The notes under the pieces: generated by a model | Told to the model about the DNA's origin: nothing | Seen by the model: only the letters and a program-made list of their open reading frames with translations | Databases searched by the model: none | Shown: piece after piece, positions 1 to 64,000 of the stretch | Layout: each line of letters begins with the position of its first letter | Numbering within the stretch: position 1 is the stretch's first letter | Assembly (NCBI GenBank): GCA_036172245.1 | Contig: JAYWIR010000009.1 | Coordinates: 620,001 to 684,000 of the forward strand | DNA length: 64,000 bases | Direction: 5' to 3' | DNA from: Raillietiella orientalis | Lineage: Eukaryota | Made by a program: the position numbers and the translations under genes

Positions 1-1134
1 CTCATGCATGAGGGTTTCACGGAACTGCAAGCAAAGGAAACAGAAGCTTTGAGATCTTGTGTTCAGCATCCCTATGATTTAGGTGAAGTATGTTTGTCAT
101 TGCTTGATGAATGGGAATTTCAGAAACTTTAAGTTTACGAATATGAGATGAGACATCATCAGAATCGATTATTGCATGAGGAATCACTGTGTTCGTTGTA
201 GTTGGTAACATCACTGCTGGTTTCACTATGCTGGTTGTACAGCACATTCATTAGAAAGAGTAATAGACTGTGTGGCTTGTGTAGAACCAGGAACCGAGCA
301 AAAGTTGAGGAAGAGGAGCGGTACTTGTTAGCACAAGAGTGATTCCTCATTTCTGTTCGATTTTATAGCAAGTGATTGGTGCGGAGGAGATGCAATTGGC
401 GTGCGTGGATCCTGTCGGATACTAGGAAGCTAAGCGCTAATATTTCTGAAAGGTTTGTAAGGATGGCTGCATGCAATTGATGAGCAAATGCTGTAATTAG
501 TGGTGTTTCTCTCTGGTGAAGGATAACATTGGTTTGGATTCTTTTACATACATTACTTTTGTGTTACTCTGTGTCATTGCTGAGGCAATTGTGGAATTCT
601 AGAAGTTATGAAATGCTGATTCACTATTGCAAGTTTTCTGCTACAAAGTGAACGGGAAGAAGTTCATCATGGGATCGTGACTCTGTGTTCTGCAGTTGAT
701 CATGTAGAAATCCTCTTATTTCTAATATTGAATTGGTGCCAGTTCATCACGCTGCTTCGTAGTTCTTCAGACTGATCATTTGTGAATCAGTGAATAGTGA
801 CCTTTGCACGGATTGCATGTTTCAATAGTACTGTGTTGTCGGATAGTTTCTTAAGGGAGAAACTGTTGATTACTTAATTTTGATATTATTATCAAACTCA
901 TATTAGAGGGGATAATTATGATTGTTTGGAGTTTTTCTTTAGTATATTCTATTTTGCAGTAATGCTTTTGGAATATTGCTTTCTAGATTTGGTACTTCTG
1001 TAAGTTCTGTTTGACGGAAAATTTGTAGTAGACAAGCATGGTTGACAAAAAGTTGTTGCCTACGAAATAGGAATCGCCTGTTGGAGAATCCTCGCGGTCT
1101 GTTTATCGGCTTGCATAGTTGAATTGGCGACAAC

Positions 1135-4100
1135 ATGTTGTCTAGTGCTATTAAAGAAGGGAGTTATACTGTTACCGTTTATAATTTGGTAAGTTTTCTG
1201 TGAGTGATAAATTGTAAGCTCATGATGTGTTTGTTATTGGTTTGTAAATTTGCGCATAATACGTTACACTTTTCAGATTAAAGAAAAGAAATTTAACGAG
1301 GCTGTCAGTGTTTTGAGTTTTATGTTGGAATCTAATGAAAATGTAAGTCCTTTTAATTTGGTGGTAAGAAGCACTTCTTGGCACTTCGTTGAGTTTTTTC
1401 AGCACAGCAAGGTTTGATTTATTTTTACTGTGGTTGTGTTTTGCACTCATTCCTCACCCTTTTCAGATTGCACTATGACATTTGGATCTTATTTTAAGTG
1501 TTTTTATCATTTCTTCCTTTTGTACATGCTGTAGTCATGACATTTTTCAGTCTAGAGCGATATTATCCATTTTGGCCTTCTGCTACTATAACCTTCAAAA
1601 CTATGTACTCGCAGCAGACTGCTACGAAAAGTTGTACCAACTTAATCAAGATGTCTCCATGTATAATTTGTATTATGCACAGTGCTTGTATCAAACCAGA
1701 CTGCTCGATGAAGCATTCAAAGTCACTTTGCAGATCGAAAATCCAGACCTTGCAAAACAGGTATTACATTAGATATTCTTTATTTTGTATAATGATATTG
1801 CTTAGTCTGTTAGTTGTATCAATAAGCCTTGAAACTGGTACTTCACAAATGAACACCATAAACTGGTAACTTCACAAAAAACGCTCCTACCAATATTAAG
1901 CCTTCTACTCCTAACCCCTCATCCCCCATTCTAACAATCAACCTATCTTCTACAAAATTAGTAACACCAATTAAAAACCATAAAGATCTAAAGACCATAT
2001 AAGTAAATATACAAACCTAGCTCTAAATTGCTCACCTCTCATTTCCTATCAATTCGTTAGCACTGTTATCATGCTACTAACTCACTCATATTAGTTAATT
2101 TAGTAAAGCATCGGTGTAATACAGCAGTAGAGTTTATTATTGTGGATTGTGTTTTCATTTTTATAAACTGTGGGATTGTATTGTAACATCATTATGGAAA
2201 GGGATTTAATTTGCAAGTCAGCCAAAAGGTCAGAAGACACCTTATTTGGCTTCACGTTAAGTAAATCAAGTGAACATAATTTTTGAAATATGTATACTTG
2301 ATTTCCTTTTTATTATTTCATGGTGATGATGTCTGCTTCCACAGCTCTGTAATCTTCATATGTTCACATTTGTGGTGCTAGATTAACTCACTGATTGTCA
2401 GAAATTTAGCATTTGAAGTGACAACAGTGTGATCATTGGCAACTGAAGTGTGCTTCTTGTTCATATGCTTGTACTTTCAAAAATGGAAATGCCACTTTCT
2501 TGGGCTTCGCTTGCATGTGCAGTGGATAAATGTTTTTCAGGTTCTCAAGCTACAAGCAGCAATCAAGTATGCTCAAGATGACCTAAGTTCTGCTCACAGG
2601 TACCTTGCTAGTTTTCCTGAAGCTGACCCTGATAAGGAGAATAACACTGGATGCATCTTGTACAAAGATGGACAGTACGATAAAGCATGTGAGAAATTTC
2701 AAGCTGCCCAGCAACAATTGGGTTTCAATGCTCAGCTGTCCTATAACATATCTTTGTGTTATTATCGAATGGGTCAACATGCTTTGGCTTTACAGCACAT
2801 TGGTTAGTTGTCCACAAAGATGCATTTATGTTTCATAGATACATTGTAGTGGACGTTATAGAGCATGGGGTGCAGAACTTCCCAGAACTGGGTGTAGGTT
2901 TAACTACAGAAGGTGTCCAAGTACCTAGTGTGGGCAATTCTCTACTTCTACACCAAACAGCTCTGATTGAGGCTTTCAATTTGAAAGCTGCAGTAGAATA
3001 TCAGTTAAAGAATTGTAGAGATGACTATTAACATTTCAAAGCACTGATGCATGCTTCAGATAGAGCTGCACAAGATGCTTTGACAGATATGCCCCCTCGC
3101 CTGGAACCAGAATTGGATGCTGTAACACTTCACAATCAGGCTCTGATTTATATGGATACTAATCCATCAGAAGGCTTTGAGAAGCTGCAGTTTTTACTTT
3201 CCCAGGATCCATTTCCACCTGAAACTTTTTCCAACTTGTTGCTTCTTTACTGTCGTTATGGTTATTATGACCTGGCTGCTGACGTTTTGGCAGAAAATGC
3301 CCACCTGACATACCAGTATTTAAGCCCAGTAGGTGTACCTACATATTTTTATCATCTATGAACATATTTTCATCATCTCTAATTAGTTTTTATATGACTT
3401 TCTGGATGCACTCATCACTCAACAGACTTGCCCAGAAGATGCATATGAAAAGCTGGAGCTACTGTTGCTTCAGCAGGTGGATGAATTGTGTCGGTTGAGC
3501 CGTCAGGTTCAGGATGCGAGGCAGTTGAAAGATGAAAATGCTGTGCACAATGCCATCACTCAGTATGAGGAAGTGTTGGACCGGTAGGCAGTAAAGCTTT
3601 GATATAGATTTCATGCTCTCTTGTGATAGATACATCCCTGTATTGATGGCCCAGGCACATATTCCATGGGAGCAGAAACAATACGCTCAAGTGGAACAGA
3701 TCTTTCGTACATCTGTGGAATTCTGCAGTGATAATGATATATGGCGCCTTAATGTAGCACATGTTCTTTTCATGCAGGAAGATAAATACAAAGAGGCTGT
3801 ATGTTTATATGAGCCATTAGTGAGACAGCACTATGATAAGGTGAGAGAACCCATGACTACAATTGTTTTATCAGCATGCTCCCAGATTTTAGATGTGAGT
3901 GCTGTTGTGTTAGCTAATTTGTGTGTTTCCTACATCATGATATCACAAAATGAGGAGGCTGAGGAATTGATGCACCTGTTAGAGAAGGAAGAGGAGGAAT
4001 TAGTGGCCTCAGATCCTAACTGCAAAGTATACCATTTGTGTATTGTGAATCTTGTCATTGGGTAAACCTCCAAAGGACTATGAATTTATTTTCCTCAGAA

Positions 4101-4526
4101 CTTTGTATTGTTCCAAGGGAAATTACGAATTTGGGATCTCACGCATCATCAAAAGTTTGGAACCTTATCCTAGGAAGTTGAGTCCTGATACATGGTGAAT
4201 TTTTTGTCATGGATGTATATGTTGTTCATATAAGATGCACAGGTTCTATGTTAAGAGGTGCTTTCTTTCATTCTTGGAAAGCTTAGCAAAGCATGTGACG
4301 TTTGTCAAGGATTCCCTGATACAGGAATGTATTGAATTTCTAGAAGAATGTGAAGGCAAGTGCAAGATAGTGAAGCTAGAGTTTGTTTGTTTTCATTTTA
4401 GTACATGGGGAAAATGTGAAAACTTCCCTGGAATTATCTTTGGGAGAAGGCATCACACCTGGAAAAAATACAGTTACTTATGAAGCAAGATATTTGAATT
4501 ATTTGTTTCGGAAGTATTGTTTATGA
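1135..4526 (+). CDS. TTC30: Tetratricopeptide repeat protein 30 / intraflagellar transport protein 70 (dyf-1/fleer orthologue), 12 exons, 647 aa
   Basis: Exons 1135-1188, 1277-1342, 1551-1760, 2541-2802, 2850-3014, 3060-3328, 3387-3583, 3630-3840, 3886-4061, 4099-4194, 4243-4355, 4402-4526 join in frame (1944 nt). Recognisable blocks: IKEGSYTVTVYNLIKE, SRAILSILAFCYY, ALIEAFNLKAAVEY, ALTDMPPR..ELDAVTLHNQAL, NLLLLYC.YGYYDLAADVLAEN, VLANLCVSYIM.SQNEEAEELM, HLCIVNLVIGTLYCSKGNYEFGISR, GKNTVTYEAR. All introns are GT-AG except 4356-4401 (GC-AG). Confidence 0.96.
1843..2050 (-). pseudogene. nad4: Nuclear mitochondrial insertion (NUMT) of part of nad4, inside TTC30 intron 3
   Basis: Minus strand in invertebrate mitochondrial code reads MFTYMVFSSLWFLIGVTNFVEDSLIVSMGDEGLGVEGLMLVGAFFVKLPVYGVHLW(TGA), matching the ND4 motif AF.VK.P.YG.HLW. 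Upstream GNE..EQFSAS (frameshifted) resembles WGNQ.ER..A. Strong GT skew unlike the rest of the intron. Confidence 0.82.
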
Positions 4527-4614
4527 ATTCATGAAAACAAGTGAACAGTGTTTCTGCTGTCTCAATTTTGCTGATGTCAGTGGGTTGCTCATTATTTGGG
4601 AAGTGACTGGCATC

Positions 4615-4650
4615 AATAAATTCATGATGTATTTTCTATGTACTAATAAA
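4615..4650 (+). promoter_or_regulatory. Candidate polyadenylation signals of TTC30
   Basis: AATAAA at 4615-4620 and 4645-4650, about 90-120 nt after the stop codon. Confidence 0.45.
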
Positions 4651-5678
4651 AGTTTACTATCGCTATTTTGGAATTAAATCACAGTTCTCTGCTGTGAATA
4701 TTGTAATGTTGAAAACGGGACCACTCTCAAGGTAAATATTCTTGAATTTATTTAGAGATTCGCGGTTATCATTCCACTGCAATCAGCAGAGCAAGGTGCT
4801 TTTGCAAGTGACCAGGTATTCCAGGAGATAATATCTTTCAGATGGTCAGTATTAGTTTTCATAGCCTGAAATAATCCCCAATGCAATACAAACATGAAAG
4901 AAAACGCCAATTGATTTGACTGTTCGTTAAACCGAATAGAAGTTCTTTATTTGAATGAGGAGTTCTTGACGTTTGCGGTTTTAAAATGTCCTCAGCACTA
5001 TTTTCGTTTTGAGCCCAGTGATTGTTTCGATGCAGTTTCATATCGGAGATGGCCCTGCTCAAAGGTCGGTATATGGTTTAAATCCCTGAAAAGGAAAAAC
5101 TCGATGAAAGAAAGCTTCTAAAGTTTACCAAATCGAGCGATCTCAGACGCTGTGGTCAGCAAGTTCGTGAAAAAGAAAAAAAGAAACGCTTCGTGTACGA
5201 TTCTCACCTCACCCGGAAGACGATCTTCCAGCCTGCAGTGGTTTTTTATGAAGAACCATCCATGATTCACCTGCTGTTTTGACGCTGTTCTGAGCTGCTC
5301 GACACTTTTTGCCATGCAATGGAAATGATTTAAAAATGCACCGAGGAGGACGAAAGTATTTCATTTGTAAAGAGAAGATCGGCAGTGTGCCTCATTATTT
5401 TTCCTGCTTTTGCGGTTCCGTTATCGGGAACGATCTGAGAACGATAAGGAAGTCCCCAGCCAGTCTGAGTCAACTGAACTAAGAGCTCCTTCGACCATGA
5501 GCTGGATTTGAAGTCAAAAGCGTATCGAGTCACTCAGTGATGCCAAAACCGGATGTTGAAAACTGGCATCGGAACTGGTTGGCCATCGATCGGGGCCATT
5601 TTATAAGCTTTGCCCATGTCGAAATGCTGATAAGATGGAAGCCAGAAGTTTTTCAGATCATCAGACAGCATAGACATC

Positions 5679-5714
5679 AGACGACGGAACATCCGTCTGG
5701 ATGTTCCGTCGTCT
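5679..5714. repeat. Perfect hairpin, 16-bp stem and 4-nt loop
   Basis: AGACGACGGAACATCC-GTCT-GGATGTTCCGTCGTCT; the arms are exact reverse complements. Confidence 0.9.
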
Positions 5715-6369
5715 TACTCCTGGTTCCTTTTAAATTTTGGATGCCCGAAGGAGCAAAAGGAAATTCGACGAAACAATCTTTTCCTAATTCCATTGCTTGG
5801 GTTGAAGACCTTTGGAATCCTTTTTGCAAATGGTGGAATAACGCATTTGCAAAAATTGTAGATATTACAAAGCATTTGCAAGAAGGGTCAAGAAGAGTTG
5901 ATCCTCCTCAGAGAACTGAATTTTCGGATCCAAAGCGATCTCGAGAATTATCTCGGCGAAACAACACTGATATCTGAACACTTCATGGCTCCTGAATACA
6001 GGCTGCAGGAGCTCAACCATCATAAATGCAATCGGCAGTTCTTTAGAACGCTGTTCGTTGTTGACAGCGAAGCTACTTTTTGCTGTAAAGTTATGGAAAA
6101 CTCTTCATGCATCTGATGTGACCCGATGAATTTTGAAAGGCTTCGCCATTCGATGGTTAGCATGGCTGTAATGAGCAAAAGTTCTGCTGGCATCACACGC
6201 GTGGAAAGCAGAATGGGAGCATGGGTCCTCAATATCCAATGGCCCTCTATTCTTCGGATATCCCTCGTACGACGACTTCGGTAGCTGGCTCTTGTGTTAT
6301 TCATGTATATATAAAAAGAAGAGGCCACCCATTATGTCCTGAACGATGTCCTCTTCATAGTCATGTCAC

Positions 6370-7120
6370 AACATAACATCTGGACATGCTAAGGAGCCGA
6401 CTATTTTCCTCTATTGCTTTTATTTCTGCATCACTTCAAAAATGAAGCGATCTTTTAGAAAAGACAAATCGCTCATACGGAACATATCAAATATAATGAA
6501 GCCACTCTGATCACCTTGAGATTTTGGAGTCGTCTATTAAATTCATATGTAAAGAAATTGGGACCACGTGCAATTTGCGGTAGCGATCTCTCTCGCTACA
6601 TTCTTTGCTCTGTTCCATTCTTTTTCTTATAGATATTACAATTGCTGGAAACCAAGTAAGTCCAATCTTATTTTAAGGGCAACAAGATGAAGACATGTTC
6701 AATACTCAGCGCGTTCAAGATATTTTGTCTTTGCAGTGTTGAATTTATGAATTAGATCTTTAAATATGTCGAAAAATCACAGTCACTTATTTAAAACACA
6801 TTATCTTATTGAGAGTGAATTTCTCCTGACTGGAAAATGGCCTTATTTACAGATAACAGATCCAAGGATGACCTCATATGCTGTCAGTCTCCGGATTCGC
6901 GGTGAAATCTGGCACTCCCTGAGGTTTTGTCGGGTTATTCAAAAAGGAAATTAGATCTTCGACGAATCGGATCTCTTACTTAAATAGAAGTATCTTCTAA
7001 TGAGAACATTTCAGCATTTTTCCAAGTGAATGCTGCCAAGCATCACGCGCCAGAAAAGTGGCTTCCAGGGTTACAAAGAGTCCTCCTTGCTCTTGCACAG
7101 CTCCATGAAACTCATTTTGT
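6370..7120 (+). pseudogene. Putative endogenous viral element: decayed N-terminal part of a Mononegavirales/chuvirus-like L (RdRp) gene
   Basis: Across frameshifts, motifs occur in L-protein order: LDMLRSRLF (~6380), YGTYQI/MKPL (~6476-6507), EFLLTGKWPYL (~6817-6849), WHSLRF (~6910), DESDLL..RSI (~6961-6995), PGLQRVLLALAQL (~7065-7103). No premotif A (KEREL K) or GDN core seen. Flanking 5150-6370 and 7120-8040 also look like decayed coding DNA. Confidence 0.4.
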
Positions 7121-8129
7121 GTGCGATCACAAGCGGAGCATCAGTCTGCTGTAATCATCACGAACGATTTATGCAGTCGAATGCTCTCATCCATCTCTTA
7201 AATGCCTGCTTCCTCTTCCCTTGAAAGTCGAGTTTGGCAGCCGTCAACGAGCCCTTGCCGATGCAGGAGATTGGCTAAGAAGTGTGATCCCGGGAGGCGA
7301 CTTAGACGGAGATGAAGAATGGACAAGGATTCCAGCATGCTGCGCCGATAGAGGAGAGAAATCTGAAACAGATTCTCAACACGTTCGCTAGGGCATTTCT
7401 GACCCGTTTACATGTTGATTGAGGAAACTAACTCCATTTGCTTAAAATCTTTGAAGAAACAGCAGACAGTCACAGGCACATCCAGTATGAGATAGGCACC
7501 ATGCAAACAAGATCACTCAATCGCAACTCTTCGTGTTTTTTTGCATATCTTTAAGCGGGTTTTGCTTACTTAGAGAGGAATTTCTCTGAGAGATCAGCAG
7601 AGAAAAAAACAAGAGCCCTCTCATTCTCAGGAAGATGCTTTAGGTGCTCTTTTTCCTTACCTCTCAGATCTTGGTGAGCACCTTTGGATGCCATTCCGTG
7701 TGATATCTTCTGTATCAAGATACTGGAGGGTGTCTTAACAAAGCCACTGGCTCCTCTTTGGTCATTTATAGAAGAGAATTGTTCTTCTCTCAACCCTTCT
7801 GGGAGGAAATGATGACCCTCGCTCTCGTAAACGATTCTTCCTTATGGCACAGATCGATGCGCAGTCTACAAGAGTACAAACATCGGCTTCCACTCTTCTG
7901 AAAGATCAGAGCTGCGTTATTAAAATCCGGTGCAGTGCAGCAGTTTTGGAGCACTGTGGATGTGGATCTTGACCCCTACGAGGAAATTCTCAGGGAACCA
8001 GGCACGTGGCTACAGAAAGACTTGCATCTGCGTTTTGACAGCTCCAAGATGTCTGCTTTTTAATGGTTGTTTGCACTCATTAGAGTGGGATTGAAAAGTC
8101 AATTTATACGAGGGAAGAGGAAACATTGT

Positions 8130-8868
8130 TCTGAATTGCAACTGACCCACTAGGCTATCGCAAGCTGTCTGCACGTTGGGTCCCGAAAGTGTTGACAGAG
8201 GCTCACGAAAACTAGAAATTGCCATTTGGGCATCTGCTTTCTGGGACCACTTTCATAGAGAGGGAGGCGGGCATTTTTTCCCACATCGTGACTGGTGACG
8301 GAGCGTGGATCTTCTATGCCATCGCCGAGTCAAAACAACAGCCCATGCAGTGGCGTCGTTCAAGTTCACCCACGTTTAGAAAGTTAAAGCAAACCCAGTC
8401 TCGAACACGGATCATAGCATCTGTGTCCTGGGACCAAAAGGGTGTGCCTTTGGTGGTCTTTGTGGAGCTCGGAACAACCATCACTTCGCAAGTTTACTGT
8501 GGAACACTTTCAAAACTGCGGCGTCTCATTCCGAACCGACGACGTGGAGTGCTGAGGTCAGGAATTGTTCTTCTCCTTCACGACAGCGCGCGCCTTGGCA
8601 ACACATGCTGTCCGCACATTCCGGACAATTCGGAAATTGAAATGGGAACTTTTTGATCACCCGGTCCTGACCTCGCTCCCAGTGACTACCACGTCTTCCT
8701 GCACCTCCAGAAGTGGCTCAGCGATTCGAGGAAAGGGAGGAGGAGTTGGAAACTGCAGTGTTGAACTGGCTGAAACCCCAGGCGGAGAAATTTGATTCAG
8801 AGGGTTTCAAAAAGCTTCTACGGTATCCAAAGTGTTTGGAAAAAAATGGTGACTACGTAGAAAAATGA
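8130..8868 (+). mobile_element. Decayed Tc1/mariner-family transposase (mariner type)
   Basis: LGYRKLSARWVPKVLT, IVTGD.AWIFY, ESKQQ.MQW, LLHDSAR, PDLAPSDYHVF (frameshifted), KCLEKNGDYVEK-stop at 8868. Stops and frameshifts present; no TIRs identified. Confidence 0.93.
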
Positions 8869-8950
8869 TATGGGGATGTACGTGTTTAGAACCACAAATG
8901 CATTTTGGCTTCTCTTATTTGTTAATCGTTGTCTCACATACTAAACAGAG

Positions 8951-9580
8951 ACACGTTCCTCTGTCCATGGCACGCCACAACGCGATTCAAGAGATAATCA
9001 GAAAGGTCGCAGTGGATGAAGCGAAATGGACCCTTTTCTCAAGCAGCCAGAGAGATCCAAGAACAAATTTCCTCCTAAAATCGGATCTAGTAATGGAAAA
9101 AGGCAACCAGGTATTCGTGTTGGACGTCCGCTGCCCATACGAAAATGGAAGAGAGGCGTTCAGCACAGCCAGAAGAAGCAAAGAAGTAAAATACAAGGAG
9201 GCATCCCTACAACTGGGAAGAGAGGGAAAGTAATGCAAGGTACATGCATTCATCGTTGTCTCTCTGGGAGTCTGGGATCCAGGAAATGACAAAATACTGC
9301 AAGATCTTGGAATTTCAAAGAATGAATTGGTGGAACTGAGTACCAGATGGTGGCTTCGTGCATCCGATGCTCCAGCGATATCTATGCAGTCCACGTAGCA
9401 CGGAAAGGCGACAACCAGCCGGATAACCCCAGCGGGACGGTCTTACCATACGGAGGACAGGAAGCGGAAGAAGCAAAATGAAGGGGCGGCGTGCGCCCCA
9501 GATGAACAGAGGAGGAACTGCGGAAGAATGTCCAGAGTTCCTACCTGTGAGCTGTTATATAACTTCAATATGAACAATAA
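8951..9580 (+). mobile_element. 3' end of a REL-endonuclease non-LTR retrotransposon (R2/NeSL/R4 group)
   Basis: ARHNAIQ, LKSDLV (PD-like), VFVLDVRCPYENG, RRSKEVKY, then AFIVVSLGVWDPGNDKIL..LGI after a stop. Followed by a 3' UTR with AATAAA near 9575. Confidence 0.88.
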
Positions 9581-10242
9581 AGTTTCTCTAGTTTGTTCTT
9601 TCTTTACATCCGATCCGTTTTTACTTTTAAGATGCGCCTCGTATGTGTCGCCTGAAGGATAAAATTGGCTTCTCGGAAACTTCAGAAGACCTGAAGTCCC
9701 AGGAAAGCTGTCCATTCGATTTCGGTGAGGTAAGCAACGTTATTCATTCTTATTTTTCTGGAGAGAAGAAATTGCAGGTTCACGTGGGCACTGTCGTGAC
9801 CAAAAGCTCTGAAGACTGCAGCGTTTCGTGATGCAGGCCCTTTGTGATCGAAGTCACAGAAGTCGGAGATGCATTTGAGAGAGTAACTGATCTGAAGAAT
9901 ATAAGAATAAGAATAACTCTTTCTGAAGAATCAGTTCCAATTCTGCAGTGATGTCTATGTGGACCTGGGGAGAGTGTCCATAACTGTGTTTGCTGATCCG
10001 CTTTGGATGTGACGAGAGATAGGCTGCCCCATCCTTGTTTTTTTTTCTTCAGTCTCTTGATTCGGTGCTCTCAAGAACACGCAGAGATAATCCAAGATGC
10101 GTCAGCGCACGACCTGCCTCTCGTTTGAGTCTTCTTTTTCACCCATCCACATTGTGCATCCGTCCTGAACCTCTGCCGCACGTTTTTTCTTGGAGTTCAT
10201 CGTTCGCTTCCATGATTTGGAAAGGCCGTAGTCTCAAGTCCT

Positions 10243-10560
10243 CTCCAAAAGGCGTTTGAGAGCGCAAAACCAGAAACTCTTTTCACAGCCCCTAGCATGC
10301 GAACCCTGCTGGTCTACTTCTGTTCTCCAGGGAGATGCGTTTATTAATATGTTTCCAGCAAGCGTCCCAGGGCAGAGGTACAGAATCGGGCAAGAAGGCG
10401 GCACGAGTCTTGTGATGTTCCACATCTTTAAGTTTTTGCTGATTGCACGTAGGAAAACTCTGGAGACCCTGCCGTAGCGCATGACCTTGCACGCTGACGT
10501 GGAGGCTGTCTACGCGGATGACCCGCTTCTCCTGTTTGCCAATAACTGCTCTGGTGGGTA
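10243..10560 (+). mobile_element. Decayed reverse transcriptase fragment of an APE-type (Tx1/L1-like) non-LTR retrotransposon
   Basis: LQKAFES (KAFDS-like) at 10243, RIGQEGGTSLVMF (RQGDPLSPLLF-like), AVYADD at 10505-10522. Aligns by eye with the minus-strand copy at 14330-14538. Confidence 0.7.
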
Positions 10561-12803
10561 TCTCAGGGCGTTATTCCAGTTGATCCTCCGAAGAGCGGTT
10601 GTGTGTTTTCAACCGGATGAAGCCCGGGGCAGCCCCCACCGATGCAGGGGAAGGGGGGCGCGCAATCCTATTGGATGAGTTTGGAGATCATCTCAGGCGG
10701 TTGTCTGTGCTTATGGGTGACTTCAGAGTTGCAATATCATGGTATCGCTGACTTTGAAAGAAGGCACTGACTCTGTTCCGGGACGGCAAGCACCTCTTGA
10801 AGGACAGAGACTTTATCCAGAACATCTCTGTTGTTCCCCCGCCTCTGCACTCTCCTTTTGTCTACCACCTTCCCTGCAAAGCAAGACGAAGGAAGGTCTA
10901 GCGGTCTTTTGTGGTAAGTAATGCAGAGCCCTGAAAGGCCCAAAGTCCAACTCGAAGATGATGTTGCTCCATACTGGGATGAAGGGCTCGGTAAATCTCG
11001 TTGAAGAGGACAGAGCCACAACTCGATTTCCCAAGGTTGGTATTGGCAGCCGAGGCTTGCATGCGGCACCGGGGTATTTTTGCATCCCTGATATCCTCCG
11101 GCCCGTGGTCCTCTGCAAACTTCAACTAGTATGCAGTGGAATGAAGCCCATTGGCTGAGATGAACAACCTATCTCCTGGGTATGCAGCAACTCGTCGTTT
11201 CAAGGTCCACTCACGCACCATGATGCATGGAGATGGACATGTGGGCTAGTGGCACGCGGACCCATCTCCGAGTTTGTTCATTCTTTCTGGAAGCTGGGAA
11301 GAGTGTCGGGAAGAGATCCGACTAGGCTCAAGGAAGTGATAAGCAGTTACTCCTATTTAATTAATCGTGGAGCTGCACTCCTGATGGGGGAAGGACGGGA
11401 GTTGCCAACCGGCATTTTTTTCCCAATCGTCGGATTCCTGTACGGATTGTCGGACAGCTCGATTCTGCGGAAATGACTCGTCTACCGGCCTGACCTCCCA
11501 GTTCCTCTGCTGAAATTGAGAGCATCATGGCAATCCCGCGGCGAGTCGGACGTGCGTCAGCATCTGCGGGAATCCGCGCGCCTCTCATCCTCCACGGAGG
11601 GAAAGGTGGCGAAGTAGCCCTTTCCTCTTTCACAGGCTGACAATAAAGATGCGAGAGTGCGTCTTAGAGGGAGCCGGCCTACTTGATTCGCCTGGGGATC
11701 CCCACGGGCAGTACTATGAGTACCTAGGCGTTCCATTGGGCGACTACTGCTGAGCAGAAGCGAGGTCGGACTGCCTTCAGAATGCGGAAATGCCTTTCGG
11801 CCCGTTCCTCGATGGCAATTCGTCTTGCAGGCACGGACCATTATCCTGCTTCGTGCCTCTCCTACTCTGCTCCTTATTTTTTGTTCTCCCTCCTCCTTAT
11901 TAGATGAAGATCCGAGCGCAGCGCCTCCTCAGGAAAGGCCTATGAAGAGCTGCAAGGTCTTGGATCCGCCTAAAGAACTTGATGAGCCTCACCAGGATTC
12001 CGACTTGGGCATCATAACCATCCACGAAGTGGTACTGCAGGTGAAGCCTCGTCTTTTGACACTCTGCTCCAAATTGTGGACCCTTCTTTAGTGCGTTCCA
12101 GCACTCCTCATGCCTCGAAGATGCACCAGCAAAGAAGGACTTCTTTCGTTGCTGCCACACAGCCGTCACACAATGAGAGTGAATCTAGTATCCCCTGAGG
12201 CGTCTGTCCTCACTCCCGGAATCCATACCCTGGACTCCCTATCAGCCTAAGAAATGGGATGCCTAAAGGCAGGAGGCATTGGAGTCATGCACTGCCACTC
12301 CGCAAGTGCACCCACAGGAACGGCGACCGCTGCAGAATCTCCTACGTAAGCAGCTAAAAGATACCTTGTATGACTGGACGCGGTGGCCTCGGATAGCTGT
12401 CTCACCCCTTGCCACAGCACTATGTGCTCTCAGAGCGAACGATGACGGCAGCCAACCAGTAGGGTGGGAGTTCTCCTGCAGCATTGCAGGAGTCGAGAAA
12501 CTCCTGGACGGCTGCAAGACGAGCGATTTGGTAAACTCCGTCACTCCTCTTTTCCTGGAGAAGGGCTCCTCCAATGAAGTGACCTGCTTGGTTTAACACC
12601 CGGTAACGCCGTGACGTTTATTATAAAAAATAATAAACATACATGTTTAGGGTCATCGGCCCTACATCGTACGAAAATGTTCGGAACCTGCCGAGTAACC
12701 GGCACGCAGGCTGACGAGGTTCGCCACGGCAGCAGAGGGGCAGAGGGCAAACAAAAATAAAAAGCAATAATAAAAAGTTTCTATGGGGCACGGGAAGCCA
12801 TCA

Positions 12804-13270
12804 ATGTCCGCTGGACGGCGTCCTCTGCATTCTGTCCAGGATGCCGACAAGTTCCATCTGAGTATGTCGCAGGTGGGGTCATCTTGCTGCCGTCCGCAGA
12901 AAGCTCAGGGTGAAGCAGATCACGTCCCTATCGTGCCGTCCTCATCTCGCGTAGCTCCAGGCCTCCACAATCCCAGGTAGGCAGCAGAGAGTTGTCAAGG
13001 ATGCACCAGGTGAAAGGGCATCGCGCACGAAGAGGTGCTCTATCACGTCCCTGGGGGCGTTCATTGGTGCACCTAGGACCATTGCGAGACGCAACCACAG
13101 GAGCCTGAGAGCAACGCAGGTAACATTCAGGTGCGGGAGAGATTCTTGCTCCCCGCGACTCCAACAGTTGGAATCCACAGCCCCCCAGGTCGAGTGAGAC
13201 CGGCGGGCATTGCACGGAAGACCTCAGTGCAACACCAAAAGTGCCGACTCTGCCACTTCACGGGGAGGGC
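12804..13270 (+). mobile_element. Probable ORF1 start/remnant of the local non-LTR family
   Basis: ATG-initiated MSAGRRPLHSVQDADKF, which recurs at ~46810 (SAERRPLHPVQDADKF), ~40130 and ~60200 (minus). Downstream KCRLCHFTG is a zinc-knuckle-like remnant. Confidence 0.4.
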
Positions 13271-14329
13271 TCGGTTGTTATTCAGCGCTGGTGGCCAATT
13301 GGGGTCTTCCTGTAGGATTCTCAGCAGCTTACGCCAGTGTAATAGTCCCTTCGGTGGGGCAATTGGGGTCGCAGCGTCCGTGAGCTGGCCTGTGGTCCAA
13401 CCACCTAATTCCTTCGTGCAAAGACCTATTTCTCAACGGATCTTCCATTTTTCCGGCTAGTTACTGCCCAGGTGCTTCCGGAGGGAGGGAAGCACTGCAG
13501 CTAAAGAGGTTCCTTGCGCCCACGCACACGTGGAGGGTTGCACGGCCACATCCTGCAGCGAGCGGTTGTTGTAGAAGGAGTGCAGCAGTCGCTGCTGCAT
13601 CTTCGGACTCACTTCGTTGTTCTTGGCCCAGTGAGAACGGTTCTCTGCAACCAGACACTACCCTTCGCGTTCCGGCAGAAGATCCAGTTGTTGGCCCTGG
13701 TCAGCTTGACCACTCGCTAAAGCTCCATTCCTCAGCTGGACACGTTGAGCCTACGCCGCCGCACCAGGAACGAAGACAGTCCCGCGTTAGCCGCTGGCTC
13801 GCTTGACCGGGTGTCGTTCAAGCTCACACCAGTTGGTGCTCCACATCTTCGCCACTAGGGCGAGTGTCCTCTACTGGATCTGCTGTTCCATCCTCTCCGG
13901 TGTCAGGAGGCTGAGGCCTCCGTCACGACGCGGAGCGCACAAGTCCTTCAGGCGGACTCGGGACCTCCTTGTACCTCCCTCGGGCGATTTTCAGGCGGTC
14001 CTTCGTTTGCTCTTTACACTGTCCAATGGGGGGCAAACAAAAAGCAGGAGGCGAAAGGGGGGAGTCACGAACGTGTTCCACACTGCGGCCCGTTCCGACA
14101 AGAGAAGCTTGTCATCTTGGAATGGGTCGATCGCCGCCTCCGCCTCCTGGAGGCAGCTGGATTACACCTCCGCCGGATAATAGTCCCCCAACGATGCATC
14201 GAAGTACTTCAAGTACTCAACCCTGGGGATCCCTAAGTGGATCCAGTCCGACTACCCTGCCCACGCCGAACCGACTGCTACCACGGACGATTTCGCCCTG
14301 CTCACCTCCAGTCTTGTCCCACACTTAGC

Positions 14330-14538
14330 AGCTCGAGGAAACCTTCGAGTGTGGACGCTGGGGTGGACATGGGGTGCATCAGCAGAAGATCGTTTGCATA
14401 CGCAGAAGCGGCCGGTGTGCTTGAACACGCGTGTGGCAGGTGAGCCAGAGTCTCCCTGTATACCCTGGGCATCAACTTGAAGTAGGTGATGAAGAGCAAG
14501 GGGCTCAGGCTGTCGCTTTGCCGTATTTCGCGGCGCAC
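14330..14538 (-). mobile_element. Decayed non-LTR reverse transcriptase fragment
   Basis: REIRQSDSLSPLLF ... SAYANDLLL corresponds to the RQGDPLSPLLF and YADD motifs. Confidence 0.78.
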
Positions 14539-14779
14539 CGGCGCACAGTAAACATTTTGTCCTCGGAAAAAAATGTTGGCTAGCGCATCGCGCCAGCAGG
14601 AGCGCAGAAAGGCCGTTGAAGAGGCCTAAAGCTCATGCGTTCCAGGAGCCCCAGAAGAAGCTCCTTGCGCCCCTCCGGAGAACTCCTAGTACCCCCCCTA
14701 TGTGTAAACACTACGGTGCTTCCGTTGCGGTGGAAACGGGGTGTCCTGCTGCTTCTGCACTGAAGGGATTCCAGTGCAA

Positions 14780-15376
14780 CCAGCGCAGGACCTGGTTTCC
14801 GGGGAAGTTGCTGCCTCCCCGAGCTGTTCCAGGTGCGGGGCGGTGGAATCTCTCCCTCACCTCTTGTTGGAGTGCCTTCGAGGCCATTCGGCGGAGACTC
14901 CGTTAACTGATCCGCCACCGGAGGACACCGCCAAGGGCTTTCTGCGGCGCTTCCTCACGCAAGGCGGGCTGACGGCAGACACCGTCATCTCCACGAGATG
15001 CTGCATCCGCGCCATAGTCGCAGTCCGCTCCGTGTGAAAGAGTCTCGTTCGCAGCGAAGGGAAACCATCCGAATGGCTGCCGCCTTGATGAGGACGGCTG
15101 CAAGGTGGTCTCACCCGCCAGAGGAATTCATCAGAGAGATGATCATTAAACAAAGCCGCACCTAGGAAGGAGGGAATGACGGAAACCAAAGACCCCCCTG
15201 TCCCTTCCCTCCCGTCTTTTTTTTTATTCTATTTATTGTCCCTCCCTCCCGTTCTTGACTTCCTAAGAAGCTGGCTGCGAGCCGGTGGTCGCTTCCAGTG
15301 AACTTCTTTCATTGCTCTTGTATTTTTGTAGAGGACGCCATTTCCTCTGACTTGTAATTTATTTGTTTCGAATAAA
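14780..15376 (+). mobile_element. ORF2 C-terminus (CCHC finger) and 3' UTR of a Tx1/L1-like element
   Basis: CSRCGAVESLPHLLLEC (CX2CX7HX4C), CCIRAI, a pyrimidine-rich tail and AATAAA at 15371. Same layout as 41860-42509. Confidence 0.7.
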
Positions 15377-16624
15377 CGTCTCGGTGTGGCCGCCTACGAA
15401 CGAAGATGCTGTCGTTTGCATTGAGGGAGAAACCGGTGACCCCTCTCATCATTTATTCTTATTTGCTCGTTGTCCCTCCTTTTAACCACAACTATCGGCT
15501 GCTAGTAGTCATTCCTTTCGCTTCCCTCAATCCTCGTTCCAGAGCTTCCCGTCTGTCTAGGGAACAAGTTTACCAGCTTGTCTGTTCGTTTCTTGTAAAC
15601 AAACTCAGCATTGCGATCGAACGGAGTTGTCTTTGTTATCTCTTATATGCAGAAAGAATCCTCTCGTCATCCAGGAGAGCATACAGGTCGAAGACTCTTA
15701 GAGTAGGTTAGACGATGCTCTCCTGCTAGAAGATCAATCCGTTCTCCTAACAGGGTTCCTGTAATAACCCAGCGCATTTGCTCTCTGAAGGATTCGTGTT
15801 CGAGTTCGTACGCCGCTTCGTGAGAATGGTTCCAACCGCCTGATTCACTCCTCCTCTGAATTGGTCCACTCTCTTCCTGAGATGCACGACCGCATGCGAG
15901 TGCCGCCCTGCACAAATTAGCAACATGTCGGCGACGAAGTCATGCAGCAATGACGCCACTGCGTGTGGAATGGGCGGCCGTCAAGAACGAGCAGCCAGCG
16001 TTTTTCTTGGCTTCATCAGTGGAGACGGCAAACGGAGAGAACCCTCCTCCGCATGAGCTTTAATCGCTCGACCAGCATTTCGGAGGATCCAGGCAAGCTG
16101 CTCCCCAATGGGTTCCGACCAGGTGAGTCTGTCTCTTGCTGCCACTATTTTGTACCTTTGCTCCTCATCAACACAGTGGAGACCTTGGGGGACCATGGCG
16201 GCGCGTTCGTGGCGATTTGCTATTCGCGTTTCTTATCTTCGCTTACTTTCTTGAGGCTCCGTCTCTTTTCGGCACGATTGGATTGTCCGAGAATTCGGTT
16301 CTCATGCTGGGGCGCTCTGTTCCCTTGTCTCGTCCACGTTCTCATGAGCTGTGGAAAGGGGGTAGCGAAGTCCGTGACCTTGTTTTTCACAGATCAAGGA
16401 CCACGGGCTTCCTTGTTCCCTTTGCAGGAACACACACGTGCGGCGGTTGAAGTATCTCTTCGAAGTCACGCCTTCCTCGATCCTCCGATTCCCTCCTTAG
16501 ATCTTCTTCTGCAACAACAGCCAAGCTCGCCTTCCGCTGTCTCTTCCCTGTCCTCGTTGTCGCAGCCAAGGTGTGCTTCTTCTGCATTTGGAAACAGGGG
16601 AGTTGGTTCTTGTCGTCTTAGGTG

Positions 16625-16860
16625 AATGGTAATCATGAGAAGTTATTGATGACGGGTAAAAGTCAGTGATGGAAGAATCGTGTTAATTTTAGAACTGCTA
16701 TTTAATGAAATGGGTGAGGATAAGAGAGAGGGGAAAGAATTAAGGAAGATCCAGATGGATAAGAAAGTGATGACGATGTTGTTTGAAGGAAGGCGTACTT
16801 TATTGTGGTATGAGTGAAAAATAGAGAGGATGGAAAGGAAATAATGACACATGCAGATGA
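16625..16860 (-). pseudogene. Possible second NUMT (hydrophobic atp6/nad-like fragment)
   Basis: Abrupt purine-skewed block. Minus strand encodes I/L/S/F-rich NNIVITFLSIWIFLNSFPSLLSSPISLNSSSKINTILPSL, but no diagnostic motif is present. Confidence 0.22.
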
Positions 16861-19800
16861 AATTGATTTTTAGTCTAAATCGAATTATTAATCAGTTATT
16901 GGTAAAAGTCCATCGATGCTCGGCGGAAAGACAAAAGTCGTTGTTTACTTCTATGGGTTTTGTGAGATGGTAGCTGAGAAGTTTCCAGAACGGACTTTGC
17001 ATTTCAGGCGTTTCTATAATCAGTAAAAACCCGCTTTTCCAATTATCTCATGTGGTACTCTTCCGAGGAAGGTGTTGTGAATTGATTCTTCATCATCCAA
17101 TCAGCTCGCTCGCTTGCACTTATCATCGGTTCGCTCCAGGTTTGATTCTTCCTGGCTGCTGGAACTGATTGCGGTGTACCCTTGCGGTTCCAATGCTTTA
17201 GGTATCCTCGATGGTGTGCGTGTCCAGTGGCTTTCGGTATCTGACGTCAAACCATTTTCGATTTTGATCCCGCGATCAGGATGCAAAAATATCTGCTTAT
17301 TGCAGCTTTCCTGATTGAGCGCGCCATTCTCAATGACAGGACGGCAATCATTGGGGGTCTTCTAGCCCAACACTGGCATTTTTCCAAGCAGAGCCGGGAT
17401 GTCCGTCTTGTTTGCACTCCTCGTTTCCGGGCAGAATCTAGCCAGAGAAACTTCTGGAATCTTCGGAGCTCCGCAAACTCTCATCTCATGTGGCCCACTG
17501 AAAATTTGTACCTTTTGGAGGGTCATTTCCGCGATCCTGAGCTCGGATGGGACTTCCAATGCACACACGTGCTGAGAACACACCCAAAGAGTTGTGGACA
17601 CCCAGCTAGGCGCAGCGAGGGGCCGCACCTTTGGCGCGCCTTTGTCATCTTGCCGACTTTGCAATCTCCCACCAGATGCTGTTGCAGACGCTAGCAGGGT
17701 CAGAGTGACGCCCTGTTCCCTTCTCATCCGGCTCTCCCTGTCATTACTTTGCCCGCTCCCGAACGAGTCTCCAGGAAAGGTCCGATTCGCTGCCTACCGC
17801 ACCTCAAGCCCACAAAAAAACGGTCCCAGGACAGGCGATTAGGAAGAATAGAAAATACCGGAGGCAGCGTTCTCTTCACTTGAAAGGGAAACAGGGCGAG
17901 GGATCGAAGGCGCGTTTGCGCGCGCCCACGCCCCGAGAACCTTACGGCAGCCATGTTCTCCACACGTGGCGTCAGTCCTTCCCCTTGTAAGCAGACCAGT
18001 CGCTTGCTGTAGTGGAGCATCCACGCGTGCGTAGAAAGAAAAAAACAACTCGCAATGGTAAACCTTCGACTGCTGTCAGTGACCGTAGTCCATGCTGAGT
18101 GCTTTGCATTGTCTAGTGTCAAGTGGACGGATCCGAAAGCCTTGGTGTGGAGGGGAAATGGAAGACGAGGAGCACTCTGGATGCAATTTTCATCCAACTG
18201 AAAGGATCGCGCGTCTGGATTCTCGCTGCACGTCCCTGGGCGTGCAGCCTGAGAGGCGCGTGCCCCCTGTGGCTCTCTTCCCTCCAGGCCCGACTCATTC
18301 ATCCGCCTGTACCTTCCCGTCCTCATTGCCGAGTTACAGGTCGAAGACGAGAGAGGGCCAGGTGGAGGGAGACGCGAGCGTCATCGCATCTCCCGCTTCT
18401 TCTGCGTGCCCTCAGCTCATGCGATCCTTTCGGCGGCTGGACGTGGAAGTGTCCGGAGGGCGCCTGAGGATACGTCCACGTGTGGCCGGCAGCGAAGCTT
18501 CGGACCTCGGAGGAAAACGGGCCACATTCTGGAGGAGGAAAGGAGCAGAGAGCTGACCCAGATTACGGAGTTCTTGCTGCTCGCCACATGTTTGCCCCGA
18601 TCACGCGGACGGAGCGGGCGGCGGAACGCGAGGCAGCGGGCTGGGGGACTTGGTTACGGAATTCGGCGAGCAGGCCGAGCGCGGGAAGAGGAAAGCTGGA
18701 CGACCAGGAGTGAAGTGGAGAGCAGCTTAATGTGCCACCGCCCACGTGCCACCGCTTGTGAAAGTGGTGGTGCACCAACCCGTGCCACCACTTTTTTGTG
18801 AATTCCTCTCCCGAAGAGTCTCGGCGAGGTCGCTTGCAGCTGCAGGCCTGTGCACGGCTGTGCCCTTTCGCGGAAGCCAATAGGAACCGAAAATCAGCAT
18901 ATCCTGCGCAAAGGAAGAGGCATTTGCTTCTTGTTGTTTTGCTGCTTCCCACTGAGGCGAGCAGAGAGCTGCAGCTGATGGCTACGCCAGCTGGGACCCA
19001 TCCTTTTCCGTTACGAGGTCACCAAAGACGCCCCCAAGCATCGGCGTGCAGGAGTTTCTGCCTCTCTCTGGGTATTGTGGCGGCGATGTCCGGACTGCTT
19101 CTCTCATCTTCTTCTCGCAGGAGTGCTGCGTTTCCCAGAGGGCGAACCGGGCCTGTGCCGAGCCTCAACGTCGCTGACGGGCGTCCCTCAACTGGAAGTT
19201 GTTATCGGCCCCTCCCCCCAGAGCGGTCTCGGTTTCGCGATTTCTGTGGGTTTCTGCCAGGGGGACCGCTACTTGAAAACCTACCCGCTCTTCTCAGCTG
19301 CCGGTCAGGTCACATGAAAGTGTCGGGTTTCGCGGGGCGCCTGTGAGATGCGCTCTCACCCTTTATAGGTCACCCGGGCTCGCCCACTGAACTGGGAACA
19401 GCTCTTCAAGGTCGCTTGGAGACCCCGTTTCGCGATTTAAGGGGCCTTTCGGGGAGGAACTCTTTTAATTCTACTTCCCCAAGTGCTCACTGGCCGGTCA
19501 CAGCCCTTGTGTGATCCCGGTAAGCTTACGGAGGTGTTCGGTGTGGTGTTTTGGTGGCGAAGCAGTTTTCGCATCGGACGGGATGTGGTTTGGAACGAAG
19601 AGCAACACCCGTCCTTGCGCGACCTGCTTATGTGTGTTTTGTTCCCACGCGGCCCCGCAGCCCTTCCGTTCGGCTCGCGCTCGATTCTTATCGCGACGAC
19701 GACGACTCACGACAAAGCTGAAAGATCCAAAGTTGCATCTCTTCCTGCCCCGATCAATTCCTAGCCGCGCGTAATCGTCGCATATCTCCCTCAGAGATGC

Positions 19801-20267
19801 TCTCTTTGCGCGTGGCCGCCGTTCCCCAAGAATTTCGGGAAAAATTCAAGCGGGCCATCGGGAGGGGTGTTGGAGGAAGCAGCGAGCGCGACCTGGAGGG
19901 CCGGGAAACCACTCAAAGAGGTCTTCTCGTGACAGGTCCATCCTTAAATCGCTCATTCCTCCGTTTCCGCGTGACGAGATGACCCCTTCCCCTCCGCAGC
20001 CCCAAAGATGCGGTCCCCGGACCCACTTTTGCACGCCTGCAAAAGTGAGACCTAAGCGTCTGCTTCTGCGGTGCTTGGTTCCGAGACCGAAGCTGCCCGC
20101 CAGCTGCTGCATCCCAGTATGCTTGGAATTTCGTTTTCCCTCCTCTCACGCAGCAGGTCGTTTCCGAGAAGAGATGGAGGGACGGAGAAAAGGCGGTTTC
20201 CGCCTCACGTGCTCACCCGTGTACGTGATCTTCGTAGGACCAAGAAGAGGATTCCGCTCCCCTCAGG

Positions 20268-22172
20268 ATGTCTTCGGAGCCTTCCGCCGGATCCCTGATC
20301 AGACCTCTGGGAAACCTGGAGAACATGGCCGTGCGCATCCACAAGCACTGCAGCTCCCTCTCGATCGTGTATTCCCTGCAGACCAGGAGCCAGACTGTTA
20401 TTCACGACCACCACATGGAAGAGAGCTTATTAATCTTATTTAGGTAATGATGCTGTGCTAGAGGTTTCATGTTAAAACTAATAGCTGAGAGGTAAGTGTA
20501 TGGAAAGTCGATCCTAGAGTCGTGCGTGTATTCCCTGTTGCTCTAACTGAGGCGCGCATCCCAGAGGTGATCCAAGATGATCGTCATGGTGACCATGAGC
20601 CGCAGGAGAGAACGATGCTCAGTCATGCATTTCTAACGCGACCTCGAACGTGGCTCCTCCTCATTCGTGTGACTGGCAATTGGAGAGCCAAAAGTCCGGA
20701 GAGCACGATTCGGCAGAAATCCACTCGCAAAAATCCTTGCGAAGGAGGCCGGGGAAAACTTTTATCTCCGACGCGTCCCCGTCTTGCGTCTGTAGCCAGT
20801 TCGAGATGGCGGCGAACTTCCGTTCCGAGATCACGAGACGCCGCGCCACCCTTCCATGCCGCGCGCTCTCGAAAGTTCGCGGCGGATGTCTAGAACAGGA
20901 GACACACGGACTGCACCTCGCATCCTTTTCAGGAAGCTGCAGCATCTCCGGTGCTGCGTGGATGAGCTGCAGCGCGTGGTTTTCCGGGAAATGGCCGAGG
21001 AGAAGATCGACTTCAGAAGGGTGGTCTCGAGGGACTGGATGGGCGTGCACGAGGAACTGCTCCAGAACTCATACGACATGCGCCAAGGACCGCTTTGGTG
21101 CTGCAGGATGATACACAATGCAGACGGAAAGCTGGACGGCGACATTCATCCAAACAGAGTCCAGCACCAGGCTTACGTTATCCTCTTCGCTTTCCTGCAC
21201 TGCATCAGCGACAGCACATCCGACCTGAACACGTTCCGTCACTTCTTCCGCATTCTCAACAACGTACTGGAGGGCAGACCTTTCCCGGAGCACAAAATCA
21301 GCATCCTGCCCAGCATGGATGACCTGGTGCCCCACTGCGAAAGGCACTTCCACTTGAGCGACATCTTCGAGCTCGTGAAGGAAGCGTGGCACTTCCTGAG
21401 CAACCGAAAGTCTCCCTTCTACCAGGAATATCCCCGGCCGAAGAACGGCAAACCGGGAACGAGAACGATCTACACAATCTTCGGCGAGTCCGAGACGGAC
21501 CAGATAATCCGGCGGTGCAAGAAAGAGGGGTGTACGGTGCACGGCGCGTTCTGCGTGGTCGCCGCTTACGTGATGATCTCCATGACGTACGAATTCAACA
21601 AGGAGAAGAGCGCCAACTTGAGGATAGGCCATGCCGTCAACCTGAGGAAGTTCGTCAGGAAGAGCAGCGTGGACGCTTTCGGGCCCTGCTTCGTCCTACT
21701 CAACCACAACATGAGGGTCTACTTCGACTGCATGGACAACTTCTGGGAATACGCGCGCCAGTACACGAAATATCTGCACGACGAGCTGGACGGCGGGAAA
21801 GCCTTCCAGGCGAAGCGCATCATCGAGTTCTGCTACCAGAACCCTTCTTACATCATCAATCACCAGCTCGACCCCAAGAACCAGAGCTGCTTGTACGACT
21901 TTGGCACGAGCAACATGGGCAACGTCGACAACCTGCTCGGCGTAGCGGGAAACCTCTTAGAGGTCGTGGCCATCTGCCGCTCTACCGCCTTCCATAACAT
22001 GGGATCGGGTTTCACGCACAACCTCCAGACGTACAGAGGGAGGATGCACTACACCCTCGACTACTTCACGAATGTGGTCGAGGCGAACATCGCGCAGCGG
22101 TACAACAGCCAGATCGTGAAGACGCTGCACTACGTGACAAGCGATAAGTACAAAGATGGCGGCGGCGCTTAG
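20268..22172 (+). CDS. CoA-dependent acyltransferase of the condensation-domain / alcohol acetyltransferase / PapA5-like superfamily, 2 coding exons, 471 aa
   Basis: Exon 20268-20443 (MSSEPSAGSLIRPLGNLENM...LILF, donor gtaatg) splices in phase 2 to exon 20933-22172 (acceptor ccttttcag; KLQHLRCC...). Motifs: RPLG..E, GPLW, FAFLHCISDS (HxxxD), CKKEGCTVHG, VNLR, TSNMG. Strong C/G third-position bias. Confidence 0.88.
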
Positions 22173-22221
22173 CTGCGCCGCCAAATGGATGCATCGTTCT
22201 GCTCCGAGAGCGGCGTCTTCG

Positions 22222-22340
22222 TACCCCATGAAATGCACGAGGTAACCCAGTAGTAAACAAACTGGAACGGTCACCCGTCTCTTGACTGCAGGTGTGAGGG
22301 TGTTGAATCCTCTGCCCAAAGGGAGGGAGGAAGACTGCGT
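22222..22340 (+). repeat. Dispersed direct repeat, copy 1 (partner 23545-23660)
   Basis: ccccatgaaatgcacg.ggt.acccagtagtaaacaaa.tggaacggtcacccgtct..tgactgcag...gaatcct...ccaaagggaggga is shared by both copies. Confidence 0.85.
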
Positions 22341-23544
22341 AAGAGCGAAGGCGCGACTCCGTATGCGCAAAGCACTGTAAATGTTTTTTTTTCTTCTTTA
22401 TCCCCGGAAACAGACAGAGTTTCCTGGACGGAGGCCCTGCAACTCTGTTAGGCATCATTCTGTTGTCGGTTGGCAGTCTTCAGGAGCTCCTCGGGCGACC
22501 GCTGGCAAGCTGGGCTTCTTAGAAGGGAGATCACAGAGCCTGCCGGACTCTCAGCGCTTCCGGTAGCGTTGGCACTCCCTAGTCGTCGTCCGCCGCTCCA
22601 ACCTGTCGCTCCTGAACGTACCGTAGCCTCTGCCGCTCCAGCTGCGGCAAGAAATCTTGACCTTCCTTGCCTGCTCTTCCGGACGAGTCCGTCCTCCGGA
22701 GAGTTGGCAAAGGCGTGGCGAGTCGCCAGCCAGTCAGACAAGAAAGGAGGTGGGGCACCCGTCCCCTTAGCCCGAGGGCAGCGATCAGCGGACGCGAGTC
22801 CAGGAGCAGACAATTCAACGCTTCAGCGGCTGTGAGCATGTGAATACTACCTTCACTAGCTGAGGTGCATTTGATTGTGTCCGTCCGTCGGCCTAATGAA
22901 TTTGTCCCCTCACACTCGTCCGACCGTTTTTCCGGGAGAGGGGGTGGCGGCGACTAGAAGCCTGAAGGCGCTTTGAAGCGCAAGAAATGGAGCTACGCGG
23001 AAGCTGAGTCCGGGATTGCTTCCGTTTTCTCTCTTGGGGACTTGTGCACCGCGAAGAGCGCAAGTTGGACTCAGGAGGAGGAGATGCTGAAATGGAAAAG
23101 GCATCGCCTTGAGAGGAGAGCTTCATCATCTGGAAAACAGGACGGGGTTCCACACAAAGCACCAGGCGAAGTCGCGGAAGGGTCAGCGGTTAAGCGCGCG
23201 AGCTCCCTCCACAAAATGGGGTAGTTCTCCCCACAAGGCGACCTCCGTCTCATGGTAGGGATGTAGGCGCGCATGAGAATCGCAGGCAGGAAATCCCCTC
23301 CCCGGACGAGAGGGATTCCGTGAATCTCAAGCAACACGCAGGGAACGGCGATGCAGGTCCCTGAGCGAGAAATAGGGGCGCCGGGCAACGCTCTTTAGGC
23401 GTGGTCCGCGCGTTGATTCGAATAAGACGCCGTCGATAGAGGACTGCGGACGAAGAGACGGGAACAGAAGAGCGTCCGGGAGCTCTGAGGCTGCCGACCG
23501 GAAGAGATGGCTCCGAGGGGCTGCTTTGAGAACGGCATCCCCTT

Positions 23545-23660
23545 GCCCCATGAAATGCACGTGGTCACCCAGTAGTAAACAAATTGGAACGGTCACCCGT
23601 CTTGTGACTGCAGTTGCGAGAGTGGTGAATCCTTTCGTCCAAAGGGAGGGAGAGAAGCGC
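23545..23660 (+). repeat. Dispersed direct repeat, copy 2 (partner 22222-22340)
   Basis: Same sequence as copy 1 with scattered substitutions. Confidence 0.85.
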
Positions 23661-25849
23661 AAGTTGGACTGTGGAGGGGGATCCCTTTGTTGAAAAAACG
23701 CCGGGCCCCAAGCAGTCTCCTCAGCCCCTGAGACTCGCAAAGTGGGTTCGGGACTTCAGTGTTCAGCGTCCGCGTCCCCAGAGTTCAGCAGTATGGCATC
23801 CCTACAAGAAGCTGGGGAGGCAGACAGGTTTGATCGGCATCTTCGGAGGCAACGAATGTATACACTACGAATGTATACCAGTGTATTGTGTAACCCACTG
23901 CGCAGCAGCTGGCCCGTCGCACCAGCAACGGGCACGCACTGTCCATCGCTGGAGTGGTGTGCGATGAGCAGACAGTCCTGGATGAACTATCGGTCACCGC
24001 AGTCTTCCTGGAGGAAGTCAGACTGGACCAGGAGACGTAAGTCCGCCGCTGCCACCCTAGCCGCAACACCTGTCCTCCCTGCGGGAGAGGAACGACCGTT
24101 GCCAAGAGGAAGGTTCAGTTCCGTGGCAGCCCGGAGAGATTTGCCGATGGGCAGGCTTGTGACCAACAGTTTACCACCATCGTCCTGAACAGGTCAAAGC
24201 TTCCCTTCGGTGGCAGCGCTCTTCGCGCTGGGTGCAGTCAAGGTCAGCACCGTGGACACCTGGGGAGTTTTCTTCTCGAGGGAAGAACAAGGAACAGGCA
24301 AGGTGGACTAGCGGGACCACAAGGCTGCCCCAGAACATCGAACGTCGAGAGAGGACGAGAAGGTAGAAAAAGACGATCACTGACAGGTCAGCTGTACGGA
24401 AGGATAGAAGGAGGGCAGGAAAGGGGGCAACAAATAAAAAGGTGGAGAAGTTCGGAGGAGCCCAAGAGGTCTCCAGCCACATCCTGCGCGACCTTGCGGC
24501 CATCCTCAGCTTCATTTTTTGGGGAAGATCGATCGCCACTTTCCTTATCACGAGAGGCGCACGTCCTTCCGTCCTTGCTGGCGATACCCGTCCGCGCATT
24601 GGGATGCCGCCTGGCATGGAGAAGCGTCGCCGTAGTAGCGCCTCCTCGTGGGTGCCCTCATGGCGAAGCATTGCGGCAACAGCGCCTTTCCCGAGACGCG
24701 GCGGAGGGATGCCGCGATCCAGAGACGGGCGCGCAGGACCCGTGTCGGCTTCCACCTCCGCCCAAGGCAGACTTCAAGGAGACGTGCACCCTCGTCCGGC
24801 TATGCAGCCACCGGTCTCACGGGAAGCCCCGGTGCGCGGAGGGACATGGGAGCGTTTGGAGCAGACCGTGGACGAGAGGACCCATCCGACAGCGGAATGT
24901 GCGGAGATCCAGCCCAGCAGAATGGTCCTTTCGCCCAGGTGTTTCCACGTTGGCTCTTGTCGGAGAAATCCTCCGCTTTTGGTCGCTGTTGCCACGGTAC
25001 TGAACCTGTCGCTCGGCAACATCGCTTCTCTGCAGTAGGGAGGACGGCGCTGCGACTGAGGAGGCGACGATGGCTCGGGCCCGCATCCTGTCTTTTTCCG
25101 AGGAGAGTGCGACCAGGCCATGGATGGGACCGACATCCTGTTAGCGATGTTCCTTGCGGCGGGGATCCGACTGCTTCGTGAGCCTCCACGCGTAGTCGTA
25201 GTTTCCGGGGCGGCAAGCGATCCCCCTAGGACCTCCCTGCAAGGAGCTGATTTACCTCGGAGAGAAGCCAGGAGACTTCATTAGGTGTCGTTTGCCAGGT
25301 AACAGGGACATCAGTCTCTCGCAACCGACTGCTCGTCCGGGCATGTCCCCTGCAGGAGGCGACGGTGCTGCAGTTCGTTGCCGTCGTCCGAGGCCGCAAT
25401 CCTGAAGGGAAGCTGCAGCTTCGTTTTCCGTAACGGGAGGATGCCGAGTCCTGCAACCCTTCGTAAAGGAATGAGGTCGACCTTGGAATGCCCCACAGTG
25501 TTTTCCGAATGAGACCGTTGGTCTGAAGTCTCACCTTTCGGGGAGGGCGGAAGCAAAAAGAAGTCGGAGGGAAGAGGCAACGAAGACGTTCCAAATGATG
25601 TCCCGTTCCGCCAGGCAAACTTGCCATTCTGGAACGAAGCCGACCCCGTCCCAACCTTATAGAAGAGGGTCCCAAAGACCATGGACAACCTTTGGCACCC
25701 TCCCTATCCATGCCAAACCCGGTGGAGTCCGTGAAAGGTTCCTCCCCTCCAAGTTTCTAGTCACACCGCGCAACCTCGCCTCCTCTCGTCAACTACAGGT
25801 TGGCATGCCAGAGAGCCCCACGGCAACGAGAAGAGGGATACGGTGGCGG

Positions 25850-26180
25850 AAACCCCGAGCGCTTCCGACCTCCCTCTGCTTCGGAGGATGTACGGGATCT
25901 CCAAGCAGGGAGTTGAGGACATAGGAAGAAGTGTATCAGAGACACTGCATGACGAGAACATGCATGATCGGGGGTCACCGGAATGGCAATTGCCTACGTG
26001 AGGATGGGCTGCAGGGTGGCCTCGCCTGCAAGGAGTGAAGGAGGGGACCTCCAGCATCCAGAGTCGGTTTTGAAATGAAGGAACGACAGACACCAATGAC
26101 CCTTGCCCCAGCCTCTCTTTATTTTATTTTATTTTCTCTTATTCCCCATTCCCTTTCACCCCTTACCTTTCCCGGTTTTC
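25850..26180 (+). mobile_element. Decayed 3' end of a Tx1/L1-like element abutting the CRESS insertion
   Basis: AAGWPRLQGVKEGTSSIQSRF resembles ASRWRRLRKHLPALVRIQTRM at ~42170, and is followed by the same tgaccc-pyrimidine tail. Confidence 0.5.
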
Positions 26181-26189
26181 ATATACTCA

Positions 26190-26342
26190 TCCCGGTGTAC
26201 ACCTACTCTGCTTCGCATAATTACGTTTGTTCCTCATATAATTACGCTTACGAAGAGACCATCTCCGACGCATACGACGTAATTTCATAAAGGCCAAAGA
26301 TCTTCGATAAACGCGATAACGAGCACGTGTAACCACAGCTAT
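26190..26342 (-). pseudogene. CRESS capsid protein, arginine-rich N-terminal arm
   Basis: (ATA)AVVTRARYRVYRRSLAFMKLRRMRRRWSLRKRNYMRNKRNYAKQSRCTPG, divergent from Rep and starting ~75 nt from the origin hairpin. Confidence 0.72.
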
Positions 26343-26417
26343 GTCAAAACATGAACTAAATGCACAAACACAGAGAAAACAGTAACCCTCAAACCTGTTC
26401 TCCACTTCAAAATGCCA

Positions 26418-26448
26418 GAGGTCAGGGTAATACTTCACTTGTGACCTC
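26418..26448 (-). promoter_or_regulatory. CRESS rolling-circle origin: stem-loop with nonanucleotide AAGTATTAC
   Basis: Stem GAGGTCA (26418-26424) pairs with TGACCTC (26442-26448). GTAATACTT at 26427-26435 reads AAGTATTAC on the minus (Cap-coding) strand. Confidence 0.85.
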
Positions 26449-26498
26449 CACACACATATAAATACAACACAACACACACACACACACAACCAGTCACC

Positions 26499-27371
26499 AT
26501 ACCGTACCCTTCAGTTCGGTGCTTAACGCTGAACAGCCATACATCCACAGAAGATCAACTGAAAACATGGATTACCCAAAACTGCAACCGGCATAATCGG
26601 ATAAACATCAAAAGGATCTGCACGATCCAACAAACAGTACTGCTCTAAAGAGGATGAGAACTCTTGGACCTACGGAAACGTTACAGACCTAAACAAACCT
26701 ACAATTCACGGAGAGGTACGAAAATACAAAACAACCTAACCTGATCCAACATTAGCTACATCTACTTTCAGATCTTGTGGACTCAGGAAAAAATGAAAAG
26801 TGGATTTGGCAACACAAACCAGAGTTATACGAACGACACCGAACATTCATTCTGGATAGCGTACGCCTCTCCAAAGCAACACAAATCATCGATCCAGTGA
26901 TCTGCGAACACCTACAACAGTGGCCAAAAGGTCTTCTCGACATGATACAAAGTGGACCAGACGGAAGAGACGTACACTGGTATGCTGATTACCAGGGAAA
27001 GAGCGGCAAACCAACAACGGCCAAGCATATCTGCATCAATTATGGCGCAACCTATTTGACCAATTGCAAAAAATCGGGTGCCTCGTATATGTGCAATGGA
27101 GAGAGGATCGTCATCATCGATCTCACCAAAGATGTACAAGAAATCATCAATTATGGATTAATTGACACCATTAACAATAAGGAATGGAATAATAAGGCCA
27201 CTTTTCAAACTTTTCAATCGTCCGCACGTGGTGGTCTTCGCAAACATGGATCCCAACTACGAAAAAATGTCATCAGATAGATGGATAGTCCACTTTATTA
27301 ATGAAACAAATGAAAACCACACAAACTTCATTAGTAACTTGAATAGCAAAGGCCCTCGACACCTACATTGA
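26499..27371 (+). pseudogene. rep: CRESS replication-associated protein (HUH endonuclease plus SF3 helicase), frameshifted
   Basis: Motif I CLTLNS (26520), motif II deleted, motif III NKQYCSKE (26638), Walker A WYADYQGKSGKPT, Walker B IVIIDL, INYGLI..NGII, motif C PHVVVFAN, Arg finger MSSDRW. At least three frameshifts; start codon reads ATA. Confidence 0.93.
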
Positions 27372-28150
27372 AAAGATGTATTCCGCGCGCCTTTGAAAGC
27401 GAAATAGAATCTGCTATATAAACGAAACAAAGGTTGATACTTATTTAAATAACCATCCTTTCCACTAGATCCAGACACCTGCCATGCTCGAGGAACCAAA
27501 AGTCCATCAACATGCTTCGTCAACTTCAGTTCCCCACCATATACATCCAGCAAGCTGTTCAGCCTCTTTTCCAGTTTGCAGCCATGGACAGCACTGGCAA
27601 TCAACTGCTGCAGCATTTGCATCTCGGTTTGAGTTGCCACTGAACGTTCCCACTGAGTACAAGGCCTCACAGATCTCGGTTTGAGTTCGCAAAATATAGA
27701 TGATCTTCTATTCTGATACCATGTCAAATGAGTCCAAATAGTAGCATGGTCCAATACTTCTATGTGATTAAAAAGCTCTTCTGGCGGATTTGTCATAACC
27801 AAATGATTATCATATGAATACCCTCCAGCAATTTGAAAATCCTGCATATTTTGTGTTCATTTTGATCAGAAAACGTCTCGGTCGAAGGCTCAAGAGGGCA
27901 TCCCACACCACACAACTTGACAAATTCAAAACTTTTTTTCATGACATCCAAATGACGTCTACTAATTATATAACTCATTTTCTCACTTCAACGAAGATCA
28001 GTAACCAAAAAACAACACACAGAAGATACCTCCTGACGAGCCGGACAACCCAAACCAACTACTTGACCAATAGTTGCAGCATGCTTCGTAAAATCAAAAC
28101 AGCCAAAAGAAAGACGTCAAAGAAGTCTTCAAAGCAGGACCAATCCACTT
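27372..28150 (-). pseudogene. CRESS capsid protein, middle and C-terminal part
   Basis: Convergent on Rep. FLVTDL, KSFEFVKLCGV...P (FEYY.I..V-like), ELKPR, and terminal RLYSRFYFAFKGAR, typical of circovirus-like Cap C-termini. Frameshifted. Confidence 0.65.
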
Positions 28151-28299
28151 CTCGGATTCCCTCATTTTTTTTTTGTGCCCTCCTCCCCCCTCTCCCGTCC
28201 CAGACTTTCGGGTATCCCGATCTGCGTGTTGGTGGACCCTTCCCCTTGTCTTCGGTTGGGAACCAACGCGTTCCCAGCATGAAGCGAACAACCCGGCAT

Positions 28300-29270
28300 T
28301 GACATGGTGAAAAACCTCAACGCCCGCCTGCTCGCGGGCGACAAGGGGGCGCAGGTGCACCGCGTGCCATGTGCATCCTTGGTTGCAAGCAACCTGTTCG
28401 CCGGCGAAGCGGCACCTGAGATGCAGGAGACCATCCACCACGTCTTCCCCGACGATCATCTGTGTTCTCGGGTGGGTAGGAGAGGGAGAGTAAACGTGAG
28501 TTCTCTCCCATTATCCCAGACTCGAGTTCGAGCTGGGATAGGGGCCTTTAGACAATTTGAGAAAAATACCTCGGAATTGGATGAGCCTACCGCGGGAGCA
28601 GCTCCACTGCTTCGCTGTCTCCTCTGTGGTTTCGCCATGCACGGGCTCGGCGATGGGCATCTGTTGAAGGCCTCCGTCCGAGAGTTCCATGAGTGCTTTC
28701 CTCTGACTCTTCCACCATCTGGGTTCGGAGAGGGCGCCTTTCCGCCATCGCGCGCCCTCTTCAGATACGCCTCTATGAGAAGGATGGGCCGAATTCAAGG
28801 CCGCATCTGAGAGCCAGATCTGGCAGTCTGAGGTGGTTTGCCTGCTGGACGACTGCGGACAGGAGTGCTCGCCCCCCTCGAAAGTCAAGAGCTTAGTGAC
28901 CTGTTCTCCCCTCTTTATTCAAAAACATCGGCGGAACGCACCTTCTCTCAGAGATTTTTGGAGAACTGCACCTCCATTGTTATGAAGAAGGAGAGAGTGC
29001 GCCTCGAAGACAGCAGAGATCATCGCCTTCAGCGGAGCGCTCAAGAAAAGGAAGGTCCCAGGGGAGGACGCTCTGCCAAGTGACTTCTAGAGCTCCATGG
29101 TTTGCTCTCCTGGTACAAAAGCTGAATACGCAGATCTGGGAGGGAGGTGCAGTGCCTGTCCCCTTCCACTCAGCTACAGCACGTCCCCTTCTGGAAGGAG
29201 ATTTGCTCAACTGGAGTCTGATCACTTCAGTGAATGTGGACGTAAAGCTGCTCTCCAAAATAGCCCCGCG
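28300..29270 (+). mobile_element. Decayed APE endonuclease end and RT N-terminal region of a Tx1/L1-like element
   Basis: NLNARL..D, GDGHLL (SDH-like), FSPLYSK...FL, KVPGEDALPSDF (KSPGEDGLP.EF), GDLLNWSLITSVNVDVKLLSKI (NWRPISLLNVDYKILSK). Confidence 0.78.
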
Positions 29271-29530
29271 GGGTTCCCTCCGGAGAGAATAAGGAAGAGG
29301 TGGTTCCCTTCGAGGTCCCCTTTCAAGTGTAAGAGGAACGGACTCCTTTCTCTGGAGACATCCTGGATTCATGAGGTGGTCTCTCAAGGGTTACTCCCTA
29401 AACTGAAGAGTTACGCTCACCCTCGGTTGGCGTGGACAGTGTCAAGGAGCTTCGTTAGTCCCCCTCTAAGGAGACTAACATCAGGGGAAAAAACGCGTGG
29501 GTGCCTAAGGGTTCTTCAGCACGTGGGGAA
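29265..29530 (+). repeat. Dispersed retroelement-derived repeat; related copies at ~51560-51850 (+), ~43330-43450 (+) and ~38700-38900 (-)
   Basis: Shared ggttcc...gagaataaggaaga...ggaacgg..tcct..ctctggag...tcctggattc...tggcgtggacag...agc/gttcgt.ag..ccc..taagg. Confidence 0.7.
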
Positions 29531-30608
29531 CCAAAAAATAAGGCAAGATGATGTCACTAGTCTGTACCCTATCTTGTTCAGAACCTATTTCGAGTGGGTT
29601 CCGCGAGGGTATAGAACGGCACTGGTTAACATGCCAGTGCAGGACAGCTGTGGCAGCCTTGTCGAGGACCTTCTCCGGCCGTCCCGGTCCATATCAGAGG
29701 CTAATCTCCAAGAATTCTTCGAGCTGTTCAGCCGGGTAGCAAACATGTAGGTAAACGAGCACAAGTGCACGGTTGTCCCAGGCTGGCGGGCAGTCGGACT
29801 GGATCCGAGTGGGGACACCCACAAGCAGGCACCTCGTGGGCGTGGTCCGATTGCAAAAAGCAGAGAATACACTTGACCTATTCCTCTAGGGCAGGTTCTA
29901 CCTGTCGGAGTGCACGGGTTGCTGTCGAAGTTCAAGCAGCTGGGCCTTCCTCTTCGGAAGCGAGTGAAATTACAAAGAGCACAAGAAAATCTGGAGAAAA
30001 AAAGCAGAAAAGAAAACAACCTGGAGCGGATTGGTTCGAAAAAGGGGCGCCTCGACCGCAACGTCCGCGACGCCATCCTCACACATCCACATGCAAACCG
30101 TGTCCACTTGACAAAGGTGATCGAGAGGGACAGGCTGCATTCGGAAGGAATACGTGAAAACTGAGAGTGAGGAAGGACACGAGTGGGAGTTTGCAACGAG
30201 CGGCGATGGCCCAAGCAACACTCCGAGAGGGAGCAAAAGAACATTCAGAGTCGAAGGGAACGGCTGCAGAACGCGTGCGGGAGAGGACTCCGGAACAACG
30301 AAGGCTTAACGAGTTTTGCCGCGAGACGAAAAAAAGAAACACCATCAGCTCGCGTTCCCAAGTGCTTTGCTAGTTGCTTGCTGCCGTTTCCCCCCGTTGC
30401 AGGGAACAAGGCACGATGGGCGGGAAAAAGGGAGGAAGCCCAAGCAAAATGCGCTGTCAGGAATGCCGAGCGGGTCCGGGACAGGAACGGCGGAAGAGCA
30501 GGGGCGCGCACAACGGATGTTGGCAAGCCTGACGCGGGTTGCGGCGTGCGCCAAGCGGAGAGGCAGTGGGAGCGCAGGTTCGAGTGTGGAAAGCAGAAGG
30601 CAGGCAGC

Positions 30609-32069
30609 ATGTCGGAGAGGAAAGTTTTGAACGTAAGTGAGAGCTGAGCTTTGCACTTTAAGCACGCGTGGGCCTTTGTGAGAAATGTTTGTTGCTTGGT
30701 TTGTTTGCTTGCACGAGTGAATTGCAACGCGAACGGAATGCACGCCGAGGACCCTTTGGGCTGGTGCGGCGCGTAGTTGGGAACGGACGGCAACCACGGG
30801 GCAGTATTTTTGCTTTCACGAAGGCTGGGAGTGGGCTCGAAAGGGCTGAGTGACTGTTTCGAAAGCAAGAAATCGCATGTTGCCTTCCCTAGGAAGGGAG
30901 GGAGGGAGGGAGTGTTGTTCACGTCTCTCAGACGACTGGTGCACGTTTTTCTTCCTCTTCCAGAAATATTATCCGCCCGATTTCGATCCGTCGAAAATCC
31001 CGCGGATCAAACAACCGAAAAACAGGAAATTCACTGTGCGACTGATGGCCCCTTTCAACATGAGGTAAGCGTTGTGTGCTTGGCTGCGTCGGGTCGATGG
31101 TGGTGTGGTGGTGGTGCTGCAGGTGCACAACGTGCGGAGAATACATCTACAAAGGCAAAAAATTCAATGCCAGAAAGGAAGATGTGGAAAATGAGGATTA
31201 CCTTGGGATCCGTATCTATCGTTTTTACATCAAATGCACGAGGTGCCTATCGGAAATAGCGTTTAAGGTGAGCGTCGTGAGCAATGGAATGGGTGTGGCG
31301 GGAGGGCTTTGGGTTTGTAGACGGATCCGCAAAACACGGATTACGTGATCGAGGCCGGAGCGACCCGGAATTTCCAGGCGTTGAAATTGGCGGAGGAGGC
31401 TGCAGAGCGGGAATACCAAGAGCAGTTGGAAGAAGAGAAAAGCAATCCAATGAAGGTATGGTCGAGGAAGGTTGGGAGGTTGTTTATTCATGCAGGTGTA
31501 CGTGGTGTTAGCTGCTTGAGAAACGAACCAAGGCGTCGAAACATGAAATGGAGATGCTGGAGGCATTGGAGGAGTTGAAGGAACTGAGTCAGCGTCATTC
31601 GGAAATCGATTACGATGCTTTTTTGGGTAGCTGGGTCCGTCCTCAACCTAGCGAAGAAGAAAAGGATGAGGCGTTCATTCAGTAAGTGATGGGGAGGCTG
31701 GGAGAGGGTAGCTGATTTTGGTGCAGATCCGTCTTTAGGCAGGTGACGGTGAAAAGGCTTGCTGACAGTGATTCCTCCGATGGTGAGGAGGCAGCTCCCA
31801 AGAAGGTGGCTTCGAAAGTGGGGCAGGATGCTGCTTCTGAGAAGGTAAGGGAGGTGGCATGGAAATGCAGGATGTTTGCTTTGCAGAAAGCAGGAGCTGC
31901 GGAAGTTCCTGGAGCTGAATCTTGGCAGAGAAGTGTGGGTAGCTTGTCGTCAGCTGTCAAGATGGGTCCCCTGGTGAAAGTGCGTAAAAAAGCAGAGCCA
32001 TGTGCAAGTGGTTTAGGATTGCTGACCTCGTACAATAGCGATTCGGATGGAGACTCACCGAGCACTTGA
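30609..32069 (+). CDS. YJU2: Splicing factor YJU2 / CCDC94, 7 exons, 291 aa
   Basis: Exons 30609-30632, 30964-31064, 31123-31267, 31321-31455, 31512-31681, 31727-31844, 31887-32069 (876 nt). [96 protein letters not shown]. The last intron is in frame and less certain. Confidence 0.96.
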
Positions 32070-35000
32070 TGCTAGGAATGCTTTTCCACGTTCTCTTTTT
32101 TCCTTTTTATGCCATTTTTGTTTGTTTTTTTTTTTTTGTTCCCACCACCACCAATGTGTTGTGAAAGCACATTGGCATGTTGTTGATGCGGGAGATGCTG
32201 CATGGGCAGATAGCTGGTTGGCAGTGCCTTGCTGAAATTCCAGATTCGTGTGTTGCATGGAAGAAAGATGCAGATGGAGGCTGATTGTTTGGTTGCAATC
32301 AGTTTTGAAGAAAATAACAGAAAGCAATTGAAGAGTGGGTGCTTTTGCACCTTACGTGTTGTTGGTGTATTGAGGATTGCAACAGGAAGCAGAGGGTGTA
32401 CACAACTTTGTTCCATCCAAGTGAAGGTTTTTCCGGGAGTAGCTGCTCCACCGAAAATCGGTTGTCTGGTGTACGGCTCCAGCGGCGGGCTAGTGGGTTG
32501 CTGTGCTCATTCTGGGAATACCATGGTGGATGGAATAGTTTCTTGGGCTAAACTGCATAGCACACGTCGATGGTGTTGGGGTAGAGCAGTGTATCAGGAG
32601 GAAGCATCAGGGGAAAAAGACATCTCTGCCACACGGTATGTGGAGAGTGCACCGCATGCATGCACACGAGGGAGTGCAGTGGCATGCAAAGAGATCTGCA
32701 AAAGTGATGCTTGCAATAAAGTACGTTGCTGCTGCTGTACGTTGTTGTTTAATGAGGCAGGTGCTTGGAAACGCTGCTTTCATGCTATACGAGGAGGCAA
32801 CTCCTACAGTGCGGTTTGCTTGCAAGATGGAGCATTGCGAGTAAGGTGTTTAGGTGGGAAGGAAGAAAGCACTGCTGGATGGGGTGTTGCGCATCGCTTG
32901 GTGGTTTCTTGAGCACAAGCAGAGTGCGTAATGTTTGTTGGACGGAATTCGTGTTCCGGGAAGCGGTCGCCGAGCTGCAAAACGGCGCTCCTGCAGGGAT
33001 CTCGGTGCCTGATCCGAGGGCGAGGTCGGGTGCTACCAGAATGCGGTTGCAGGTGGGTTGGCGACTGTGCAGCGGTGGCGCGGCTGCTGCTGGTGCTGCT
33101 CGCTAGCAGAGCGGACTTTTGTCGCGCAGAAGGGTTGCGGATGGAGCTGGGATCCGCAAGTCGGATCGATCTGACTTTGCTTCTCCCGGGAAGGAGCAGT
33201 GGACGTTGTTCTTGTGGATCTCTGCAGTGCGTTTGCGTTGAGGGCCGTTGGCTTCTCGGTTTCCGAGTTTTTGGAAAGCATGGAGGCATCCGCGCCTGCG
33301 AGGCAGTGAAGCGGACGACTGACTGCCTGACTTCAGGAAGCGGTCTGTAGCACTTGGAAGTGCGGAGAACGAACTTCGACTTGCTCTTCGTCCCCCTTCC
33401 GTCGCGAGCACCTAAAGGGTTTCGTGCGAGCCCAAGGCTGGAGGGCTGGATTGCGCTCGGCGCAACGGGATGGGCTGTCCGTGTAAGCAGCGACCGCGGT
33501 TGCGTATGGCTGCGTGGTGGGAGGTGCCACGCACTCGCCGCACCATCGCAGAGGTGTGCCGCTGCTTTTCGTCGGCGGCCGAGATGCTGAAGGTCGGCGC
33601 ACGAACGCGAGCGAGGGTGGGACTGTTTTGGCGGGAAGACGTGCCGGGGGCTTCGAACGACGGTCTCGTGTTGCCCGCTTTTCGTTGGAACCCCCGGACG
33701 ACCGCGCCTGCTGAGCCCTTTCCCGAGACCAAGCAAGGTTGTCGCCTTGCATCGACGGTTGCCGCGGTGGGGATCCCGAAGAGCAGCAAGAGGGACGTCG
33801 GGGACAGAGGGAGTGCTCATGCGCGAGGCGAGCGACGACGGTGGAATCGATGGTGCCACGACAGCCCCCGCGCGCAAGTTCTTAAACGGATTTGCACGCC
33901 ACGCTCCACCCCAGCTGCTGGCGCGCTACACACATAGCGCAGGGTGGAGAGCGAGGAGCTGGGATTTTATTTATGCGATGCGTTCGGTCGTGGACTCCGA
34001 GGAGGAACGCAGAAGAGCATGCTGCGAATGTTTTTTTTGGCGCTGCTTTTCCCGGAAGTGGAAAGCGGTGCCAGAAAGGCGAGAGCCGCCTGGTGCGCTG
34101 GTGTCTACGCTTTCCGACAAAGGATCGCTGCTGTTGCGAGCCGCCGTCCTTCGGGAGGTGCGTCCTCCGTCGGGAATGCTACCGTCTCCGGTGACGCGCA
34201 CGTCCTCTTGCGAGGAGGGTGAATCCTGAGCGTCTGCCGGCTGCGAAAGTTCACCGGGATGAGCAGGGCCGCTCACCATGTCTCCAATGGGGTCCGGAAG
34301 ATCCGGCGTTACCGGCGTCCAGTCCCTGAAGGGGTCCAGGCCGAGCTGCCCTCAGTGAAGACTGCAGTTATCGAGGAATCGGCGGCCATTGCGGAAGTGC
34401 TTTCGGTCCATAGATCCGGATTTTGCTGCGAAGCCCACGGATCGGCCGGTGGTGCGTGGACCTCCCCGAAAGATTCTGAAGCAGCGGCGCTTTCCTTCGA
34501 GGTGTAGGAAGACGTGGTCCATATTTCAGGGCCAGACAGCTGCAAGGGCTGCTGTCCCCACGCAACCTGGTCGCATTGTAATCCGCTGGCGGGCGACTCC
34601 GCCGCCTCCGGAGTGCACCCTGGTAAGTGTGCCAGAAGAGTCCTCGCTGGCGCCATCCGAAGCTGGTCGATCGAACGCTTGGTCCATGGTGCTGCTGTCT
34701 TCCGAATCCCGTACCCAAAGGGAAGGAGCGTGGCCGTCTGGACAGCTTTTTTTTTACAATGTTGTGGGAAATAAGGGAAAGCTGAGCAAGGACATCGGAT
34801 GGATTGCGAGGGTAAAGGAGTGTTTAACGAACGACGTCAGAATTCCGTCTTTTGGCAGCCACGGTCTATTGCGTGGGTTTCCGGTGTTGGTTCGAAGGGT
34901 CCGAGGAGGCGGCAAAAGGAATAAAAGCGGAAGTTTGCAATCGGCGGTGCAGTCTTTTGAATTTGTGGGTGTTTGCAGACTGGGAGAAAGAGCTCGAGGT

Positions 35001-38000
35001 GTCCCTTGCTGAAGAGCGAGCGGTGGTTGCGGGTGAGAGAGCTGGTTGGACGCGGACGAAGATGTTGGAGATGGAAAGAAATGCTGCAAATGCACGAGAG
35101 TCGCAGGACGCTGGGGGGCGGACGGTGAACCGACGGAAAAGGGGAGGGGAAAAGTTGTGGCGCTCACGAGATGAATGGAGTGAGCTCCGGAGTACGGTGC
35201 GCACTTTCTCGGAGAGACTCCTCTGTAGCAAGCTTCGACGTGGGGTGCCCGTCGTAGAAACAGGGATGCGTCACCCTTCGCATTTCGAAGCAGTCTAGCA
35301 AGGAAGACGGTGGATGAAACGGTTGGCAAAGAATTCTCACGTCCAGCACGGGGAGGAGATGGCAGATGACTCACCGCTTGGATGAGGGAAGCGATCGGGT
35401 CGCTTGTAGCCAGCGTGCTCCACGGGAAAGACGTTGACTGCTGCCCCAGGGTCATTTCCGGATGCAGCCCGCAGTTGCGAGTGGGATCGAAATTCCCATC
35501 GGAGCAATCGGACGCGATGCGGTGCGCTCCATCGGATGGGAAGACTGAGGCGTGTTCGCAACGCAAACTGCGGAGCTGGTGGCCGGCTGCAGGCATTCTC
35601 AGCCAGCGGCTCCGGTTGGCTCCGTGGTTCGCTGAATAAAAACAAAAAAAAGAATTGGGAAAAACTGCTCCAGAAGAAACAGCAGGAGCATTAGTAGGTA
35701 GGGAAAGAAGTGGAACGGGAGGGTGACCGAGACTCAAGTCGAGATTTCGAATAGTAGGGGAAGGGAGGAAGGGGACACGAAAGAAATCAAGAAAAGTGAT
35801 GCGTGGGGTCGATGGTTCTCGCTTCTTGAAAAGGAAATCAAAAGTCGGGAGCGGGTGGGAAAGGGAAAATTCAAAAGTAACGGAAGATGGGTTGTGTGGG
35901 GACAGGGGCTCCCTGCGTGGATCTTTGTTTTCTTTTACGGCCGACGCTGGGTGCCGGCGATCTCCGCTTGCTCTTTCCTCTCGGCCATCCGGCAGCTATG
36001 CTCATGTAGGCGTTCGCCATACGCCTTACCGCGCCCTTCGTTTCGCTTGCGCCTGCAAGACATGGCCGACCGTGACGATGGCGCGCACTCGATCCATGAC
36101 TGCACCAGCCGAGAGCCCGCGACGCGCGAAAAACCGTCGCTGCGGGTCACGGGCGGTGTCGCCGAAGCGTCAGGGTCCTCTTTCGGCATAGTTGGTGGAG
36201 GGCAGCGCAGTCGAACAGCAGGTTCGGGGTCGAGTTTGTGGTTGCGGCTCCCCCGTAGACGAGTTGCCAGCGCCTATCGCACTGCAGACCTCACTTCAGG
36301 AACTGCGTCTTCCACTAGAAGGGAAAAACACTGAGGTGTTCCACACGAGGAAGGGGCCGCTAGTTCGTCGCGTGGGCGCATTGAACAGCTGGCTGCACCG
36401 GCGCAGTCACTTTGCCATGGCACGCGGAGTGACGCGGTATCCGCCAACTCCCTCCCTGCAAGGAGTTTCGTGCGAGTCTTTCCTGCGATGGTGCTGACGG
36501 TCTTCGTTTTCCCTTCGGACAGACGGCGCTGCTGCGAGAAGTGTGGTGGTCGTGGTGGACTCGTTCGCCGAGTACGCGTCACTTGTTCCAGAGGATAAGT
36601 GGGAAAGCGACGGGGGGGTGGAGCTCCGCTGGGCGCATTCCTTGGTTTGCAGAGCAGGGAGAGGTGGAGTTGGTTTGCTTGCTGCTGCCTTGTCGGCCTG
36701 TTTGAAAGGCGTTGCTTTGGACAATTCGGGAATGCAGACTTTGCGTGCGCGAAAGAAAGATAGCCGAGAGGTGATGGTTTTGTGTACGTTGTGGAAAAAG
36801 GCGAATGAGATGCTGTACCGGGAGAGAAGCCTGCCGTTTCCTGGCGTGGTGTGTATGCGAAAGCGGATGCTGGTTTCCCCTGCGGTCAGTGTCGGCGTCA
36901 GCCGAGCGCGCCTCGAGAAGTTCGAGGTCTCGGTTTGGAGCTTCCGACTGATCGGACGCGGTTGCGGAAAAGTGGCCAGGAGGAATAAGCTCGCGGCAAT
37001 CTGTTTGAAGCGAAGGTCGCCTGAAATGAGCCGCAGGAGTTTGGTTTCGTGACGAGGGGTACTCACCGGTGGGAGAGCAGGTGCGTGCTCGCGAGTTTTT
37101 CTTTTGTGTGTGCTCGGCATAGGACGTTCCTTTCTCGTGCGCCACGGTGTTCGGTGGCCTCCTCGGCCGGCTGTGCGCGCTTTTCAGCGCTTCCAGCGAT
37201 TCGTGGTTGTCGTGGTGGCGAAGAGCGTGCGGGCGGAAGGGGGATATTCGGAGGAAGTCGCACTCGACTTTTTTCTTTTTAGAGTTTTCTTTTGCCGTCC
37301 CCAAGGTGCAGAGGCTGGGTAACGGTTAAGGCGTTTATTAGAGGCAGCTTTCGATGCACGATCGGGGTTGACCAGCTGGAAGGGAAAGAATGCGATGTGT
37401 GGAAGCGTCGGTGGAAGGTGGCATGCGGGGTCAGGTGCGTGCTTTCGGGCGGCAAGGAGCCTTTGTCTCGCGCGTTGGCAAGAGGCTCTTGCTGGGTACG
37501 CAGCGTTCTGCATCCGTTGGTCGCAGTCCCAGTTTTCTACGTGGGGTCAGTGATTTGGCCGACCTCCGATGCTTCATCCGTTTCCGAGATCTCGTATGGA
37601 TGCTGCACGACAGGGGAGGATGATTGGCGCGAATGTGCATACTGGAGGATTACTGGTAGCTTGAGAAGCTGTGGTGCCTGCCCGTGAGATTCGATGGTGC
37701 ACAGCACGCTTCCGATTGTGTGCGTTTTCTTGTCTCATGTGGAATGCCGAGTGGGCGGCTCGTTGGCCTCAGTTGGCGTCTGGTTCGCCTGAATTCTTTC
37801 AACTTGGCTCGAATAGGTCAGAAGGTTGGAATTGCAGCTTGCAGTCATCCGAAGGCAAGCTCGCGCCTACAGTTGCTGGTATGGGCGGAAAGTGCCCAAG
37901 TGTTGCTGGAGACTGGTGGGTTTCATTCTCTTCTTGAGGTGCCTGCGTTCGGACTCTGTGGATCGGGATTCCTGTGGGGTCGTCGTCGTTCTTCAGGTGC

Positions 38001-39914
38001 TAGGTTCTCGTGAGTTGGCAGCACCACTGCTGCTTCCGAAGGAGTTGCTGGTCTGTGTGCTAGAGGAGCTCAAGGTCCGCTGTAATTGGCTGCCTTTTTT
38101 AGTACTTTTTCTTTCAACGCTGACAGCAGGGCTGCATGTCGAGTTGTGGTTCATAAAAGATTCCAAAATATGTGGGAAGTCTTTGGCCATTGCGGTTCAA
38201 AATGGTGCGTCCTTCTATAGGATATTTCGGGTGCTCGAAGGTGTTCTCGCTGATGGCTCTCTGGAAAGAAGGACAAGTGGGGTGGGTGTACACTTGCCAC
38301 TGGGAAAGCCAGCAAGTGGCCCTGAAGAGTACTAGCAGAGGAGCAGCAATACTTGGAACCAGTTCGTAGGGAGGTTCATCCAAGCCTTGTGGAATTGCGG
38401 GTGGGTCAGTGGAGGAGGTTGGGGGCTTCGGCTTGCTTTCGAAACGTTCGCTTGGAGGAGGGATGCGACTCAGCAAGTCTGGACGGGGCCACGCTTCACC
38501 TCCAGGTTTGTTTTTTTTCTGGGAAGTTTTCAGCCTTCCAGGTCATCGGTCTGACAATTCTGTGCATCTTCTGGGAAAGGCACAAGCTCGAAACTCTTGA
38601 GAAGTTTCGCGGTCTCTCGCCTCTTCGCATCGTTTTACGGGCCGTTGTTGCGGCAGGTAGCCGGGCGGGGCTTATGAGGAAGAGCCATCACTCAATCCTC
38701 GGAAACCAATGACGAAGGGCTTGGAGTCTGCTCTTCTCACGTTTGTGGAGGGATCCCCGAAGGGAATCTGCTTCCTTTATTCTCTACGGAGCGACTCCTG
38801 GACGGGTCCCTTCCATTGTTTCTTTTCCGAAGGGAACCCGCGAGGGAACAGCACCTGTTTACCCTTCTGGAGAGAACTCCTAAGGGACGCTTCCAAAATG
38901 AGGATTTACTCCCTTTCGTTTGGGGTGGAAGCTTCTGCACAGCACAACCGCACGACCGTCGATTCCACCTGCTTAATTGGATATGTCTTCCTAGAAATAC
39001 GGAAGTTGGGCCGCGCAGGTTCCCTCCAGCGTTGATGATGCTTCAGGAAGATCCGATTCTTGATGACATCACTCCGCTGTGCTGTTTCCTGTTTCCAAGC
39101 GATGGATCGAAGTTCCGCAGGAAGGTCCACAAGGCTGACGCGTCTGAGGTGCTGTCCCACCCCATTTCGGAGTAGGACGCCCAGAGGACGGAGTCTGGGA
39201 TGGTCTTCTTTGCGCTCCCGCTTTCTCTTGGAATGGTCGGTTTCCCTAAGACTCATTCCCAAGCGGGGCAGCCGGAGATGTGGTTTCAGCAGCTACGGGC
39301 AGCATACGCAGACGGAGACCACAGCAGTGATCTCCGCGTGCACATCTTCTTTGTAAAGGTTACCTCTGCCTCTGGATCTACTTCGCAGTTTACAGGTCGT
39401 TCTTTTCCTGCCACGAAGGTTTCTTCCAATGGCTCCCCCAGGACTTCTTCCCCATCTTATCCAAACTGGTGCTTCCTCAGGAGCTCTACCTGCCAGTGCA
39501 CCCAGCACTAGGCATGCGAGCTGGTCGTCGCTTCCTCGTGCTCAAAGGGCCGGAAGTGAGCAGCAACAGCATCCTCCACTACCCTCGCGTGGCTTATGAG
39601 CACTCCCTGCTGCTAGGTTCCTCGTCTCGCGCGTAGTCCAGCTGATTGCGACGGGTGCACACGAACCCTGGAGTCCATTTTCAGGAGCTCCCAAGGCTCG
39701 CAGAGCTCCTAACTTCACCGATTCCGCCGCTGGCGCGCATCACGTGCGAGCTGGATGACCGGTCCACACACCGTCATCCTCGCTCTGGCCAACTCAATGG
39801 GCAACCGAAATCGCCTGCAAGGAACTGTTCTGCTATGCTCTGCGTCTTTGGGCTTCGCGAATCGAGATTGTTTACCTGGTCACGCCAAGGGGATTCTTGT
39901 ACAACCCAATACAT

Positions 39915-41192
39915 CAAAAAAGTGTCAGGATTCAAATAAAGAAAATAACGGTCTTCCTCCTTCGGTACAAGGCCAAAGGGCATTCCTGTTCGTAAGAATC
40001 TCGACCAGAGGGTTTCTCACAGGGCAAACGCAGGCGAAAAGAGAAACAGCGAAAGAGAAGCAGCAGCCTGAAGCGTTGCTTTTCAAACAGATTAGGGAAA
40101 CGAGGTAAGCGGCCTCGACCACCTCCCTGGCGCCCTCGGCATCCTGTCCAGGATGCAGGCAGGTCCCTCCCCGTGACGTTCGAGGTGCAGCCATCTCGCA
40201 GGGGGGGACCGGCTACCCCCTCCGACTGGCCGGGGATGGAAGCGACCTCCCGGGACCCTTGCGGGAATCGTCGGGACGGACGGTCCTTCTAGGGGTCAAG
40301 GACGCTCCAGGAAGGGGAAGGTGGTTCTCCCGGTTCGCTCGCAGTTCGAAGCCTCACCTCCGCCTGCTCCAGAGGATCCGCGCAACGTGCGCTGACGCGG
40401 GGCGGCTATACCGTCGTTCCATCCGCAACCTGGGAACAACAGTCTCCCTGGAGGAAGAGGGAAGGGATCGGAAGAAGCGGACCCGAGCCACCGCCGAGCT
40501 GTTCTCCCTGCGGGAGGGGGAACTGCAGCTGCCGGCGGCAGGAGCGACGAAGCTAGCCAGCCGACGGCAGGCGGACACCCGGCGCTCGCGCTCAAGGACC
40601 TCTCCGTTGACCAGGAATAGCGGGACGCTCTTCTGTCCGGCACTGCTGACCTGGACAGCTCCGACAGTCTTTCCACCCTCAGGTGGCAGCACGAAGAAGG
40701 GTGCTGCACGCCGTCGGTCGCGCCGGGGCACCCGGGCGACCCGCATCGGCATCGCCGGACGAGGAGGAGGACTCCCGGGAGGACGTCTCCCGGAACTGCG
40801 TCGGCTGGCTGTGGGTAGCTGGGAAACTCCCCCACGCACCTGCCGCCGGGATGCGGCAACCTCCGGAGCTCGTGGAAACGCCTCGCTGCAGCCTCGCATT
40901 GCACTCAGGAGACACTGCGGAAGGGCTGCTGAACGCGGGACGGTCTTTCGCCCGTTCCCCGGATTGTCCGATCCTGCGTTGCGTCTGGACGAGGACCGTG
41001 GCGTTCCGGGATGGTGACGAGTTGCGTAGCAGGGAAGAAGGACCACGCGCAGCAACTCCGCGGACTTTCGCGATAAACGCTGGAGAAGGCCTCCCTGACG
41101 ATGGAGTCGAGGAGAGCGCCGCCTTCATCTCGCGCAGGTCTCAGAAGTCGCGGAGGCTGCGATCGATGACCCTTCTCCCTTCTTCTCTTTTT
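39915..41192 (+). repeat. 1.28-kb repeat, copy A (inverted partner 59158-60434); internally deleted non-LTR derivative
   Basis: ORF translations are mirrored almost exactly on the opposite strand at 58909-60424. Contains the ORF1-start motif (40139) and a degenerate CCHC terminus (HCGRAAERGTVF...DCPILRCVW). Confidence 0.95.
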
Positions 41193-41859
41193 GTTCATTT
41201 ATTGCTCCCTTCCCTAGACCCTCCCTGACCCTCTGTGTAGCCAGTCTGTGGGTCGGTGCTTTTTCTTTTGTTTTCTTCCTCCTTTCCGAAATTGCTGAAC
41301 GGTGTAGTGGATCCACGGATCTACGTGCTCATTTTTGGAAAATGAACGCTCCGGTTTAACCATGGTGGACATGGTGTCTGCGCGCGTTGCTTGGGACCTC
41401 TCAGTGCAACCGTTGCAGCGCGGGGTCGTACCACTCCCCGAAAACGCCGCATGGATCTCGAGGCTTTCCAGGGAGATTCCGAGACGTTCCGTCCAGCGGG
41501 GAAGTCCTCTAGGGTGCGCAGCGAAGGTAGGGGCGTCGGCAAGTGGACGCGCGAATTGGGAGCAAATTCATTCGATCAGTGTGCACAAACCGGCATTCCG
41601 CAAGTGTTTTGTGCTTTTTATTTTTTTTAATGCTTTTTTGTGCCGTCTGTGCACAACACCGTCACTACCACTGTCCTTTGGCCTGAGGGTTATTCACGTC
41701 TGACTCTTCCTGAATTGCCCATATTTTTGTTCGTCATGTTGATGACGGATGGCGGTTTCGTGCATTTTTAAGATTGGAGAGAGTGAAAAGAGTTTTGGTG
41801 GACGTGGATGGAAATGCCGTCACGTCTGCATTTCCACGTGCTTCTGCACTTCCACGTTC

Positions 41860-42509
41860 CACTGGACCTCAGGGAGTGTGGATGCCCACTGTGCAGAGTG
41901 CGGGGAAAGGGAGACCTTCCCCCACTTAATTATCGAGTGTGTTGCCCTCCGTCAGATGTGGGATCGACTCTCGTCGGCCCTAAACGTTCCGGTGAGCAAC
42001 CCGAAAAACATTTTTCGACGCCTCCTTACGCGGGACGTTAAGCCAGCCGTCGAGTGTGTAGCAGTGGTCTGCTGCATACGCGGGATCTTGGAGAAGTGGA
42101 CCGCAACCAGGAGAGGACGAAGAAGTCAGAATGCCATCCACTGGGCAGCCATCTCCTTGGAGAAGGCTTCCCGTTGGCGCCGACTTAGAAAACATTTGCC
42201 GGCACTTGTTCGCATCCAAACCCGGATGCAGAGGCCTCCCCGCGGCGTACCGTGATCCCTTCCCTTCCCTCCCCTCCCAAAAACACTGTTCCCCCAAGCG
42301 TCTCTCTTTTTTTTTTTTTTTCGATTTTTCCCGCCCCTGCTCCAGTGAAGAGGACCTCATCGGCCTAAGGGTCGGTAAGGATAAGTGCTGCAAGACTTTC
42401 AGAACTCTGTCTGTTTACACAAAAAACAAAAAACTCCAATGATTTTGTAAAGACAGGACTTTATTATGGAATTTTTATTTCTGAGAAAATTTTAATAATA
42501 AAAGTCCTG
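41860..42509 (+). mobile_element. ORF2 C-terminus (CCHC finger) and 3' UTR with terminal stem-loop of a Tx1/L1-like element
   Basis: HCAECGERETFPHLIIECVALRQMW is open to the stop at 42255. Pyrimidine/T tract follows, then hairpin 42454-42509 containing AATAAA. Confidence 0.8.
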
Positions 42510-45500
42510 GCTTATCCGGGTGAAAATCCACGTGCTTCTGCCCCCGCCTGTGAGGTAGCAGGATGTGATTTCACTCTTTTCCCCAAGTCCCACAAGGGGT
42601 GGGGTGAATTTGTTCTCTTTGATCATTTACTCTAGGTATGCATGCATTCGTTTTCTCTAATTATTTCACTTATGTCTCTTGGGATTAGCAGGATGTGATT
42701 TCACCTTGCATTTGCGTGGTGAATGAGTAGCCGGCTGTTCCCGTAGGTGCTCTTATGCCAAGTCAACCTGCCGCAGGTGAGGAGACTCCCAACATCGCTC
42801 CAAGCGTTCCCGTTTCCACTTTCAAAAAGCAGTTTAATATACTGGTCACCAGATGGGTGGCGAGTCAGGTATTAAAGGTCCATTTCGAAATTGTCAGGTA
42901 ATTCAGCTTGATGGAAATCCTTCTGGGTTTCGCCTCGAGTTTTTTTTTTTTTAGGGGGGGGGGAGGGTCTAAAAAAGTACTGTCGTTTAAGAATCCTTCG
43001 CCTTCGAAGGATCCCACGTGGGGAATGATCGACGCCGAGAAATGGGTGCTGTCGGGGGTTTCGAGTCTCATCCGAAGGATGACACTGGTTGGCCTGTAGG
43101 ATTCGGATGCTCCTGTTGACTGGCCGGGATTGGAGGTGACCTCCTCCTGCAGGGACCTTCCGGGAATCCAGGATCTGGTTCCCTTTGGGGTTTCCCTCGA
43201 TTCTGAAAACGGAGCCGTCTCTCCCTCTTAGGGGTGGATCCTCGCCTATGATACTGTCCGTGCGCAAGGCTGGTGGATCCTCCATCTCGTACCAGGCAGC
43301 TGGACCCCTTCAGAGTGTGAAGAATCGCGCTGCTCCCTTCCGGGAGCGACGCTTCAGAGAAAATTTGGAAGCTCCCACGTAGGGATTCTCTTCAGAGGAG
43401 GAAACAGGGAGCGGTTCCCTCGCGGGTTCCTTCCGGAGAAGAAATCAGGAGCGGATACTTTCCGGGCTCCCTTCGGAGGTAACGGAGGAGGGTTCCTTCC
43501 CCAGAGTCAGGGAGGATCGGACTCCATCGGCGGAGCCTGCAGAGGAAAATCCGGTTGACAGCTGTGCCGTAAATTGAGCGGCGACGAATGCAAGACGGAC
43601 GATGCTTTTGACGTCTTCATGGTCGCCCACAGGTCTCGGATGCGGCACTTGGCGTGCTCCCCCTCTTTCGCCGCAGTCCCGTCCTTTTGTGCGACAAAAG
43701 CAGCAGCACCGAACTCTGATTCTCAACCCGTTTCGCTAAGCCGCTCCTCTTAAGCGACCACCACCACACTGCACTCGAGTTTGGCAGAAGCGGGGAAGCC
43801 GAAGTTCCATCAAGCCGATGGGACTTCTACTAGAACAAGCGACAGGATAGACGAAGCACAGGTACGAAAGCGTTGCTTCTCGGTTCTGAGACATCACGAC
43901 CTTTGCATCATTACTCCATCGCGACCATCGCTCCTCGCAGCTGTCGCTTGCTCGCAACGTGGGGACTTCCGCCCTGATGTCGCGCACGTTCTCTTGGGGC
44001 ACACTCCTTCCGCATATTACGACTTTCCAGAAAGCTGGATGCCCCGCCCATCCATCTTACGATGAAGTCGTGGACGACTCGAAATCCACGTGCTTCTGCA
44101 GTTGTTGCTTCAGAGTCTGCGTTACTTCTTGCATGGTCACCACTTGCGTTCTAGGCTGGGGAGCAGAATAGAGACCATCTCTTGCAGCCTTCCGACAGTC
44201 TGGCAAGCGAGACCTCGCTTGCCAGAATGCTCCGTTCAGCGAGCCACGAGAGCGCACCAACACGAAGTGTCTGGCAATTTCCAGACCACCGCATCGCTTT
44301 CTACGCTATTTTAAGCCTTGGGAAGAACCAGAAAGAGGTGGAGAATGAGGAGACGCACTCTGGATGCAAAGAAACCGGATCTGAGAACCGTGAACCCGGG
44401 AGGAATTCATCCGCGGAACGTTTCCAAGAGTCCTTGCTAATTTCAGCATTTCCACTGCCTTCCTGTTTACAGCAAGTTCATGTCCTTTCCTATGTCGTTT
44501 CACCGTCCTTCCTCCGAGCAATCTCACATCAGTTCGGCTCAGTCCGCGTCCGAGAATTCCCGCGAGTCGACATCATCGCGTTGTCGCCGCTCGTGCGGAA
44601 CTCGAGGTCGCTGCAAGAGCACTGCTTGTCCACCGACGTAACACAAGCTGCTTCTGCCTCTACAGCTACCTCTCGTCAGTTATCCATTGTGAGCGGTCAT
44701 TCTGATCCTGATGCTCCTCCTGCAGCGTTGGGAACGAATCTTGAGGTTTCGCTTGTCTTCTTCCTCTTTGGCTGGAAAGATTCGAGACAGAGCCTCTGCT
44801 TTGACCGGAAATGATGCAGACGATTACGCCCTTCTTCCTTGAGGTGCTCAGTAAACACACCCCTCGAGGTTCGAGCCCTGCTGAAGATTCCGCCATTTGT
44901 GTGCCAAATCTTCTTTCTTCGGGGAGTTTCAGAGTTTGGCCGGTCCTAAAGTTGTTAGTGTTTCTTTTTTTTTAACGCTAGTAGCAAGCTTACGGGGAGA
45001 TCGTTGCCACTGGCCTCAGATGATGAAACTCCTTCTAGGTTCTTCTGTCTTCGCTGCTTTCCTTCCAGAATCTGTTTTTTTCTCCTTCTTCTTCTTCTTT
45101 CCGTCGGGGGACCTCTGGCGACTCCACTACGTAGGTCTTCTCTCGAGGCCTTGGAAAGTGTCGATAGATGTTCCGTTCCTGTTGTATAGGATTCCGCTCA
45201 TCCTTCGGCAGCGTCCGTCAATAGTCAACTAGGATACTCGGTCCTGGAAAAACATGGAATCCACGGAATCGATGACAACCGAAGATCTCCTAGCGCGTGC
45301 ACCACTCGATGTGCTTGAGAAATTTTGCAGCATCTTTTCTTCCTGCAGATTCTCCCGCGCACTGCCACGCTGCATTCTGCGATGCAGGTAGCGGCGCCGT
45401 AGAGAACCCGGCAAGGTGGTCAGAATGCGCGCGCCCGCAGCCGCATCGCGGGCTTCTCCTCCAGAAGGGGAAGCTGGTCGCGGCGTGCAAGAAACCAGAA

Positions 45501-45859
45501 ACAGGGAACGAAGGAGGCGTTCCCCCGTCCCTACACTACGGCCATCCGGCTCGACCCAGGATCACATCGATGGAGTTGAGAGTGCAGGAACCACCGGGAT
45601 GAGTGGAGGTCCCCATGGCATTTTTAGTTTCCAAACACATATGAGGAAAGTCCTCCTCGTCGGGATCGAGATGCTGGGGCCTGAAGTTTTTTTTTTTTTT
45701 TTTTTGTCAAGGGCTTTCAGACGTGGAAAGCTGTGAATTTCCAGAAGGCGCAGCTGTGTTCCCATTTCTTTCGATCAGGAAATCGGAAAGCGCGCGAACA
45801 TTTGCGCGGTCGCAAGAGCGAAGTTCTGCAAAAGCGATTTGTTTTATTGCTCAAGCAGG

Positions 45860-46080
45860 GAAAAATATTAGCGTTAATGACTCTAATGGTTTGAGGGAAC
45901 CTGCTAAATCTACCTCTGTGTGCCCCTGTGGCCTCTTGACAGTTGAACAGTTGTTGTTTGGCTGTCGATCTTCGAGGAGTCCCAAGAGGACTATTGCTTC
46001 TAATGTTCCAAGAGATCGCGGTGCTTCGCACGAGTCCAAGAAAAAAGAAGAACTGGCAGCCATCATGGTTCGAAGTTTTC
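45860..46080 (+). mobile_element. Decayed APE endonuclease N-terminus of a non-LTR element
   Basis: KNISVNDSNGLREPAK resembles the I.S.N.NGLR..K start of APE domains; downstream LAAIMV resembles VAIL. Confidence 0.35.
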
Positions 46081-49000
46081 TCCCATCCGTGCACGTCTCT
46101 TTGGTTACCAGAGGAAGTCGACCCGCAACTTCAGAAGAGGACCCAGAATGTCAGAAAGTAGGGGCAAGGAGCCCGACCACATTTTAAGCTCGCGGGAGTT
46201 GTTGCGACGGAGGTGTTCCCACCACTCGTTGCCAGGGGAAACAAGAACCCCAAGTACGGATGCACATTTGGGATGTTTCTCGCCTTGCCGCACGGGATGG
46301 CTTTCGGCTTCTGGCACCCCTGTGGTTTCGCGGCCTGCCTATTGGAACGGAAGTTCGCACTGCAGGAATTCGCTCCTCGCGGTGCTACCTGGCAGGGGTG
46401 CTGCCTATCCTTGTCAAGGGAAGTGCTAACCCTTCCCTCCTTTTCTACGACACGAGGGATTTTCTACGGCATGAACACGTGCAATCAGCATTATCCGCAA
46501 AGCTGTGACAAGCCTTCAGGGGAGTTCCAGGGTTCCGTTCACGCGAGCTCGGTTTTCCACTCGGTTTTGCCAGAACATTTCTTATTCAAAAATTATGGAG
46601 GTTCAATTAATGTCCTGCTGTGGTGCAACACTTGTTTGCGCCACGTGCTTGCGACTTTCCGTGACCGGTACGTAGACCGGCGAGGTCCGTTTCCACAGAG
46701 ACGGAGAAGGGAGAACCGGAAAAGTTTTGTTGAAAAGACAAACAGACAAAAAGGAAAAGCAAGAGGGAAAAGTTTTACTGCAAGTTGGAGAAGGGGAGGG
46801 AGATCGCACTTCCGCTGAGAGACGTCCTCTGCATCCTGTCCAGGATGCTGACAAGTTCTGTCCAAAGGGGCCTGTCCAGGAGGCGATCCCAATGAACGAA
46901 GTCTCTGGAGAGAATAAAAGCAGATATTTTGGACTAGTCACGTCTTCTTGTAGAGATTCAGTTTGGACAATTCGGTTCACTCTACAGTTCACCGCCATTT
47001 TGGCATCGCGCAGAATGTTTCCGAAATAACGTACGAGGGCAGATCACTCTAGCGGACAGTCCGCTCGTAGCTGCACGGTTGCCCGGGGCTGGCACGTGGC
47101 TCGTCCACGTGGCCGAGCGCCCCTACCGCCGGTGCGCGCTCCACTCCACCTATCTTCATGAGCTCCGAAAGAGTTCCCGACCAAAACAGAAGCCGTTCGG
47201 AAAAAAAGACTCCCAGATCCCTCTCAGCGGGACGAACGCGCCCTGCGAACATACCACGTTTTTGTTTTGCTTGTAAAGGAAACGATGATTTTTCGTGGTG
47301 AAAGCGAGAACGCGCGGGCGGGAATGAAAGTACCGAGAATGGAATGCGGAAGAACCTCGCCTCGGAGAGCGCCAAATGAGGAGGGAGAGACGAGGAGGGA
47401 TGCTGGAGCGCCCCCGTGTCACATGCATATTTTTCTCACCGCGACGAAGATCTGGTGAGGAAACACGCTTTTGTTTGTCACGTACTGAATTTCCCTTGGA
47501 CGAAAATCTTTCCGCCCAATCGACATTCGTCGCACCCAACTGCGTTTCCCATGACAGCCATCCTCTCCTCTTAAGAACGTCATAACCTTGCCACCGTTGG
47601 ATAACTCTGTACGCAATTGGATTCACTGTTGTAGTAATCCGAGGAGTCGATCTGGGAGAACTCCCTTCAGGTAAAATTTTATCCTGAAGCTTTGGTTCCC
47701 TTTTTTTTTTTTCTCTCTCTCTCCCGTACCCATTTACGTATCCCGGAAAGGAGACCACGGTTGCCAGGGCGATGCCGGTGGTGTTTCGAATGGTCGGAAA
47801 TAGGGACCGAACTTGCCTGACCGAACGGTTGACGCGAGCGGGTTGCACATGGTGGATCGCGCGGCAGTCGTGCCTTCCGCCACCATGGGACTCCGGCCGA
47901 GGGCGGTTTCTCACGCCGCCACTGGAAGCGGAAACCTCGGTGGCGCGTCCGGGCTGAGGGCGGGCCAAACGTCCGGTGCTCCCGCGCGAAGCACGAAGTG
48001 ATGCCCACAGATCCTTGCGCAGGGAGTGGTGGATTTTGCCTGCCTTCCGCACGGGAGGCTGCTGTCGGGCTGCCAGGAATGCATCACCGGCAGCGCACGC
48101 TGTTGCCCTCGTTGCCGCCTCAAGAGGCGATGGCGGGGGACTTTGGGAGGACGGCCTCCGCTGAATTCCCTCCCCGTTGATGCCCCACCCCTTCCCCTGC
48201 CGGACAGACGCTGACGTTCCAGATCGATGCGCCGGCAGCTCGTGCCACAGGGATGGTCCGTCGCTCGGGGGCGCGTGCACACGGTAAACCCCCGTTCGCT
48301 GCGGGCACACACCTCCTTGGTGCGTTTCGGTGCTCTTCCTCCGAAGTGGCTCGAAAACAGGTGAGGAAGAGCACACGAGCAGAAAAGAAAGGAGGATACC
48401 TGCACACCGCGAGCCAATCTTCTGGGTTTTTCCGGGAGTCCCAGAAAGCGCACGTAAGCGTCGCTCGGAACGGCAACAACAAAAAAAAAAACCATGGCAG
48501 CGTGCTCGGAGTTTCTGCTTGAGTAATGGAGAAGCAGCTTCCTGGATGGTGGTCACTCCCGATCATGTGCTTCGTCTCCAGAAAGCCTGCCTCAGAGATG
48601 CTAGCCGTATGCGATTCGCTTCCTGGCGCAGGCCAACCGAAGGGCAGCCATTGCGAAGACGCCTTCCGCCTCCCTCTCCAGGGCCCTCTACGAAGCCACG
48701 TTTCACTTCTCAACACACGGATGCTGATAGCAGACTCCGTCGTTTCAGATCCGGAGAGAAAGGAGCACTAGGAGAAGAACAATGCATCTGTTCGTGCTGA
48801 CATTTCTTTTGGGGCGGTGTCTGGCTTCGCTCTTCGACGGAGGAAGGTAAGACGAGCTCGCGATCGCGGTCCAAGCCTGCTGCGAGCGAGCCCCACGTCA
48901 TGCAAACGAGTCAGATCTCCTCCTCCTCTTCCTCCTCCTTCTCTTCTTCTTCCTTTTCCTCCTCCTCCTTCCTTATCCGCTTCCGGTGAGGGGAATTTCA

Positions 49001-49770
49001 CCGTCGTATGCGGTGGTGACGGCCGCTGAAGGAACGGAGTGGCGGAGTCTCACTTTCCCGCTGCCCGTCGGAAATCGACACTCCCTGTCCTGCAATTCCC
49101 GGTTGTTTGGGGTTCCCCGGATCTGCGCGCGTCGCGACGCTCAGCCGAAATTTTTCCTGCTGGAGACCAGAAAAAGATACCTTCCGTGCGGAGTGTTCGT
49201 TTGCCTTGCAGCTGAGGTTCTGTTCGCAGCTCACTCGCCCCTTCCGCGTGCGCGGGTCGCAAAAGGAGGGAAGGGGGGTAGGGGAAGTGTGCCTAGCGGA
49301 CGGGATGCTCCGATCTTACGCAGATTTCCTCCCCGCTGTTGTTTCTGTTCCTTGGCGCTCCCCATCTCCGTCTTCGTGTTTCCAGTGAATCTTCTGTTGG
49401 ATTGTATTCTTCTCACTTCACTCTTCTTTGGCTGCCGTTTGTCCAGAGGCAACTGTGAGCAGTTCCCCTCTTTCCGCCCCACTCCATCCCCAAAAGTCAA
49501 AACTCATCCTGCTCGTGGCAGCGGACGATCTCTCACGGCAGCATCCTTCCTCTCCACTGTATTCGTTGCACGTGGGAACGGGCAAGGTGGTCTTCCGGAG
49601 CAAAATCTCTGGTGGCAACGCGTGCGCATATTCGGCTGGACCCTTTGCTATGGAAACAGTCCCTCCCTATGTGCTTTCCTCCCGTTGTAGTAGCATCTCC
49701 GAAGTGGAAATTGCGGACGCATCCCGGAGGCTCGAGAAAATGGGTCCAGCAGACTTGGGTGCTTTCCCAG

Positions 49771-52700
49771 AGGAAGAGGTCCTTCGAGAGCAGAATGAAG
49801 TGCCCGCAGCCTCCGACATGCAGGCATACCCGAGGCAAAGTGATGATGTGGTCCTCATTGACCCCTCTCAGGAGGGCAAAAGCGACGAGGCCTCCCAAAA
49901 GCTCACAGCCAGGTCCATGATCGTCCTGGACATGGACTTCGACGGCCTCGTAAGTACTCCCTACTTTCCAGCCCCACCTGTTCCTGACTTCCAACTTTGA
50001 GCGCCGGAATCCCGTTCCCGTCTCCCTTTCGAAGGGGAGCTCCTCCCGTCCGCCGCTGGTTTGGACCGATCAGAGTGGCGCGCGGGGCCCAGGAATGCTC
50101 GTCCCCATGGCGAAAAGGCAACTCGGGAAAGGGCCTCTCCCTCCGGGCGAGCCGTTTCCACGGAAACGCTTTCGCGCAGTCTGTTCGATCCCTTTCGTCG
50201 CTGGCTCGTGCCTCTCGATCCTGCGAACGCCGACGGGGCGAAAGCTGAGATCTCGCGTCCAGGCCCCTCTGGGCAGGCACGGGGCCGGGATAACTCCCGG
50301 AGTTTCTCCGGGACCCCTGTTGCTGAGCGGGATGTGAGCGACGCATGATCCGTCCTTCGTGTGCCGAGTTGTCCACGCCCGCCCGCAACGGCGCTACGCG
50401 AAGTTGCTCGCGGGCGTGACATGTGCGGGCCGCTCGCAGCCGGCAGCGAAGGACCCTTCCTACCTCCGCCGTTCGACTCGTGGCAACGCATGCTGCTGCA
50501 TAAAGAGCAAGCCGGACCATTGGGAATAGGATACGCTCGTTGAGGTAGCCGCTCGGAGACCTTTGGGGCGAAGTAAGGCGATTCCCCTCCCCCCCCTCCC
50601 ACTTAAAAAAAAAAAAAAATCAGGAGTCCAGACTCCTATGGTGCCCTCTTTTCTTGCTACACTGCTGCCACCTCGAGAAGTGGATGCGCCCTGTTTACCC
50701 CGTGATGGCCACCCCCGGATGAAACTCTTCGTAGACGTCCGAAGCAAAAAGACTGCGGCGGTGTGTTGGGTTGACCGAACCTGATCGAAGGAAAATCAGA
50801 AACGGAAGTGCCCCGCTTCTTCTTGTTGCATTGAAGAGGAGGGAAGGATTTTTCGACTCGGCGGTTCCCGAAACGCTGCCGTCGGAGGGCAGCGTTCCAT
50901 CCTCAGTGCTGCTTTTTTTCCCCCCAGGCGCCTTCCAGCTTCAAGCGCCCGTCTCGGAAGCACGGAGGAGCCTGGACAACCAATGAGCCTGCGGTGAGCT
51001 GCAGCTCGTCTCAGAGGCTGCGCAGATCAAGGAAGGGCTCGAGAGGAAGAGATCTCTTTCAGGAACTTCCGCGACAGGAACAAGCGACCAGCGGTAACGC
51101 GAGCACCTGACTTAGAATTGCCCATGAGGCGCAACCACGCTGTGGACCCCGGAGAAGGTTCCTCTAAGTCTGAAAAGCTTGATGGTGACCACACAGTGAG
51201 CGCTTCCAGGTGGAAACCAGGTCACGAGCTATGCATGCTGGATGGGGGTAGAACCGCATTGCAAGAACGACTGTGCCCGATTTGGCGGCTGTGTGCTCTG
51301 CGCGACACCAAGTCGCTGCGGGTTTGAATTCCACTCGAAGAAGAGTCGAAATGGATGCGTCGTGGATTCGGGTTCATTTAGCAAGATGACAGTGGTTGAA
51401 CTTATAGGCTTCGAGTGCGACACTGGTGGAAGCTGAGAACCGGATGCTCTCGTTAAGCGACCGGGATTAGAGCCGATTGATACCTCTCTAGAGTGTCCAA
51501 GGAGCGCGCTGTTCCCTTCTGGGAGCGTCCCTCAGATAAATTTTGAAGTGCTCCTTCGAGGTTCTCTTCAGAAGAGGAAACGAGGAGCGGATCCTTTCCG
51601 GGGGTTCCTCCGAAGAGAATAAGGAAGACGTTTTCTTCGGTGTTCCCTACCAAGAGCACGGGAGGAACGGCCTCCTTCCTCTGGAGCCTTCCTGGATTCC
51701 ATGGGGTAGTCCCTTGATGGCTATTTTCCAACTTGAGGATCACACGCGCCCTCAGGTGGCGTGGACAGCGTTAAAGAGTTTCGTGAGCACCCCCTAAGGA
51801 GGGGAACGGTTCTTCAGCACGTGCCTGCGAACCAAAGAAAGGAATGACTGCGGCAAAGGGACTGGTCCCATAAGAGGGGCGTTGCAAACGGAGGCAAACC
51901 GTGGGTTGTGTGGCTGAAAGTACAGATTGCCAAGGTGTTGTTCCTGGACACGTAGCGTCCCCTGCATAGTGGGTTCTTGACGGCACCGCATGTCACTTTG
52001 TGCTGCTGCTCGCCTGCCAGAAGGTAATAAGAGATGAATGATCGCAATTCACTGGAAACTGAAACTTTGCTCCCTTCTCGAGATTCTGAAGGATGATTTT
52101 CCATGGACCTGGTAATTTTCTTTGTGTTCTTTTCAGGAATACTTCGTTTATGGATCTTTCGGTTCAAACATGCAGAAACTACCTTTGCTGGTGGACACAC
52201 TCAGCAAGGATATTTGGGTGACAAACTCAGGGGCCCAGACGCTCAATCGAGCATTAAGTGAGATGAACCCTTGTTAGAAGGTCCTGAACTGTTCCTCAGG
52301 TAAACGTCAAAGGGGACTCAACTACTCCTCAACATTTGTGCATCGCAACCGACCTTATCAGCGCAGTGGGCACTTCGGAAGAGTGCATGGAAACTGGGCC
52401 GCAACCGTTCTCAGGGTGAGTTGAAGTTCAGCTGTAAAGACCTTCCAGGTCAGCGGCCTCTAAGCAATCGATATGTTATTCCTTGGTGTGCATTTCGCGC
52501 AGTGGAAGCTCCGGTTGTTCCCGAGTTCCCGTTTCGGTTCCTCGTCCCTCTCGAGGAAGCAGGCCGTTTCTCGGAGTGTTTTTCGCAATTACACTTCATC
52601 GTCGCGAAACACGTCCGGGTGGAATTCTCCCGCGGGACTGAGACTGCCTCTCTCGACAAAGCGACACGAACACGCTAACACGCACCCTAGACCAGGCCGG

Positions 52701-55700
52701 GGGTGGTCGCTTGGCGAACACCACGTAAGACGCCGCGAAACATTTCTCCAGAGCTTCGCTGACCGATGCCACCGAAATTACGCACCGCGGCTCTTTCGCG
52801 GTGGTTTCGCTTGCTCCCGGAGGTTCCTGCCGAACGGCATCCGATGCGTAGGTGGATTCCCGCTTTGCTCGCTCACCCATGAAAAGGGGAACAGAGGCGT
52901 GACTGGCTTTCCGAACGACGGCTTGGTCTCTTCGGAGACGCCGCATGCAGCGTTCCCCCTGGGCTGCGACCTCCCTTCAAGAGCGAAAGGTTTCAGGTGC
53001 GTGCGACGCACGTCAGGAAACACTTTCTCATCCAGAAAGAGAGGTTGCAAATTTCCACCCTTGACTCACCTACCGCTTGGGAACCACCCATTCGCGTTTC
53101 ACCCTGGCGAGGGGAGAACTCTGAAAAGGAAGCGTTCCTTACCTGGTCTTTTGCTGGGAAACGCCGAGGTTCCTGGCAGTTACAGTTCATTCCTGAGGAA
53201 ATGCACATCACGTAAGCTCCAGACAACTTCTGTTTCCGGATGGCCAGATGTAAATCCACCCTAGATGCGTGCTCGCAGTCTCCGATCACAAAGCTACGCC
53301 GAAGCTTTCGCGAAAGAGTTCACAATGCACCTTTTCTCTCTCAAACGTTATTCTCGTTGCTTCGAGCCCTCGTGGTCAGTTTCTCAAAGATCGGGAACCA
53401 CGTCGTGAGACGAGCATGCGCAGTTCATGGCCGAAGAAAAAAAAAAGAAAGGCATTTCCATTTTCTCCCTCTATCTCTCTCTCTCTTTTTTTTTTTTTTA
53501 TTTACTTGCAGGTAGGAGACGTCAAAGTCTCCGAGAACCAAGCGTTTGGACTGATCGATAGGGTTGAAAACCAAGAATACGACGTAAGGAGAATTGATGG
53601 CGTGCTTGGGTTGTCCCAATCTAAAAAGACAAGTGACGACGTCTTCCCAAGTTTCACCGAAAACCTTCGTAACCTGAAGCAGATTCCTTCGAAAACATTC
53701 TCCGTGGCAATGAAAAGGTACATTCAAAAGATTTAAAGCTTCTGATGATATTCGCGGTCGTACAATTTTGGGCGCCCGTGAGTGCTTTGACGGCGTATGA
53801 AAGACGGCTGCGAATACGACCGCTATCAGCTTACAAGAGAAAATTCTAGAGCTGTGTGTCTAAGGGGAGAGGGAGAGAGAGAAAAGCTTTCACAAGCATC
53901 CCTGATATCGGAAAATGTCGAAGACTTCATGAATGAATCGATGTGGAAGATCCGCAAGCGCCTTTCCTACTGGGCAGACTTCCTGATGATGTTTGCCAAT
54001 TGCTACGAACAGACCGTCATGCAGTCGTGAATTCGTCGCAAGTCGAGAACCTTCCGGAAGAATCAAGGAACAGAGGGCCTCCCACCGTTGGCAATTCTGG
54101 TGCAACACCCCTACGTTCCTCACCGGGCGTGCGAGCACCGTACTCGAACATGAAACAACCTTGCTCCCGCTTAGAAGGTACACCTTCGAAACACCACCGA
54201 GCGGAAATTTCGAACCTCTCCAGCGACGGAGACGGCGTGTTGCAACACTTTCTTAAGATCAAGTGGGGCCCCCGGTTGAACCCCCACAGTATGTCACCAG
54301 AGGAAACCCAGCCATGGTGTGAACCCGCAGTAGGGAATCTCTGATTCCAAGCATGGAACTCGCTGCTGCCTTCCGAATTCGTGGGAGCAAACGAAAAGGC
54401 TAGCGAAAAGTCAGGCGTACCAGGGACGCCTCTATGTACACCACGAAACCTCTGCGGTGCAAGGCCAGCGTCTGCTTCCAAATCCCGAACGATCCCGAAA
54501 GATCTTAAAACTAAACACATATCTTCATTAAATATATTCACATATAATAATGTATTAATGTATAGTGTAGATTCATGTATAGTTTAATGTATAGTTTACT
54601 GATGAATGTATAGTTAACTGTATATTATAAATCTAAAAAAATAAATATGGATGCTTATCATGTACATCGGCATATATACTTAAATGTGCATGAGTATACG
54701 AATGTATTTTAACTGATGTTTACTAACACATATATTATCGATATAATTAATCATATGTATTGATATATTATTAATGTATTGAACGAAAATTAAATATTAT
54801 TGGAAAATAAGTATATACGTTTATTGTATAGATTAATGCACGTAGTAAATATATATGAAATGAATATATAAATGGCGAATTTTCAACTTTCGATAAATTT
54901 CGATAAAAAATTGTGAGAATTCAAAATGGCAGATTAAAATGAAAAAAGCAAACAAATTAAAAAAACGAGACAAAAAATTTGGTACTTCCTTTTCCTGTCG
55001 TTTCCAATACTCAGTAAGTGACACTTCCCCTGGAAACGGCAAATTTTATTTTCAGGATTTCGATCTTTCGATAAATATGTATGTTTATAATTCGATATAT
55101 ATATATATATATTCACTTCGTATATATTTATGATATGTGTAAATATCAATTAATGAAATACATATATTTATTGTAATAATCTTCCATATATATAAATCAT
55201 TTATTAATACACATTTATATCAATACTGTGTATGTTAATAAGTATTAATGAATATGTATGTTATAATGAATTTATTTATTAATTTATATAGTAGAATGGA
55301 TAATATACGCATATATCTATTTTTCATGATCTCAATAATATATATACGAATATATATATATAATATGTATATTTATAATTTATTTATTTATTTATTTAAT
55401 AAACATATTATAAATTATATTAAGAATACTTATCTTGATAAATATTAATAAATATGGATGCTAGAATACATTTGTGTATTGATCTATACATAGATGTGCA
55501 TATTAGTATGCATAATAGACATATGTATTTTTTTTTGGATGATCTTTCGGGATTTTGATCGGCAGCGAGGAATCCGAAGTTCCACCTCGTGAGTGGCTCG
55601 CCTGTATCTACTGGGTGGTTGAATTATTCTTTCCGTTCACGTGAGCTTGTCTCTTTGTCATTCATCACCCGCCATCACGAATGGGTGCTATCGAAACCAT

Positions 55701-57011
55701 TTCATCCTCGGGAGAAACACAGGACACTACGAAGACAGGACACTCGCAGGAGCAAGAGTTGTGCGCGTGAACCATCGAGCAGGCGAGTCCCGTGCCAGGG
55801 GCGCTAAACGACGACCTCCGATCCCAGTCGTCGGGCATCCCGGTCCGGAACCCGTGGCAGGTCGAGCAGCAGAGCTCCCCGTCCGCTCCACCGGGCGTTT
55901 CCAGCGTGATGCACCCAAGGTCTCACTTGCCGGCGGGCGCGCAAGCTCCAGGATCACCTTCCCGCCTGCACGCGACGCGGGTCTCGCGGGTTCCCGCTCT
56001 GAGCGTCCACCGACGAGAGGACCTCGCTGACCCGAGCGCACTCGGCGCTTCCCCCGCCTTCAGGCCGACTGCGGATGGATGAGAAGAGCTCGTGCGGCCG
56101 CGGGCTCCCCGCCACTTGATTGGTCTTCTCGAAACCGGAGAGCTGAGGATGACCTCTCAGCTCCGCCCCGTCGGCAGCAGCCGCTGCCTCTCTGCTCCTC
56201 CGCGCGCCTCTCCCGAATTCCAGAGAGCCCGGCGGGGAGCGTCCGCGCGAATCAGAGGCAGGGCCGCGCGCGGCGACGAGCGGGGCGCTAAATGACCGCT
56301 GCCTTCCTTTGCAGAAGCTCAGAGTCCTCGACGTGCTTCAAAGGAACTCTGACGATCGGCGCAACGATTCCGAAGAACAAGCAGCCCATCGTGATCGCGA
56401 AGCCGTTCGACTCTGGGTCGTGGGTGTTCCCACTCAACAAGTAAGAGAGCGAGCGAGTTCGGGGGCGCGGGACGCGCGCGCGCCCGGTGGCAACACCCCG
56501 TCGAACGATCGCGCTGCCGTCCTCAGGGTGCGCTTCGGCAAAGTGAACCTCTGCGAAAAGCAGTGCAGGGCCGTGCCGTTCCCGGGATGGCACGGGATCC
56601 TGTTCTCCAGAAATTACCACACTCTGGTGACCAGCGAGATCGACCGATACAGGTCGATACCGGAAGCCGAGTCGGTAAGCATCTTGGCGACCGTGTCGTC
56701 TTCGTCCACCCTCACCGCTTCCCTCCCCCAGAAAAAGGACCCGTTGAAGTTCTTCTTCAGCATAAACAACAAGAACTTCGAGATTCCCTACAGCAAGCTG
56801 GTGGGAAAGGTAAGAGTCCGTCGCGCTGAACCACGGAGTCGTTGAGCGAACGTATCCCCGGAAGCTGAGCACGGAGATCCCGACGGACGAGATCCTGATT
56901 TCTGAGCATGAGCTGGGCGCAGACCTCATCATCCTGGGAGACGTCTTCTTCGCCGAGTTCCACTCGTTCTTCGACTTCAAAAACTCGAACATCCAGCTGT
57001 TCAAATACTGA
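49771..57011 (+). CDS. Pepsin-like (MEROPS A1) aspartic protease homologue, predicted catalytically inactive; 5' end unresolved
   Basis: Phase-consistent exons 49771-49949 (...IVLDMDFDGL), 52137-52257 (EYFVYGSFGSNMQKLPLLVDTLSKDIWV), 52300-52415 (YSSTF...GRVHG), 53512-53717 (VGDVKV.ENQAFG...IDGVLGL...FSVAM), 56315-56440 (GTLTIG...SWVFPL), 56527-56674 (LCEKQCRAVPFPGWHGI), 56732-56809 (FFSINNKNFEIP), 56865-57011 (IILGDVFF..FHSFFDF.NSNIQL). No stops in the joined frame. Confidence 0.85.
53890..54270 (+). pseudogene. Possible decayed glycosyltransferase family 54 (MGAT4-like) fragment inside the protease intron
   Basis: DFMNESMWKIRKRLSYWADFLMMFANC resembles F.DS...VR.R.KQN.DY.FL..C. After frameshifts: RIKE...WQF...FLTGR, YTFETP, GVLQHF. 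Weak, by-eye similarity only. Confidence 0.28.
54520..55535. repeat. Extremely AT-rich low-complexity block in the protease intron
   Basis: (TA)n-like tracts; taaatatggatgct recurs at ~54642 and ~55449; sharp borders with GC-rich flanks. Confidence 0.85.
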
Positions 57012-57289
57012 GGAGACTTGAAATACACTTGAGGTTCCCTGATGACTCCCGCTCGCTGCAGCCGCCACGGGATCCCGCGAGAAGGAACCGAGGGACGCGC
57101 GCGAGCGGTGCGAGCCGAAGTCCCATTCGGCTGGGGTGGACTGGCGGGATCTTCGCGGCGGGAAACTCATCCCGGGCCGAGTTCAACTTGGCTATGTCTG
57201 GACCGGGCGACTCCCTGCCCTGATCGGATGATCAGGAAGAGCGCGCGAAAGACCGACCTGCGTGATGCAGAGCGCTTCAGGATGCAGCA

Positions 57290-57505
57290 TGGCAGCCTCG
57301 AGGCGTTTCCGGAGGTAGCCGCATTCCAGCAGCAGGTGCACGGGAACGTTTCCCAGCTGCCCGCAGCCGGCTCAGTTCCTCCTCGTCCGGCGATGCCGAC
57401 ACGGGTCTCGCGCGGCGACTGGCGGCGTGCAGGGGCCCTCCTGTCGTGCTGTCATCTGAGGGGAAGAACTTGAAGCTGTCCAGTTAGCAGTCCTGGACGA
57501 AAGAG
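57290..57505 (-). repeat. Older diverged partial copy of the 1.28-kb repeat
   Basis: gaggcgtttcc...gcaggtgc...tttcccagct.ccc.cagcc...ctcctcgtccggcgatgccga...gtgctg.ca.ctgaggg...gctgtccag parallels 59460-59720. Confidence 0.75.
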
Positions 57506-58899
57506 AGTTGTCCTTCATCCCTTCCGTTCTGATCTGCTCGGAGACCTCCTACGTGTCAGGAAACCGCCATTCTGACTCGAGGGACGCGGCGGCATAGGAT
57601 TCACCATGCTCCTGGTAGAGTAGCATCCCACAGGATGCTCCGGCGACCCTTCTTATCCCGTCGAACCTCTATTGCTTCGCGTAAGGGGCACGGGATCATC
57701 CTAGACCCCTCAGAGCAGCAGGAGCTCCCAGCTAGTAGCAGCTGCTCCCCGGCGGAATCGGCTGCAGAGCCAGCGCGGAGGACAATGTCTCATCTCTTCC
57801 TGACGGCCATGCAGACACGGTTTCGGTCGTAGTCAGGCGGCGCGGTCGGTGTAGTCCCTCTTCCTCTGGTTTCAGATGATTCGTGGAAAACTCGGACTTC
57901 CATCCTGCCGTCATCCCTTTCTTAGGATCAACAATGTCTTTGGCTTTTAATCAGCCTCTTGGTCACGTCTTCAAATAGGGGAGGAGAGGGGACAGGCAGC
58001 CATCGATGGCGATCTCTCCCCTCAGGGTTCTGTCCACCACCCTGACCTCAGCGGCTTCCGGACGAATTCCATCTGCGATCCTCTAGACTTTCCGGTCCAC
58101 GGGGCGACTTTCGTCGTGGACGCCAGAAATCCATGGGGCCAGATGAGCCACGAGGCGCCCCAGCACGCTCTTTCCCCCCGCCAACCAGCTGCTCACCAAA
58201 AAGGTGCCCTCGGCGTCGTCGGTTTCCTGGAGATCTGCTCGGAGAGGGGTTCAGGAATGCCTTAAGCTCCCATCTTGATCAGGACGCTGAGGACCTCGGC
58301 TCAGAAAGCTCGGGCATCTATGAACCCACTGCCGAAGCCCACCCAGAACACTCTGTTTTTCGGCAGCGAGCCGAAGAGCACGTCCTCCCAACGAGCCCGT
58401 CTCCCGTGGCAACGGCCAGCCCGTCACCTCGCAGGTTTAGCAGTGCTGGACGGGGAACCCCGAGAAGGGGGGCGCACGTTGCACGCCCTACCTCGGCCAG
58501 TCCTCTCCCCCGGTGCGTCATCGGGGCAGCGGGCGTCCTGGAAGAAGATCCGTCTCCATTTGACTTCCTCGTCATGGGGGGCTTCGCGGAGGCGTCTCCA
58601 GGGACGCCACGGACCTGGACAGCCCTCGGCTCCTGCCATGGGAAGGCAGTCTCCAGGAGTTCCACCCGGGCTCTTGGAACAGGAAGCTCTCGAGCACTCT
58701 TTTTATGGACATGGACGCCACATCGACTTTCCTTGGAAAGGCAGTCCCGCGCTGGAAGGCGACTTTGGCAGAAATGGAAGTCTTACGAAGCAAACCGATT
58801 GGAGCGGAGAGAATGTGGTGGAAGTAAAGACTTAGGCGCACGGAAATAGCTATCGGTTACACGGGGAGGAGAATGATGACTCCTACAAATTCAGAAGCT

Positions 58900-59125
58900 T
58901 CTTCTTTCCTACTTTCCTTCCTTATTCTGCTTCTTCTTTTTTTCTCTTTTTCTTCCTCTTCTTCTCTTTCTTCTCTCTTCTCTTCCTTCTTTTTCTTCTT
59001 CTCCTTCTCCTTCAGCTTCTCCTTTCGCCTCTTCTTCTACTAGTAAGACTACTATTATTACTATCATGACTTCTTCTTCTTCCCCCTTCTCCTCCTCCTC
59101 TTCCTTCTTCTTTTTCTTCTTAAGC
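58900..59125. repeat. Polypyrimidine (CTT/CT) low-complexity tract
   Basis: Near-pure C/T on the plus strand with a short ACT-repeat insert. Confidence 0.85.
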
Positions 59126-59157
59126 CCATCAGCGAACGCACAATAAAAGAAACAAAT

Positions 59158-60434
59158 AAAAAGAGAGGAAGGGAAAAGGGTCACCGGTCGCAACCTCCAC
59201 GACTTCTGAGACCTGCGCGAGATGAAGGCGGCGCTCTCCTCGACTCCATCGTCAGGGAGGCCTTCTCCAGCGTTTATCGCGAAAGTCCGCGGAGTTGCTG
59301 CGCGTGGTCCTTCTTCCCTGCTACGCAACTCGTCACCATCCCGGAACGCCACGGTCCTCGTCCAGACGCAACGCAGGATCGGACAATCCGGGGAACGGGC
59401 GAAAGACCGTCCCGCGTTCAGCAGCCCTTCCGCAGTGTCTCCTGAGTGCAATGCGAGGCTGCAGCGAGGCGTTTCCACGAGCTCCGGAGGTTGCCGCATC
59501 CCGGCGGCAGGTGCGTGGGGGAGTTTCCCAGCTACCCACAGCCAGCCGACGCAGTTCCGGGAGACGTCCTCCCGGGAGTCCTCCTCCTCGTCCGGCGATG
59601 CCGATGCGGGTCGCCCGGGTGCCCCGGCGCGACCGACGGCGTGCAGCACCCTTCTTCGTGCTGCCACCTGAGGGTGGAAAGACTGTCGGAGCTGTCCAGG
59701 TCAGCAGTGCCGGACAGAAGAGCGTCCCGCTATTCCTGGTCAACGGAGAGGTCCTTGAGCGCGAGCGCCGGGTGTCCGCCTGCCGTCGGCTGGCTAGCTT
59801 CGTCGCTCCTGCCGCCGGCAGCTGCAGTTCCCCTCCCGCAGGGAGAACAGCTCGGCGGTGGCTCGGGTCCGCTTCTTCCGATCCCTTCCCTCTTCCTCCA
59901 GGGAGACTGTTGTTCCCAGGTTGCGGATGGAACGACGGTATAGCCGCCCCGCGTCAGCGCACGTTGCGCGGATCCTCTGGAGCAGGCGGAGGTGAGGCTT
60001 CGAACTGCGAGCGAACGGGGAGAACCACCTTCCCCTTCCTGGAGCGTCCTTGACCCCTAGAAGGACCGTCCGTCCCGACGATTCCCGCAAGGGTCCCGGG
60101 AGGTCGCTTCCATCCCCGGCCAGTCGGAGGGGGTAGCCGGTTCCCCCCTGCGAGATGGCTGCACCTCGAACGTCACGGGGAGGGACCTGCCTGCATCCTG
60201 GACAGGATGCCGAGGGCGCCAGGGAGGTGGTCGAGGCCGCTTACCTCGTTTCCCTAATCTGTTTGAAAAGCAACGCTTCAGGCTGCTGCTTCTCTTTCGC
60301 TGTTTCTCTTTTCGCCTGCGTTTGCCCTGTGAGAAACCCTCTGGTCGAGATTCTTACGAACAGGAATGCCCTTTGGCCTTGTACCGAAGGAGGAAGACCG
60401 TTTTCTTCTTTATTTGAATCCTGACACTTTTTTG
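59158..60434 (-). repeat. 1.28-kb repeat, copy B (inverted relative to 39915-41192)
   Basis: Reverse complement matches copy A with only a few substitutions and a 1-bp indel noticed. Identity drops over the innermost ~40 bp. Confidence 0.95.
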
Positions 60435-63400
60435 GTGATTTTTTTTCTTTTTTTTTTTTTTTACTGTTGTCTCCCCAACGTAACCGGGTGAAAACTCTGC
60501 GAAGGATAAACGCGAAGATGCCACCGGGTAGACAGGGCAGCAGCAGGAGCAGAAGACTGTCGGCAGAGGCCGACAAGGACGGCGCACACAAGGAGAAGGG
60601 GAGGGGTCTTCAGACCTGCCGCTCCAAAAATAGCGAAGACTCAGGCAAAAAACAAAAAATAAAAGGAGGATGGGGGAGAGGTTGCAACCAGCTCCATCTT
60701 TACTGTGGCAGGCGGCTTTGTCACCTTCGGTCGAACTCTGAAGTCTCCGATTCCCGCTCGCATCCCCACGTCTCCTCATGTGTGATCGGAAGATTATCCT
60801 AAAGGAGGCGCTGCGAAGCCTCTCAGCAATGTCTCCTCGCTTCGAGGTGAGCGTCCTCAGCTAGCTGACCGTGTGCCATCAGCTCTTCCTGTTCACCAGT
60901 GCTGAGGCCCACTCCTATTTTATTCGGTTGTTGTCCTCTCCCGAAAGCCAATAGGTTCCAGACGTGGAAGCCTCCTTTAGCGAGCGAGTCGCTACCTCCA
61001 TCGTCTTCCGACCGTTCCTGGTTGTCAAACTTGAGCTATCCTGCGAAGCAGATGCCTCATGAGTACCCACATCAGCTCTCCGCTTCCGTGAGGGGCCGAG
61101 GAGGCATCTTGGTAAGCGCAGGTCGGTCTGACCTTCTCCGTGGGCGGAGAGATGGTGAACCGAATTCTCCAGATGGCAGGATGCTCGCCCGGGCTGAGCA
61201 AACAAAAGCCGAGCGCCTTTCTTCTGCAAAGCTTTCCTGAGCGCGCTCATAGTGTTTGTTTTCTTCCGTAAAACCTCCGAGGCCGAGGCTGGTGCGAGGG
61301 CGGTCTGTGGCGCTCCCTGCTCGCGGGACTCGGTTCCAGCCGCATAGCGCCTCACCGACCACGCAAAAGTCCGCGTATTTCCATGAGCCCAAGCGCCTCG
61401 TGGGAAGACACCACGTGCTGCCTGCAGTCAAGTATCTTTGAGTTCCATTGGATGCCGGCTCCCCACGTCTCGTTGTCAGGAGGCACCCGGGAGGACTAAG
61501 AGCTGAGAGCACTTCCTCGCGAAAGAGATCCCTGGGTTCACGGTCATCAGATGTCTATTTTGGGAGTCTGGTCCGTGATCGTGCGCACGTCTTCGTAGCA
61601 AGTGGATGGGACCTTTCTGCGCCTCCGCGTTCCTCCAGCCAGTACGCAGAGGAAGCGCTGCAACGGAAAACCTGAGTCTTCACCGCACAGCAGCGACACG
61701 CTCGATTGCAGACGTCGTGCCCCGCGAATGCCCACTTGGGGTTGCATCCAGATGGGAAGCTGAACTTTTGCTGCTTCCCACCAGGAGTTCATCATCATAT
61801 GGTACAGCCGCTCTTCACCAGACCTCATGCTTTTCTCTCCATCTTCCTGGAGCGTTGCGCCTTGTAATTCGGGAATACGCAACCACCTTCGGAGTTCCAG
61901 TGCCTTCTTGCGGATGCTTCTTTCATTGGAAGTGACTCAACACAGTTTAATTGAAGATTCGACTGTGTCCTGAGTCCCCAGTTGTCTCTGCTCCCTGGGG
62001 GCTTTCGTCCGACGATCCGCCCTCCGCTTTTTCCTCCCCCGCTCGTTGCGAATGAGCCGAAAGCGACTTCACCCCTATTCCGAACCCCAAGAGCTTGGGA
62101 CGTGACCTTCTTAAGTATGATGGAGACCTAGAGATAACCATAAAGAGAGGAATTGACTGCTTGACAGAAACCCCCTCTGGTTCGCAGGGAGCCCTTGCCA
62201 GACGCTCACGAGGGCGTTCCAAGAGGTGGTGAGGACTGTCTCCCTGGAAACGGAACTCGGCTGCACGCTGAGGAGCACCAGTTCTCTTCCTCTTACGCCT
62301 TCGACTGTTCTTCGTGGAGTGCTCTAGGCCGGAGCTCGGCTGCTCGGACTCGTCAGCGGGTGACTCAGTGCTCCATCACCATCAGCGGACGGTGATGGCG
62401 CATCTCCACTGAGATTCGACTTCCTCCCTGAGCATGGAGAACCACGTCTTCGCCTCTTTTTCCTTGGAAAATGCAGGACTTGTGAAACGCCGGTCGTCTG
62501 GATGAGCAAGCGCCCGGTGGTCTCGATCCGACCCATCCAGCCAGCTGATTGGCTGAAAAGGAACTCTACGTTTTTCTCGAGAAAAAAGTGTATGGGAAGG
62601 GAATTCTGTGGCTCCAGACAGAGAACTACTTTAAAGAGGAACAGATGGGAAGCAGGGTTTTGTGGGATTATTTCAGTCTCCTCCTCCCTTCCTCCTCTTG
62701 TTCCTGAGAAGCCATGTGTGATTTCTCGACCTTCCTACATCCTACCAAAAAAGTTCAGAGAATTTCATCGTAGGGCTAACTTAAGCCCAATTGCAATTAG
62801 ACTGAGTATGCATAATTCATACTTGTAAAATTCCAGTTTAACCACTATTCATGTCAGTGTTTTGTGAATCCAAAGACCTACAAAATGTTTGTAGTTTGCA
62901 TAATACCCACATACGTTTCCGAGTACTCTAAGGTGGACAGTTTCATTTGCTCTCCTTCTAAAATTAAAGGAATGGAAGCAGAATGTTTTAAGTTTCATTT
63001 GAAGCAAATTTCTGAAGTTCCGCGAACTGCTTAAGTGTTGGAATTCATTGGTAATTTTGGAAAGTTTCTCTTTGGAAAACACAAAAGAAGCTTTGCTTAT
63101 GGGGTCATCGCAGAAGTCCACCGCTAACTTCGAATCGCTAAACAAATATTGAAAAACAAGTTTTCCCCGTCTAAGAAACACATGAGCAAAAAGAAGATTC
63201 GATTCGCGGAGTGTCTTCCCGGAGCGTTGCGTGCGGCGCCCCAATAGCACACAATCATGTTCAGAATTTTATGGCTTTCTCGCGAAAGTGTGGCGTCCCT
63301 CACCTCCACAAAGTGCGCTCGCAGCGGCGAGGTTGATCCACGCTCCGGTTCGTGGAACGTGGAATGGTCTTGCGGTCCTCCGAGTCCTATTTCCGGCCGC

Positions 63401-64000
63401 CGCGTGCCCATCCACGCTTGTCTTTTTCACGCATTCGAGATGAGACCGCATGCTGCCTCCTGGATCTCGTCCTTTGGAAACGGTGGTCCTCGCAGCTCCG
63501 GGTGCCTGCGCCTCATGACTTGCTTTCCCTTCGTGCGTCTCTTGGCAGCGGTCTCGAGTGCATGGAACGCATCGACCTGAATCCTTGAATGTGCGGGCAG
63601 ATCGTACCGCGACTGGAGAGTGCCGACCGCCTCGCAACCGCATGGGGGCGGCCGTGCTTCCCTGCCAGCGAAGAGCAGGTTTCGAGTCAGTCCTCGGGCG
63701 GTTTGCTCAACGGCCCGAGGCTTCACAAATGGGATCATTCCGAAAATTCCCCAAGAGGTGGAATTGCCTGAAAAGGCGCCTGAAACACCGGGCATGTCCA
63801 CGACGGGCAACTGTACTCAGCGAGCACAGAAGAAGAAAAAAAACGCGTATGGCAAACCTGCAATCAATGAGCAAAATCTCACCTCACCCATTTTGGATCA
63901 CCAGGAATTACTGCCGGCGCCGCGCACTGTGAACCCGCAAAAAGGGAGTGCGCGCCCTTCCCGGTCCCCCTTGAATTATTGGCAACTTGCGTATTTGATG

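Follow-up and report, generated by a model that had tools for sequence, protein, structure and literature searches.

A fossil CRESS virus genome, probably nearly whole, in the DNA of Raillietiella orientalis

Overview of the element

The window analysed here, 64,000 nt of Raillietiella orientalis DNA (assembly GCA_036172245.1, contig JAYWIR010000009.1, positions 620,001–684,000 of the forward strand), contains what appears to be a nearly whole fossil CRESS virus genome. Its Rep gene and replication origin are recognisable and a probable capsid gene is split between its two ends. The preliminary description is confirmed in part. We consider the chances somewhat better than even that the locus is a dead, unit-length endogenous CRESS copy, opened inside the capsid gene and likely inserted by host end-joining. 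The element represents a known kind of viral fossil in unusually complete form; it is not a new kind, and no function is indicated. Judged by its sequence, the virus lineage is an unclassified one within Cressdnaviricota.

Table 1. Features of the endogenous element and its immediate flanks (positions in the window)
Feature	Position	Strand	Details
Left flank tract, host or junction DNA	26100..26189	none	plus strand pyrimidine-rich; AT skew -0.54, GC skew -0.67
Arg/Lys-rich open reading, putative capsid N-terminal arm	26190..26345	-	52 codons; stop 26187-26189
Origin-of-replication hairpin	26418..26448	-	stem GAGGTCA/TGACCTC, 7 bp; loop 17 nt
Imperfect (CA)n run between hairpin and Rep start	26449..26488	none	period 2, 21 copies, 80% matches
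Damaged exon 1 of Rep (HUH endonuclease domain)	26499..26715	+	profile 80-109
Candidate retained intron of Rep	26716..26755	+	GT...AG, 40 nt, includes TAA at 26737
Exon 2 of Rep, with linker and SF3 helicase	26756..27371	+	profile hits E 1.3e-38 and 1.9e-13
Putative rest of the capsid gene, convergent with Rep	27375..28150	-	suggested by layout, composition and ORFs
Right flank tract	28155..28215	none	plus strand pyrimidine-rich; AT skew -0.68; T10 at 28164-28173

Composition and boundaries

The element coincides with a sharp-edged AT-rich island that extends from ~26100/26190 to ~28150/28170, with a GC content of 40–44% (31–51% per 100-nt window) against 55–60% (54–63% per 100-nt window) in the flanks. 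The AT-rich composition is uniform across the Rep half and the right-hand half, with an abrupt shift only at ~28150. At 1961 nt (26190–28150), the island compares with 2029–5100 nt in related viral contigs. The left junction falls within 26100–26195 and the right one within 28117–28170, their exact placement being uncertain by 30–90 nt. The left flank tract includes a (TTTAT)5 microsatellite (26118–26143, detected by TRF), and the tracts bordering both ends of the island, purine-rich on the minus strand, could be of either viral or host origin.

Comparison of the island with the window revealed no terminal redundancy, no direct repeat at the ends and no internal repeat, and a target-site duplication of at least 10 nt was not found at the island ends. 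When the flanks and the island were compared with the whole 64 kb, no second copy, empty site or repeated flank was detected. Among 54 flanking ORFs, Pfam gave nothing above cut-off and a single PapA_C match below it.

Origin of replication and genome layout

The preliminary description of this locus placed an origin hairpin at 26418–26448, between the starts of two divergent genes. The hairpin is confirmed as a real CRESS origin: its loop holds a canonical nonamer, AAGTATTAC (plus-strand coordinates 26427–26435), though on the minus, cap-sense strand and not on the Rep strand. The plus-strand loop read as a nonamer, TAATACTTC, has two mismatches, and the minus-strand reading fits better. The folding energy of the hairpin is unremarkable on its own (z of -0.11); among 115 seven-bp hairpins in the window, nonamer-like loops occur at two sites, 26418–26448 and 55190–55220 (listed twice). 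The distance from the nonamer-bearing hairpin is 51 nt to the start of Rep and 76 nt to that of cap. A nonamer of the NAGTATTAC type within a hairpin is present in 69 of 80 related viral contigs, and 17 of the 67 that have the nonamer on one strand only are likewise ambisense and carry it on the cap-sense strand.

The ambisense arrangement itself, with the origin between the rep and cap starts, also stands: Rep runs on the plus strand and an Arg/Lys-rich reading on the minus strand. Two long ambisense ORFs, of 174 and 199 codons, reach lengths that were matched or exceeded in 13/1000 and 4/1000 dinucleotide shuffles of the island, respectively. Since the origin is intact and internal to the insert, the insert ends do not lie at the Rep nick site, which upholds the earlier suggestion of a break away from the origin.

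Rep gene and its candidate intron

A profile made from 106 database Reps was searched against all 2156 six-frame ORFs of the window. Three colinear pieces on the plus strand were the only ORFs with E < 1: 26605–26736 (profile positions 80–109, E = 9.1e-5), 26756–27277 (positions 117–255, E = 1.3e-38) and 27162–27368 (positions 267–305, E = 1.9e-13). The helicase piece has 856 database relatives at E ≤ 1e-3, the best at E = 1.1e-19. These matches confirm, at the level of predicted protein, the CRESS Rep that had been described as running rightwards from 26499 to 27371. The Pfam models proposed for checking it did not recover it: neither Viral_Rep (PF02407) nor RNA_helicase (PF00910) matched any of four Rep pieces at E ≤ 1, and it is our own Rep profile that matches. 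PF02407 is found at E ≤ 1e-3 in 19 of the 20 best relatives (above the gathering cut-off in 18). A word-index search with the Rep piece returned no match, and a PDB search with the helicase piece returned no Rep.

In the endonuclease domain, a CLTLN sequence resembling HUH motif I is found at 26520; it is colinear with profile positions 14–36 and scores just 1.6 bits, which is not significant alone. Motif III, YCSKE, with the catalytic tyrosine of the YxxK pattern, is kept within the first profile match. Motif II (HxQ) is missing, as profile positions 37–79 face merely 19 nt (26589–26607), where the frame also changes; ~110 nt spanning this motif appear to have been lost from Rep. Because the flanking motifs are colinear, we read the absence of motif II as a later loss. 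In the helicase, Walker A (GKSGKPT), Walker B (VIIDL) and motif C (VVVFAN) of the SF3 type all fall on conserved profile columns, and exon 2 also contains SDRW. Its lesions are a frame change with a short loss at ~27170–27200 and a 9-nt tandem duplication at 27200–27217. The characterization of this Rep as decayed holds for the loss of motif II, for the lack of any in-frame ATG upstream of exon 1 and for the two frame changes (~26600 and ~27175), but not for one further break, which is probably an intron.

The same damage indicates that the copy is endogenous and not a contaminant, because a gene without motif II or an in-frame ATG and with two further frame changes cannot function. That the locus is an assembly chimera, or an exogenous virus contig contaminating the scaffold, is very improbable on these grounds, and the element is embedded as a single unit, with 26 kb of the window on one side of it and 36 kb on the other.

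The break in Rep at 26716–26755 is probably a retained intron, positioned as in related viral contigs. Rep is split at the equivalent profile position (~108) in L015, L032, L036, L040, L041 and L044, with gaps of 53–74 nt, and GT...AG ends were seen by eye at the splits in L015, L032 and L040. Skipping the 40 nt, with X at the joint, yields a continuous match to profile positions 80–255 of 155.9 bits, compared with 18.8 and 130.1 bits for the two pieces separately. An alternative 56-nt GT...AG intron with its acceptor AG at 26770–26771 is out of frame in the present sequence and was rejected. Rep introns occur generally among CRESS genomes (PMC6186406). A Rep intron would imply replication in a nucleus with a spliceosome.

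Putative capsid gene

The Arg-rich reading described as running leftwards from ~26340 is present, with 18 Arg plus Lys in 40 residues (window starts 26321–26330). This density is reached at four places in the six frames of the analysed stretch, or in 33 of 46,010 stop-free 40-residue windows. No ATG opens the reading, whose first Met lies ~20 codons in, and comparisons with related-contig ORFs and cluster profiles, including by hhalign, detected no homologue. Where homology is lacking, capsids are recognised in the field by an N-terminus that is Arg-rich or disordered (PMC6186406).

The right-hand 775 nt had been described as the rest of Cap, leftwards from 28150 to 27375; we infer the same identity, and homology does not bear it out. 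The minus strand holds ORFs at 28116→27988 (42 codons), 27987→27793 (64 codons) and 27856→27257 (199 codons), and no frame is open across the rightmost ~35–90 nt. The 199-codon ORF continues for 115 nt beyond the proposed cap end at 27375, entering the 3' end of Rep. The profile and structure searches proposed for Cap recovered no capsid relative. Pfam searches with 10 window pieces gave chance-level matches only and no capsid model, IMG/VR scans with single window pieces gave no usable match and no capsid relative, and four pieces searched against the PDB gave nothing relevant and no capsid. With the 199-codon ORF, a word-index search returned no match; the ESM Atlas returned cytokine families at 0.80–0.84 (best 0.84), which, at a recognition of 1720, we take as noise. 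Neither the 360 non-Rep ORFs of the 80 related contigs nor the 11 capsid-cluster profiles made from these contigs gave a match to the cap pieces, the few phmmer hits at E < 0.01 being alternative frames of the Rep region, and hhalign against the clusters of those contigs gave probabilities of at most 1.1%. A single-sequence AlphaFold model, with a pLDDT of 41.8, is unusable; it is mostly helical where least uncertain.

Given these results, one may ask whether just the capsid arm, origin and Rep (26190–27371) are viral, the remaining 775 nt, adjacent by chance, being either unrelated AT-rich DNA or a piece of a larger virus that does not encode its capsid. The failure of every search to find capsid homology, the partly helical, low-confidence model and the overrun into Rep would all suit this explanation, which we nonetheless regard as unlikely. 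The 775 nt match the Rep half in composition, the sharp change coming only at ~28150, and lie tail to tail with Rep like the corresponding region of ambisense relatives. An open stretch of 160 codons within 27375–28150 is also rare, being reached by 8/1000 shuffles. To our knowledge, ~2-kb CRESS genomes all need a capsid gene of roughly this size. Capsids of CRESS viruses, moreover, often have no detectable homology (PMC6186406). As no capsid relative was found, the reading of the locus as one circle rests on layout, size and composition.

Relatives and classification

The related set comprises uncultivated CRESS viruses from IMG/VR and Logan assemblies (loci L001–L080, proteins P0002–P0151). 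They share with the element the NAGTATTAC-type origin, the intron position (at least six contigs) and, in the fraction given above, the nonamer on the cap strand. Unlike it, they are free, 2–5 kb long and have intact genes. Their Rep helicases are 25–54% identical to that of the element in the matched stretch; none is close, the best standing at 34% identity and 87–89 bits, and their capsids have no match in the window. When the two best Rep relatives were scanned against IMG/VR, P0002 led only to L018, already part of the set, and P0003 to no match.

Members of Gredzevirales (Arfiviricetes), namely Lamposivirus of Ouroboviridae and Sthenivirus of Gandrviridae, match the Rep profile of the element's relatives. 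Against the Rep piece itself they score weakly, at 22.1 and 18.5 bits (ranks 219 and 233 of 269), and we claim no family membership. Cycloviruses (Circoviridae) are ambisense, with the origin nonamer on the strand that encodes the capsid, and in some cases have Rep introns. They may serve as an analogue of the layout seen here, in which all three traits appear to be combined; membership is unsupported, as the window pieces match none of the Pfam Viral_Rep, RNA_helicase and capsid models.

Among endogenous elements, the closest likeness is to those of cyprinid fish, in which complete circovirus genomes occur in tandem (Dennis et al. 2019, PMC6372831). Like the element as read here, these are whole CRESS or circovirus genomes that carry both rep and cap and became fixed in the germline of an animal. 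The present copy differs from them in being a single unit with no tandem repeat, in the distance of its Rep lineage from the solved or named Reps of circoviruses and in having a putative capsid with no detectable homology. The same paper states that most endogenous elements are rep-only and that both genes were present in only four cases. Since tandem complete circovirus genomes of cyprinid fish are already in print (PMC6372831), the novelty first claimed for the locus was overstated.

Route of capture

Under the explanation that we favour, about one genome length, i.e. the present 1.96 kb plus ~0.1 kb since lost, would have entered the chromosome as double-stranded DNA after a break within the capsid gene had opened the viral circle. 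Entry was likely by host end-joining repair, possibly at a polypyrimidine tract. The resulting order would be the capsid N-terminal arm (leftwards), the origin hairpin, Rep with its intron (rightwards) and the rest of the capsid gene (leftwards). The insert would then have decayed, and it most likely does nothing. One circle broken inside cap is the simplest fit because of the size of the insert, its uniform composition and the lack of terminal redundancy; we infer that its two ends were adjacent on the viral circle, and end-joining would be the corresponding mechanism. The more specific version, in which an intron-bearing, unit-length replicative-form circle was opened in cap and then joined to the ends of a germline break that lay within a polypyrimidine tract, is tentative, and we put it at rather less than an even chance.

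Alternatively, a longer head-to-tail integration, whether a rolling-circle concatemer or a tandem array, may have been deleted later to about one unit. Tandem complete genomes are documented in cyprinid fish (PMC6372831), and the unit length of the insert is approximate, its exactness not being demonstrable. Such a history is nevertheless improbable, as the island shows neither terminal redundancy nor internal repeats and deletion that stopped at about one unit would require a coincidence. If the insert is a trimmed multimer, the break inside cap is uninformative on how the circle opened.

Less probable still is capture through RNA, in which a LINE reverse transcriptase would have copied a cap-sense transcript that had continued around the circle by read-through. 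Downstream of the island, as read on the minus strand, there is indeed a purine-rich tract containing (AAAAT)n at 26118–26143, and the Rep intron would survive in an antisense transcript. The tract, however, mixes G and A and lies 50 nt off the island, unlike a poly(A) tail; no AATAAA was seen by eye upstream of 26190 on the minus strand, and the missing target-site duplication (≥10 nt) also argues against this route. Moreover, the 3' end would fall in the middle of cap and not at the end of a message, and 5' truncation would need to have landed by chance beside the 3' end on the circle.

Implications

Most metagenomic CRESS viruses have no host assigned, and a chromosomal fossil ties a CRESS lineage to a host. 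Three features that are usually lost are retained in the copy in R. orientalis: its origin, the starts of both genes and, probably, an intron in Rep. Under the best explanation, what the chromosome took up was genomic DNA that had been opened at a point other than the Rep nick site, and the locus provides an anchor, datable in principle, for a lineage otherwise known only from environmental assemblies. If the reading as a unit-length insert joined by end-joining is true, the locus would be a clean footprint of Rep-independent capture with origin and intron intact. It would also be the first case in which a chromosome links a spliced-Rep CRESS lineage, so far known from metagenomes alone and with a capsid that has no detectable relatives, to a host.

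Rep gene and its lesions

The element at 26190–28150 is almost certainly an endogenous CRESS Rep gene together with its origin. Pfam gave no match for the four plus-strand Rep pieces, nor did a word-index search for Rep. A phmmer search with the 174-codon ORF at 26756–27280, run as a full pass over 1.84 billion representatives, returned 856 proteins at E<=1e-3, 33 of them reaching E<=1e-10. The top relative has E 1.1e-19 and 34% identity, and the alignments end at about query residue 141, the site of a frame change. In the 20 top relatives scanned, Pfam Viral_Rep was identified at E<=1e-3 in 19 (18 above the gathering score) and RNA_helicase in 12; the majority of ten top relatives looked up lie on contigs of 1.3–3.9 kb. 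A profile built from 106 of the 150 listed phmmer hits, those 260–400 residues long, was compared with all 2156 six-frame ORFs of at least 15 codons in the whole window. Only three, in colinear order, fell below E 1 (see table). The 856 relatives and these three matches bear out the preliminary description of a decayed Rep running rightwards over 26499–27371.

Features of the insert and its flanks
Feature	Position	Strand	Match or structure	Content
Rep ORF	26605–26736	+	profile 80–109, E 9.1e-5	YCSKE (motif III)
Rep ORF	26756–27277	+	profile 117–255, E 1.3e-38	Walker A and B
Rep ORF	27162–27368	+	profile 267–305, E 1.9e-13	motif C, SDRW
Origin hairpin	26418–26448	nonamer on -	7-bp stem, 17-nt loop	
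Left flank tract	26100–26189	pyrimidine-rich on +		(TTTAT)5
Right flank tract	28155–28215	pyrimidine-rich on +		T10

A motif I-like CLTLN at 26520 matches profile positions 14–36 with only 1.6 bits, and no in-frame ATG was found upstream of it. The counterpart of positions 37–79, motif II included, is just 19 nt long (26589–26607), so about 110 nt of Rep are missing, and the frame changes at this site. The frame changes again at about 27170–27200, where a short stretch is also lost. The loss of the motif II region, the lack of an in-frame ATG and the frame changes speak against the island being a contaminating live virus. In the Rep helicase, next to the second frame change, 9 nt are perfectly duplicated in tandem (ACTTTTCAA x2) at 27200–27217.

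Candidate Rep intron

Comparison with related sequences suggests that another interruption of Rep is probably a retained intron, for which 26716–26755 is the candidate. Between 26736 and 26756, a stop and a change of frame fall at the exact point where Rep is split in relatives: in the related IMG/VR contigs L015, L032, L036, L040, L041 and L044, Rep is divided at profile position ~108 into two ORFs, with AT-rich gaps of 53–74 nt between them. By eye, the gaps in three of these contigs (L015, L032 and L040) start with GTAT and finish with TAG, TTAG-like. In the window, GT at 26716 and AG at 26754–26755 delimit 40 nt, and removal of these, with X at the joint, yields a single match to profile 80–255 of 155.9 bits, as opposed to 18.8 and 130.1 bits for the unjoined pieces. 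A stronger-looking acceptor at 26770–26771 would put Rep out of frame. Presence of the intron in the insert would mean that the captured molecule was unspliced in the Rep sense. CRESS genomes with Rep introns are already in print (PMC6186406).

Origin of replication

The origin hairpin proposed earlier has a nonamer in its loop, on the minus strand and not in the presumed plus-strand reading. The minus-strand loop reads CAAGTG-AAGTATTAC-CC, and its nonamer is the canonical NAGTATTAC, which departs from TAGTATTAC or CAGTATTAC at the variable first base alone; the plus-strand loop TAATACTTC, taken as a nonamer, has two mismatches. The folding energy is ordinary (z -0.11; 78 of 200 shuffles fold equally well). 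Among 115 seven-bp hairpins with 9–20-nt loops in the 64-kb window, a nonamer-like loop occurs at two sites. The second of these (55190–55220, listed twice) is weaker, with 2 mismatches, and is probably due to chance. A nonamer in a hairpin was detected in 69 of the 80 related contigs, one of which has AAGTATTAC; the Rep strand carries it in 47 contigs, the opposite strand in 20, and both strands in 2. In 17 of the 20 opposite-strand contigs the largest non-Rep ORF is on the nonamer strand, which is the layout of the window.

Putative capsid gene

From about 26345 the minus strand encodes leftwards 52 codons, very rich in Arg and Lys, that end at the island edge. The Arg-rich reading described from 26342 holds, with 18 R+K in 40 residues, a content seen in 33 of 46,010 stop-free 40-residue windows, at 4 places in the whole window. 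Minus-strand ORFs of 42, 64 and 199 codons lie on the right side of Rep, in a tail-to-tail arrangement with it. Of 1000 dinucleotide shuffles of the island, 4 contained an ORF of 199 codons or more, and a 160-codon open stretch arose in 8 of 1000 shuffles of 27375–28150 alone. The 199-codon ORF overruns the proposed cap end by 115 nt, into the Rep 3' end, and no minus-strand frame is open through 28150–28116.

No capsid was recognised in the putative Cap pieces (minus strand, 26345 to 26190 and 28150 to 27375) with Pfam, an IMG/VR pattern scan, the ESM Atlas, the word index, the PDB, phmmer against 360 non-Rep ORFs of the 80 related contigs, or 11 profiles of 116 candidate capsid ORFs; the top hhalign probability was 1.1%, and an AlphaFold single-sequence model had a pLDDT of 41.8. 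Long minus-strand ORFs are present at 28150–27375, the putative rest of Cap, but capsid homology was found in none of the searches. In the 80 related contigs, 31 putative capsid ORFs form one large cluster and are unusually long (for example, 492 aa).

Extent of the insert and route of integration

In 1-kb windows the island has a GC content of 0.44 and 0.40, as opposed to 0.58–0.60 on its left and 0.55 on its right; in 100-nt windows the fall starts at about 26050–26100 and finishes at about 28150–28200. The junctions are placed to within 30–90 nt. The flanking pyrimidine-rich tracts could come from the host, as a single polypyrimidine tract that was a fragile target and is now divided by the insert, or alternatively from the virus, as a purine-rich coding tract cut by the break. 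Pfam cut-offs were not exceeded by any of 54 long ORFs from other parts of the window. Other AT-rich stretches lie at 1–7000 (35–43% GC) and 54000–56000 (38–39%), the rest of the window having 50–66% GC; the Rep profile matched neither stretch, and the 188-codon ORF at 54020–54583 has no Pfam match.

We lean, by a modest margin, towards the island being one unit-length circle opened in cap. It comprises 1961 nt (~2.07 kb before the Rep loss), related contigs being 2029–5100 nt, its composition is uniform over both halves, and an N-terminal arm stands alone on one side, with a set of ORFs of body size but no arm on the opposite side. It has neither terminal redundancy nor an internal repeat, and its ends carry no direct repeat. 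A capsid relative to which the two putative Cap pieces could be aligned was not found in searches that included the 80 related contigs. A trimmed tandem array is a less likely alternative, with a precedent in the tandem genomes of carp (PMC6372831).

The intact origin lies about 230 nt from the edge of the insert; the ends are therefore not at the Rep nick site, and the break is away from the origin, as first described. Because the two divergent gene starts, the origin (which is not transcribed) and the Rep intron are all present in the insert, and its ends are off the nick site, the simplest route would be end-joining capture of the double-stranded replicative form: this DNA would have been opened within cap and captured into the chromosome by host end-joining. 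Insertion of a cap-sense read-through RNA by a LINE is improbable. The intron is no argument against it, because an antisense transcript would retain the Rep intron, but there is no target duplication and no poly(A) tail, inspection by eye shows no poly(A) signal, and this route requires a coincidence of ends.

Relationship to known elements

The relatives of Rep are uncultivated Cressdnaviricota. Named viruses that match their profile belong to Gredzevirales (Ouroboviridae and Gandrviridae), a profile match and not a tree placement; direct matches of these two families to the window Rep are weak (22.1 and 18.5 bits). The relatives' profile matches solved Rep structures, e.g. 7lar (E 1.3e-29), which we take to be porcine circovirus 2; the window's own Rep piece has no Rep match in the PDB. 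The closest Rep relative, P0002, has been deposited under a Methylococcales MAG as a hypothetical protein, but its contig of 3.9 kb is probably that of a CRESS virus binned with a bacterium. The relatives P0173 (670,825 nt) and P0237 and P0245 (about 21 kb) are on long contigs and perhaps represent additional endogenous copies, in other genomes.

Endogenous CRESS elements are a well-known class, in which some have both genes and some consist of whole genomes in tandem (PMC6372831, PMC6186406); passages of PMC10193959 yielded nothing relevant. The island is a real, dead CRESS-virus fossil, unusually complete, of a kind of element already known.
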